DNA of 64,000 nt from positions 8,680,001 through 8,744,000 of the forward strand of contig NC_134031.1 of NCBI RefSeq assembly GCF_964204645.1, given 5' to 3'. Origin of the DNA: Tubulanus polymorphus (taxonomy: Eukaryota; Animalia; Nemertea). The position numbers were made by a program, and so were the translations under genes. The notes under the pieces are model-generated. The model made no database searches. It was not told the origin of the DNA and worked only from the letters and a program-made list of their open reading frames with translations. Below are positions 1-64,000 of this stretch, one piece after another. Position 1 is the stretch's first letter; each line of letters opens with the position of its first letter.

Positions 1-644
1 TTATAGAATGAACAAAAAGACAGTTATTGACAAAAAGTGGGCCAAAAAAAATTGTTTTAATAAACATTATATAGCAGGACTCGTACCCATAAACAGCAGC
101 AAAGTGAAGGTAATCTTAGTTGGCAAAAACGCCGCACAACAAGTGGTGGTCGCTGCAACACATTGCTGAAAGTTCAACATGTTCAACTCATAGCGACTGG
201 GAGTTTTCTGTCCCTGACCCGTCGCTATCAATTGTAGACACGCTCAGGTCACTAGGTTAATGGGACCACAGACTTAACTATTGAATGAATTTCATGTTTC
301 TGCCAAACGTTTTAGCCTATGCTATTTGTTTTGTTAAACGATTCTGTTAAAGACAAATCTAGTTTATTCTGATGTTTTCCATCATGCGCCAGCCAAGAGA
401 TATATATTAATCAAGATTTGTATTGAAAAACCCATTTAATACAACAATTTCGCCACTTTCCCCTACACAAGATTCGTATTTAACGTACAACTGTAAGGTT
501 AATCTCGACTGACTGTGGTTTTTCCTACAAGAACTGTTATGCCCTATTGAAAAGAAAAATGAGAAGAAAACGATTTTTCTGAATGCAAAATACTCTGATG
601 CATAAGAGGTAGATCGACCAGACAAATGTATGCATCAAAATGTT

Positions 645-1010
645 GAACCCAGGAAGAAAGCCAATAAATATTTGGATGGATATATGAAAGCTGTGGGTAC
701 TGGAGTGTGTAATGGGTAGTGTAGTGTGATCTGTGTGCATTTGTGGCCAGCACACAGATCACATTGTTCATTGGGGTTTAGTCCAGGACTCGCGAGATTT
801 TCAACAACACGGAAGTAACGTGTAATAAATGATGACTTGAATTGCATGACTACCTACCACCCCTCATTATTGTTGGAAAAGTAAACGTTCCGCACTGACT
901 AAAAATTAGTAATAATAATTAATAACATTTTAGAAATGGCCAGAATTTTAACTTCGCGTAAATCCCGCGCGGTGGCGCCACCGAGCGGAGTGGGGCCAAT
1001 ACGTCGAGAT
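645..1010. repeat. Dispersed repeat; second copy at 13686-14345, split there by a ~315-bp insertion
   Basis: ccaggaagaaag...aaatatttggatggatatatgaaagctgtgggtactggagtgtgtaat...ttcgcgtaaatcccgcgcggtggcgc is near-identical at both places. Confidence 0.85.
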
Positions 1011-1065
1011 ACGTCGAGAGCGATGCCAGCGTTGGTGTCACTGAGGCAGGCTGATGATTGCTTGT

Positions 1066-1266
1066 TAGTCTTTTTGTTTGTTTACGTCGTTCGGACCTTG
1101 GTTTTTAAGCCTATTGGATTGTTCATTTAACCTCATGACGGGACGGCCTTTGAAGTGTTGCCCGCACCACTGTAAGCAGTCAGCAGGACTCGAACCCACA
1201 TGTCACTCAGCACTGATAGTGGATGCAACAGCATCAAGCCTTAGCTCACTGAGCTACTGCGGCTGC
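1066..1266 (-). mobile_element. tRNA-derived SINE
   Basis: Minus strand has an A-box-like TAGCTCAGTGAG and a B-box GGTTCGAGTCC at tRNA-like spacing, then a body ending in an (AAAC)n/A-rich tail. No complete cloverleaf. Confidence 0.65.
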
Positions 1267-2874
1267 TCAGTTCAATTCCAAATAAATTGCCCATGGGCGA
1301 AGTGTGGTTTACCTTGAAAGCTAGAGGTTGTTTGGGGTAAGGGCATTGCTTGAAAAATCTTTTTAATTTGTGACTTCAAAGTTCTACAAGTTTAAATATT
1401 CTATTTTATCTTTCTTAAAGGATTATTTTGTAGTCAAAAGACCAAAGATATACATTTGTTAACGGTCCACATCAAAAATCAAAAATCCTGTAGGGTACAG
1501 GTAGGCGCGGCATGGAAACTATTTTATATTTTCAAAGAAATATTTTTCATAATATGAAAAAATATTCAAATAAAATTCATATGATGTCACATATCAGAGG
1601 GTGGCTGAATGTATGGCCGCGGAAGCTAAAATACCGGTGCAGTAAGAAATTGGCGTATTAGATCGTTTTAAATCCTGGAATTTACCACTACAATATTCAG
1701 ACCTCGACCTATACCTATTGTTTGCTGCTTAGTATTTTCAGGTCACAAGAAATTACAATTTATAACAAATTCTATCAAACAGAAAACACAGCGCTCATCT
1801 TCTGCTCCCTGCTGATGAAATGTCAAATGCGCCAGCAAGCAGCATTTCAGTATCACTATAATAGTGTATACTGTACGCGCGTGTTTGTGTGTGCAACAGT
1901 CTAATCTAATGATTTCCGCGCGCACGTGGAGGCCTTGTGTAAGTGAATGTTCGCTTACACTTCAATGTCAATCAAATCAATCACCGGGTATTAAAATGAA
2001 ACAATACCTATGGCGGATAATAATTACATTCTCACCAGCAATGAGCATTTGAAATTTGCACGTATACGGCACCTAGTCCAATGAAATGTTCGCCATTCTA
2101 TGGCTTTCCCATAATTATTTTAGTAGCGCTGGAATTCCCCGTTAATCCCCAAAACAGCCAATCACATTCGCTCGTAGAGACAACGCCCCCCAATCGAGGT
2201 CATTGCAATTTTATACGCGAGAGATAAGAATTATCCGCCAAAAACAGTTTTTCGTAGAATTTTAACAATGTTGACCATGTCATCGACGGAGGTTCGCCAT
2301 GCCTTCAATCGCATCGATTATACGTTGTTTAAGCCGAGAACCAAGGAAACAAATGCTCACATAAAAAAACTTTATACGATTTTACATGAATTGCCTCAAT
2401 GCCAACTTCATATCGCTGACAAAGGTAAACCAAAAACAGTAGCGGCAAATAACCATTGCGATTTTGCAATTTTCGACAAACAATGTGGTTCATGTCAATT
2501 CAATCACTGTTATGGTGTTCAACGCATGGAAAAGATAAGAGTTATATTTACCGGCGCGCATTACAAAGCGAATCTATCTGCCGAGTGCGGACAGGGCTGC
2601 TACCACCTCGTGAGTGTGCAGGAGGCAGGCAGAGCATCTTAATGAAAAGTTATCTAAAAAATGGCCGAACCGATGGAATTTTACAATTAACTGTCAGTCA
2701 ACTGATTGATGATACAACATGGTTATTCTCAGCGTACTTAATAATGATATTTTCCTCTATTAAACAACTCTAGTAAAATTGAATAAAATAATCTATCTTT
2801 ATTGGTGATATCGTATCAAGGCTGGGTGGAACTTTTTACCGTTTGATGTTCGCGTCATCATGAAATGGTTTCAA

Positions 2875-3270
2875 CTTGGTTCAACTCCAGAATAGGTCAA
2901 AACAGTTCCATCATGGAGGGTTTTCTCAAATGAGGTGAGTGGTTCGGTTTCAAATTGCCATCAGAAACCTGATTGTCGACCGTTTCTCGAGACCTGATTA
3001 CCGATTGTCGACCTGCTCTCTAGTCGACAATCGGCAATGGGCAATCACAAACCAATCACCCACAGCATCTATATCACCATCACAATCACAGTACCTATAT
3101 CACCCTCACAATCACAGCATCTATGTCACCCTCACAATCATATGAATTTCATGAAAGTCAATAAAGGGAAACGGTCGACTATCAGGTTTCTGATTGCTGA
3201 TTGCCGATTGTCGACTCGAGAAATGGTTGACTATCAGGTTTCCGATTGCCGATTTCTGAAAATTACTTCA
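2875..3270. mobile_element. MITE-like element with inverted atcagaaacctgat..tcgacc motifs and an internal 26-bp minisatellite (~3045-3140)
   Basis: Motifs at 2950-3040 are inverted at 3170-3260. The unit atcaccctcacaatcacagcatctat repeats ~3.5 times. A homologous left part occurs at 37350-37495. Confidence 0.6.
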
Positions 3271-4559
3271 TGTGCCTCCTTCTATCTATGTGCGCGTATT
3301 AATACTTTTCTCAGTGAAAATGTTGGACCCGCAGATCTACTTTTACCTGTTCTGGAGTTGAGCCTTTAACTTTAGTAAAGGTGTTCCTGCGCGATCACAT
3401 AACTTACCCATACGGGTTTCAGTCATGAGTCGGCCAACCGTTCATCTGCTCTAGAAATATGTATTCTGCCACTGAGAATTAATCCCAATTAATCTCATTG
3501 CTTCTGATAGGAGGAATAACTATGATATTTAAACACTATGATATTCATAATGATATAATTTATGTTTTTCTTTTCAAAAGAGGCCATTCCCCATTCTTTA
3601 CTGCCAATGTCAATGCGGACATATGACTACGCGATTGCCTAACCCCCTCTCATCTACCACATAACTAATGAGAAAAATGCGAATTACTTTTTGGGCCAAT
3701 TAATCCGAAATCTGGCGACGCCTTCTTGTAGGGAATAATTGAAACATTATTTTGAGTCATTTTCAGCTGTGTCTGTATATTTTACGAGAACGGAGTTACA
3801 ATTTGAAGTTACTATGAAAATGAGAAGAGTCGGCGCTTTTTTTTTAAACTACGACTTTCGATCCATTTTACTTGCATTGGCATGATGTCATAGACATCAA
3901 CCAATGCTATAAATCAGACACTGTGCAAATGCCACTTTCAGTGCTGTCTAATTGATACTGTATAGTGCTGGGGATAATTTGAAATTTCGAAAAATTCCAC
4001 GCCAGTGTGTTGAATAACTGGTATACCACTTGAGTGCGTCTACACCGTGGCGCAGTGTTAGTTACTAATATTTCACTATGTTTGACAGATGCTGCCATCT
4101 TTCAATAGGGATAAAACTTAATTACTAATTACATCAATACACCACAGTGCGGTGTACTAGCAAAATCCATCACCGATTTATATATCGCACTGCAATGTAG
4201 ATGCACTGAATGGGCTAAAGCTCCCTCCACACTAGCCGAATAATGCGGACACAAAGTGCTCAGCGCAGTTTTCGGCTCTTGTGAGGGTGAGTTTTCCAAC
4301 GCATTTTGCCGTTCGCCAAATATCTAACATGTTTGATATTTTCCGAATCAGTGCAAAGTACACTCTTGTGTGCAGGCAACGGGCGCTACATTCATTGTCA
4401 ATACGCATAATTAAAATCCAACTCATAATTTTACCCTTGCAAGACTTCAATCCTGATGTAGATGTAATAAGAACAGAAAAATGTCTTTATTCAAATAGAT
4501 TTGAAAAAGAATAATGCGTCAAAAAACGCCAGGCACCTCAAGTGGATATAAGTATAGCG

Positions 4560-5250
4560 ACCCCGCCTATAAATCATAATTTGCCGAACTTCGAAAGTAC
4601 ATTCACGATTACGAGGCCGAGGATCATTACATTATTATTGAAGGTTTTACCTCTGGTTTTCGCATTGACAGCTTTTTCGTGAGTCCCTCATCTACCGAAT
4701 GCGTGGATAAAGTCAAGTCCGCTTGGGAGCGCCCTGACGTGATCCGTGAAAGGGTCAGCAAAGAGCTTTTAACGTGTAGAGTTCAGGGTACTTTTCAGAC
4801 CCCATTCATGTCGGACGGTACACCAATCCACGTTTTGCCCCTAGGAGTAGTTCCTAAAAACTCCAGGGGTTTTAGGGTTATTCACCACCTATCGTACCCA
4901 GAAGGCTTGGTTAACGATTTTATTCCCAAGGAGGCATCCGCCATAAAATATTCGACGATTCAGAATGCGATTAGAATCATTAAGTCCCTAGGTGACGATG
5001 TTTTTCTAGCAAAGACCGACATTGAGTCAGCCTTCAGAATAATCCCTATACATAAGTTAGACCAGCCACTGTTGGGTGTCACTTTAGATGGTCTTTATTA
5101 TGCCGATGCAGTTTTACCCATGGGTGCAGCCAGCTCCTGCGCGATTTTTGACCATTTCTCGTCATGTATTAAATGGATTGCTGTTAATAAGCCAGGGATT
5201 TCTTATGTTGTGCATATCTTAGACGATTTTCTAATTATTGCGAAACATTC
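4560..5250 (+). pseudogene. Reverse transcriptase of the YR retrotransposon (frameshifted, deleted after LDDF)
   Basis: ORF 4679-5269 has KTDIESAFRIIP, LPMGAASSC and HILDDFLII. The sequence jumps to KRKVTLREVQSLLG shortly after the DD motif. Confidence 0.85.
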
Positions 5251-5254
5251 CTGT

Positions 5255-5895
5255 CTAAACGGAAAGTAACCTTGCGAGAGGTGCAGTCGCTGCTAGGAAC
5301 TTTGCGCGTTCAGTGCTCGTACCGGGACGACCGTTCCTCAGGAGGCTGATCGACCTCACCGTTGGCGTGCCTCATCGTTCTTTGCATATATTACTAACGG
5401 CGAGCGCGAAGAACGATCTCCAGGTCTGGGAAGTCTTCCTTTCAAATTTTAACGGTCGATCGTTCTTCATCGATGAGCGTAAGCTCACTAATGATTGTTT
5501 GAATTTGTACACTGATTCCGCGGGTGCATTTGGTAACGGTGCGGTTTACAGCACCCACTGGTTCCATGGTTCGTGGCCCTTAAGCTGGAGGTCTTGTTCA
5601 ATCGCGGTCCTTGAACTACATCTGATCGTTGCCGCACTGTTAATTTGGGGGGCAAATTGGAAAAACAAGACCATATGTTTTAATTCCAATAACCAATCTG
5701 TGGTCCACATGATTAATAAACAATCATCACGAGATAAGGCTATGATGCAAGATAGTCTGTGTTTGTTTAAAATACAATATCCTTTTCATTAGCGAACACA
5801 TACCCGGTAAATATAACATTTTACCTGACCCACTTTCTCGGTTCCAGTTTCGTCGATTTCGCGTGGAAGCCCTGTGGGCCGACCCTCAACCTACA
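5255..5895 (+). pseudogene. RT thumb / RNase H of the YR retrotransposon
   Basis: PGRPFLRRLIDL, LYTDSAGAFG, SIAVLEL; a frameshifted HIPGKYNIL follows at ~5798. Confidence 0.8.
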
Positions 5896-5929
5896 CCGGT
5901 TGCTAGTCTTGGCTACCAGAAAGTATAAG

Positions 5930-7086
5930 CTACTATAGACGCCCTGTTAGCATCGGCCGTGACAACGGTACCGCGAAGGCCTATGAACGGTCTTGGGGTA
6001 AGCTAGTCGCGTTTGGTCAGCAGTCGGGCAACACCATTTTGGTTCTGGTTTCAGAGTATTCTATTATCTTGTCCGTCGCACATTTGCAAGAAGGGGGTTT
6101 GTCGACCTCGGCCATTGCTTCGGCCTCATATTTTCACAAGATACAAGGTGAGGCCTTTATCATTCAGAAAATGTTAGCAGGCGCGAGGAACCTATCACGG
6201 AGCTCAGATGTTCGTCTCCCTATTTCCGCAGATATTTTGGCCCGTATATTTGACTGCCTTGCCGTGAAGGAAAGCTTGGCTTACAACCGTCTTTTGATGA
6301 AATCAGTGATGATCATCGTGTTTTGTGGTTATTTTCGCCTAGGGGAGCTCCTACTGAGGACACTCAACTTAGCGTCGAGTGTGGTACAACTCGAAGACGT
6401 GACATTCACCGCCTTTGATCTCCAAATAGTCCTGAAGAAGTTTAAACACAGCGCAGGCGTGGGCCTTCAGGTCATCCATGTTGATTTTTCCTCCCTTTCA
6501 ACCAAAGTTACTGATGCCTGGTCGACTATCACCACTTATCTACAGCGCCGAGGCCCCCATCCAGGCCCACTGTTTATAGATTGCGATGGGACTCCATGGT
6601 TAAGGCGAGCATTCGATCATCGTCTCGTAAGTCTGCTGCAGTGGTGTAGACTAACACCTAAAGCCGGGCATAGGTCGGCCTTGCGATGCAACGCGATCAT
6701 CGCGTTGCGTCACAAGTGGCAGCGCAAGTCAGTTGTGATGCGGTTGTCAGCGACTGTGTGCGACTAGTTGCTGCCAGTCGCAACAGCACGCAGGTCGGTT
6801 GCGACGGAAGCGTCGCGTCGCAGTAAGTAGAACATGTGCGACTCATTGCGACTGGCGTCGCTGGCAGTCGCAACCCGTCGCTGGCGGTCGCAGTGAGTCG
6901 CGTCGCAGTGAGTCGCAAGCCGTCGCAAGGCCGACCTACGCCCGCCTTAAGGCGTTCAAGGGTCACTCCTTCCTCATCGATGCGGCAACTGATGCGACGT
7001 CGATGGGAGTCCCAGACACGCAGATAAGGGTGGCAGGCCGATGGAATTCCGAGGCCTTCCGTAAATACATCAGGATCGCGAGGTGA
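5930..7086 (+). pseudogene. Tyrosine recombinase interrupted by a MITE
   Basis: GYFRLGEL (catalytic R), KKFKH, GPLF. Removing 6662-6950 restores in-frame WCRLTPKAFKGHSFLIDAAT...GRWNSEAFRKYIR*. Confidence 0.88.
6662..6947. mobile_element. PIF/Harbinger-type (Tourist-like) MITE
   Basis: ~28-bp imperfect TIRs (AGCCGGGCATAGGTCGGCCTTGCGA / TCGCAAGGCCGACCTACGCCCGCCT), TAA TSD at 6659-6661 and 6948-6950, GTCGC-rich interior. Confidence 0.9.
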
Positions 7087-7329
7087 TCGGGTGGGCTCAG
7101 CCACAGGTGGGTGGCTTTGTGGCATTTTTATAGCCCACTTACGATTATTCAAGAACTTTTACCTTTTACTCCAAACTAGGTCAAACAACTGGGGCGTTTG
7201 ACTTCTTAGTAATAGTGCCGTAGTTACTTGTATTCATAAATAGGTCAAACGGCAGGGGTGTTTGACCGCGTAGTATTTTTTCTGATAATTGCTTAAATCC
7301 AAAACTAGGTCGAACCAGCTGGGGTGGTT

Positions 7330-7515
7330 GACCTAACCCAAACTCTTTTCTTTCACGCATGCGCGTTTGCAGATTATAGGAACTCACGTATGGCGTTTTT
7401 AGGGAACTCACGTACTGCGTTTTTAGGGAACTCACGTACAGTTAACCTGTGGATATCACCGTACAGTCACGTACGCGTAACAACTTTGTACTTAAAAAAT
7501 GGTATTGGCTACTAT
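7330..7515. repeat. Right part of the element at 23965-24314, with tandem ggaactcacgta units
   Basis: Near-identical to 24155-24314. Confidence 0.8.
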
Positions 7516-7972
7516 ATAATAGGCCTATAGACAAATAAATACCGGTAGGCTTTCTTAGGCCTAGCTTCCACACTTCACAACCAAACCAACTGACCAACCA
7601 GTATATTTATTCCCAGTACGCACCAACCGGCACAGGCCTAACACTGTTTGTCAACTGTGTGTACCGATGGCTATCGATAATCACCTGATACTTTTCTGTC
7701 ATGTGTTTTCTCTCTGAGACGAACGTAATTCTGCACTGTAATTCTAGTAGCCCTCCGCGACTCAACGACCTTGATTTAAACTTGATCAATTCAAAATCTG
7801 TTTATTGACGCTTTTGGTTACATGAACTGATCAGCAATATACTTAAATGAAATAACCGGAATAACAAGAAATCAAAAATATTAAAGAGGTAACAAACAAA
7901 TGCCCGTAAACCTGTCAGACACGCGAACGCCGGACTCGTAAACTATTGGACTCGGACCCGCTGAGCAATAAA

Positions 7973-8333
7973 TTCATAAAATTGACTTTGAAATTGATTG
8001 TGGAGAAGAGAGGGAATAATTCGATAGCTCTTCCTCATAAAGAAGAGAGAAATTTCGGAAAGAAAACACAACATGGCATCTAATTGAACGGAGCCAAATT
8101 TCCGATGTTTACGGCTCGACAGTGCCTTTATAACGTGGATTTATCAAAATTCCCATGCAGTATCTGGAGATTGAAGTGAGCTGAAGGATATCATACGGAT
8201 TGTATCGGCGACAGCGGTAAGGTAAGGAAGCCTTTACACTTTTAACAAAAACTGTGTGGAAAAGGGAAAAAAAAAAATAATAATAATCACACGAATTTCA
8301 ATAGGGTTTTCTGTGAAGAAACAGAAAACCCTA
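7973..8333 (-). mobile_element. Helentron-type non-autonomous element (family B); other copies at 24366-24723 (-) and 25257-26130 (+)
   Basis: 5' hairpin TAGGGTTTTCTG...CAGAAAACCCTA followed by (ATT)n, the DINE-1/HINE layout. The first two copies are near-identical. Confidence 0.6.
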
Positions 8334-9639
8334 AAAAGAATGTTAGTAGGAATTGCTCTCAAGTAGTAGTGGTTGTCAAGTTGCAAGTATTTCAAATATC
8401 TTTAGAAAACCAGGGTATTCAAATAAATATTGATTATTGTTTACCTGGTGGTATAGGCCTATATATTGGTTTGGAGCCAAGCCAAATCAACCTACAATAT
8501 GTAAAACATGATTCTATTCACCTGCCAAAACTCTTTTTCCCCGGTATATTTTATGGAGATTCTATCCATAATATAAACAAAAAAATATGATCGCAAGGGT
8601 CTTATAGAAACCTATTCATTGGTTAACAACTGGTATTGTAGGAGACATAGGCCTATGTGCAATGCGTGGTGACACAGAAGGTACGTAGACTAATGAGGTA
8701 TCCCATTACAACGTAGGATCCTAAAAATAGCGCAACAGTTTCAGAGAGTGTGTTACTATGGCAACAATCACCAGGCCGATTTGAACAACAAATACAACCA
8801 ATTTTGGAAATACACACAGTAGAATTGGGTATTTTCCTATCATATCAAAATAACATGGTATTTATTCATGACTATATGCCTTTGTATAATCACCAATGAA
8901 GCGATTGAAAAATTTGTGGCTCGCAAAGCCATTCATGTTGCACTGAAAATGCATGTTTTTGGTTAAAGGATATATAAACACTAGAACAAAAAATTGAGAA
9001 TAGCATAATTAACAAATTCATAACCATGAACATTAGGGCAAATGGATTGTAAACATGCGAATCATCATTCACTGTAATAGAAAGTAAATACGGAGGTTGT
9101 ATGTAGTAAAGGTGCATAGGTGTGGTGCAACAACATATCCCGCTGATGCTGCAGTGATAAGATGTCCCACTGAGGTATATTGCGCTCTTAAAAGCCAAAA
9201 ATTATGAGTTCAAGATATTGTAGCATGACGAAAAATAGCTGCAAAGCACTGATAATGGGATTTCTGCCTTGCTAGTTTATTTGACATACTGTGAATTATA
9301 TAGTTTTATTGAAAATTAGTTCAGTATAGAACTTCACCGTCACTCTCCGTGCGACATTTCAGTATGAAATTTCATTGATAATCAGTTGATCTGATATATA
9401 TTATGCATCTATGTGTTCAGTAAGGATTTTACATTCACATTTTGGATTTTGCGATACACCGTGGGACACCCCTTTGGCGCGTTATCTCAAACTCAAGCGG
9501 TTACAGATCAGTCGTCAAGAAAGATATTCAAACAATTTCAACGCAGGCCCAAACGGCAAATAACCCTTTTTACCATGTAAAAAATTGGAAATATAGATTT
9601 AAGAAATACTTAGATATTTTAAAATTAATAAAAATCGTG

Positions 9640-9925
9640 ATTTTTTTTACATTTTTTTACGTGCGGTTAAAATATGCAATCCTTGGTTTCACTTCGTCAC
9701 TGTTCTCAATTGTTGCGTTCAAAAAATCCAAGAATCACCAGCAAATATCTGCATTTCATTTCCTTTAAAATGGTGAACAAATTAAGTTGTCGAGCAAGGG
9801 CCTGCAGAACTATATGATATTCGATCTAAACTTATGTTTTAAAAATGAGCGCAAATTATTGCTACAATGGAGACCTCGTGGGACCGCCACAAAATGGCGC
9901 CTAGAAACTGGAAACTTCTATATTG
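9640..9925. repeat. Segment shared (inverted) with 53825-54100 inside the Tc1/mariner-like element
   Basis: ccttggtttcac.tcgtcactgttctcaattgttgcgttcaaaaa...aaaatggcgcctagaaactggaaactt matches the reverse complement of 53825-54100. Confidence 0.8.
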
Positions 9926-10171
9926 CGTGATATTTGACTTATCGCAAAACCCATCTGATATGCTACAGATCCTTCCTCACAGAATACCCATCATAAATTT
10001 CAATGAAATATGGCAAACCATTAGCAAGCTACTGGCCTGTCACAGGATGGCCATCTAGGGTCTGATCGATCTAACTTTTCTTATAAATGGGCCCTTGGGA
10101 GATACAAATACATGTGAAAGATAGTCCCATGGATACTCATCTTTCAAGGGCATTGCGTTAGTTGTCTTCCC

Positions 10172-10447
10172 CTGGGGCGGCGGAACTGGGTCGACCCAAT
10201 TCCTCCTCGAGTTCCGCTTAATTTCGTCCGTCGTTTTGTATCATTTAGCACATTTGTCTCAATTTCACACTCAAAGAGGTTCTCAGCATCAGAATGCATT
10301 TTTCGAAGCTATTTTTTCAAAATTTCCCAAACTTCAAGGGGTATCCCCGGCTCGTGGCTGTTTCAGTGAGTGAACAATACCTTACATCTCTATAAAATGT
10401 TCCAATAAATGGTATGGCCTAGGCTACCCAATGTTCCTCCGCCCCTG
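10172..10447. mobile_element. hAT-like MITE with 5-bp TSD
   Basis: TIRs C(T/A)GGGGCGG(C/A)GGAAC; TTCCC flanks both ends (10167-10171, 10448-10452). Confidence 0.7.
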
Positions 10448-10459
10448 TTCCCTGTTATT

Positions 10460-12330
10460 TATTTGTGATGATATGACATTACAAACTAATCTTATTCTCA
10501 CCCTTCTGAACCTACTAAAGCCGTGATCACAAGAGGATTTGGCACCTTTGAAATTGGCCCCGGATCAGACCCAAATCTTATTCAGCTCATGCCTAAATAG
10601 AGAGCACGCTCACTTGATACTATGAAAACAATGTAGAGACAAAGTAATCGAGTCACTTTTGAAACTAGTATTCCCACGCAATGAATTGACCAGTGCCTAT
10701 ATTTGGCTAATGCCTGGTCTCACATTTTCGATGAGCAAAAATTGCCCTAAGTGTGATCACAGGCTAATGAATTTGAATTCATTATGTAGGCTTGCATACT
10801 TCATTGTATGTACCTTTGTTGTATGGATTTTTCCAAACTTGACTCTGATTAGAGTACAGCTGTACGCATTATACAATTCCTCAATATGAATAGGGCCTAT
10901 CAAATTGGACTTCAATTATACCCTGGTTTGTAATAGCCCTAATGTTCGTACAATTAGCGTATATGAATCAGAAACTAGGGGTCCAGGGACAAGAGGCATA
11001 TATTGCTATCACAATCAGTTGCAAAATTCATGCTCACAAGGAAAGTGGTTTCAAATGCTAAACAATCTAACAATTTCAATAATCAACACTCCCTGGTAAC
11101 CATATACAAAACCAATGACCTTGAAACTCACCACATTCATAGAACATGTCAGATAGCAATATATGCCTAGGTACCAATATAATAAGTTATTTTACTATTC
11201 AACGCCCCCTGGTGACCATATGCAAAACCCAATGACCTTAAATCTCACTGCAATCATAGAACGTGTCACGACCTCCAATTTTGCAATGGATTATGGTAAC
11301 AAAATATGCCTAGGTACCAATATAATAAGGAAATACTAAGTTATTCTACAATTCAACTCACCCTGGTGACCATATAGAACAACTATTGTCCTTTAAACTC
11401 ACCACAATCATAGACCGTGTCATGAGTTATATCTTTGCAATTGGTTGTGGTAACAAATATGCATAGGTACGAATATAATATCGAAAAAATAAGTTATTGT
11501 ATTATTCAAGCCCCCTAGTGGCCATACACAAAAACCAATGACCTTGAAACTCACCACAATCATAGAACATGTTATGAGCTACAACTTTCCAATTGATTGT
11601 GGTAACAGAATATGCTTAGGTATCATGATATAATGTGGAAAAACTTTTTCCACCTACGAATGAGTACTGATGACACCAAGATGGCCGCCAATTGCGTGAT
11701 AATTGGCTGATCAAAAATACCTGTCTTAGGTATTAAAGATCCCTTTCCATAGAATAGCCACCACAAATTTTAAGGAAAATGGCAAACCAGTAGGCAGCTA
11801 CAGGACTGCCAAAATTGACATTCGAGGGCACAAAAAAGGTCAAGGACGGCCATCTTGAGTCCGATCGACCCAATCGTTTCATTTAAGTTTTTAAAATATT
11901 TTCCAGTTCCAACAACACAATGAATGTGTATAATGCAGATTCCGTGATGTGAAATGATCGATTGCAGTCCGAAGATCTGATTCTTTCGACTCATACTGAG
12001 TGATTCAACATGATGGACATTACACTGTGATAAGTTTGCGATGACTAGGATTGGATAGTTCAATTATGGACTTGTTGGCCTATTTGGGTCGGATTGCAAT
12101 TGAAACTCTTGGAATTGCTCTATTGACAATTTGTTTGCGATGAAAAGTGGATTTGAGCTGGATCATACAATGTAAATCAGCTTCTGCAAATACTAGTGCA
12201 AAGAACACACAAGTGTTTGATTCTAATAACTGCTCAGTCTATTAGGCTACGTTAACCTTTACTTGTAGAAACAATCATAATTTTGTTGTCCATCATTTTT
12301 TCTTTATTATGGATTTGACAGAGTATCAAC
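10460..12330. repeat. Old repeat, inverted homologue of ~22990-23850, split by a HINE at 10975-11880
   Basis: gtacagctgtacgcattata..aatagggcctat and gaagatctgattctttc.actca..gtgattcaac match the reverse complement of 23500-23560 and 23130-23270. Confidence 0.6.
10975..11880 (-). mobile_element. Helentron-associated element (DINE-1/HINE-like family A) with a ~154-bp tandem array
   Basis: 3' end reverse complement is CTAGGGGTCCAGGGAC. Monomers caacgccccctggtgacc occur at ~11200, 11354 and 11507. The core is shared with about ten other copies. Confidence 0.8.
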
Positions 12331-13197
12331 AGCAGCCCGGGACAAGGATCAATTCAATTCATAATTCAGGGCGATTCTCCCTGTGTTGTACAGGACACTA
12401 CACTACATTTTCAGCTAAAATAACTACAAGGCATCCTTTAATTTCAATGCGTTTTGGCACATTGGTACTTAGGGAAGTTGTTTATCATCAGACAGCAAAC
12501 AGATTCTGATATCATACATACAAGAAAAAAATATAGCCATTCAAAAATAGTGTTGTACAGGACGGAGACAAACCAAGCATTTTCAGATGAAAAGTTTGAA
12601 TGAAAATTTCTGTTAAATTTGGATAGACATGAAGGCAATAAAGAAGTTTCCAGTTTCAAGGCGCCATTTTGAGCGGTACATTCTGTTCAAACGCAAAGAT
12701 AGGCTCTCAACTAGGTCACCTTAAAAAATCATTGAAAATCATTGAAACTTCATTCAATTCCATTCATATAGGCCCCTAAACATTATGGTGCCCAGTGACA
12801 CATTTCACAAGTATTTTCAGGATATGACTTTGGTAGGAAAAATTTCATATTTTTGATTGCGTAGAGAACTTCACTTCCTGAAATATAGGGTGTTCGCCAC
12901 TACTTGACACCTGCATTGGCTGTCGATGGCAAATTTCATTCTTCACAAATCTAGGGTACTTTCAGGAGAATTGCCCTTCATCGAATTAATAGTGCTTATT
13001 ATAATTGGAGATCTACATCTTATACATGTAACATAAATTATGTATTATCAAGTAGGCCTAGGCCTATGTGGTTAAATTCAGTTTCATAGTTGGTACCTAT
13101 ATGAACATAGACATATGTGCAATACGACGACGAGAGAAATCCCACAATGATTCAGTCTGAGATTAAAACTACTTGAATAGCAGAGAATTTATTCAGA

Positions 13198-13236
13198 GCA
13201 ACGTTTCGGCTAAACACTATTAGCCATCATCAGGCG
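13198..13236 (-). ncRNA. Minimal type I hammerhead ribozyme motif in a Penelope-like remnant (~13125-13245)
   Basis: Minus strand: cgc-CUGAUGA-U-GGCUAA(uagugu)UUAGCC-GAA-ACGU-U-gcu. Confidence 0.75.
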
Positions 13237-13517
13237 TACTAATGTAGCCTACATAAGAAAAAAATCTAGCAACTTATTCACTTTCAGGTCCAAATTTAAC
13301 TCTAGTGGTTTATGTATATCCTACAAAACAAGTTTGATTTTGATAAATTGTGCTGGAGTTAAATACTTTTTCAATACTGGTTTATTTTTCAGGCTGAATA
13401 CCCCTGTTTTCAGTGATTATTATTATAACTCCTTTAGGCTAATCATAATTGTTTCAAATATTGCATCAGGTGTCCTAAGTTGAATAAACATTTTCATGGA
13501 ATTTAAAATGCTTTATA

Positions 13518-14683
13518 GGGACTGTTCATTAAGTACGTATGCAAACCCTAGGTAGGACCTCAAAGGCAAAAGCCTACGATCTGCGTACAAAGCTTAAGGT
13601 AGCTATTAACACAAAGCGAACATACTTAATAAATCAAAGTGCACTTAATTTCTACAGTATAATCTTGTAGTAGCCTGGCTACTAGATCCAGGAAGAAAGA
13701 CACTCTAAATATTTGGATGGATATATGAAAGCTGTGGGTACTGGAGTGTGTAATCGGTAGTGTAGTGTGATCTGTGTGCATTTGTGGCCAGCAGATCACA
13801 TTGTTCAATGGGGTTTGGTCCAGGACTCGCGAGATTTTCAACAACACGGAAGTAACGTGTAATAAATGATGACTTGAATTGCATGACTACCTACCACCCC
13901 TCATTACTGTTGGAAAACTAAATGTGACTAAAAATTAGTAGTAACATTTTAGAAATGGCCAGAATTTTAACTTAGGTTCTATCTCATTTTTATTTTACAA
14001 TTGCGATTGGTATAATTTTTTTCTAAACGGCCGTTAAGGCTTCATGTTTCGTCTGCAATTCACTGCAAATAGTTAAGCAACTACGCACATTTCAGTGTTA
14101 TTGGCAGCTGTACACTCAATCGGCACCGTTTGTGACTAGCTTCACTGCGGAATTATCATTAATTAACATCGCAATATCACATCATCAACTTACATTGTGC
14201 CTTAAAACCCTAACAGCCGAAATAATTGAAATGCACACACGATTTCTATCATTGAAAATTGAGAGAGTGGCCATGTTTGTGTTTGCTGCTTCGCGTAAAT
14301 CCCGCGCGGTGGCGCAACCGCGCGGAGTGGGGCCGATACGTCTAGGTACATGTAGTAGTTCAGCCAGGAGTCTCGAAATATATTATGAATTCATTGCCCT
14401 TTTTAAAAGGGTGCATCCAAGTAAATCCCTTCAAAAGGGGCAAGCTATATGGTGCGATAATTAAAGTCTCAAATAATAAAATTCATTTATACTATAACAA
14501 ACAGACCAGTAGATTACTAACCAGTAGATTAGGTGTTTGTTTTTGTTTTATACTAGGCCTACATGATCAATCAATGCGTACGTAAGGTAGGAGGTCATCG
14601 GCAATATAGTACGATGTGCGTACACAAGGTAGGGCCTTGAAAAAAGGTCCTATTTTCTGCGTACATATTTAATGAACGGTCCC
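13518..14683. mobile_element. Harbinger-like MITE carrying nested insertions
   Basis: TIRs GGGAC(T/C)GTTCATTAA.TA(C/T)GTA at both ends. Confidence 0.65.
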
Positions 14684-14789
14684 ATAGGCCTACAATTATA
14701 CTCATAAAAAGATAGATGGTCTAAACTTTCATTCATACCCATTGAATTTGGCAATGAAACGTTACTTTTTCCACATTTTTTAAGCTTTT

Positions 14790-15330
14790 GGGACCAACAA
14801 TTGATGAAAACTTCAATTGAGAACCACACATCAAACTATTGATTTCCAAATTAAACAAAAATCTCTATCTTCTTAGATCATTAAAAAACTTCATGCCAGC
14901 CACTGTCAAAAGATCTTTATATTATCCAGAGTCACCTGATGTATGGCATCTCACTTAGGGGCCTGTTAATTACACGTGCTCAAATGAATACATGGATTAA
15001 ATTACAAAAGATGGCTATTCACATTATAGATAACGCTAAATATAACTCCCATACCTCGAGCGTCTTTAAGAAATATGAGATACTTAAACTTGACGACGTT
15101 ATCAAACCCGAAATCACAAAGTTTGGATATAATTTCTCCAAGAACGTTCTGCCCACACCTGAAATCGAAATCTCCCTAGGACCGAACCACATACTAGTAT
15201 GATATATCACAAATCATTTCTAACTTAAGTACCAATTACCTGACGTTGCACTTCCAGAAACCTGAGAAATTCCACAACTTATGGGCGGTGTCGCGTCGGA
15301 AGGATGACAAGATGATTTTTGTTAAATCTT
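14790..15330 (+). pseudogene. LINE (CR1/L2 group) ORF2 C-terminal fragment
   Basis: LYLLRSLKNFM..SHLMYGI..LQKMAIHII..YNSHTSSVFKKYEILKLDDVI is the typical post-RT region. Confidence 0.75.
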
Positions 15331-15419
15331 CCAAATATTTACAAAGAATATTTACAAAACAATGTCAAAAATGTTATTCTTATTTCGTATTTCTCCGTAG
15401 AAACCCATTGGAAGACTGG

Positions 15420-15805
15420 ATTCGAATCAAGTAGGAGCTACAGGACTCAGAATTCGGGCCAGAATTGACATTTTTGGGCACTAAAAAGGTCATACGACGG
15501 CCATCTTGAGTCTGATCGACCCAATTTTTCTTACACTGATGGGCCCTTGGGGGATTCAAATATATACGATAGATCAAGGTAATTGATCGAAGCGTCTTCA
15601 AAATTTCCCTCAAAAAGTTCAAAAATGTGTAAAAAGTGCCTATTTTGGCGAACAACAATGGCTGCCAGTCAGCCATCTTGATTCTGACAGGGCCAGTTTG
15701 GGTTGAAGATGTGTTTAGGGTAGATATACATTTGTAACCCAAATATCAAGATATTACATAGAAGCGTCTTCAAAACTTCCCAAAATAACTGGATTCCGTC
15801 TACGC
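15420..15805 (-). mobile_element. HINE family A core fragment
   Basis: cggccatcttgagtc.gatcgaccc...tggctgccagtc.gccatcttgattctgacagggcc is shared with the other family A copies. Confidence 0.75.
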
Positions 15806-16059
15806 TTTTATAGCGGATAAATAGGCCTAAACAATATGAACACACAAGGTGTAGGCCTATGGTATTCTGTGATATTTTGAATTTATTCACAGTTCATATT
15901 TAGCGCCATTCTCGGGAAATTATCAACAACCCGGAAATAAAATCATGCCCATCGCCAAACCCCTATGATGTCCCAAACCCCTTTGATCATCAATCATATC
16001 TAAAACTAAAGTAACAAGAAGAAAGACACCAAACAAGCAGTTTAGTCTGCCGAACTTAC

Positions 16060-16180
16060 CACCTATGACACCCTGCTGATCAGAGCTAGACTGAGGACCT
16101 CCTTTAGATCGAAGTTCGTGGCTATTTGATGCCATAAGGCTTTCTTCTTCTCTTTGTTCTGGACTTATCCTATTCAACAT
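16060..16180 (-). CDS. Candidate first coding exon of an unidentified gene divergent from the TOR1AIP-like gene
   Basis: ATG at 16180 reads MLNRISPEQREEESLMASNSHELRSKGGPQSSSDQQGVIG and ends at a consensus G|GTAAGT donor. No downstream exon was identified. Confidence 0.3.
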
Positions 16181-16511
16181 CAATCAATGCTCATCGTACT
16201 GACACTGGACACACTGCATCTTATTTTGCAACACAGCTATAGCTAAAATCCGGTTTAAAGAGAATAATAATCCATTTCCGCGCTTTAGTTTACACCAAAA
16301 TACGGTGTAGGAGAGACATTGTCCGAAGGCCGTCGAGTGAGTGGAAAAATCGGGAGTTAAAATCGTAAGTTAGCGGAGATTCTAATTTGTAATAGGCCTA
16401 GATAAAATCTAAGTGACTGACGCCTCGTTACGGCCATTTATGGTGGCTGATTCGGGACTTGTTAAGATTTTTTTTTTGGTCCTCCACGAAAACGCGCAAA
16501 AATAACATAGT

Positions 16512-17808
16512 GGCTATATTTACGGCGTCGTAAAGCGGTCGTAAATTCTATATTTAAAATAATTTATTTACGACGGTTTTATATTGATATTAGGATTATG
16601 GTCTAGAGAGGAGAGGATTAGTGTCAAGAGGGTGAGAAGAGGGTCCAGTGGGTTAGGGTTAGGGTTAGTCAGTAACCTGTCTGTGGTTTAGTTTCACAAT
16701 CGGATATTTTCACAAACCACAGTCAGGAATGGGAAGGTCACTTTTATATGAAATCTTCGTCAGCCAATTTGACTGACGAGTAATTTGCCTGGCATTTCAT
16801 TGTCTCTTAAGATATCCGTCCAATTTTTGTTGTAATCGACGCACAACAGATTCGTAGTTTGTCTGATACCTATAACACCTCACCTGACGATCTTAATCCA
16901 TGTGCAAATCGGCCGTAAAGTGAGGGTAAATTTCCGTCGGGTCAACAGCTGCCATTTTGAAAATTACTGGAGGTGCTGGCACCTGTGGACTGAGGCCAGG
17001 ACAACAGCACATACTAACGAAGCGAAACGACGAAATTGAAAAAAATTAAGAAATCAACACTTATTCACATTTTTCTTATACCAGAATTTATTATTTCATT
17101 ATTTATTATGGAAAACACGAAGATCTGAAATATAAATTGGAAAACCATCAAAAATAAAAATTGTCGTTTCGTCTTGGAAGTTTTATATAAATCCTTGTAG
17201 GTCCCCTTGTCTTATCATGCCACATGTGCAATACAGAGAAATGGCGGCCAATGGCGAAATTGGTGGAGAAATTAATTAATTTCTCAAAATAATGTTCATT
17301 AACCACTCGAAACATACATAAAATTGGATTATTTCGGAAGGTACCTGTGTTAGTTTGTGAATTAAGCCATTAATTGTGGACTGAAGTGAATAGAAAGTAT
17401 ATTTTTGAAGTGTTACTTTTTTCAACCGTGTTTTGGTCCTTGTCATCCCTAACGTTGGTATAAGCCCATCTGATTATAAAAAGCTTACCACCAACGATTA
17501 GGTAACTAACTAGGGTTAGGGTAAGGGTCCGTTTTAACGCCAGCAGGGATAGGATAAGTAAGGTGAGGCTATATGTAGTTAAAACATTTGAGTGGTTTTC
17601 AGCGAGCTCGGTGGTTTAGTGGTATGATGCTGCGCTAGTAATTTACTGGCCCGGGTTCGAGTCTCGCTCGATCCGCTCTATTTTCTCTAACTCTTGATTT
17701 TTCTAAGTCACGCACCCTAGTGCTCATGCGCAACGTGAATTAGCCAATCAGAATGAATCGTCGTAAATAAAGCTAGTGTCGTCCGTTTACGGCGTCGTAA
17801 AAATAGCC
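16512..17808. mobile_element. TIR element carrying TTAGGG repeats and a tRNA-like Pol III head
   Basis: TIRs GGCTAT(A/T)TTTACG(G/A)CG(T/C)CGTAAA; (TTAGGG)n at 16650-16668 and ~17510; A box TGGTTTAGTGG at 17612, B box GGTTCGAGTC at 17654. Confidence 0.7.
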
Positions 17809-17858
17809 TGAGTGCAAAAACAAATCTGCCGCAAAGTGGTTATTTTGCGGGTCATTCT

Positions 17859-18374
17859 CACAGGGGTTTGGCGATGGGCTTAGATTTTATTTCCGGGTTG
17901 TTGATAATCTCGCGAGAATGGCGGTAAATATGAACTGCGAATAAATTCAAAATATCACGGAAATACCTTGTGTTTATATTGTTTATTTATCCGCTATAAA
18001 GTTTCGATAAAAAATTGGTCGTTAAGAATCATTATCAGACGGTCGTCACGCTTTACTACACAAAATCACAAGGGATGAAACGCCAGGCCTCCGCTGTACT
18101 TAAATTTTCAGCTAGAAAGTTGGGACAGGCACGTGACATTCTGATGACGTCATCGCATTTAAAGCTTCAACATGAAAAGTTAACATGTTCACAGACCGAT
18201 ATCAATTGTTAGATTATGATTCAGATTAGGATTCAACTTTATAGCGGATAAATAAACAAACACAAGGTATTTCCGTGATATTCTGAATTTATTCGCAGTT
18301 CATATTTACCGCCATTCTCGCGAGATTATCAACAACCCTGAAATAAAATCCAAGCCCATCGCCAAACCCCTGTG
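17859..18374. mobile_element. MITE with ~140-bp TIRs and 8-bp TSD (P- or hAT-type); older solo arm at 15808-15967
   Basis: CACAGGGGTTTGGCGATGGGC...GCCCATCGCCAAACCCCTGTG; flanks GTCATTCT / GTCATCCT. Confidence 0.9.
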
Positions 18375-18778
18375 GTCATCCTTATTACCGAGATGACGTA
18401 TTTTACCGAGATGAACCGAGATGAAATGAAATATAGCATTTTTATCTATTCTTAATCGATTTTAACACTTGAAATCATGTTATCAGTACTAATAAATACC
18501 TTCTAGAGTCATACTTTACATATTTTTTTATTTAGAAAAATTTTGACTTCAAATACGTAAACTCGGTTAGCAATAAAATTTCACTGAATTTGATTGATCA
18601 ACGATCTCATCTCAGTAAAGTTTAAAGGGACGAAAATTAACCTTATATGAGCACTTTCGCCCTAGACGTTTGTAGAACAACGGCTAGGTACTAGACTACT
18701 GTCACACCTGCTCTCTGTGCGACGTTTTGGTCCGTAATTTCGGTAATAAACAGTTTATCTACCTTTTACGCAACTACT

Positions 18779-20230
18779 TTGTTCAGTGAGGACTTTGCAT
18801 TCAGAAATAAACAACAATATTTACTAAAGTTCCTGGCTCAGAAGGATTTCCATGTATTTGAAGAAAAAATTTTAAACTTGTTATCGTCGTCGCAACAAGT
18901 CGCTACAACTTCTACAACAGGTAAGCCTAATCCTGATTGTCTGGTTAGAAGTTCGCCAGCCCACTCAGTTATTCGGAATTCTGACTCTAAATTCCTGGAT
19001 GCTGGGGTAGGGTCTGATTTCAATGAGGATCCGGTCCCAGAAGCGGCAATTCCTTCTGGGGTCGTTCCTGCCGCAAGCAATTTTGGGTTGCCCCATAGGC
19101 CTACTATGGGGACTTCCCTTGCTCGCAATGTATCTCCGTCCCGTTCAGTTTTATCCGAACCAGCGGGGGACATGCCAGTTACAGCAAATATTAGTCAGTT
19201 TTTGTCAAACACGGGGCAACTTGCGCTAAGCCCACAGCAGCTACTCTGGTCGGTGAGTCAATGGAAGCTTATCGCCCTCCGGACTCTGATCTTAATGTTT
19301 TACGCGAATCGCCAGCGGTTTCAAGAGAATGGGCTCGATTAGATTCGCAATTATGGGGTGAATGTTGCCCTGGAACGTTTTCATTTCCTGCTCCAGAACG
19401 GGGTATGAAATCTGGAAAATATTTTAGTTCAACCGATCCACCTAAAGGCGCATTTCGCTGGGCGTATTATGCAACTCCAGGTGCTGTGGATCATAGTCAT
19501 AGCTGCCTGGATGCTGATTATACTTTGATCAGCCCGGATACTGTTTCAGCACAGTCGGGTATTCGTTTGCCTAAGTCCGGTTTGGTGACCATGACGTCAA
19601 TCCTGGACAATCTTACCAGGGTTGGTTCGTTTCAGGACATGGCACTTAAGGGGTTGACGGGTGAGCTTCGCGAAACTCTCGCCGCCGTCCATGCGGGCTC
19701 CGACCCAGAGTCAGTTGCCCTAAAACTAGAGGGAATGGTCCGGATTATCCAATCTTTGGCTCTGTCTTTTTCACATGTAATTTCGTTGTCGGTTCAGGGT
19801 CAGGCTAATCTTGTGTTAGCCTCCCGTCAGTCAGTTATGGACTCCAGTTCCAAAGCTCGTCTACCTGATATGGTGTCCAATTCTTTGCTGAGAGCTCCAT
19901 TGGGGACATCTTCACGTCTTGTCTCCGGTTGGTGCGCTCCTGTTTCCGCCGAGCTGAGGGAGATTCGGGGGGTCCAGACCAAGTCCACCATCCGAACTCC
20001 GTGGAAAACGCGTTCGGGTCCAACGCCGGCAGCGTAAGGTTCGGCACGGACGCACAAAAAACCAACTCAAACTTCAGCGCTTTCTCAGGCGGCTACGGAT
20101 GCCGGTTGGATAACTAGCGCGCAACTTCTTCAATCGCGTCAAGCCTCGTCTGGTCATAACAGTTCTGGTTCGTATCAAGGCAAGGGGAAGGCTCCAAAAA
20201 GGGGCTCTTTTGGAAAAACTCGAAATGAAT
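18779..20230 (+). pseudogene. DIRS1-like gag (frameshifted ORFs 18779-19342 and 19261-20037)
   Basis: Ser/Pro-rich N-terminus, helical region with an N-L-x-L-x-x-R motif and LRAPL, directly upstream of the DIRS pol start. Confidence 0.65.
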
Positions 20231-20447
20231 TCTCGGGACCAGTGGGAGGTTGTTTGCAGCAGGCAGCTACCCACTGGTCCGACCTTTTTGGAGACGGTTG
20301 GCCCTCCCGGGTCGTCTCTCGTGGCTACCATCTCCGTTTCCTAAGGCGACCGCGCCTGACGAGGTCATCTCCCGACATGCAGCCAAAACCAGGTCAGGAG
20401 GCCTTAATCTCTCCAGCTCTCAAGGAATTGGCTGAGAAGGGAGCGAT
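20230..20447 (+). pseudogene. DIRS1-like pol N-terminal stub
   Basis: PVGG.L...W....W...V..GY.L.F..RP....L.EKGAI signature that precedes DIRS1 RT. Confidence 0.75.
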
Positions 20448-21617
20448 ATTAGCGAAACTATTGATGGTTTAAAGAGAAACATCTGCAATAACAGAGATGA
20501 TTGTCAACGCACTGAGAAATTTCAACAATAGATTAAATCATGTGATGAAATTAATGATGGCTAGGTACTAGACTAGCACAACACTATGAAATTAGGCGAC
20601 TTAAAAAAATGGTGTTCTAAGGATGTTAAAAATCCTTTTTCGCCATGAATTAACTACAAAAATTTTGCTCGCATTAACCTAACACTGGTTGACTGTGTCC
20701 ACTGGCAGTCAAGGTAGACCGGCAACCAGTCTATCATCAGACACATCGGGAGTCGCCGGTTAATCGGAGTCAACCACCTGACTAACCGCGCACAGATAAT
20801 CGGAGCCAAGTGAGCTACCTGCCAGTGGCGAAACGGAGGCGCCCTTCTCACCCCCCTTCAACATGCCATTAATCGCTGGACTTGGTCATTCAGAGTCGGC
20901 TTAGCCTGACTGAGACGCCGGTCTTTCATAGAACATCGTGTTTACAACCATTGAAGAAACACTATTCTGTGTTGTAACGATACAGTAGAGAATCCCACAC
21001 TGATAAATCTTGAACGAAAGTGCTCATATAAGGTTAATTTTTGTTTCTCATTTGAGGGACGAGACTTTGAGCGTCTAATTCACCCCTTAAAACACCATCA
21101 ATTTACCTCAAACTGACTGTAATCCAATGGAAGTTAACTATTGTTTTGGCATAAATTTATGAGCGCACAGCAACACGGCGAGAGCTGGAAGCTTATTAAG
21201 TTAATTGCGCGTGTGAGGCAAATTCAAATTTTCTGTATTTCTCCATACCGTCCTTCTCAAAAAGTGTTGTTTATATCGCGTCGCGTCGGATGTGAATGGA
21301 GGATTGTAAGGATGAGAGATTGTCACCTTTCTAAGATTCATAAGTTTTAATTTTGTGCCAAAAGAGGGATGGACGACAATTAATTGCGCTAGAGGTTTTA
21401 GTTTAAAAATGTTAAAATCTGTCCAATAATGCTGGACCTTTGGGACCGCTTCAAAATGGCGCCTGGTAACTGGAAACTACTCTATTACATGTTTTTTGAA
21501 AATAGGGTTAGGTGGGTGATTTTTCATTATTAATGTGGGGTTTGTATTTCTCTTTGCTTTCAGTATTTATGTCTCTGCTTCTCTTGGTAATAGGTGGGCT
21601 GCTGATTATTGACGAAA

Positions 21618-21771
21618 ATGATTACTCGATCCAGAGCATCTCTTGGCAATGGAAGGGGCCCTGATTCAGAGGAAAGTTCGAATTCGGATAGAAATTCAGA
21701 GGAAGAGTTAAACAAAAAGTATAGCAACAGGCTTGAAAAGAGGGACCATAGTTTTGAAGACTCTACAGGCG
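21618..21771 (+). CDS. TOR1AIP: Probable first coding exon of the LAP1/LULL1-like protein
   Basis: Upstream pyrimidine-tract acceptor (tctctttgctttcag, 21563), aaaATG at 21618, charged Ser-rich peptide MITRSRAS...EDSTG, phase-1 donor G|GTAAGT matching the phase-1 acceptors downstream. Confidence 0.65.
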
Positions 21772-22356
21772 GTAAGTATTCATTTATGGTATCTCAACTG
21801 TAAATCTTGAATTAAGCCAAGTAAATCTTCAAATATAGCTGCAAAGCAGCGATGACGGGTTTTCTGTAAAGCCATTCAGAATGATGGGAATTGTAGTAAA
21901 TTGAAATATCGATACATGGACGTACAATCACAAATATTAATATATTTGACCAGGCACTTATTTTGGCATTCAAACATCATGATACTGTATTATCACCATC
22001 CTTAAAAATGGATCTGTCCTATTAAGAACTCATCTTAAGCACCTGCTGAGCCGATAGATTGAGTGAATTCACAGATAAGAACGTATTATGATTTAGAATA
22101 GATTAGATTTAAGAAGTTAATGTTTTTATTGAAATATTTGAATAAATACATATATCGTAGTGTAGATTCAATCAATAAATTATGAATTGATTTGGTCTGG
22201 GTTTCCGGCTGATGTTGATTTTGGCTTTTATGGATTACAAATTCTACAGTGATAAACAATTGATACCTGCAACATGTGTGTAAATCAAACCTATTCCACT
22301 AGTTGCGTGTGTTTCCTAATAAACGGGAGAGTCACTCTTGATCTGAGTTATTAGAA

Positions 22357-22912
22357 CTAGGGGTCCAGGGACACCATGCCCACTTGGGAAGTGGTTCCAA
22401 ATGCTCAACAATCTAACAATTCAGGTATCAAAGGTATAAAACATCCCTTTTCAAAGAATACCCATCACAAATTGCAATGAGAAATGGCAAACTCAGAATT
22501 CGGGCCAAAATTGACATTTTTGGGCACTAAAAAAGGTCATAGGACGGCCATCTTGAGTCCGTATCCCAATTTTTGTAATGCTGATGGGCCCAGGGGCATT
22601 CACATATATCCGAAAGATCAAGGTTATTGATCAAAGCATCTTCAAAATTTCCCTCAAAAAGTTCAAAAATGTGTAAAAAGTGTTGATTTTGGCGAACAAC
22701 AATGGCTGCCAGTCGGCCATCTTGATTCTGACAGGGCCAGTTTTTTAGCTGAAGATGTGTCTAGGGTAGATACATGTGAAACCCAAATATCAAGACATTA
22801 CATTGAAGCGTCTTCAAAACTTCCTAAAATAACTGATTTCTGATGACGGACGGACGACGGACGAAAAGTGAACGCAATAGCCAGCTGGGACTAAAGTCCC
22901 AAGTGGGCTAAA
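22357..22912 (-). mobile_element. Complete short HINE family A copy lacking the satellite array
   Basis: Both ends present: 5' TTTTAGCCCACTTGGGAC-TTTA-GTCCCAGCTGGCTA hairpin plus (TCCG)-like microsatellite, and 3' AAGTGGGC...GTCCCTGGACCCCTAG. T-rich flanks, no TSD. Confidence 0.82.
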
Positions 22913-23964
22913 AATAATGTTCATTTAGTCATAGAAATTCATTGCCTTTTTGGAGTTTCTGTAATAATATTTGTTCTGCCCTAATTTTTATTACTGTATG
23001 AACCAATGATATGCTTTGTAAATATGATGTAATAAAATAAATTTGAATTAAATTTGAACATGAGAATCAAGCATAACTTGTGTTTTTTCAACTTGTCTTA
23101 CTTGTCTTTTGTTAACAGTTCCAGAGTTTCAATTACAATCAAATCCAAATTGGCTAAAAAGTACATAGGACTAAATGAAATGAACGGTTAGTTACTGCAA
23201 ACCTATTCCAGTGTTATGTCGATTGTGTTGAATCACTTTCCTTGAGTTGAAAGAATCAGATCTTCTATGGTACAACATCGGTCGAAGAGAGATATCTTGG
23301 TGTTGACTGTCCTTGACCATCTAACTTCATGCGTTTGACATTGGAATCAGCATCATACCCATTTGAACTGCAAAATATTCATGCAACATGAAAACCTACA
23401 GTACATGTATACAGTATTAATCAAACTTTCACCGATGTTGGATATTTGAATGAACATTAGGTTTATTTCAGTACTCTAAAGCAGGAAATAATAAGCCCAA
23501 TCAATAGGCCCTATTCCCATTGGAACAATTATATAATGCGTACAGCTGTACCGTACACTTATCAGTCAAGAATGGAGAAATCGGTATACCAAACCTACGA
23601 ACAGCAAAATGTACAGGCCTACAATGATTTCTGGTAATACAAGCCGTGACCACATGAACGTTTTGGTTTGACTATTAATGTCAGCAGGTCAGAGAAGGCC
23701 TGGCCAAACTTAATCACATGGCTCAAATCAATTAGCCTTTCTGCGTGTGAATATTTCACTGTATTGTTTTAAAAATAGGCCTATGGAGTGAATTAGTACA
23801 TAGACTGAATTAGACTTTAGGCTAGTCCTGACCAAATCCTATCCATATTATAATGGCACCAGTTATAGTAACATCACTGTAGGGCCGACGAGAGGGAAAA
23901 AGTTGTGTTTGTAGTACATAGGCATGGTAGGCTTGTCGTACTCACTAAATACTTAAAACGCTGT

Positions 23965-24314
23965 TGTTACCTGTACGTGACTGTACGGTGATTTCTACAG
24001 GTTAGCCATATGTGAGTACGTTGACGCTCAGACTTGCAATATTGGGATTCGAAACCAAACGAAAAAAAAATCCAGTGTAGTCCAGTGATTTACCCACTGT
24101 GCCACAGAACGTAACTGGTGGGTGGATGAAATTTGATTTACAAATAGCCTAGCCTCACCTAACCCAAACTCTATTCTTTTACGCATGCGCGTTTGCAGAT
24201 TATAGGAACTCACGTACAGCGTTTTTAGGGAACTCACGTACGGTTAACCTGTGGATATCACCGTACAGTCACGTACGCGTTACAATTTCGTACTTAAAAT
24301 GGTATTGGCTACTA
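23965..24314. mobile_element. Inverted-repeat element containing a minus-strand tRNA-like head
   Basis: IRs GTACGTGACTGTACGGTGAT / ATCACCGTACAGTCACGTAC; minus-strand A box TGGCACAGTGG and B box GTTTCGAATCC; cctaaccc telomere-like motif. Confidence 0.65.
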
Positions 24315-24722
24315 GGAACTCACGTACGGCGTAAGTAGGGAACTCACGTACCGTTAACCTGTGGTTCATAAAATTGACTTTGAAATTGATTGTGGAGAAG
24401 AGAGGGAATTATTCGATAGCTCTTCCTCGTAAAGAAGAGAGAAATATCGGTAAGAAAACACAACATGGCTACTAATTGAATGGAGCCAAATTTCTGATGT
24501 TTACGGCTCGACAGTGCCTTTATAACGTGGATTTATCAAAATTCCCATGCAGTATCTGGAGATTGAAGTGAGCTGAAGGACATCATACGGATTGTATCGG
24601 CGACAGCGGTAAGGTAAGGAAGCCTTTACACTTTTAACAAAAACTATGTGGAAAAGGGAAAAAAAAATAATAATAATCACGCGAATTTCAATAGGGTTTT
24701 CTGTGAAGAAACAGAAAACCCT

Positions 24723-24857
24723 AATTAATGGCCTCTAAAGGGGGGCTCAGATCGACTTTACGACACGACTCAATTGTCGGCGACTTCAGCGATAATTACC
24801 GACCAGTTGAGTCGTGTTGTAACGTCGGTCTGAGCCCCCCTTTAGAGGCCATTAATT
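24723..24857. repeat. 135-bp foldback palindrome (MITE-like)
   Basis: Arms aattaatggcctctaaaggggggctcaga.cgac.ttac.acacgactcaa.tg.tcgg pair over ~58 bp; the outer 29 bp are perfect. Confidence 0.9.
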
Positions 24858-25269
24858 GAATCTATGAGTTACTACTGGTCTTAAGTTTTTAGCCCGCCCG
24901 GGCACGTTAATTGACTTGGATTTTACGACCAGGTTGTTGATAATTTTGCAAGAATGGTGCTAAATCTGAACTGCAAATGAATTCATAATATCCTAGAAAT
25001 ACCTTGTGTTGATATTGTTCATGTATCCTATCCAATGATCTGATACATAATTGGATGTTAACGATAACTAGGGATGAATGGCTTTTGCCTTTGACTGTAT
25101 TGATGCGGGAAACCACTACCGGTACACATGCATGGTTTATTTTGAGTGCTGTCGAGCTGCCAATCAATGTACGTATAAAAAGTAATTCTATGTCAATTCA
25201 AAAATTAATAATTGGCTTATCAGCATAATTGTCTCAGCTTGACAGAGAAAATATAATTAGAGTTTTCTG

Positions 25270-25874
25270 CAGAGCTGCCACTTCTCAGGATTTCTCCGGA
25301 AAATCCAATTTCATTTCCCGATTTCTGGGAGAAGTCAAATAACCACAAAAGAAAACATCGCGAAAAAAATAAAATCAATTCGGGATTCGACCCTAAACAT
25401 CAAAACGTAACAGCTCCGTAGAGGGTTCGAAAAAGCCGTATTGTGCTGCCACGTAGTGGCAACAACCCCGCAGTACACGATTAAACCAAGATGACGCGAC
25501 GATCGAAATCGACAGACACTTCGTTTGTTTTTGGCTCTGGTTTATATATGAGGTGTATTTGACGGAACCAATCGCTATTTGAAAAAATGATCTATACACA
25601 TTGTTGTTATTGACATATCTTGGAAAAGGTGAGTGAGTGTATAACCTTTGAGAAAATGCTTACTGAAAGTTTGAAGCGACAGATTTTCATTGGATTGTAA
25701 TTGACTGACGTGAAAATTGATACACACTTCCGGTAATGAAAGTGAGGCTTATAACGCGTATTGCGCTAGAACGCATCTCCTGGCGTTCTAATTTCAAAAA
25801 TTTTTCAGGGGGAGGGCCCCCAGACCCCCCGACTTATTTTCCGGATTTTTAGCTTCACATAAGTGGCAACTCTG
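25270..25874. mobile_element. hAT-like MITE with 6-bp TSD, inserted in the 5' hairpin of a family B HINE
   Basis: TIRs CAGAG(C/T)TGCCACTT; TTTCTG duplicated. Removing it restores tag.gttttctgtt.cttcacagaaaacccta. Confidence 0.8.
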
Positions 25875-26139
25875 TTTCTGTTACTTCACAGAAAACCCTA
25901 TTGAGATTCGCGTGTTTCTTATTATTATTATTTTATGTCACACTATTTTCACTAAAAGAACATAGGCTTTGTTACCTTGCCACTGTTGCCGATACAATCC
26001 GTATAATATCCTTCAGCTCACTTCGATCTACCAATACTCCGTGAGTCTTTTGATAAATCAACGTAACAAAAGCACTGTCGGGCCGTAAACATCGAAAATT
26101 GGGTCCCATTCAATGAGGCGACATGTTTTTCTGAGTTGT

Positions 26140-26860
26140 CATCCCAAAATCCACCGGAGGCTGCTCGTCACTTCGATTATCAATTCAAGTGTTAATAAAC
26201 AAATTTATTGCCGCAAGACTTCACATTCAGCCGCGGTTTTCAAACAGTAATTTTTAACACTTACCCATTTTCCTCATGGATTACTGTGTATATCATTAAT
26301 AAGGACAGTGAAGAGACGAGGATACTACCTTGCGTAACTCCCTTAGTTAGACCGACTTATTCCAAGATGAGGCGTTCCGTTGATTTCGGTCACCTGTTTT
26401 CGTTCGGATATAACTGCCGAGCCATTTGAGCGACCCTGATACTGTTTCCCAATAGCATGTTTATTAATGTCTGATGTTGTACATTATCAAATGCTTTGTG
26501 TCGAAATCCATAAAGACTAATTAAGGCCTAACATTCGATTCTCCAGAGTCAAATAAGACCATCTGGTCCAGTCGTCCATGGATTCAAGTAGGTATAATTG
26601 ACTGTTTGTTGACCTTCCTTTTATAAAACTGTGTTGACCGTTGAACAGGATTTTAAGACTGTGCAGAAAACCCGCTATCGCTGCTTTGCAGCTATATTTG
26701 AACTTGAACTTCATAAATTTCTGCGTATGGACAGTAGGTCTCTGCTGCATCAATACGGTCGCAGGCAAAAGCAAAGACTGTTTGTTCTTTTATGGATTTT
26801 TAAAAGCAAAGACTACCTTGGTAGGCATACATCTTCGGTAGAGAGTTGAGGTTGCTGAAT
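26140..26860 (-). pseudogene. CR1-like LINE reverse transcriptase fragment
   Basis: Minus strand with frameshifts: QHSFIKGRSTNSQL, KAFDNV, GVTQGSILV. Confidence 0.75.
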
Positions 26861-26876
26861 AACCATAAAAGCGTGA

Positions 26877-27045
26877 ACACGATGAATCTCATTTTCAAAT
26901 GAGTAAATAAGTTTATTGTTTACTAATGTTTTCGGGACCATTGTTCCCTTTGTTCCCGAAAACGTTCATAATCAATAAAGTTTAATTACTAATTTGAAAA
27001 TGAAATTCATCGTGTTCAATCAATTCCAGCACTACAAACACCCAT
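26877..27045. mobile_element. Penelope-like remnant in inverted arrangement with truncated hammerhead halves (second family)
   Basis: gaacacgatgaa..tcattttcaaat.agtaa...a.gttttcggga is inverted as tcccgaaaacgtt...ttactaatttgaaaatgaaattcatcgtgttc. Stem II-GAAA-ACGUU is present but CUGAnGA is missing. Confidence 0.6.
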
Positions 27046-27095
27046 CTTAATCCATCTACTCATGCTTTCACTGTTAATACCTTTATGCGGCTTAA

Positions 27096-27777
27096 CCCTT
27101 TCAATACCGCATAGTGTCTCCGCTGCTGTATGGGAGGGAATTTAGGGGTTTACAGGGGTATATTTGAGGCTTCACAGAATAGTTACCAAGGTATCTGACA
27201 CAGAAAAATTATATAGCACGTTGTTGATTACTTTTGGGCCAACAAAGTAGACACAAATAATTTGGATATAAGTGAACTTGAGGTCAAGGTCACATATGTG
27301 GCCATATAAGATCAAGGATTTATGTGACCTTGAGGATGGACAGTTTCTGGCTCTTCATTATTGTTATTGGTGTCCGTTGTCATGACAACCGTTTCAACAG
27401 GATCTAAAAAAATTGTGACTGATTTCATTTCCATCATCAAAATCATTGCCGGCCCTATTAACCTATTTTCTGACTAAGTCTCATCATCTGAACTGCTGCT
27501 GTCATATTCATTGTCACTCTCAATTTGTTCACTACCAAATTCCAAGTCACCAGCATCACTGTCAGCATCATAAATGAGCTGCTGAACCGTTTCATCCAGG
27601 CAAATTGTTTTTTCCTGGCTGTTGCCATCTTGGATTTTATGCAGATGGCAGCACCAGCTGATACTGATAAATATGCCCTTCTAGAAGAAGGGTTAAGCGA
27701 TACCGTATCACATACGGTACGGGTTTGCTAGCTTGCCAATATGTACCGTATGCCATATGGTAGTGGTATTGTAAGGG
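27096..27777 (-). mobile_element. Internally deleted piggyBac element
   Basis: TTAA TSDs (27092-95, 27778-81), TIRs CCCTT(T/A)CAATACC, and a minus-strand acidic transposase N-terminus MATARKKQF/LDETVQQLIYDADSD...SSSSDDET. Confidence 0.85.
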
Positions 27778-28169
27778 TTAACATGACTGACAAATAATTG
27801 CGTTTCTGTTCCTTCAGTCCATTTGATATATTCAGATAATACCACAAATGACCAAATTTTCCTATTAGAGTCGCACCTTTTAATCATTTCATTACCCCTT
27901 CTAGATTGTTTCAAAGAATTTATGTTAAAGTAAAATTGATAGAGAATATCATTAAATCAACATTTATTCCAAAACTGCTCATCCTATATCTTAAACGTAT
28001 TTAGATAATTAGTTTGTAATTAAACACTTGGCTTATAATTATTTCGGAATTTAGGACTTGTAATTTAATAACCCTTGTATATAAATTTAAAATTAAATCA
28101 TGATAGTAGGTTATGGTTGTCCTTGAATTCGAAGGAATGAAATTCAAAGTAATGTATAAAACCTCGAAA

Positions 28170-28560
28170 CGGATCAGTGACAAAAAACTTATCAAAATTC
28201 TTAGGCTTATTTAAAAATCCTTGTGAGACCATTTAGGTTTTAGTGATGTCTGGCATACACAAGAAGTATTCAATGAGAACCTTTTTATTAAATCTATTGG
28301 AAGAAGACTTTGTGATAATTTCATACAATCCTGGCAGTCCAGTTAAGAGAATTCTTCAAAATGCAACTACTATAAACATACCTATACTTAAGTAATCATT
28401 GGTCCAGAAAATTATTTAGAAAACTGTTGCCCATATGCTGTCAAATTGCTCTGTCGCTTTAGAACTCCAAATCACGACCTAAAAGTGGAAACAGGGAGAT
28501 GGACGATGGATTTTGCAAACACTGTAACATGCAAGAAATTGAAGATAAATATCATCTGTG
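28170..28560 (+). pseudogene. LINE ORF2 3' remnant (zinc-knuckle region)
   Basis: NSSKCNYYK, LCRFRTPNHDLKVETGRW, FCKHCNMQEIEDKYH. Confidence 0.7.
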
Positions 28561-28565
28561 GAAAT

Positions 28566-29722
28566 TGTTCTGTCCGTATGTAAAATACCCACTTGCTACA
28601 CAGAATTACAAGAAAACCAAAATCGCCACGGTGGGTTTGGGAACAAATGTCAGAGAGAAATACCAGGACTGAACTTGACTAAACGCAGAACCATTCATAA
28701 AAGAATATAGTACAATTATATATTTTTCTATAAAATGAATAAACAGTTACAAGATAATATAATTGATATTAATCAGACCAAATATTGCCTAAATTCAATT
28801 AGGTGAGCTCACTGACTTGTTACTAATATGTATTAAATAGTTTTCCTAAAAAGATTTTATCATACGACCTGCTTGTTGGTTGTCCATTCCGAATTTACAC
28901 CAATCAACGATAACTTAATGTCCAATTAATGTTAATTTAACTCAGTTTCTTAACAGCCACTTCATCCAAATTCGATAATGTCAGTCAGTTTGTTTTTTCA
29001 CTTAACACAATAAATTCACTTTCCAATTTTCTATCTGCATCACGATTACAAAGTTACCAAATCATTCTCAACAGCCAATACACAAGAAATAGACCAAACC
29101 ACATCGCTCACCAATCCACATACTTCGCCAAAATAAAAGTAGCTTAAATCCAATTCCGGAATGTCACCATAATTTCCAGTAAATCTATCCATTTAAATAC
29201 TTTCAATTCTCGAATGTGAACAATTCGAAATCAATGCGCCGTTCGATACAAATTTTATATTCTTCTCGCAAAGAAAAATTAATACTTAAGTTCCGCAAGC
29301 TGCAGTACTCTGTTTTATTTGTAGTTTACAAATAGTAAAAATTCTGTTCTTGATCGAACGAATTGTACTTCGATATTCGTATCTTCCGTAAACTCAAATC
29401 AGCAATAACTCCTTGATTACTCATAAATCAGCAATGAGCAATTGCTAATTTTTTTCCCGATCCACTGCAAGATCTAAAGCTTTCATAAAATTAAAAACCT
29501 AGTTGGTTTTTAATAAAGAATTAACTTATAAAAGAGAGGACAATTAATTACTGCCCTCCTCTCGATCATGAGATCCCCTCTTCTTCTCCCTGACTAAAAT
29601 TTTAACAACAGGAAATTCCAATCTAAATTACCCCAATTTCCTGAAACTACTCAGGAAAAATAGTACCATCTAAAATTAAAACTATTGAAAACTATTCTTT
29701 ATTGAAAATTAACATTATAACA
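28566..29722 (-). mobile_element. Possible solo LTR
   Basis: TGTT...AACA termini and strong strand skew; it truncates the adjacent LINE. No TSD found. Confidence 0.3.
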
Positions 29723-31439
29723 CTCCAACCAACTGAACCTGATAAAGTTAATAATTGAAGTTTACTATAGTCTGATGAATCTTTATATTTTAAAGTTTTA
29801 AACGTGGGCAGATGCAATCAGGAGGCACATAGCTTACCAAAATGGTAAGGTTATTGCTGATGACAAATCCATTTCTCAGTATTTTGAACTGCTGATGAGA
29901 ATTTGAAATGTATCACTACATCCTGAAAGTCTGATTTAAACCACCATAGGAGGCAGCACTCCATGATGGTGTAACAAAACAATGGATAACTGAAACTGAG
30001 CGGTCCTTCCTCTCCTGAAACTAACGTACTAAATTAATATACTAGGCTACACGTAGATCCATTATAAAATACTTAAAACTTTCTTAACTGATATTTCACT
30101 ATTTTATTTTACTTTCTATAATGTTGGACTGTGTCCTTTGAAATTCTATACACGACTGACTTGATGTTACATACTTTTTTGCTGTTCTTACTACTGTGTT
30201 ATTTTACGGATCATTTCAAAATAGTAACGGGAGACTTCATTCCTAGGCTATAAATTTCTTTGCGGTCAGATAATGCTTATTTTTTACTGTACTAAAAACT
30301 ATGTCTTCTACTACTATGTCTTCTTCTACTTCTATTACTTTTCATCATCATCATACAAGGATTTTGTCTTTTTTTATATTTTTGATTTTACGTCTTAAAA
30401 ACCTAATGATATGATTCCAAAAGCGTTCGTGTCAATGAACTGTTATATAGACTTATAGAAAATGAGGTTTTTATGTTATCACTTGTATGGATCAATATTT
30501 CTGTGATATTTTGAATTTTCTTGCAGTTTGAATTTACCACCATTCTTGTAAGACTATTAATAAGCTGGAAGTAAAATCCAAGCCATTTTACACGCCCTAG
30601 TGCTATTGCGTTCACATTTTGTCCATCCATTTGTTCAACCAGTGTTGAATATTGAATTGTCAGATTGTCAATCATATAACTAATTATCAATTCCATATTA
30701 GTATTTACTGTTCTCTGTGAAAAAATCAATGCCTACATGTATATACTAGTTGACAGTTCAAGGTTTTGAGCTCCCGGGTCCTTATTTATTTGAATTGCTA
30801 CTTATAATGTTCAATATTTCTTTATTCAGTACAAGTATTACCACCAAATGAATTAGGCCCTTCAAAGTTGATACCTTGTTTCTCATCCAAACATCTTTTC
30901 TAGACATGACGAGGGCGGGTGTATTTTTTGTTATGAGCTTTTTTAGAATAAAAAAGTGGAAATAAACTCACATTAATATTTTCCAAGATGACAAGGTTGG
31001 GAGGTTTTTCTTGTTAAATCCAAAAATTATTCAGTGTGTAATACTTATATGAGACGAGGATGGGAGTTTTTCAGAGTCTAGATCCATAAAAGGTTAAATG
31101 GGCAGAACCAAGAGATGTTCATTTGCTAAAAATTAAATCTAAAACATCTAAAGTACACAATTTCAAACAAATGCTGTCTAAAATGGCATATAATCTCCAG
31201 GGTCACAAAATGATTGGGAATGTCATTCTTATTATCATAACTCTGAAAAAACCAAAGAACACTTCGCTAATTTTTCTCTTGATTGACTGGCTTATTAGGC
31301 TCCTGTTCATCGTAGAAAAATCTAAATGTTCATAAGTGCATTACTAATACACAATACTAATTATCGATAAAGCTTAATGCATAAAAATAAATCACTTTAC
31401 AACGTGTCATCACGCATCAAAAAGAACCGACTAAACAAT

Positions 31440-32583
31440 CTGACGCAGGTTTCGGTTTTCATTTTTTTGACGCCTTATAAAACGTTACCATTATGAAACC
31501 TTAACAATGCTAACCATTCAGCGTCATTTTACAAACGACAACCGTAAATCGATGTGCAAAACGTCACAGGTTTATGTGTACACATACAAGCTATTTGGCA
31601 AAATATTATTGATAAAGATGTAGAATGGCTCCCTGTGATTATATAATGACCTCTATTTGAATGTCGGAATGTTATATTGCATTGAATATCATGAGAAGAC
31701 GTATTGTAATAGTAAATGATGTATGATTATATCAGGAGCGGCAGGCATAAATAGAAATGATAAGTAAATCGGATTATTCGGTTAAATGGCGGATGTATAC
31801 ACGATTTGGAAGTCTGATATAAAAGTCAGACCCTGTCATGGGGATGCTAGTGGAATGACGAAGCTATCTACGATCTGAGTAGGGCCGGCGTGAATTTCAT
31901 CGGCGGCTACAAGCGGTCTATATAAAAACGTGTAAACATATAATTTTAATATTCAAATGTTTTAGAAAATATGTTCGATATTAGGGGTATGCAGGTTTCA
32001 TGAGATTAGCAATTTATAATAGCATAGCTGTCATATACGGCTCCGCGTCCACTGATGGCATGTGTATAAGGTGACAATTCAATTCAATACTTTATTGATC
32101 CTTATTACATTGAAATTCCGGGATAAAATTCCCAAATTCAATAAAGTTACAAATTTTAAACTAAGAAAATACAAAATACAAGACACACGGGTAATTCATA
32201 CAGAATAACATGAATAAGTTATTTAAATGACAATGTCTACTTCAACCCAGACTCAAGTCTAGGATATCGAGTGACAGCCAAACCGGGCCCCGGGACCGGG
32301 CCGGCTGGCTACACGATATGCTCGAAGTCATGATGAAGCAGACATCAGAAGAGCTCTTTCTTCAACCATGGAGGCAATGAAGTTGCAGACCAGCTTAGAG
32401 GCAAAAGTGAATCGAAGTCGGTCACAAGTTGACAATTTTTTTAAAAATTAGACCAGTCGAAGACTGTATCATCTACCCAATCGCCAAATCTCATAATTCC
32501 CCAAATTTCTTAAAACTTCGATTTCAAATTTGCAATTCCACATTAGCTTATCCCAGAAATTCTACATTTTTTCGCAGGCGTCA
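31440..32583. repeat. ~1.15-kb repeat; inverted copy at 51692-52462 plus 54405-54580
   Basis: Colinear reverse-complement match, e.g. catggggatgct.gtggaatgacgaagctatctacgatctg. Confidence 0.9.
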
Positions 32584-32634
32584 AATAATTTATTAAAGTT
32601 AATTTTCTTGTTTCTTTTTTATTTTGGCATTCAG

Positions 32635-32673
32635 GAGTGAGGCGGGCAGCTTTACGATTTGATGAAAAACAAG
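32635..32673 (+). CDS. TOR1AIP: Probable 39-nt internal exon of the LAP1/LULL1-like gene
   Basis: Long pyrimidine tract plus CAG, phase 1-1, reads (G)VRRAALRFDEKQ(G), AAG|GTATC donor. Confidence 0.5.
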
Positions 32674-32925
32674 GTATCAACGTTGAATGGCCTTAGATTA
32701 GAAGTTTGTTCTAATTAAAGGATTTTCATTGCCAACTTGTTCTTTGCTTGACCAATTTTTTGTAAAGATTACATAAGACTGATATGAACAAAACATAGTG
32801 AAGCAATGTCAGTCGATAAGACTGCTTGTCTATAAAACAAGTTAATGTCCACCTTGTCCTGCGAATGAAAAAAAAAAAAAAAACTGGAGATACGATTGAG
32901 GAATCTACTTTTAATTTTTTCCCAG

Positions 32926-33896
32926 GTTCAGATCTGAGCAGTAGCTGCAGTCCCTTCCGTTCGTTGCAAGCAGAGCTTGACTCATTCAAGTCAAGCCCTG
33001 AAAGTGTCAAAACAACACGCTCAAGAAAATCACATTTGGATGATTCATTAGATACTGAACCATTTGATCATTCTCGACATCTTTCAAGGCAGGAATTGCA
33101 AGTATCCAAGGATCGCAAAAGAGAATCACCTCCAAATCGGAGTCCCGAGTTTGGTATAATATTGGCACTAGCTGTTATACTTTTGATTGTTTTATTTGTT
33201 GGATATACTACACTGAAGCCCTCCAACGAAACAAATGTTGTCCATTTTGCCGGTGATAATGACATTCCTCAAAGACTTTTGTTATTTGACAAAGATGTGA
33301 AGCGGTTGCATTCTCATTTTCCAAATCAGTCCTTGCACTTATGGAAAACTGTCAAAGCATCCATAAAAAGTGTATTGAAAACAGAGCGTCCGGAGAAACC
33401 TGCAGTACTATTTTTGGCGGGTATTGGCATTGATAATAAGAAGCTTATTGACTGTTTGTCCTCTCATATTGGGAAAAGTGTAACAAATGCCTATAGAGCT
33501 AGTCAACACATAGAGATAACTGACTCACAGCTTTTAGCAGTTGATGAAGATCATGCTAAACTACTCCTTGATCAGCAGTTAAAACTTGCTTTTGAAAGTG
33601 GTGTTAAAGTTGCTATTCTTCGTGGTATTGAAAACTACCCAGCAAATGTGCTCTTAATGCTTCACTCATATTGTGACAATTTCAATGCTCCATTCAAAGA
33701 TGTCACCTTTGTCTTGAACTATGGTGTGTTCTCTAACCTGAATACTAACATACTTGATATTGAGGAAACTTTGAAAGAGAAATGGGGCGAAAAGCTTAAT
33801 GATGTCAATGAAGCAGGTGCTCTTCTGAGCCGGCTGGCAAATAATATTGTTTTATTGAGACAAGAATCAACTGAAATTCTTCATAAACATTGTTAA
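32926..33896 (+). CDS. TOR1AIP: Terminal exon of torsin-1A-interacting protein (LAP1/LULL1 family): TM helix plus luminal AAA+-like domain
   Basis: Acceptor tttttcccag|G; one TM (FGIILALAVILLIVLFVGY); FPNQS..LW, P..PAVLFL, YCDNFNAPFKDV (compare human YCDHENAAFKDV), LLSRL arginine-finger motif, C-terminal Cys; AATAAA at 34472. Confidence 0.9.
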
Positions 33897-34750
33897 AGGT
33901 ATTGGACAGCGTGATAAACCGTCAAATAGGTTTACCATCACATAACTGCCAGTATTGAGTAAGGTGAATGGTGAGCAATGAATAGTGTAAGTGGACCGAA
34001 CAGTTATTTAGGCTTGATTTTTTACACCACAGACATAGTTGTGACCTCACTACATTTCGATGACCATCAGGATGGGCGTTATAACTGAAAGATCTAGTGA
34101 AAGTTTTACAATTTGTTCATGGTATATAACCATTGCACTGCAACCATCTTTTTCTTTGAGGTTATTTTATTATCGGTATCTGATCATCATTGAAATGCTT
34201 AAAGCGCTCAAATCCGCCCGCATATACCTCAAGCTTCTGGCCAGAGGAAGTTCTTCTGTCCGAGTTAGTCAAAAGTCCTAGTTAGCCATGTCTTGAGTTA
34301 AATAAGGTTCTGTATAATCTACGAATGTATATAAAAAATCTACCTGTATTTAAGCAAATTCGTATTGGTGTATCTTGTATGTAGAATGTTTATGATGTAC
34401 AGATTCTTTTAAGACAATGTTTCAGTCAAGTCTATATCTATGCGAATGTACATAACGCTCTAGATTCTTCAAATAAAAGTTTGCTGGATCTCTTTCCTTT
34501 ATTGAAATAAACTAGTTTTCAAGAGGCACAACATTCTTTGTTTGGGATATTTTTAGTGGCCTCTCATTTTTATGACTGATGGATTGTTGTACATGTATAA
34601 CCCACACATTATAACCCATAAGGCCAAAAATACCTTGTTTCTCATTCATAAAGAACAACTGTATGCCAAAATGTGACCCGGCAGGCAGCATTTTATTTTT
34701 ATTTTTTCCATAAAAAGTACGAAATTTGACATATTTCCATCATACTGGCT

Positions 34751-36802
34751 TTTTTAGCCCACTTGGGACTTAAGCGTTCACTTTTCATCCGTCGTTCATC
34801 CATTCGTCCGTCCGTTGATGGAATCCAGTTATTTTGGGAAGTTTTGAAGACGCTTCAATGTAATGTCTTGATATTTAGGTTACACATGTATCTATACTTG
34901 ACACATCTTCAGCCCAAAACTGACCCTGTCAGAATCAAGATGGCCGACTGGCAGCCATTGTTGTTTGCCAAAATCAGCACTTTCTACACATTTTTTAACT
35001 TTTTGCGGGAAATTTTGAAGACGCTTTGATCAATTACCTTGATCTTTCGTAAATTTTTGAATCCCTCAAGGGCCCATCAACATAAGAAAAATTGGGTCGA
35101 TCAGACTCAAGATGGCGTCCTATACCCTTATTAGTGGCCAAAAATTTTGGCCCAAATTCTGAGTCCTGTAGTTTCCTAGTGGTTTGCCATTTATCATTGC
35201 AATTTGTGATGGGTATTCTTTGGAAAGGGATGTTCTATACCTGAGACATGTATTTTTGATCAGCTAAGTATGGCGCAATTGGCAGCAATCTTTGCGTCAT
35301 CAGTACTCATTCGTAGGTGGGAAACCCCTCAAATTCCAAAATCCATTTTTGAGGGTACAAAATCCCTAAATTCTATGTTTCAACTCTTCAAATTCTGAAA
35401 ATTGTGCCTCTCAGAAAATTGTGTATCATATATTTCTAAATGACCTTTCATCAAAGGTTCTTTCAATTTGCATCATGTGCTAGTGGGACTGTCACAGAGT
35501 GAATGCATTGTGTTGTTTGATAATCACAGGTGTTGCTTTATCTTAACTGTGTACACTCACACTAAATCGCCATTTTGTACTTCTTTATCTAGGTAGCCTG
35601 TTTGAATAGATTAGTTTTAACAATGGTCATTATTGGGCTAGGCCTTGTTATCATCCCTAAATGTCAAGACCTCTAAATGTACAGACTAACTTTCTTAATT
35701 ATTTTTAAGGCCAGATTTAAATTAATTGCAATGAATCAACTAGGCCTATTTAACCTGAAGTTTAGAAACAGTTATCATATTTCATTGCTGGATGTCCACG
35801 ACCAAACATATTTTTACAAAATGCTGAAGGGATCCTGTCAGTTTATGGATTTATGGCTGTCGGATGCTAATTTTTCAAGTTGGCTGCTCAAAAGACAAGC
35901 ATTCTGCGAAATGTTCAGTTTGTGACAGAAAGTTTTCTGTAGCTAATCATGGAAAGAAGGCTCTTCAATCTCATGCTGATGGAAAAAAGCATAAGGATCT
36001 CTTGAAAAATCTTGAAAAATCAAAAACAAATTCGCAGACCATTACTGGATTCTTTTTACCTCCAGCATCTCCTGCAGCATATCGTTCAGATTCTGCTGCA
36101 ATTTCATCACCTGTTGTGGAACTGTCAGGTGCTAAAAGATCATTACTTCAGGATTAATCTGTCTCAAGTTCTAGTGAACATGTTCTATTATTCAATGAAT
36201 CGCTCAACAAAGTTACCCAAGAAAAACAGCTGGATATGTGGGTTAGATATTGGAGTAACGGTATTGTAAATACAAGATATTATGGCTCGCATTTTATGGG
36301 TCATGGTGATTCTGAAAGACTGCTCGATGAATTTAAGATGTGTGCCGATAAACTGAATCTTAGGAACTTACTGCAGATTTCGATGGATGGGCCAAATGTG
36401 AATTTAAAGTTCGAAAGGGATATGGCGGCCGAGTGAGTAAGGGCTTATAAGATTGGTACCTAGGGATATTTTGTTACCATGATCGATTGCAAAGTTGTAG
36501 TTCATGACATGTTCTATGATTGTGGTGAGTTTCAAGGTCATTGGGTTTTGCATATGGTCACTCAGGGGCGTTGAATAGTAGAATAACTTAGTATTTCCTT
36601 ATTAAATTGGTAACGAAGCATATTTTGTTATCACAATCAATTACAAAATCGTAGCTGCTGACATATTCTATGATTATGGTGAGTTTCAAGGTCATTGGTT
36701 TTTGTATATGGTCACCAGGGGGCATTTAATATTGAAATTGTTAGATTGTTGAGCATTTGAAACCACTTCCCAAGTGGGCATGGTGTCCCTGGACCCCTAG
36801 TT
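34751..36802 (+). mobile_element. HINE family A element with ~1.1 kb of hAT transposase DNA inside
   Basis: 5' end ttttagcccacttgggact plus TCCG repeats; core to ~35325; satellite monomers resume at ~36440; 3' end cccaagtgggcatggtgtccctggacccctagtt. Confidence 0.75.
35800..36436 (+). pseudogene. Deleted hAT-superfamily transposase (zinc finger plus part of the DDE core)
   Basis: AKCSVCDRKFSVANHGKKALQSHADGKKH zinc finger, then LFNESLNKVTQEKQLDMWVRYW...FMGH...QISMDGPNVN. Confidence 0.75.
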
Positions 36803-37589
36803 TAATTTTTATTTAAAAATAGTTAAAATGTACAGGAAATGATTTTCAGAAGTTCTTACTGTTTGTCAAATACCATTCTAGTCGGCCTGTAGGTCTAGTT
36901 TGATTCCCTGCCAGATGTTGGATCATTCCTACGTACCTTCCCGTTTTTCCCAATTTTCGAGGGTACGTCAACTGTTCAACTATTTTTCTAAATAGCCTTG
37001 CCGAATGGAAAAAATTAGCAAGAGACTCAGCCTAGTTTAGCTGCGTGCCAGACCTTGAACCATTCCTAACTACCATTGCTTTTTCTTCCGTGGCTACAAA
37101 GCATTCTAGAATAAGCTTTAGTAGATAGCAAAAAAACGCCATTAGAATGGGTAGTAATGGTTCATTTACGTGAAAATCCTGAGTGCCATGAATGAAAAAT
37201 CTAAGAGTAAATGAAAATATAATTCTCCAAATCCATGACAAGAATCATCATCATCATCATCATGAACAAGATACAAATTACAAGAGGTATATTTGTTCGT
37301 TTCCCCCATTTGCTAACAGAATTACATAAATCGTGGACGAGTCTGAATACGGCGGTTCAACTCCAGAATAGGTCAAAATAGTTCCATCGTGCAGGGTTTT
37401 CTTAAATGAAGGGAGTGGTTCGGTTCCAAATTGCCGCCAGAAACCTGATCGTCGACCATTTCTCGGGTCGGCAATCGGCAATCAGAAACCTGACTAAATG
37501 TGGCGGTATAACGAAATTGCGATCGTGAGGATTGACACGCCTATTGACCGTACAATGAAAGATATATATCAGTTTATATAAGTTTGATG

Positions 37590-39200
37590 TTCCTGACTGT
37601 GCCCGTTTGTGTATGTGAAGAACCAAATGCGACGCTTGTAGCAATAGGACAAATACCACCAGTAAAAATACCACCGAAAAAAATGCCACCGGTTGAAATG
37701 AAGGTAGGAAAAATGCCACTGTGGCACACGTTCCCAAATGTTTTGATACTTTCTCAGTTTGTATCAAAAATATTGCCAATTTCTGGTCCTTGAGTCCTGA
37801 AAAATGATAAATTTACAGCGCAAAATCGTACAAACGTGTCAATTATACTTCTAAACACTTTATTTGCGGACCAGTTTATGAATTGAGCGTGGGCCATAGA
37901 GCGCTATATCCGCCTGTGATCTCGACTTTCAATTTATTACGTAAGCTATTCGTGAACAAAATGCGGCCGGCGCACAATAGAAACTTCGCTCTATGTATTC
38001 TTTCATTACCGCCGACAAAGAGGACCGATATTTCGCAAATTGGATTCGGGAGGTTTAAACCTCCCAAGGTCAAAAGACTAAAATTGTGACCTTCGTGGAG
38101 ATTATCTAAAAAGCCGATGGTAATCAAATTTAGCAGAACTTTTTACCCAAACGTTCAATGGTTTGAAAATCTTTCAATGGCATTCCTAAGTATTTGATGA
38201 AAGTTGAGAAATCATAAGATATTCATATAACCATGGACTCTAAAACCTAAATCGTTTAAGAGTCCCTGATATAAAAGAAACTTCGCATAACGAAGAAGCA
38301 AAAATTCGAATCTGATTCATCTGTTTGGAATTGATTCTTATGAAATGGAAACAAATGCGTGAGCACTACTCATTGATTCGTTCATTATTGTACAATATGT
38401 TTCATTTGTTGACCGTAAGACGTTGACATTATGTCAATTTCATTCAATTTACTTTGCGGCTTTACAACGGCTATTTCACAAGTTCTGCGTGATGAGATAA
38501 TTCTGATTAAAGTTATTGTATTAATTTCTACATGTATATACGTAATGATACTCTTTCTGAATAAAAGATGCACGTTATTCGAATCCCCACCATTGTTCTC
38601 TACAATGTACGTTAATCAAACTCACGATAAAACCAGAGCCAAAACCATGGACTCAAACATACAATTCTAATTTCCCCGTTAGTTCACTGATGCCGTCAGT
38701 TTCTATCGAATGCAAGGATTCTAGCCAATCAGAGAGGCGCATGTACACATCCATTGGCATACTAAGTTATAGTACAACTTAGACAATAATCAAGGCTCGA
38801 GCCAATGTCAGTAACTAGAATATGTTCTTTCATCAAATTTAAATAACTCAGCAGTAGTCAGTTAGTTGAGTTTGTTTGACTTGTTTTGTATTTCATCAAT
38901 CAATCTATTTCATTTTATTTTAAAGTACAAACTAAACGCTTGAATTGCTTATAACACAACCAGGTATGAATTAGAATAGATCGGCTTAATATTTCGAATG
39001 CAAATTTGGCGATTAAGCAATCGGAAATTCGAAGTGCTTGAGAAATTTTTCAATACGCCCATTACTCCGAATAGCGATTAGTTCATTGACACATGTGACC
39101 ATTGTTTTGTTACTTTCGATAGCGATTCGAATAAGCTATGCGACAGCTAACGACAGCACAATCGCAATATCAACAGAAGTTCATTTTATCCTACATGATG
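37590..39200. repeat. Left arm of a long diverged inverted repeat
   Basis: 37725-38400 aligns to the reverse complement of 45700-46380, and 39060-39140 to 45440-45530. The outer aaatgccac/aataccacc repeats mirror ~46900-46940. Confidence 0.75.
38232..38268. mobile_element. 37-bp P-like mini element or scar
   Basis: CATGGACTCTAAAAC...GTTTAAGAGTCCCTG; 7-bp flanks ATATAAC / ATATAAA. Confidence 0.7.
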
Positions 39201-39741
39201 AGGCTAAATTCAGTGAAATCGATCGTGTTCTGAAATATATATTTTCCTGGATACATTTTGTTTATTGTAGCTATTCTATGCGGTTCTATACATTAACCTG
39301 CTATAACATATTGACCGTTTTCAAGAACCCAAAAATCCTAATTTGTCCTAAACGATATTCCAACTATTATTTTGTTAATTATTCAACTATCATCACTAAC
39401 TGGGTAAGTTAGTTGAACTTACATAAAGATATATCATTAGGGACACTTCAATTTCACACCATTCAATATCATAAGGGAACAAAATTCTTTGAAACTTGGT
39501 TAATGGTAGTTCTTAACACTAGGTTTTGTTTCCGGGATTTACTAAATGTACCAATTCTAATAATTCACTCATTGAAGCTTCTATACATTAGAAGTGAAAG
39601 CTCGTGCGTCGAAATAAATAGTTAACCTTTAAAGTACTACTCGTCTCTTCATTTAAATTCAAATAATATAAGTCTTTATTGATTCTTTTTTGATGGAATA
39701 TGCATAACTTTTTCTGGGCAAATTTCTATATTCTGTCAAGT

Positions 39742-39788
39742 CATGGACTCTAAAACGATTTAGACATTAAAACGTTTTAGAGTCCATG
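39742..39788. mobile_element. 47-bp P-like mini element or scar
   Basis: Perfect 16-bp IR CATGGACTCTAAAACG; 7-bp flanks GTCAAGT / GTCAAGG. Confidence 0.75.
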
Positions 39789-40139
39789 GTCAAGGTATTT
39801 TGGCTATAACGAGTATAACTAACTCCCTGGGGCAACGATGTGGCTGATGAAATGATCTCTCCCATTGTAATCCCACCATTTAATTACTCATTGTATAACA
39901 ACTCTCACAATTAAGCCTCGGACTCTTAAACGAATTATGAGTGCATGCTTTAGTATAGGCTCTGATATAGAGGGTGTACGTTCAAAATCCCATAGATCAA
40001 AATCCCACAAGTCAAAATCCCATAGTCAATATCCCATTGTTCATAATCCCACATATTATGATCAAAATCCCATATATTTTTATTATATACTATGGGGTAT
40101 CTTATTTTTTACTATACAGTGCCGAATACTGTAGAAATA

Positions 40140-40318
40140 ACAAGAGAAATCCCACAATAAGTTCAGCCAAAACGAGAAACTTGAATAGAAGAGTTATATA
40201 TATTTGCGCAACGTTTCGGCTAAAGACTATTAGCCATCATCAGGCGTACTGAGTACAGGAGAATTGTGGGATTTCTCTTGTTATCTTCTTACACGGATAT
40301 TGTGTATCTTCTCGTCTC
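40140..40318 (-). mobile_element. Penelope-like mini-insertion with hammerhead and inverted tail
   Basis: 12-bp TSD ACTGTAGAAATA (40128-40139, 40319-40330); the segment acaagagaaatcccacaat is inverted internally as attgtgggatttctcttgt. Confidence 0.8.
40207..40246 (-). ncRNA. Minimal type I hammerhead ribozyme motif
   Basis: CGC-CUGAUGA-U-GGCUAA(uagucu)UUAGCC-GAA-ACGU-U-GCG: stem I CGC/GCG, palindromic stem III ACGU, GUU cleavage triplet. Confidence 0.8.
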
Positions 40319-40786
40319 ACTGTAGAAATATGTATATGTTAATAGAATATAACCTATATGCTGTATATAGGCTAATGAATGAATACAGATTGGTCTTTGA
40401 TCTAGAGGATTAGACTAATTATGATATGCTTTGATCAAAGGTGATTAAGTTGAGATTAATCAGTGTTTAGTTAACCATAGCTATAGACAGGAAAAACCAT
40501 AAGGAAAGGAAAACTAAAAGAAATGATAAGATAAGAATTACGTATACTCAATTTTCTACTATAAACTTCTAATAATATTCTATTATTCACAGTTTCATTC
40601 AGTACAATTCTGTCTCACATACATTAATCATTCTAAACACTTATTCTAAATCATTCTATATACAAACTTGGAAAAAACGATATATTATCACAAATCAGCA
40701 CATTTTCTTTTCAGTATAGCATCTATTATAAACTAATTTCAGACAGACAGGACGGATCTCGAGATTTAACTGGAAGATCTCACGAA

Positions 40787-41339
40787 TTAACACAAGAGGC
40801 GCATATTGTGTGAAATGCCTCTCAAAAACTGTGGAACACGTTTTTGTCCATTATCAAAGTCCTGACATAGATTTTTTAGCCGTTCTTGCAAGTCCACAAA
40901 TTTCTTACGAACACGTTTCGCTGGGCGTTGCCCAACGTTGTCAAGAGCAATCAATGCAGACACAGAAGCATTGTCCATTTGAAATGCATTTATGGTTCTC
41001 CAAATTGAGGGATGACGATGTCCCACCATGTTAAAATATTTACAATTCCAAGATTCACAGATATTATTGGTCCTTGCACTTCCGGTTAATGTAGCATGAT
41101 TCACATTCCACAACTCTAACGAATACAACGGATTTATCCTCTTCAAGCGCATTATTCCATTAGGCGCACGAACACTTTTATATCCACCATTGACATATGT
41201 AGCATCAAAATAACCTAGTAATTCCAATGCATCATCTGGCATCAATCTGCTTCGGTGTCGAATATTTCTTGACGTACATGTAACCATTGAGACATATCTT
41301 GAATCCACCTTTAGAAGTTTTAACTATTTCTGATGCCAT
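40787..41339 (-). pseudogene. MULE transposase remnant: FLYWCH-like start fused to the C-terminal catalytic-E region
   Basis: MASEIVKTSKGGFKICLNGYMYVK joins out of frame near 41243 to LLGYFDATYV...LWNV...RTNNICESWN...HPSIW. Confidence 0.85.
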
Positions 41340-43344
41340 CTTAACGTATTGATAGCTGTTAAGAGACTGATATAATTTGCTAAGTTTTGGCCCCTTTTTA
41401 TAGCAGTATAGCCATGAGTGATAAGTGTTCAAGTAATTAAAAAATCATAATTGCATCATGCTAATTAATCAATAACTTAATTATTGACACTGAACTGAAA
41501 TCTGTTCTTTAATTAATTAACTGACCTAAGTTTGCATTCAGATGTATAGATCAGTATACATAATGTTTATAAGATGCTTTAAAAACTAAATATCATGGAT
41601 TTGCAATTTGAAGTTACCATTGCTTGTAAAACAAACCCCAACATGTGTGCACCCTATTCATGTGGAACAAATTTCGGATAAATTGTGGGATTCATATAAT
41701 AATTAAGGAGATATAATGTGCCTTTCAAGAAAAAAAACGACCAACTTTTTCACTATATATAAAATGTGTCCTTTTTCAGAGGCGCCCTTTTCGAGAAATT
41801 AAGGACATGATTATCAGATTTTGTGTTAGATGTGCCCCTGAATAGCAATCTTGTCATACAAAATTGAGTGTTTAACATGCATTTTAACATGAGGTGACAT
41901 TCAGTCAGTAATACTAACAACTTAACAATTAGTCATCCTTTAATCTAATAATTTGTTTTGTTTGAAATTGGTCAAAGCAGTAACAGCCACTCAATTAATT
42001 ATTATTAATTATCACTAACTAATTAATTATTACACATGAAAGTCATGTTTGAAGTTGTCATGTTCAGCATGTGAACTGAAGTCAATATCAATAGTGTAAT
42101 TTCCTTTTGTGAAATTATATAATACATAAATTAACAACTATCCTTTAATCTAATACATAAATCATGATCCTTTGATCTAATATCCTTTTGTTTTAAATAG
42201 ATCAGAGCAGTAAATGATACAATAGATTTAAAAACGGCCAATCAAAGGACAGCATCTGAACTGAAGTCAATTCCCCCTAATCCCTTACCCTTGGTTTTCT
42301 GAACAATACCTACCTAACTTAACTTAAATTTCAGCTGTTAGTGCTTCAACATATGTTTGTGTCTAAGATATCATATCATACATATGATGATAAGATGGGA
42401 AATACAATTTGGTAATACTAATGTATGGGATTTTGATCTTTATCTGTGGGATTTTGAATTATGGGATTTTGATTATGGGTTTTTGACATGTGGGATTTTG
42501 TAACTGTGGGATTATGACAGGGATTCGATATAGAGCATATTGTCTTGATTTAGAACATGTATGTATAAACTCTAGGCTGCAAAGAAATACGTTTTCAGCG
42601 GCTCTAATCGAGTTAAATCTTTCGTGATAGATTAACACAGAGAGGCGGCACCCAATCGCTGCTTATTGACATTAGGCACAAGTCACTGTTTTGTTCATTA
42701 GTAAAACTAATATAGAATGAATAAGTGAGGAGGGAAAATGTATAAATTAAATTTATAAATGAATTTATAAGAATTTAGCATGCATCGGAGTGCACTTAAA
42801 TTGGATTATTACAAAATAACTCACTTCAAAATTTATGATATTGTTTCATTGATATTTATTACTTTAAAGCAATTCACTTTAAGAACTTTGGTCAACAATA
42901 AGTCTGACCTGCAAATCAAATCATCGGGAGACAAAATACTGTTTCAAAAAATTATATTGCTAATACATTCCTAATCTTAACCTCTCGCCATAAACCTACT
43001 GGATTTAGGGCCTGGGGCATTTTAGATGGTTGTAGGTAAAAATCCCCTAGGTAAAATCCTCACTTGGCGATTTTTCAAGAACATTTGAAAGCACGATATT
43101 TATTCAAACATATTCATCCACAATACAACTGCAATATATATTTAGCTGTGCATTGATCTCTTTTGTTGAAATAAATCTTTAAATAAATTCATAGAATAAA
43201 TGAAATAAATGAACTTTTTATTCATACTATCTTTTCATATTTTATTCATACTATCTTTTAATTCGAACTAAATAACTCTTTTTAACTTGTGGTATAGTAT
43301 GCTTATGATATGGATTCGATTTACGTATCAATATTTTCATGTTG

Positions 43345-43472
43345 ACGGGGGCCTGATGATGGCTAATAGCATTAGCCGAAACATTGCTCGTAGAACATTT
43401 GATTTTTAGCTAAATTCATTGTGGGATTTGTCTCGTTATTCGCCATACACGGATATTGTGTATTTTCTTCTC
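43345..43472 (+). mobile_element. 128-bp Penelope-like mini-retroposon starting at its hammerhead
   Basis: 12-bp TSD ATTTTCATGTTG (43333-43344, 43473-43484); the tail cattgtgggattt.tct.gttat...tacacggatattgtgtat.ttct is shared with 40263-40318. Confidence 0.82.
43349..43389 (+). ncRNA. Minimal type I hammerhead ribozyme motif
   Basis: GGGC-CUGAUGA-U-GGCUAAU(agc)AUUAGCC-GAA-ACAU-U-GCUC. Stem III palindrome is broken (ACGU to ACAU). Confidence 0.72.
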
Positions 43473-45439
43473 ATTTTCATGTTGGTTTGGACAACTTAAA
43501 TTTTGCGATTCTAATACCTTATTAACTTTAGATGACAGTAATACCTTCAATTTACATTTAAAATATGATCACTGCTGAAAGTGTAATAAGGAATATATAT
43601 TTACTCCAGTGACAATATTTTGATTCAAAGATTAAATTCAATCATCTAGTCCGAGTCTGTATGGTAAAACTTCTGGCTAACCAATAGCTAACCGAATACC
43701 GACAATAGAAGGTGGTCGCTTAAAAATTAGTTTATTTATGCAACAGGAATCTATCTTGATTTCAAGGGCACTTCAATTAATCGTTTCAATAGTGACCACT
43801 TCAAATTAGCCAGTAGTTTAAATGACCGAATTCAATCAACCGATTCGTATCCTAAGAATGAGAATTGTATCTAACCACAGTAGTTATTCTTCATCAAACG
43901 TTCGGTCATCATATTATACATCTATACATCATTACTATCATCTTCAGTTAATAGAAGTGCAATAAAATCTAGAATCTATGAGTTGAGTTTTTTTTAACAT
44001 AATAAATTGTGTTGATTTTATGTTAGTTAAATCAAATATTGGGAATATTTTACCGGGGGATTTTTACTTTGGGGATAATAAGCTAAATTATTTTATATCA
44101 TCGGTTTTCATTAAGAAAAAAAAACAACTTTTAATCTTAACTACACTTATATTTCTTTTGGAGCATTAAGATTCTTTCATTGAATTTAATATGTTATTTC
44201 GTACAATAGTTCATGACAGTGCGTCATTCACGCTAAAATGTACAAAACTTCTTTACAGAGTTCAAAATATAAACCAACAATCTCATCTCAAGCATGTACT
44301 ATCGCTGACGTTATGGGATAAAACCAAGTCTCGATTCTTGCCTAAAATGTGGGTACATTCATTCAAATCAGGACTAAAATACGCTTATATGAATATCTTG
44401 CATGATATCATTTTACATTACGGGTGTCTCATAGGCCTGGTTTTACTTGTACATTGTCATCAATTGATTAAACATCCCAACTAACTTCTGTATTTACTTA
44501 TGGCTTAATCACCGGTATTCAATAGCTAGTCGGTTATAGAAAGACTAACCCGATAAAATTCCATTAACCGTTCGTCCAGAGTCGAACACTCGCGCGTTAA
44601 TTCGCAACGAAAGAAAATGATTGCATGAAATCTACTTTTCGTATCAATCGGCGTCCAATCTCTTAAACCATCCTAAACACAGTAGTGTAGTAGTTTGTGT
44701 CTATTTGCTTTTGCTGATGTCATTTAACATAACAATGGAAATGTATTCGTTTATTTGGAAATTATATGAAGATATGGAGTAATCATGTGACAAATCAAAT
44801 TATTACTGCAAGGCAAAACATAGCGCACTTCAGATATATGATATGGCTTAAAGACTTTTCATATATTAACAGTCCAGTTTAACGTCTATTGATATGAACA
44901 GTCCAGTTTTGATATGACTGTCGCAACAGTTGGAATAAAACCTATGAAATCTAGGGGCATTTATCTCATGAAATTTAGATTTGAGATAATTGTATTGTAT
45001 TGTATTAGGATTAAACACTTCAGTGGCTGGTGATTATTTGTGATGAAGTAATCAGTGAGATGGACTGTTGATGTAGCCTTGATTGAGGCACTCGGGTCAG
45101 ATAATATTTTTACATAAAACAGTGCATTTGTTAAAGCAGAACACATGATTTTAAACTAAATATAAGTAGCTAAACCGTTAATTTTCATTCCTAACTTTTC
45201 ATCACTCCCGATTATCAAAAATAATTCAACAGTTTGATTAACGGATAGTTGCAGTTAACAACATTTCTATCTGATAGAGAAGGTATACAGGTATACAGAG
45301 GAACAAGAAAAGAACATCCAACTAGACACTGAAAAATCTTTATTCGGGTTTTTTACCAGGGGCCTTTACCTTGGGGTATATTTAACTAGGGGATTTTTAC
45401 TGAAAGGGGCCTTTACGGGGCGAGTTTTTACCCAATCAC

Positions 45440-47005
45440 ATCGATTATTGAATGACATGTTCGATAAATCATGACAAAAACTGGTATCACTGGTACAATT
45501 TGCTAATTTTCGCTATTCGGGTGGTTCTGTAGATTATTGGCTATACCGTTGGTAACTGACTAGCTATTTGTATCACTGATCGGACTGTGAAAATATAGCT
45601 TTGACAAAACCACAACGAGAAATGAATCAAATGCAATATTTTACTCGAAAACGAGCATAACCATGGAATCAGTAACGTTTTTTTACAGTCCATGGCTGAA
45701 ATGACGCTATTGAAAAAATCAATGAGAAATACTGCCTCCGATTTTTATGACGAAAATATTGGAATGAATTCCGAACAGAATCCAATCAGGTTGTTCTTAT
45801 TGGTATTGTGTATACATTTCATTTATTAGATATTTCAAGTAATTCGTGTAATTAGGAAAAACTCGATCCAATAATGGGTTTTTCCTTCGGTTTTACGTAA
45901 TTTACAACTTACCAAATATGGACTACATGGTTTGACATTAAAACCAGTGAGCATTATGGTATCAAGTTCAACCAAAATTGATAACGATCGGCCTTTCGTA
46001 GAATCCCCCTGAAGGTCACAATTTTAGTAAATTGACCTTGGAGGTTTAAACCTCCCGAATCCAATTAGCAAAATATCGGTCCTCTATGTCGGCGACAATA
46101 AAACTACCCTGCGCGTAACTTTCTATTGTGCGCCTGCTGCGTTTTGGGCACGAGTAGCTTACGTAATCTTAATTGAAAGTTGAGATCACAGACAGATATT
46201 GAGGTCTATGGCCCACACATAACATCATAAATTGGTCAGAAAATAAAGTGTTTTGTGGTATAGATGACACGTTTGTACGATTTTACTCTGTAAATTTATC
46301 ATTTTTCAGGACTTAAGGACCAAAAATCGGCAATATTTTTGATACAAACTGAGAAAGTATCAAAACATTTGAGAACGCGTTACCAATGATTTTTTCAATA
46401 GTTTAAAATCGAACAAATAATGATACCGTAATAAAATGCTAAAGTTTATTTTCAGACTTATCCAGATAATATACACATTCGAAATACAATTAGTACTCTA
46501 CTACTGATTGTGAATTTGATTTTAACTAAGAATAGGAGCAGAGTAAACTAGGGGATACTTATTTACAATTTAGAGTAAGTGCAACCTAGGGTTACAGCAT
46601 AAAATCAGACAAACTAAAGAAATTTGATGCACGGAAACTTAGAAGTAGTAGTTTTATTATATTAGGTTTAGTGTCACTAAACCTAAGACCCATAAACATA
46701 AGACCTAGCGGGTCTTAGGTCTTAGGTTTAGGGGGTCTTGGGTTTAGTGACACCCATTGCAATGCAGCCAAATACAATAGTTAGTTGGAAATTCAATAGA
46801 AAGAGATCATTGATAAAATGACTGATCAATAATTCAGTCAACTTAAATCTATGTATGTAAATAACTTTTTCCTATTTGTTCCTACTATACTAAAATTGGC
46901 ATTTCTCCTTTGGTGCAAAATTTGGTGGCTTTTTTTCGGAGGGACGAAACAACAATGAGGTTTTTACCTCCTGATTCATACGCAATCGAGGTTCGTACTG
47001 ATCCA
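45440..47005. repeat. Right arm of the long diverged inverted repeat
   Basis: Reverse-complement homology to 37590-39200; interrupted at ~46390-46890. Confidence 0.75.
46671..46752. repeat. Small palindromic MITE-like element
   Basis: gtgtcactaaacctaagaccc ... gggtcttgggtttagtgacac. Confidence 0.75.
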
Positions 47006-47344
47006 TAATATCAGTCCCGTATGTCATCACATTCTGCACGTGATTTAAATTTACATTGTATATTGTAATACCATTTTGCTAAAATCTTTCGTATTGATCT
47101 TTTTGAATCAGTGTTACATTTCATCAAACCCACGATACTATTGTTTCATCATTTCCAGTTGGATACACCATTTTTCATGATTGTCTATCAAATTCAAGGT
47201 GCATTGCACATCATTATTTCCTGGGTTGCCTATTGGTCCACACATGGACAATACGTGCATTTAAATGATATCACCCGCGTCACTGTGCGTCAGACACGAA
47301 CACAATTCTTTCACCTGGAAACTCTGTTGTACGTTTAGTGAAGG

Positions 47345-48307
47345 ATGAACGCTTCAATGCAGAAAGCGGGAGAAACGCTCCTTTTCCCTATTGGACACAA
47401 ACGAACTGAAGTTAATCCAACCTTGTTGTCAAACTATCCATTCTATCGTTGGATATACTACGTGATTGGTGTCATTTGTCTCACTCTGGGTGTGGTAGGA
47501 AACCTCATGATACTAGTCGTGATGACTCGACCCAATTTACGTCGACTATCCTACAGTCGATTTTTTATAGCTTTGGCGTTATCAGACTCAACGTTTTTGT
47601 GTACGTCTCTGGTTGAATTAGCGAACTCCATTTGTTTCCACAGAAACGGCTCAATCTGCCTGCGTGCCAAATCATGGTCTATTTGTGTGTGTCGGGAGGT
47701 TTTCCTGTATGGCTCGGTTACCTTTGGACCGTGTATTCTCATTCTTGTGTCTCTCGAACGACTGTGTATTATACGATTTCCATTCTCCGGTCCTAGTTTC
47801 TGGACACCTACGCGTACAACCATATCCGTTTGTGTTTGTCTTATTTGTATTCTCAGTTTGTTTACCAGTCTTTTTGTCAGTAGCGTATCATTCAGTCGAA
47901 AATACGGATGTACCATCGAGGAAATGGCTCTTTTGGGTTCCACTTATATCGGTTTAGTTTTAGCCATTTACCTCCCTACCGTCGTACTTTCATTGTTGAC
48001 AATTCTTATCATAACGAGCTTAAAACGAAGCAGTAGAGACCTTGAAGAAAATAAGTCGAAACAAGGTTCGAACCAAGTTACGCTAATGGTTTTGACCGTC
48101 TGTTTATTCTTCATTGTTACAACCGCGCCAAATAGCGTCACATTGACGTTGTATTTGACACCAGGCTGGGCAAATTTGGCCGCGTTCCCTCATCAGGTTT
48201 CCTCCCTGATACAGGCGTTCAACTATTCGATGAATTTCTATTTGTACATTTTCTCCGGGAGGGAGATTCGGAAGAACGTCATAGCAATTTGTTCATGTAA
48301 ATTGTGA
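47345..48307 (+). CDS. Intronless rhodopsin-family (class A) GPCR, FMRFamide-receptor-like / Srw-type group
   Basis: 320 aa with seven hydrophobic segments: GN (TM1), LALSD (TM2), Cys near TM3 and in ECL2, SLER (DRY variant), TM5 Pro, F.....P (TM6), NYSMNFYLY (NPxxY variant), helix 8. Confidence 0.92.
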   Translation: MNASMQKAGETLLFPIGHKRTEVNPTLLSNYPFYRWIYYVIGVICLTLGVVGNLMILVVMTRPNLRRLSYSRFFIALALSDSTFLCTSLVELANSICFHRNGSICLRAKSWSICVCREVFLYGSVTFGPCILILVSLERLCIIRFPFSGPSFWTPTRTTISVCVCLICILSLFTSLFVSSVSFSRKYGCTIEEMALLGSTYIGLVLAIYLPTVVLSLLTILIITSLKRSSRDLEENKSKQGSNQVTLMVLTVCLFFIVTTAPNSVTLTLYLTPGWANLAAFPHQVSSLIQAFNYSMNFYLYIFSGREIRKNVIAICSCKL

Positions 48308-50864
48308 TCATCATGTTCACTCTTTGATTATCTATGATATTCAGTTAACTTGACTTATAAATCTCCAAAAAACACACAAGTGCTCACACAAAATTGATTT
48401 ACGTTCGTCAATTTCTAACGCACCGCATAAATGTAACGGTAGATGCCGAGATTACACGGATTCGCGTGCGTGACTGGGTTTCATTATTATTTTCCATCCA
48501 CGTTTCGTGTTTAGATATAATTATATATATATATTAGAGCTAACAAATAAATGATGATTATTTAAAAAATCAGAAATGATAAGTACCTTGATCACGAGAT
48601 TGACTGTTCAAATTCGCGCTATTTGCACATTTTGCAAAAAGGCTTTTGAATGCGTATATATTTGAATATGTATTTCTCGTGATTAAGCTTATTAAAATTG
48701 CTCAACCTGTGATTTACACGAATCAATCATATCGATGTGTCATTCAAGAGTTAGCGATGAAGAAACGAACATTGTCTGTGCCCATTGACGGTATGCAGTA
48801 TTCGGAATTAACAAGAAAATTTAGTAAAGAAATGACGGCGCCTTCGGAAAAAAATGATAGTGTGTAAGGAATGCATGATTGGATGGGTGCGATGAGTGGA
48901 AAATCTTTTACTTCAAGAATACGTATTCGTATTTATAGAGCCGTACCCGAAAAAGTAGTTCCATATGTGTTTTTCATCACAATGTGTGTACTATTGTTTT
49001 GTACAGGTTACACTGTTTATATTGCATTCACTTTTCGAATTTTCACTTGTCGGTTGGGAACTAGCTCGATTTTCCGCGCGAATAATACGCGTCGCAGATT
49101 CCGTTGATGACCTGCGACTTCCAGCTCCAGGTCCTCGATAAATAAGACGACAAGGCTCAAATTCCGATGAAACCGTGGTTTATTTCAATTAAAGCTAACA
49201 AAATCTTGGCGTTTTCAAATATCGGGTAACGTTCACTGTCTCCAGTACGTGACAAGAATGAACAAAGAAGGTGTAACATATGCATTGAAATTATTAATGA
49301 TATATGATAGTAATTCATATCTGGGACCAACTACGCTATATTGTCTATCAGCCAGGATATTTAAGGCATGTCGAAGACTAAAAGACATTTGACAATGATT
49401 TCATTCAGTGAGCGACATTTTAATCAACAAGAAAATTAATTTTTAGGCCAGCCGTAGGCTGAGCCTATTACTATACAAATGGAGCGAATTTAAATGACAT
49501 GGTTTCCACACAAAAGGCTCTTTTGCTTGCCAAGTGAGGGCATATTCGAACAAATCACGTATTTAAGCGTAATCCATTCTCGGAATCGTAGCGAGCAGAA
49601 TTTTGAAATAGGGTCTCATAAAAATGTTTTCTGCATTTTTCACGAAAGTTAAATCGGGAAAATTTCAATTTTTATCAGCCAATCAGGAAGTTGTGTCTTC
49701 CCTGTGATTGGTTTATCTGAAAATATCAGCAGCTGTTCACGTGAATTATCGCGATTTCATTACTGGCGCTTTTGCGCATGACGTCATGTATCAACAAGCG
49801 ACAATACTTCCGCGTTCGCTACGTTTTCGCTGATTGGCCCATTTACTGGGAAATTCCACAGAAGCCTAATGTGGTTTGTTACAAGCGCTGTGATTGGCCC
49901 GACCCGATTCTGGCATGGCTTTAGCTTAGTGGGTTCGAATCCCTTGACGGGTGAAGATGATGGATCCTATCAATATCTATTAAAACAAATAAGTTTCCCG
50001 GTTGGGCAGCCGCGGATATCTACCGGAAGTGTTCCGGTTCGATATTTCGAGGTTTCTTTGAATTTTGGAGTGATATTGAAATCCGGTAAATACCAGCGGT
50101 AGATTGTGAAAACCCATTGCATGATATTTGTATTACTTAATCAACGAAAAGCGTCGGGGCCGCGCCTGGAGTTTTCGTGATTCAAGTAGCGCAATAGCCT
50201 ACTTCTTCGTGTTCGTCCACCTCAATTTTCACTCCGCCGATCTCTGACACGGCTCTGTCCCCGTCGGCGCTGTGATTGCACTTTCGTACCACCAAACTTT
50301 TTTATTTCTATATCAGGGAGGTCTGGAGAATAAAAAAGTCAAAATTTGGATATCACATAGGCCTGATTTCATCGAATAAGTCGACCATGGTCGTTACGTT
50401 TCCGTACTTATTACCACCTAAAACCGTCTGAACAATTTTGTCACAACCAACATTTCGTTTACAGAAATCAGGTGTTCACGTGAATCCGCGGTATCGTCTA
50501 CTGTTTTACTTCCGGGTTTTATTTTAAGATTTAAAATTGTATTTCAAGATCGATTTCTATGAAATCTTTAGTTGATTTGGTGTTTGGGAGGAATTTTTAT
50601 TTGCTCTACAGAAAATTCATCCTTGACAATTGCGCAAGGTTCGCGAAAAAAAGGTTTTACCAAATCGGGTGTATGACCTTGATATGCTAATTAGCCATGT
50701 GCCCGAATTGAAAATTCAATCAAATTTTATTCTGCCAAAAAAATGTTAAATACAATTCGCTTTCCGAGAGTTAATGGTATGCTGCATGGAACAAAGTTGT
50801 TTTGAGATGGGTCTTGAAGCTATTGAGGTCGAGAGATAACCATCTAGATAGTTCGTGAGAGTTC

Positions 50865-51540
50865 CAAAGTTTTGAAGACGCTTCAAGGTAATGTCTTGAT
50901 ATTTGTTTTATACGTGTATCTACCCTAGACACATCTTCAGGCCAAAAACTGGCCCTGTCAGATTCAAGATGGCCGACTGGCAGCCATTGTTGTTCGCCAA
51001 AATCAGCACTTTTTACACATTTTTGAAGTTTTCGAGGGAAATTTTGAAGACACTTTTATCAATAACCTTGATCATTCGTATATATTATATCCCCCGAGGG
51101 CCCATCGGCATGAGAAAAATTGAGTCGATCGGACTCAAGATGGCCGTACTGTGACCTTTTTTGTTCCCAAAAATGTCAATTTTGGCCTGAATTCTGAGTA
51201 CTGTAGCTTTCTAATGGTGCGCCATGTTTCATTGCAATTTGTAATGGGTATTCTTTGGAAAGGGATCTTTTATATCCGAGAGGGTATTTTTGACCAGGCA
51301 ATTATGACGCACTTGGCAGCCATCTTGGGGTCATCAGTACTCATTCGTAGGTGGAAAAAAAGTTTTTCCACATCATAATTGATACTTAAGCATATTTTGC
51401 TACTATAATCAATTGGAAAGTTGTAGCTCATGACATGTTCTATGATCGAGGTGAGTTTCAAGCTCATTGGTTTTTTTTATGGCCACCAGGGGGCGTTGAA
51501 CAATACAATAACTTAGTATTTCTATATTACATTCGTTCCT
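50865..51540 (+). mobile_element. HINE family A fragment (core plus one monomer)
   Basis: ttttgaagacgcttcaa...caagatggccgactggcagccattgttgttcgcc...ccaccagggggcgttgaa. Confidence 0.75.
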
Positions 51541-52462
51541 GCTGTCTGTGTTAACACACGATTTTACTATGTAAATGATATTGAGCAGGGAGTGTATATT
51601 GATAAATATAACCCACAGATTACATCATTTATAAAAAGCAAATCTGACAGGCTGGCCATTGTGCCCCTTGGGGCTCTTGTAGTAAATTACTTGATGCCTG
51701 CGAAAAAATTTAGAATTTTTGGGATAAGCTAATGTTGAATTGCAAATTTGAAATCGAAGTTTTAAGAAATATGGGGAATTATGAGATTTGGCGATTGGGT
51801 AAGGTGATACGCGGTCTTCTTCGATTGTAGTAGTGGTTTAATTTCTGTATTGAAAATTGTCAATAATTGATTTTGTAACTTCATTCTTATGCCTCTAAGC
51901 TGGTAAGCAACTTCATTGCCTCCATGGTCGAGGAAAGAGCTCGTCTGATGTCTGCTTCATCATGACTTTGGAGCATTTCGTGTGGCCTAGCCAGCCGACG
52001 CGGCCGGTCCCCGGCCAAGGAAAAAAGGATCAATAAAGAATTGAATTGTCACCTAATACACATGCCATCAGAGGAGGCGGAGCCGTATATGACAGCTATG
52101 CTATTGTAAATTGCGTGAAACCTGCATACCCCTTAATATCGAACATTTGAATATTGAAATTATATGTTTGCACATTTTTATATTGACCGCTTGTAGCCGC
52201 CGATGAAATTAACGCCGGCCCTTCACAGATCGTAGATAGCTTCGTCATTCCACCAGCATCCCCATGTCAGGGTCTTACTTTTATATCAGATTTCCAAATC
52301 CCGTATATATCCACCATTTTGACCGAATAATCCGCTTTACTTATCATTTTGATGTATGCCTGCCGCTTCTGATATAATCGTACATCCATTACTATTACAA
52401 TATGTCTGCTGATGATATTCAATGCAATATAACATTTCGACATTCAAATGGAGCTCATTATA

Positions 52463-54402
52463 CAGGGTGTCTCAAGAAAATGTGTTACCGTAGCTTAAAG
52501 ATTAATTATTCATTAATTTAGCAAGGAGTATTTTTATCTGGAACTGCGGATTGTGTTTTTATGTTTAAATATTGTAATCAATATTTTGCCAGGTCATTTG
52601 TAGCTAAGAAAACATATTTGTAGATTTTTCCTATGTCCATTAATGGATCTAACCCTTAGTCTTTGTCACTTTTACCCGGATACCGTTTTGGCAGCTCAAG
52701 TAGGCTGTCTTGTTTATTGAGTATTTTGTCTACCTAGCGAACTGGCACTATTTTTGAATAAGTGATGTAATAGCAATATAAACAACTCTCAACTCACCTG
52801 CCCTCGCAACTAGTTTAGCTCTCATCAGGTAATTAGTGTCTTAATATGTCATTAAGATTTGGATGAACCAATCGCTAGAAGTTTTGGTCACTAATTTCTT
52901 GATGGGAGTGTCTTAATCAACTTGGTTTTTGGCAGCACAGATTTGATCACTCTGTGCCTGCTATCCAACTGATTAAGACGTAAAATAAACTGGTATTAAC
53001 ACATAAATTCAATCGTTTGAATTTTCAGGTGAGTTACATCCATTTTTCATAGTTAAATCTTATATATGTTTTGGCATAAATGTGTACCTAGGCTTAGCTG
53101 AGAAATCAGACCTTTATGTAACACGTACATTTGGTACTGAGAGTCAATTTTTATAGATTAGGTATTTAATCTAAAATGACGACTAATGATTATTTGTTTG
53201 TAGAAATAGGCCTTTGTATTAAGTATGTAGTTAAAGAAAAGTCATTGTAGGACAATCTCAGTTACGATCTGATGAAGTATGAGTAATCAAGTAGTATAAT
53301 ATTCGATTCTATTCTGTGTATACTGTAACTAATTATCATAAGACTCTGTGCCTGCTATCCAACTGATTAAGACGTAAAATAAACTGGTATTAACACATAA
53401 ATTCAATCGTTTGAATTTTCAGTTTTGTAAAATTGGCAACGCGCAAAAAGTCCGTTGCTAAATTAACTATAATTGAAATCAGATTTTTTGGAGGATAGGT
53501 TGGTAGACCTCGATGTTTGCTCAAGGATGGAATGTTTAAATGCAAAAAATAAGTCATGCATACCATGTTTTTGAATGGTCCTTGAAATGGAGTCGAACCA
53601 ATACAAGACATAAGGATTATTGCATTATACAATGTAATAAAAAATACGTTTATTGATAAATGTTCCGCTATCACTTCACATGGTTTGAGACCAGACAAGT
53701 AAATCAACTGAAGCAGATTTCTACTTGATAAAATTCTTGGTACTCATGACCAATTAAGCTTCTCTGGGACTTGTTCAATATCATCACCATTTTACCAATG
53801 CACACGGTTAAGATCAACGTTGAATAAAGAAGTTTCCAGTTTCTAGGCGACATTTTGTGGCGGTCTCTCGAGGTCCCCATTGTTGCGATGATTTGCGCTC
53901 ATTTTTAAAACATAAGTTTAGATTGAATATCATATAGTTGTGCAGCCCCTTGCTCTACGGAATCAATTTATACACCATTTTAAAGGAAATGAAATGCAGA
54001 TATTTGCTGGCGATTCTTGGAATTTTTGAACGCAACAATTGAGAACAGTGACGATGTGAAACCAAGGACCGCATATCTTAACCGCGCATTTCATGAAAAA
54101 AAAATCACAAGGAGTGAAATTCAATGATTGTGCGATTTTAAATCAATTTTCCTACCGGCAGGTGGTCATTTAACAATAGACGTACACAATGAAACAATCC
54201 ACAAATTTGGTTCGACAGCATTTTAATGGCAATTCATAAACCTGCTAGTGCTCAGCCATGCATGACTTATTTTTGCATTTTAACATTTCATTCTCAAGTT
54301 AACATCCAGGTCTACCAACTTTACCCCCAAGAATTATTAAAATCATAGTTAATGAATTAGTAACCTTAAGGCAAAGGGTAACATATTTTCTGTAACACCC
54401 TG
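52463..54402. mobile_element. Non-autonomous Tc1/mariner-type element
   Basis: TA TSDs; TIRs CAGGGTGT...GAAAAT.TGTTACC. Removing it restores the uninterrupted repeat seen at 31633-31650. Confidence 0.88.
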
Positions 54403-55101
54403 TATAATCACGGAAGATATTCTACATCTTTATCAATAATATTTTGCCAAATAGCTTGTATGTGTACACATAGACCTGTGACGTTTTGCACATCGATTTA
54501 CGGTTGTCGTTTGTAAAATGATGCTGAATGTTTAGGTTTCATAATGGTAACGTTTTATAAGGCGTAAAAAATGAAAATTTTGCATGACGGGTCAATATTT
54601 CCAAAAATGTATGTTTATTTTTTACTTTGGTACATCGCCCATGGTCAAAGTAGTTTACCTTGGAAAAAGATCTTTTTAATTCTTGAGTAAAGTAAGTAAG
54701 TAAAGTTTTTGTAGTCAAAAAAAGGCAAAAAATATACATTTGTTTACGGTCCATGTCCGAAATTTGTTAGGGTTCAGGTAGGAAGGGAAGCTATTTTGAA
54801 AAAATAATTTTCAAAATATGAAAACAATTTAGATTAAAGGCAAAAAATGATACTTTGTTTCTCATTCCCCGGCCGGGTCAGATGAATTAACGGTAAAAAT
54901 CGTAAAAATAAAATGGTGCCGGCCGGGCCTAGACTTAATACCTTCTTCGTTTTATGATGAAAATAAAAACCGGCTCGTCGGGTCAATACGTACAATTAGT
55001 ATATGGTAACGATTTTCAGAATAGTGTACATATCCTGTGCCTTATTTTTTTTTATTTTATAAATATTCAGTGGAAACGGTTTTTTTGTCAATAAAAAAAA
55101 A

Positions 55102-55710
55102 ACTAGGGGTCCAGGGACACCATGCCCACTTGGGAAGTGGTTTCAAATGCTCAACAATCTAACAATTTCCATATTCAATGCCCCCTGGTGACCATATACA
55201 AAAACCAATGACCTTGAAACCCACCACAATCATAGAACATGTCAGCAGCTACGATTTTGTAATCGATTGTGATAACAAAATATACCTAGTTACCAATTTA
55301 ATATGGAAATATTAAGGTTCTTTGCTATTCAACGCCCTCTGGTGACCATATGCAAAACCCAATGACCTTGACACTCGCCACAATCATAGAAAATGTCATG
55401 AACTACAACTTTGCAATTGATCATGGTAACAAAATATGCCTAGGTACCGATCTAATAAGGAAATACTAAATTATTCTACTATTCAACGCCCCCTGGTGAC
55501 CATATCGAATAACAAATGTCCTTTAAACTCACCTCAATCATAGACGATGTCATGAGCTACAACTTTGCAATTGATTGTGGTAACAAAATAGCATAAGTAC
55601 AAATATAATATAGAAATACTGAGTTATTGTATTATTCAACGCCCCCTGGTGGCCATATATAAAAACCAATGGCCTTGAAACTCACCATATCCACGTTATG
55701 GGCTACAACC
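55102..55710 (-). mobile_element. HINE family A 3' end with four ~154-bp monomers
   Basis: actaggggtccagggacaccatgcccacttggg; monomers at 55176, 55330, 55484 and 55637. Confidence 0.82.
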
Positions 55711-56369
55711 TTCCACGTGACCATTTGAGCCGTTGCAGTTGCTAGTAATCGCAACCGACATGAGCAGGGAAGCAACTGGGAGGATCTCATATCCCGCTAG
55801 TCGGCCTCAGTTGCTGCGAATCGGAGCGCAGTCGACATAAGCTGGGCTGCGATCGCGGTTGCTCTCAGTTGCGTCGGTAGGAGTCGGTAGGCGTCGCGTT
55901 GCTTGTCGACATAAGCCAGCATGTTAGCAGGTGCGTGTTTCTGACGTCATCTCTGACAAACACTCACGGCTTCCAATCATTTCACTAGACATTACATGCG
56001 ATATTTCATCGTTTTGGAGTGATTTGAATTAATAAACTCTTACCATTGTATAGTGTTGCTACCGTTGTATATGACATGATAATCGTATATAAGTGAGTAG
56101 CGCTGTAGGTCAGTGAATACGGTGAACAAATGTTGTTTATTTTATCGATATTTATAGGCTATGCGTACTAGCGCGCACACGTGCTTGTGTTGATTATCAT
56201 AGTACGATTACGATTACGATTTTATTTACACTCCAACCATTTCAATGGTATATGGAGGAAAACTATTACACATGTATATACAAATATTTACAAAACAACA
56301 CTGACGTGATTAAAATTTAGAGAATGAAAACGTAACAAAATATATATACATCAACTATTTACAATACTA

Positions 56370-56930
56370 TATATACTATTGGAGGGATCTATATACATCT
56401 AAGCTGGTCTTAATGAATTTAGCTAATTTGACCGTTGGGTTTTTCAGAATATCAAGGGTATTAAAGGTATTCAAATTCAAATAGTTTTTGCGGGGTTCGT
56501 TAAGTAAGGTACAGTCAAACAGAAAATGGGATTCGTCAAAGTATTTCAAGTGGGGCATATTCTATCGGCTCTGTCTAAATGAAGGTTTGAAAATTTGTTC
56601 ACAGGTAAAATATAGGACCCGATCCTCAATTCAAATAAACTAGTTCCTAAGTCATCACCAAGTTCTATTATATACTTCTCTAACCTAATATCATTTTTAT
56701 ATTGCCTAAAGTTAGTGTATATCGGATTAGTATTTATGGCAGATACAGTTTCTAAAGGTGCTGGTCACGGAGTATCTGTTTTATTCGTTTTGAAAAAGAT
56801 TTACTGTTAGTCATGAATTGCTGCGTCCAAATGCAGGACAAACCACAGTCATCAAAGGTTTTCTTTATATATGATAACCAAGGGCTCTTAAATTTATCCC
56901 TTAAAAATAAATTGAAAGATGTTTAACATC
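56370..56930 (-). pseudogene. LINE ORF2 3' remnant
   Basis: Minus strand: PWLSYIRKTFDDCGLSCIW ... DESHFLFDCTLLNEPRKNYL. Confidence 0.65.
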
Positions 56931-57719
56931 ATAAATAGCGCCACCCGCGGGTTGAACATGAACTATACGCACGGAGTGAAGGATAAAATAGATGACTATT
57001 CCGCTAACTATTACGGCTAATTCGTGCTCCTTTTTTCAATAAGTCACATCTCAGATCGTTATGTATACTAAAGTTTCTTCTGGTTAAGAAATCGCGGAAA
57101 GTACAATTTTGATGGCATTTGCCCTTTAAGGTATCGATTTCGTGCTGATACGAAAATGGTTTAGATAAATTCCGGGGCAACTAATAGTTTGGACGCTCCG
57201 CATGACGCCTTGCTGCATGTTTAAACAGTCGCATGCTGTGAGCTGGCGACAGACGCGGGTGACCTAAATTCGCCTCTTGGCCGGGGAATGGGGGTAATGT
57301 AATACCAGCGTTGTTTTTGCAGACAGGCCTGCTTTAACTGCTTTAGATACAACAGCTATTTTGTAACTTCATGCAGTTTCAAACAATACGCGTCCCAATA
57401 AACCCTGAATTCATATTCCACGCATCTGCTGCAATAAAAGTCGACTGAGGACATTCAAAAACATTATTTTGCTGGCATAATATCTAAGGGTCATTCATTA
57501 ATTACGTACGCAAAAATTTGCCGTTTTTTATGAGGTCCTACCTTGTGTATATACCTGCCTCAAATTATCACAATGCTCCTATCCAGGTTACGCGTTTAAT
57601 TGAAAACAATAGAAATATGCTATCGCTTTTGTATGTCTATGACCGACCTTGCACTGCGTGTGACCTACGAGCAATTATCTAAAGTTTATATAATTGCTCG
57701 TAGGTGTGACATTATTCCT

Positions 57720-58220
57720 CTCGTTCCAGTCAGTGTTAATGAATGCACAAGCAATAAACCTCAATTGGTTCAAAATAATGCTGGTAGGCTTGTAACAAAA
57801 ACCAGTCGAATAGCTAACCCCTGTTTTAAAAGAGTTACACTGGTTTCCTGTCTCAGACCGTTCGGACTTCAAGCTGTTACTCACTACTTTTATACATGTA
57901 TGTCTTAAAGGTCTTGGACCATCTCATCTCAATGAGCTGTTAGTAGGGTATGTGCCTGCTCATCAACTCCGCTCCACAAACAATGGTTTGTTTTCCAAAA
58001 GTTTTTGAACAATAAGTTTAGTTTCAGGATATCTTTTTACGGAATCTTTTACCGAGACATGTCAGGGATAGTCCTACAGTTCCTACTTTTAAAAAGGTTA
58101 AAAACTTTCAAGTTTCCTTTTGTTCATGATTCTTAGAATACTACAGTGTTTTATGTTGGGGTTGGAATAAGTGTTTTATGGAAAGCGCAATGAGTCTTTT
58201 TTTTAGAAAATAGCGCTATA
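57720..58220 (+). pseudogene. L2-like LINE 3' remnant
   Basis: QLVQNNAGRLVTKT, LHWFPVSDRSDFKL; ends in the gcgctatataaa motif typical of L2 tails. Confidence 0.6.
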
Positions 58221-58809
58221 TAAAAGCATATTTTATTATTGCTATTCTTAAAGGCTTAAAAAATATGTAACTTTATGAAATGAAAATATTGAATGGAACA
58301 CCGTTTAAATTCATGAAATAAGTGTCAGCCTCATTTTAACTTCCGCTTGATTCCTGACTCCCAGTTTCATTTACGTGAAAATACCTTCAATACCTCATTT
58401 TACATTATTATGTATCTATATCATATTCAATGCAATGAATGAAAAAAAATAGATAATAGATATGAGCTCATATTAAGTTTTTATTTACACGATCAGGTTT
58501 TATTTTTTAGATTGAATTCGCGGATTCATGCGAAATCGTACAAAGCAGCTTCATTACCAAGAAATTACATGCATTTTTCCAATCCAACAACAGGACAATA
58601 TATTTTGTCGAAAAGTTTCACATTAAAGTTTTGACGAGTCAATAATGATCACGTCGTACAATATGAAAAGGCTGTAGGCCTACCCATGTGACTACCCATG
58701 TGACGTTTTAACGATGTACTATGGGAACAACCGATTCAATCAGAAGTAACGAGCTAACGGTATATCACTCGGTATCTTAGATTTGCTAACATTGAAAATA
58801 TAAAACATA

Positions 58810-59518
58810 CAGTCAAACCCGCTTTATTCGGATCACTCGGGACCGCTAAAATTCGTCCGAGTTATGTGAAATCCGAATTAAATAGATAGCCTTTTGTGTA
58901 GCAATTTACCATGCCTCTACCATTGAAAATGACAACAATGAGTGTTGCACTTTACATCGAAACAAAATATCAATTTTATTGTATGTATTATTACATTGTA
59001 TCATGAATAAACCATACGCCATCGCAATATAAACAGTCTCAGTCTTTTTTCACAAAGAAGGCAGAAATCAATGTCTGCTTAGCGCGTTTCGGGACGTCCC
59101 GTTGAAGAAAGTTCTCACATTTCCGAGAGAAAACCAATACTCCATCAACGAATTTCTCGCCGGTAGACTTGGCCAGTGCAAATCTGTTTGGAACATCCAA
59201 AGCCCCATGAACGTCGGTGACTGTCGGGTTGGGCTTACGGCCTACTATCGCAACAATCAATACCGTTAGCCTATTTTAATAGACTGTTGCCTGATCATAT
59301 ACTGTATATTGCAACGCAGCGACGCGTAATGCAGCACATCACTATGACTATTGAGCGTGGATTGCATCATGTCACGTCGCACGTCGCTGTGCTCTGTCCG
59401 ATATCAAAATTTATCATCCGAATAAAGTGGTAAGATTTCAAAGGATATGGACAAATGGGTCTTGAAAATTCATCCGGAATAGCCGAAAATCCGAATAATA
59501 CGAACCGAATTAAGTGAC
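58810..59518 (-). mobile_element. pogo/Tigger-like deletion derivative
   Basis: TA|CAGTCAAACCCGCTTTATTCGG end, repeated TCCGAAT subterminal motifs, minus-strand C-terminal KQTLISAFF motif. The right TIR is lost at the (TA)n tract. Confidence 0.7.
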
Positions 59519-59642
<124 letters not shown>

Positions 59643-59705
59643 CAAAGATCGTTACAAACATGATCCATCTTTTGCTTGGTTATCTGGAAAGAAATCGATA
59701 ATAAG

Positions 59706-60616
59706 ACTAGGGGTCCACCATGCTCACTTGGGAAGTGGTTTGAAATATTCAACAAACGGAAAACGCCCCTGGTATACATATTAAGGTAGCAATGACTTCA
59801 AAAATCTCACCACAATTGATTGTGGTTACAAAATATGCCGAGAGACCACTACAATATGAAAATACTAAGTTATTCGGCAAATCAACGCCCCCTGGTGACC
59901 ATATACAACAACTGGTGCTGGAATGTTTATAATCATAGAACATGTTATGAGCTACAATTTTGCAATTGTTTATGGTTACAAAATATCCATAGGTACAAAT
60001 ATGAATAGGCAAATTCAATAAAATCAAATATTTAACTCCCAATGGTGTGGAGAACAAAAACCTGGGTAACCCTGTCGATATTTTCCGTTATCCGTTCCGT
60101 TTTCTGTTATGTTAAATAGCCCTTCCAAAGTACCCTATAACCATCACGATTTTCAATCAAAAATGGCGAACCATTCTGGAGCGACAGGTCTCGGAATTGA
60201 GGGCAAAAATGACTTTTTGGGCACCATGACGGCCATCTTGCGTCCGATCGACCCTGTTTTTGTTTTTGTTATGCTCGTTTAGCATGGGGAGATACAAACA
60301 TGTCCGAGGGATCGAGATAATTGATTAATCAAAGCGTTCTCAAAATTTTCCTTGAAAACTTCAAAAATGTATAAAAAAGTGCTGATTTTGGCGATTAACA
60401 ATGGCTGCCAGACGGCCATCTTGATTCCGATGGGGCCAGCTTTCGGGCAGAAGATTTATTTAGGATGTATAAACCAAACATCAATACAATCCATTGAAGC
60501 ATCTTCAAAACTTCCCAAAATAACTGAATTCCGTCTACGGACGAACAGTCGGACGCACTACGGACGAAAAGTGAACGCAGTGGCCCGCTGGGACTAATGT
60601 CCCAAGTCGGCTAAAA
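59706..60616 (-). mobile_element. Diverged full-length HINE family A copy
   Basis: ctaggggtcc end, degenerate monomers, core, and gggactaatgtcccaagtcggctaaaa hairpin end. Confidence 0.72.
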
Positions 60617-60812
60617 ACGATTCGCCACTAGTATTAAAAGATAGGTGGTGGTGGATCTTGAATCTTGATTGCGGTGCGATTCGATTGTCGGCCTATTGTC
60701 TTATTTGTTTTATACATGTCGACAGGACGCTTTTGTACTTTTTTCATATTCACCTTTTTACAGTCAGGGTCTGTACATTTTACATATTCACTTTTTTTAC
60801 ATCTCAAATAAC

Positions 60813-61065
60813 CTATGTTATGTCCAAAGAGCTGATGCTCCCTGGTGATGAATATATATTCTCTGATCTGAAGCTCCTTGGTGACTGGGAATAAAGATTC
60901 TGATGAAGCCTTTTACTTCCACAAGCACCAGTCTCCCTGGAACAGAGACCCGACAAACGGGAGCTACCAACTTCTTCCGTGGGCGCCGTCACAGACACTC
61001 CTCGATTGTGGCCATACGTTGGATTAGAAAGTCTTGGATTGCACGTGGTACCCGATGACGTTAGA
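60813..61065 (-). CDS. Terminal exon (cytoplasmic tail) of the CUB-domain membrane protein
   Basis: Acceptor ttcatatag|T, phase 2, matching the upstream donor. Reads LTSSGTTCNPRLSNPTY...QNLY...ENIY...SLDIT*. Confidence 0.75.
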
Positions 61066-61573
61066 CTATATGAATTAATGATATATAGAATGTATAGTGT
61101 ATTTAATTGACTAACTTGACTAGGAATATATTTCAAGATACGCTCCCGTCGAGAAACAATCTTACCTCGAAAAAGATTGAACTACCTCGGGTGGATGAGT
61201 CCGCTTAGAACAGCCTCTGCTGAAATAAGATAATGCGCTCATTAAGTTAACCGGAGACAGCCCATGGAATAATTTCGGGTACGGAGTATATAATACTGTT
61301 GTCGAAGCAGAGCTAATTATTGATTTTTAAGTGTGTTACAACATGTATTATTATTTTTATTATTATTATTCTTTATTTACGAATTAAATTACATTAGAAA
61401 ATTACAGATAATAATATGGTAATGTAATATAAGTCGATGGTTACCAGGAGAAGTTAAAAACTTGTAACCATAAAGCATGGCCCTGGCACCCATGGAAATC
61501 ACACACGCACACACATCTTATCGAAAAAGGGTAAAAAATATTTCAATTGCTGAATCGAGTTTCTGACGCCTCA

Positions 61574-61991
61574 AGGCCCGGACGCACTGGGCGATTTGGT
61601 CGCCCGATTTCGTTGCCCGACGAAATCGCCGGTAAAATCGCCCAGTGTGTCCGGGCAATCGCGGCGATTTAGTCGGCCGACGAAATCGCCCGAATCCAAC
61701 ATGTTGGATTCTGTCGCCGGCGATTGCGTCGCCGGCGAGGCGACAGAATCGCCCAGTGTGTCCGGGTACGGCGATCAGTCGCCTCGAGCGCCGTATTAAC
61801 CAGCCAATCACGGCTCTTTGATTTATTAAAGGTGGCGCTAGCAGCTGGTCGTTTCAAAATAAGCGGCGCTGTTCGCCGATTTCGTCGCCGACGAAATCGC
61901 CCAGTGTGTCCGGGTCTGTCGGCGATCATATCGGTCATAAAATCGGCGGCGATTTCGTCGGCCGACGAAATCGCCCAGTGTGTCCGCGGCT
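61574..61991. mobile_element. Harbinger-type MITE in an intron
   Basis: TIRs AG.C.CGGAC.CACTGGGCGATTT; flanks TCA/TTA; internal repeats of aaatcgcccagtgtgtccg. Confidence 0.8.
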
Positions 61992-62977
61992 TTATTTCTC
62001 ATCAAACTAAATGCCCAGGGACACCATACTCACTCGATGAAATTCTTGACAATTCAATATTCAATGGCTGCCGAACATAAACAGAAATCAATTACCTTTT
62101 AACTCAGATTAATCATAGAGCATGTTATAAGCTACGATTCTGCTATTGCTTGTGGTCACAAAACATATGCCTAGGGCTATGGAGATACAATTTTATTATG
62201 ATATTCAACGCCCCCTGGCAAACATATTCAGAAACTAAATTTTACACATCAGACGCATGAGGACTGATGTGACAAGGATGGCCGCCAATTGCGTAGAAAT
62301 TGACTGATCGACTGAAATACCTGTCAATGTTTAAGTGATTCATTCCCGAAGTGTACCGATCACGACTCATCGAAAAATTGAAAACCATAAGAATGCTACG
62401 GGTCTCAGAATCCAGAATAAAGATTACCTTTTTGAGCACAATAATCGGACGATTGTAATCTTGTGTCCGATTGACCCAGTCTTTTCTTGATTGGTCCCAG
62501 AGGGATACAAAAGCATATGAAACATCGAGGAAATTTGCCAAAGGATCCTCAGTATGTCCCATGAAAACTTCACAAATGTTCAACTAGGGGTCCAGAAGTA
62601 GTAGTATAGTAGTAGTATAGTAACGTAAACATGCTCCTGGGAAGCCCATATTCCCTCAGAAATTCTCCCAGACCCTGATGTAAAATTTCCCTAAGTGAAT
62701 ACGACTGGATTCAATGGATCGGGCACTCGCATTCGAAAAGAACTAGAGGTCAGAAAAAGGTACACATGTTCTCGTGAAAACCTCTCAACCCGTACAGGGG
62801 TCAGTCAGAAAATTACCACCACTGATTACCTAGTTTCTTTTTACCCAAAAGGCTAACTTACGTCGACAAGTGACTTGACGCCTACAAACGTATATAATCG
62901 ACCCAATATTTTTTTGATAATGGGCCCTATACTAGGAGGCGTAAAACCTAAACAAGATCCTTAGATAAGCTACATAC

Positions 62978-63128
62978 CTGACATTTCTTCGTATGCATAA
63001 TATGAAGGTGATAATCATGAAGAAGAATAAAAACACTCCTAAGACGATGGCCACTGTCGTTACACTTTTCACGTGTTGGGCAATAACATCGGCATGGTTA
63101 GCACCTGTGCGGCCTGATTCACCATCAT
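62978..63128 (-). CDS. Transmembrane exon of the CUB-domain protein
   Basis: Phase-1 acceptor tacgtag|AT, phase-2 donor AG|GTATGT; VAIVLGVFLFFFMIITFILC followed by RR stop-transfer. Confidence 0.82.
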
Positions 63129-63169
63129 CTACGTACGTATTGAGAAACATAGTATAAGATTTTTTCTGG

Positions 63170-63645
63170 TTGGGGTACGTTGATCGGGTTTACAAAATAT
63201 GCATAGGTACCAATATACATGTACATGGAAATAGCACTTTAGCCCGCCATTATACGCCCCTTGGTTGAGCATATACAGAAACCATGACCTTGAAACTCGT
63301 TACAATCATGGAATATGTCTACAACTTCACGGCCATTGATTGTGGCTATTGATTGTGGTTGGCAGGACGGCCATCGTCTGACGGCCATTTTTTCTTGTGA
63401 CGGGCCCTCAGGGTGCACATACACCTATGAAACACCAAGCAGAATTGTTCGAAGCGTCTTCAAAATTACCCTTGAAAATTCTAAATTGCACTAAATGATT
63501 TTGGCGAAAAACAATGATCACCAGTCATCGATCATGACTGGTCGGGCCAGTGCTTGGGCTGCAAATGGTAGATACATGCATACACCAAATATCAACACAA
63601 TCCATTGAATCCTCTTAAAAACCTCCCAGAATAACTGGATTCCTT
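63170..63645 (-). mobile_element. Degenerate HINE family A copy in an intron (another at ~62010-62595)
   Basis: gaagcgtcttcaaaatt.ccct.gaaa, atgaccttgaaactc and ataactggattcc motifs. Confidence 0.6.
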
Positions 63646-63692
63646 CTACGAACGGATGGACAAAGGAAAAGACGAATGAACGACTGACTTAC

Positions 63693-64000
63693 CATCATTT
63701 TTTGATATTATCGTTTCTCCGTAGAATTGATATTTAGCATGAAATCCCTGTAGCTCCGTTTTGGTGTTAGATTCGAATGTGATGAGCAAATGTCGACCAG
63801 TAGAAGTCATTGCACGGGGTAGTTTGTCTCCACAGAATCGACCAATCACAAGCGATGGAATTTGCCTTCCGTCATAAACAGTCACGTGATCTAGTTTATC
63901 ACTACACATGATTGGTCCATGTGATTCAAGGTTAAACGAATCGAACGCTAACGTGATCTTCATGCCCTTAGGTGCCTCGATGAGCCACTGACATTTCGTA
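63693..64000 (-). CDS. CUB-domain exon (continues beyond the window edge)
   Basis: KCQWLIEAPKGMKITLAFDSFNLE...C...DHVTVYDG...IGRFCG...STGRHLLITFESN....GFHAKY; phase-1 donor G|GTAAGT. Confidence 0.93.

Follow-up and report, generated by a model that had tools for sequence, protein, structure and literature searches.

A 128-bp hammerhead-bearing insert of Tubulanus polymorphus, probably a dead-on-arrival copy of a Penelope-like element, carried within a DNA transposon

Introduction

The SINE-like hammerhead repeats of schistosomes are short non-coding units that carry a type I hammerhead of the kind found in Penelope-like elements (PLEs), and they are akin to PLE terminal repeats. Single minimal hammerheads have been taken as truncated PLEs, and pairs on opposite strands have been reported (Cervera & de la Peña 2014, PMC4209133). 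These minimal ribozymes cleave poorly in vitro and may require a protein (PMC4209133, PMC11167929). In the Penelope element of D. virilis, helix I marks the end of an intron, and the promoter is devoid of a TATA box (PMC4209133, PMC2377424). PLEs typically show inverted copies that are 5'-truncated, as well as a one-sided tail (PMC8557442). The 30-40-nt tail is explained by internal initiation of reverse transcription at two adjacent sites, and the promoter is likely to lie in the pseudo-LTR, or pLTR (PMC11167929).

Here, we analyse a 128-bp insert found in a stretch of 64,000 nucleotides of T. polymorphus DNA, hereafter called the window. The hammerhead concerned resembles those of PMC4209133 in being of type I, with a long helix II preceded by a 5' bulged nucleotide, a short helix I and a palindromic mini helix III. 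As described there, it resides in a PLE terminal repeat, and most copies are single, some forming inverted pairs at distances of 100-700 bp or less. Two traits differ from that description: the short copies studied here have a discrete 5' boundary by a TATA/TCAGT motif rather than an arbitrary truncation point, and the 128-bp copy has been multiplied by a DNA transposon.

Results

A 128-bp insert related to the end of a Penelope-like element

The insert occupies positions 43345-43472 of the forward strand. On either side, and exactly abutting it, the 12-bp sequence ATTTTCATGTTG is read on the same strand, at 43333-43344 and at 43473-43484, which the preliminary description took as a perfect target-site duplication (TSD). 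At this fixed register, a 12/12 match has a chance probability of about 1e-7. The duplication was also found in most of the 30 copies of the 128-bp variant that were fetched, and its length falls within the range of 9-15 bp read at independent insertions of the PLE family. A search of this genome for the empty site, as joined host flanks with at most 3 mismatches, gave 0 matches, and the contigs of three DNA runs had no joint bypassing the insert.

By BLAST and alignment, the 128 bp correspond to approximately U2708-2856 of a 2856-bp PLE unit (positions in this unit are preceded by U), with an internal deletion of about 21 nt. The match covers the last 150 nt or so of the unit, namely the hammerhead, a spacer and the 3' tail; identity is 92% in the hammerhead part and about 84% in the tail. 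The exact 5' register of the copy is uncertain, since its first 7 nt read ACGGGGG and those of the master element at this place CAGTACG. The 3' 55 nt (43418-43472) align at about 84% with both 40263-40318 and the PLE 3' end, so that the tail said to be common to 40263-40318 is indeed shared. Family copies end either at about U2822 or at U2856, 34 nt apart, and head-to-head arms are present among them. Positions 43440-43472 (forward strand) are the counterpart of the optional 30-40-nt tail extension, U2823-2856; the 128-bp copy possesses the tail-bearing end, without an inverted partner.

The unit to which the insert was aligned belongs to an autonomous PLE of the same genome (L067:6187-9042), whose copies at this locus are arranged as an inverted partial tandem. 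Its open reading frame (L067:6190-8580) encodes 796 aa with Pfam domains RVT_1 (8.8e-12) and GIY-YIG (1.4e-5), and among Atlas clusters the closest consist of arthropod proteins with HTH_animal+RVT_1+GIY-YIG. The same hammerhead is present 142 nt before the 3' end of this master element. A PLE combining reverse transcriptase and GIY-YIG, and sharing both hammerhead and tail with the insert, does therefore exist. Of the two origins initially envisaged, a truncated PLE or a ribozyme-SINE, derivation from a PLE is upheld by this homologous autonomous element, whereas the SINE alternative finds no support, given the single host site (see below). Probably, the 128 bp represent a mini-copy, dead on arrival, of a canonical PLE (with GIY-YIG at the C terminus), retaining only the leader with its hammerhead and the 3' tail. 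The insert is real, yet an ordinary by-product of a PLE active in this genome.

The hammerhead of the insert

A minimal type I hammerhead motif was recognized at 43349-43389 of the forward strand by sequence reading, pattern search and minimum free energy (MFE) folding. As first described, the insert begins 8 nt upstream of the core CUGAUGA (43353-43359). This core is followed by a bulged U (43360), stem II GGCUAAU/AUUAGCC (43361-67 and 43371-77) closed by the loop AGC, and GAAA (43378-81), and it is enclosed by a pairable stem I, GGGC/GCUC (43349-52 / 43386-89), with one G.U pair. Cleavage is predicted after the U at position 43385, on the forward strand. The core pattern has 3 matches in the window, versus 0.03 expected from shuffles; exact matches to the core number 223 in the genome, versus 0 in the control. 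Stems I and II both form in the MFE fold of the 128-bp copy; MFE co-folding of monomer and dimer gave no discrimination, and the catalytic core is not captured by these structures. Scanning with the Rfam hammerhead models, one of the checks first suggested, returned 0 matches at the gathering score in the window and 0 at E≤10 in 39800-43800. This miss is probably expected and uninformative, because the motif is devoid of the helix III of typical hammerheads.

In the copy alignment, the insert reads ACAU at 43381-84 (forward strand) where the master PLE has ACGU. The dimerisation palindrome is altered in this way in the 128-bp copy and in about 30 aligned sisters, and it is kept as ACGU in the master and in the copies at 40213 and 13203. 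The palindromic mini helix III needed for an active dimer is thus broken in all aligned copies of the variant, and the idea of an intact ribozyme is not supported. In the pattern search, the nearest other hammerhead lay 3.1 kb away, on the opposite strand. Judged by its sequence, the hammerhead of the 128-bp copy would be a fossil, having a broken helix-III palindrome and no tandem partner.

Copies of the 128-bp variant share one site in a DNA transposon

Copy comparison revealed that the insert is cargo of a non-autonomous DNA transposon with terminal inverted repeats (TIRs), which spans 37726-46382. Elsewhere in the genome this host measures about 6.3 kb, with TIRs of about 430 bp and TSDs of 4 bp; six host copies had six different 4-bp TSDs. 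A pattern covering the insert junction has 48 genome matches, corresponding to about 48 copies of the 128-bp variant, and an internal pattern specific to it has 34, all those compared among the listed matches lying at host copies. The flanks of the variant were identical in 30/30 fetched copies, with homology extending over 6.3 kb, TIRs included; copy number was consequently dropped as a sign of SINE activity. All of the approximately 48 copies lie at one host site, which therefore points to one retroposition followed by passive spread, and a self-propagating ribozyme-SINE is not borne out. The product of a single PLE retroposition into the host transposon was then brought to about 48 copies by cut-and-paste transposition of the host. 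The host copy of the window also contains a private TIR element of 2.55 kb (39973-42526, joint 39963>42527), marked by a 9-bp TSD, GATATAGAG, and subterminal TGGGATTTTGA repeats, and absent from the other host copies.

Two further short PLE copies are present in the window. One, at 40139-40318, is a young and independent insertion which, aligned to the PLE unit, consists of two head-to-head arms: a minus arm with a hammerhead (40264 to about 40139, U~2696-2822) joined to a plus arm (40263-40318, U2801-2856). Its TSD is ACTGTAGAA(AT), at 40128-38 and 40319-29. The other, at 13128-13240 on the minus strand, is old and runs from U2709 to about U2819; its ACGU is intact and the tail extension is missing.

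The 5' ends of the PLE family

The profile of 5' ends was obtained from genome-wide counts of 28-nt patterns, together with a sample of 30 loci. Matches rise from 5 for U4-31 to 86 for U2671-98, 358 (223 exact) for U2716-43 and 425 for U2829-56. Since the hammerhead count at ≤2 mismatches may take in 69-bp hammerhead satellites, a conservative bound was used: at least 50% of the hammerhead-bearing PLE copies start in U2703-2716, the mode being T2707. This amounts to about 81 ends over the 2640 nt of U31-2671, versus at least some 95-140 within the 17 nt of U2699-2715. The start of the open reading frame is reached by only 5 copies (about 4 loci) in the whole genome. In the sample, 13/23 independent loci and 17/27 hammerhead-bearing arms start at U2703-2716, as do the window copies at 43345 and 13240. 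Randomly scattered 5' ends, named at the outset as a mark of ordinary PLE truncation, were not what was seen, as the ends cluster in about 14 nt before the hammerhead.

A TATA box is found at U2677-84 (TATAAATA), about 30 bp upstream of the start mode, and an initiator-like motif, TCAGT, at the start site itself. This TCAGT follows a pyrimidine run and could instead be a 3' splice site.

Young short copies are 100% identical to the end of the master, and older ones share variants with older long copies. In head-to-head pairs, both arms carry shared private variants.

Discussion

The short copies look like leader cDNAs, bounded by the transcription start and by an internal start of reverse transcription, rather than like an independent lineage, as far as their ends and variants tell. 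Transcription of the PLE would start at U2707-2709, a position suggested by TATAAATA about 30 bp upstream and by TCAGT at the site, and the hammerhead would then come first in the mRNA leader. Some arms start upstream of this proposed position, such as the one at 40264 (U~2696). The PLE reverse transcriptase would begin internally at the junction between leader and open reading frame, at U2822 or U2856, which may correspond to the two known start sites of the enzyme some 34 nt apart. By running off the RNA 5' end, it would yield a leader cDNA of about 115-150 nt, able to insert alone, or as a head-to-head pair after snap-back at a UCAG/CUGA microhomology. We tentatively propose that such a discrete leader cDNA of about 115-150 nt, often doubled by snap-back, is the main PLE product here, rather than a randomly truncated copy.

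Several traits of the family agree with known PLE signatures (PMC8557442; Frangieh et al. 2024, PMC11167929): arms ending at U2856 or U~2822, hence a 34-nt difference, head-to-head arms, putative TSDs of variable length, and inverted partial tandems as at L067. In the anole element, reverse transcription starts 111-118 nt inside the open reading frame, whereas the present family, as read from genomic ends, has its insertion end 3 nt upstream of the ATG. The insert is also comparable to the non-LTR (metazoan) retrozymes, which are short, non-coding, endowed with a type I hammerhead of the PLE type and kin to PLE terminal repeats (bioRxiv 10.64898/2026.07.22.740005). However, retrozymes occur as tandem arrays, from which circular RNAs are presumed to arise, and the 128-bp copy stands alone as a monomer, its palindrome decayed, without any hint of a separate lineage.

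Other origins were weighed. PLEs are notoriously 5'-truncated (PMC8557442), and the insert might be an ordinary product of random, extreme 5' truncation during target-primed reverse transcription, the 8-nt spacing to the hammerhead being a coincidence. Some sampled arms do start at scattered positions (U2621, 2726, 2783, 2794 and 2801), but the concentration of at least some 95-140 ends in U2699-2715, against about 81 over U31-2671, and the starts at U2703-2716 of 17/27 hammerhead-bearing arms and of the 43345 and 13240 copies, make this unlikely. We find it similarly improbable, and if anything a little more so, that the insert belongs to a genuine ribozyme retroposon, non-autonomous and akin to SINEs or retrozymes, which is transcribed, self-cleaves, is mobilised in trans time and again by the PLE enzyme and forms its own lineage. 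A non-autonomous derivation from pLTRs has been proposed for non-LTR retrozymes (bioRxiv 10.64898/2026.07.22.740005), and the PLE family contains a discrete, abundant unit inserted independently, with flanking TSDs, at many loci. However, no independent copy of the 128-bp variant was seen, those compared among the listed ones of its 48 junction and 34 internal matches being at the host site, and the copy is a solitary monomer whose ACGU is broken. The short copies in general bear no lineage-specific changes and agree with autonomous copies of similar age; in addition, the TATA box (U2677-84) is outside the short unit, though an internal promoter is possible.

A solo pLTR, left behind when a full-length PLE whose terminal repeats measured 150 bp collapsed by recombination between them, would have just the appearance seen, a TSD-flanked unit bounded by the start and end of the repeat. 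Such collapse is very improbable here: only 5 copies (about 4 loci) in the genome reach the start of the open reading frame, and in the three of these that were examined the partial unit upstream measures 455, 1120 and 2225 nt, not 150. With full-length copies too few and upstream units long, this origin was rejected. Moreover, several short copies are 100% identical to the master, hence very young, and the head-to-head ones with shared private variants fit one insertion event better. Finally, the 12-bp repeat could belong to the interior of the host transposon itself and be no TSD, the PLE-like piece having arrived by recombination or gene conversion. The lack of an empty site in this genome and in the contigs of three DNA runs is in line with this, but the repeats abut the canonical 5' and 3' ends of the family exactly, their 12/12 match has a chance of about 1e-7 and their length fits the TSDs of the family, which leaves hardly any credit to the idea.

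For annotation, the locus illustrates that an abundant, tiny, TSD-flanked ribozyme unit can be illusory: here, one retroposition was multiplied as transposon cargo. If the short copies of the family are indeed leader cDNAs, they would constitute in vivo genomic evidence for internal initiation, so far shown only in vitro, and would provide a simple origin for hammerhead-only repeats, as retrozyme seeds. The sharp 5' boundary by TATA/TCAGT, the tail with two ends 34 nt apart and the palindromic junctions form a testable genomic footprint of PLEs. This footprint bears on how reverse transcription of these poorly understood elements starts and finishes, and may show how hammerhead-only repeats arise.

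The 128-bp insert and its hammerhead

Two copies of ATTTTCATGTTG, at 43333-43344 and 43473-43484, enclose exactly 128 bp, in agreement with the perfect 12-bp target-site duplication (TSD) of the preliminary description. The computed chance of 12/12 matches at fixed register in AT-rich DNA is about 1e-7. The insert opens with ACGGGGGC, followed on the plus strand by a hammerhead motif whose parts could be read as proposed: the core CUGAUGA (43353-59), a bulged U, a 7-bp stem II with an AGC loop, GAAA (43378-81), CAUU, and then GCUC, pairable with GGGC as stem I. With a loose core pattern, three motifs were found in the window, at 13203-33 (minus), 40213-43 (minus) and 43353-82 (plus, in the insert), versus 0.03 expected by chance. 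The tail said to be common to the insert and 40263-40318 was also recovered, the latter aligning with the last 55 nt of the former. The suggested covariance-model check gave nothing: no Rfam hammerhead model matched the motif, even at E≤10, which is probably no surprise since it has no helix III. Helix III of the dimeric ribozyme depends on a palindrome, ACGU (PMC4209133); all copies of the 128-bp variant have ACAU in its place, and the next hammerhead from the 43353 motif lies 3.1 kb off, on the opposite strand. Judging from these sequence features, the ribozyme of this variant is most likely a fossil.

Passive copying within a DNA transposon

Searched against the genome, the 128 bp gave 40 scored places at 92-100% identity, and all 30 copies fetched had the same flanks, 12-mers included. 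The common sequence takes in an element that measures about 6.3 kb, is bounded by ~430-bp terminal inverted repeats and contains no ORF longer than 86 aa (window copy, 37726-46382). Its 4-bp duplications differ among six full copies (GTAT, ATTT, ATTG, AAAT, ATAT, GATT), hence this host is a non-autonomous cut-and-paste DNA transposon. The left-junction pattern had 48 matches in the genome and a pattern private to the interior of the variant had 34; the interior matches listed and compared were all at the same host copies as junction matches. Neither an insert-free host copy (genome search) nor a contig skipping the insert (contigs of three DNA runs) was found. Since all compared copies sit in host copies with identical flanks, and no insert-free host was found, a single retroposition took place, earlier than the expansion of the host family. 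Identity between the window's host copy and the rest is about 94-98%. Other copies (L031:1872-2174) carry some 300 bp absent from the window copy at 39332-39336, and the ends of the window copy show no matching 4-bp TSD.

Only the window's host copy contains a 2.55-kb element (39973-42526), flanked by a 9-bp TSD, GATATAGAG, with TGGGATTTTGA-like repeats arrayed in inverted orientation near its ends; its 173-aa ORF had no Pfam match. The element may be non-autonomous and Mutator-like. Nested inside it, and so in the 6.3-kb transposon, is a second, very young mini-insertion (40128-40329) of the Penelope-like element (PLE) described below, 98.5-100% identical to the master, made of a minus arm with hammerhead and a 56-bp plus arm, with a 9-11-bp TSD. 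Just outside the nest, an intronless 320-aa ORF (47345-48307) matches rhodopsin-family 7TM receptors (7tm_1, 3e-13; Srw-type chemoreceptor, 3.6e-10). Nest and ORF lie between 154-bp tandem repeats at 36444-36819 and 55084-55690, which form inverted arms 18 kb apart, 92% complementary over 376 nt. A repeat of about 2.2 kb (49440-51680) occurs at dozens of genome places with 98-100% identity, its 3' part also as tandem pieces of about 150-300 bp; it appears to be very young and active.

The source is an autonomous PLE

The hammerhead core with stem II had 223 exact matches in the 268-Mb genome, versus 0 in the control, frequently in tight opposite-strand pairs or 2856 bp apart. One locus, L067, is a perfect inverted structure in which both arms have a partial unit and, after it, a complete one of 2856 bp. 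This unit supplies the PLE with reverse transcriptase and the same tail that the preliminary description had proposed to look for: its 796-aa ORF has RVT_1 and GIY-YIG domains, and the closest Atlas clusters consist of arthropod proteins that combine HTH_animal with RVT_1 and GIY-YIG. The source is a canonical EN+ Penelope-like element. With U1 set at L067:6187, the ORF runs from an ATG at U4 to U2394, and CCUGAUGA starts at U2715; the hammerhead reads GAAACGUU, with a predicted cut after U2749, where GCGC follows as the 3' strand of stem I, and the unit ends in ...CTTCTCGTCTC at U2856. The 128-bp insert is the counterpart of U~2708-2856, with a shortened stem II loop, a spacer deletion of about 21 nt, older-subfamily variants, and a first 7 nt unlike the master. 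Three same-strand cores at G000:C6:407082, 409915 and 412792 (spacings 2833 and 2877 bp), with no matching TATA-region pattern upstream, may belong to another PLE subfamily or to a segment repeated in tandem.

Clustered 5' ends

Arms were mapped to the unit at the first 30 core-pattern loci, 23 of them independent. At 13/23, all arms started at U2703-2716 (mode T2707), which is not the random scatter expected of ordinary truncation; at the other 10, arms reached scattered points between U1217 and U2621. Some arms start a few nt upstream of the cluster, e.g. at U~2696. The window copies at 43345 (U~2708) and 13240 (U2709) both belong to it. Genome-wide figures are counts of 28-nt patterns with at most 2 mismatches: 5 for U4-31 (ORF start), 86 for U2671-98 (TATA region), 358 for U2716-43 (hammerhead; 223 with the exact-core pattern) and 425 for U2829-56 (tail). 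Taking the 223 exact matches, not the 358, as the basis of the lower bound, the 5' ends of no fewer than half the hammerhead-bearing copies fall inside 17 nt, versus about 81 ends spread over the preceding 2640 nt; 5' ends are therefore strongly clustered. Any 69-bp hammerhead arrays could swell the 358, but among the first 100 exact matches no spacing of 69 bp was seen. The host-borne variant accounts for about 34-48 of the 223.

Origin of the short copies

The alternative of a non-autonomous ribozyme-SINE lineage, raised in the preliminary description, was rejected: young minis (short hammerhead-bearing copies) are identical to the master, older ones share variants with older long copies, and the TATA box lies outside the short unit. 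The ACAU change and the distant, opposite-strand neighbouring hammerhead also count against it. Solo-repeat formation by recombination was rejected too, because the ORF start is kept at only about 4 genome loci and the partial units upstream of it, at the three loci examined, measure 455-2225 nt.

A TATA box, TATAAATA, stands at U2677-84, and the 5'-end cluster falls in CTCAGT (U2706-11). The spacing of about 30 bp and the initiator-like TCAGT suggest, from sequence, a Pol II start at the cluster, so that the hammerhead would be the first element of the PLE mRNA leader. CAG at U2708-10 could instead be a splice acceptor: pyrimidines precede it, and Penelope of D. virilis has a TATA-less promoter and an intron whose end is at helix I (PMC4209133, PMC2377424).

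With a Pol II start, reverse transcriptase starting at the pLTR (terminal repeat)/ORF junction of normal mRNA and running to the cap would yield precisely the ~115-150-nt unit observed. The anole PLE enzyme starts internally on RNA near this junction, at two adjacent sites whose spacing explains an optional 30-40-nt 'tail' (Frangieh et al., PMC11167929), which is mostly at one end only, adjoining an inverted 5'-truncated copy (Craig et al., PMC8557442). T. polymorphus PLE pairs likewise have the tail at one end: one arm extends to U2856 and its partner to U~2822, also in the full-length inverted structure of L067 and in the young insertion 40139-40318. Two independent mini pairs (L042:1424-1679 and L059:1435-1677) share a palindrome, CCATCATCAG-TACGC-CTGATGATGG, where their arms meet head-to-head, and within each pair private variants are common to both arms. 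Both features suggest that the cDNA, on reaching the RNA 5' end, primed itself by snap-back; folding of a cDNA that stops at U2707, via UCAG/CUGA complementarity, would give this junction.

In 2014, dispersed single minimal hammerheads and opposite-strand pairs had already been interpreted as truncated PLEs (PMC4209133), and a recent preprint argues that non-LTR retrozymes derive from PLE terminal repeats and are non-autonomous (bioRxiv 10.64898/2026.07.22.740005). The 128-bp case is a well-resolved example of this known kind; what it adds to the picture is passive amplification in a DNA transposon and a sharp 5' boundary.
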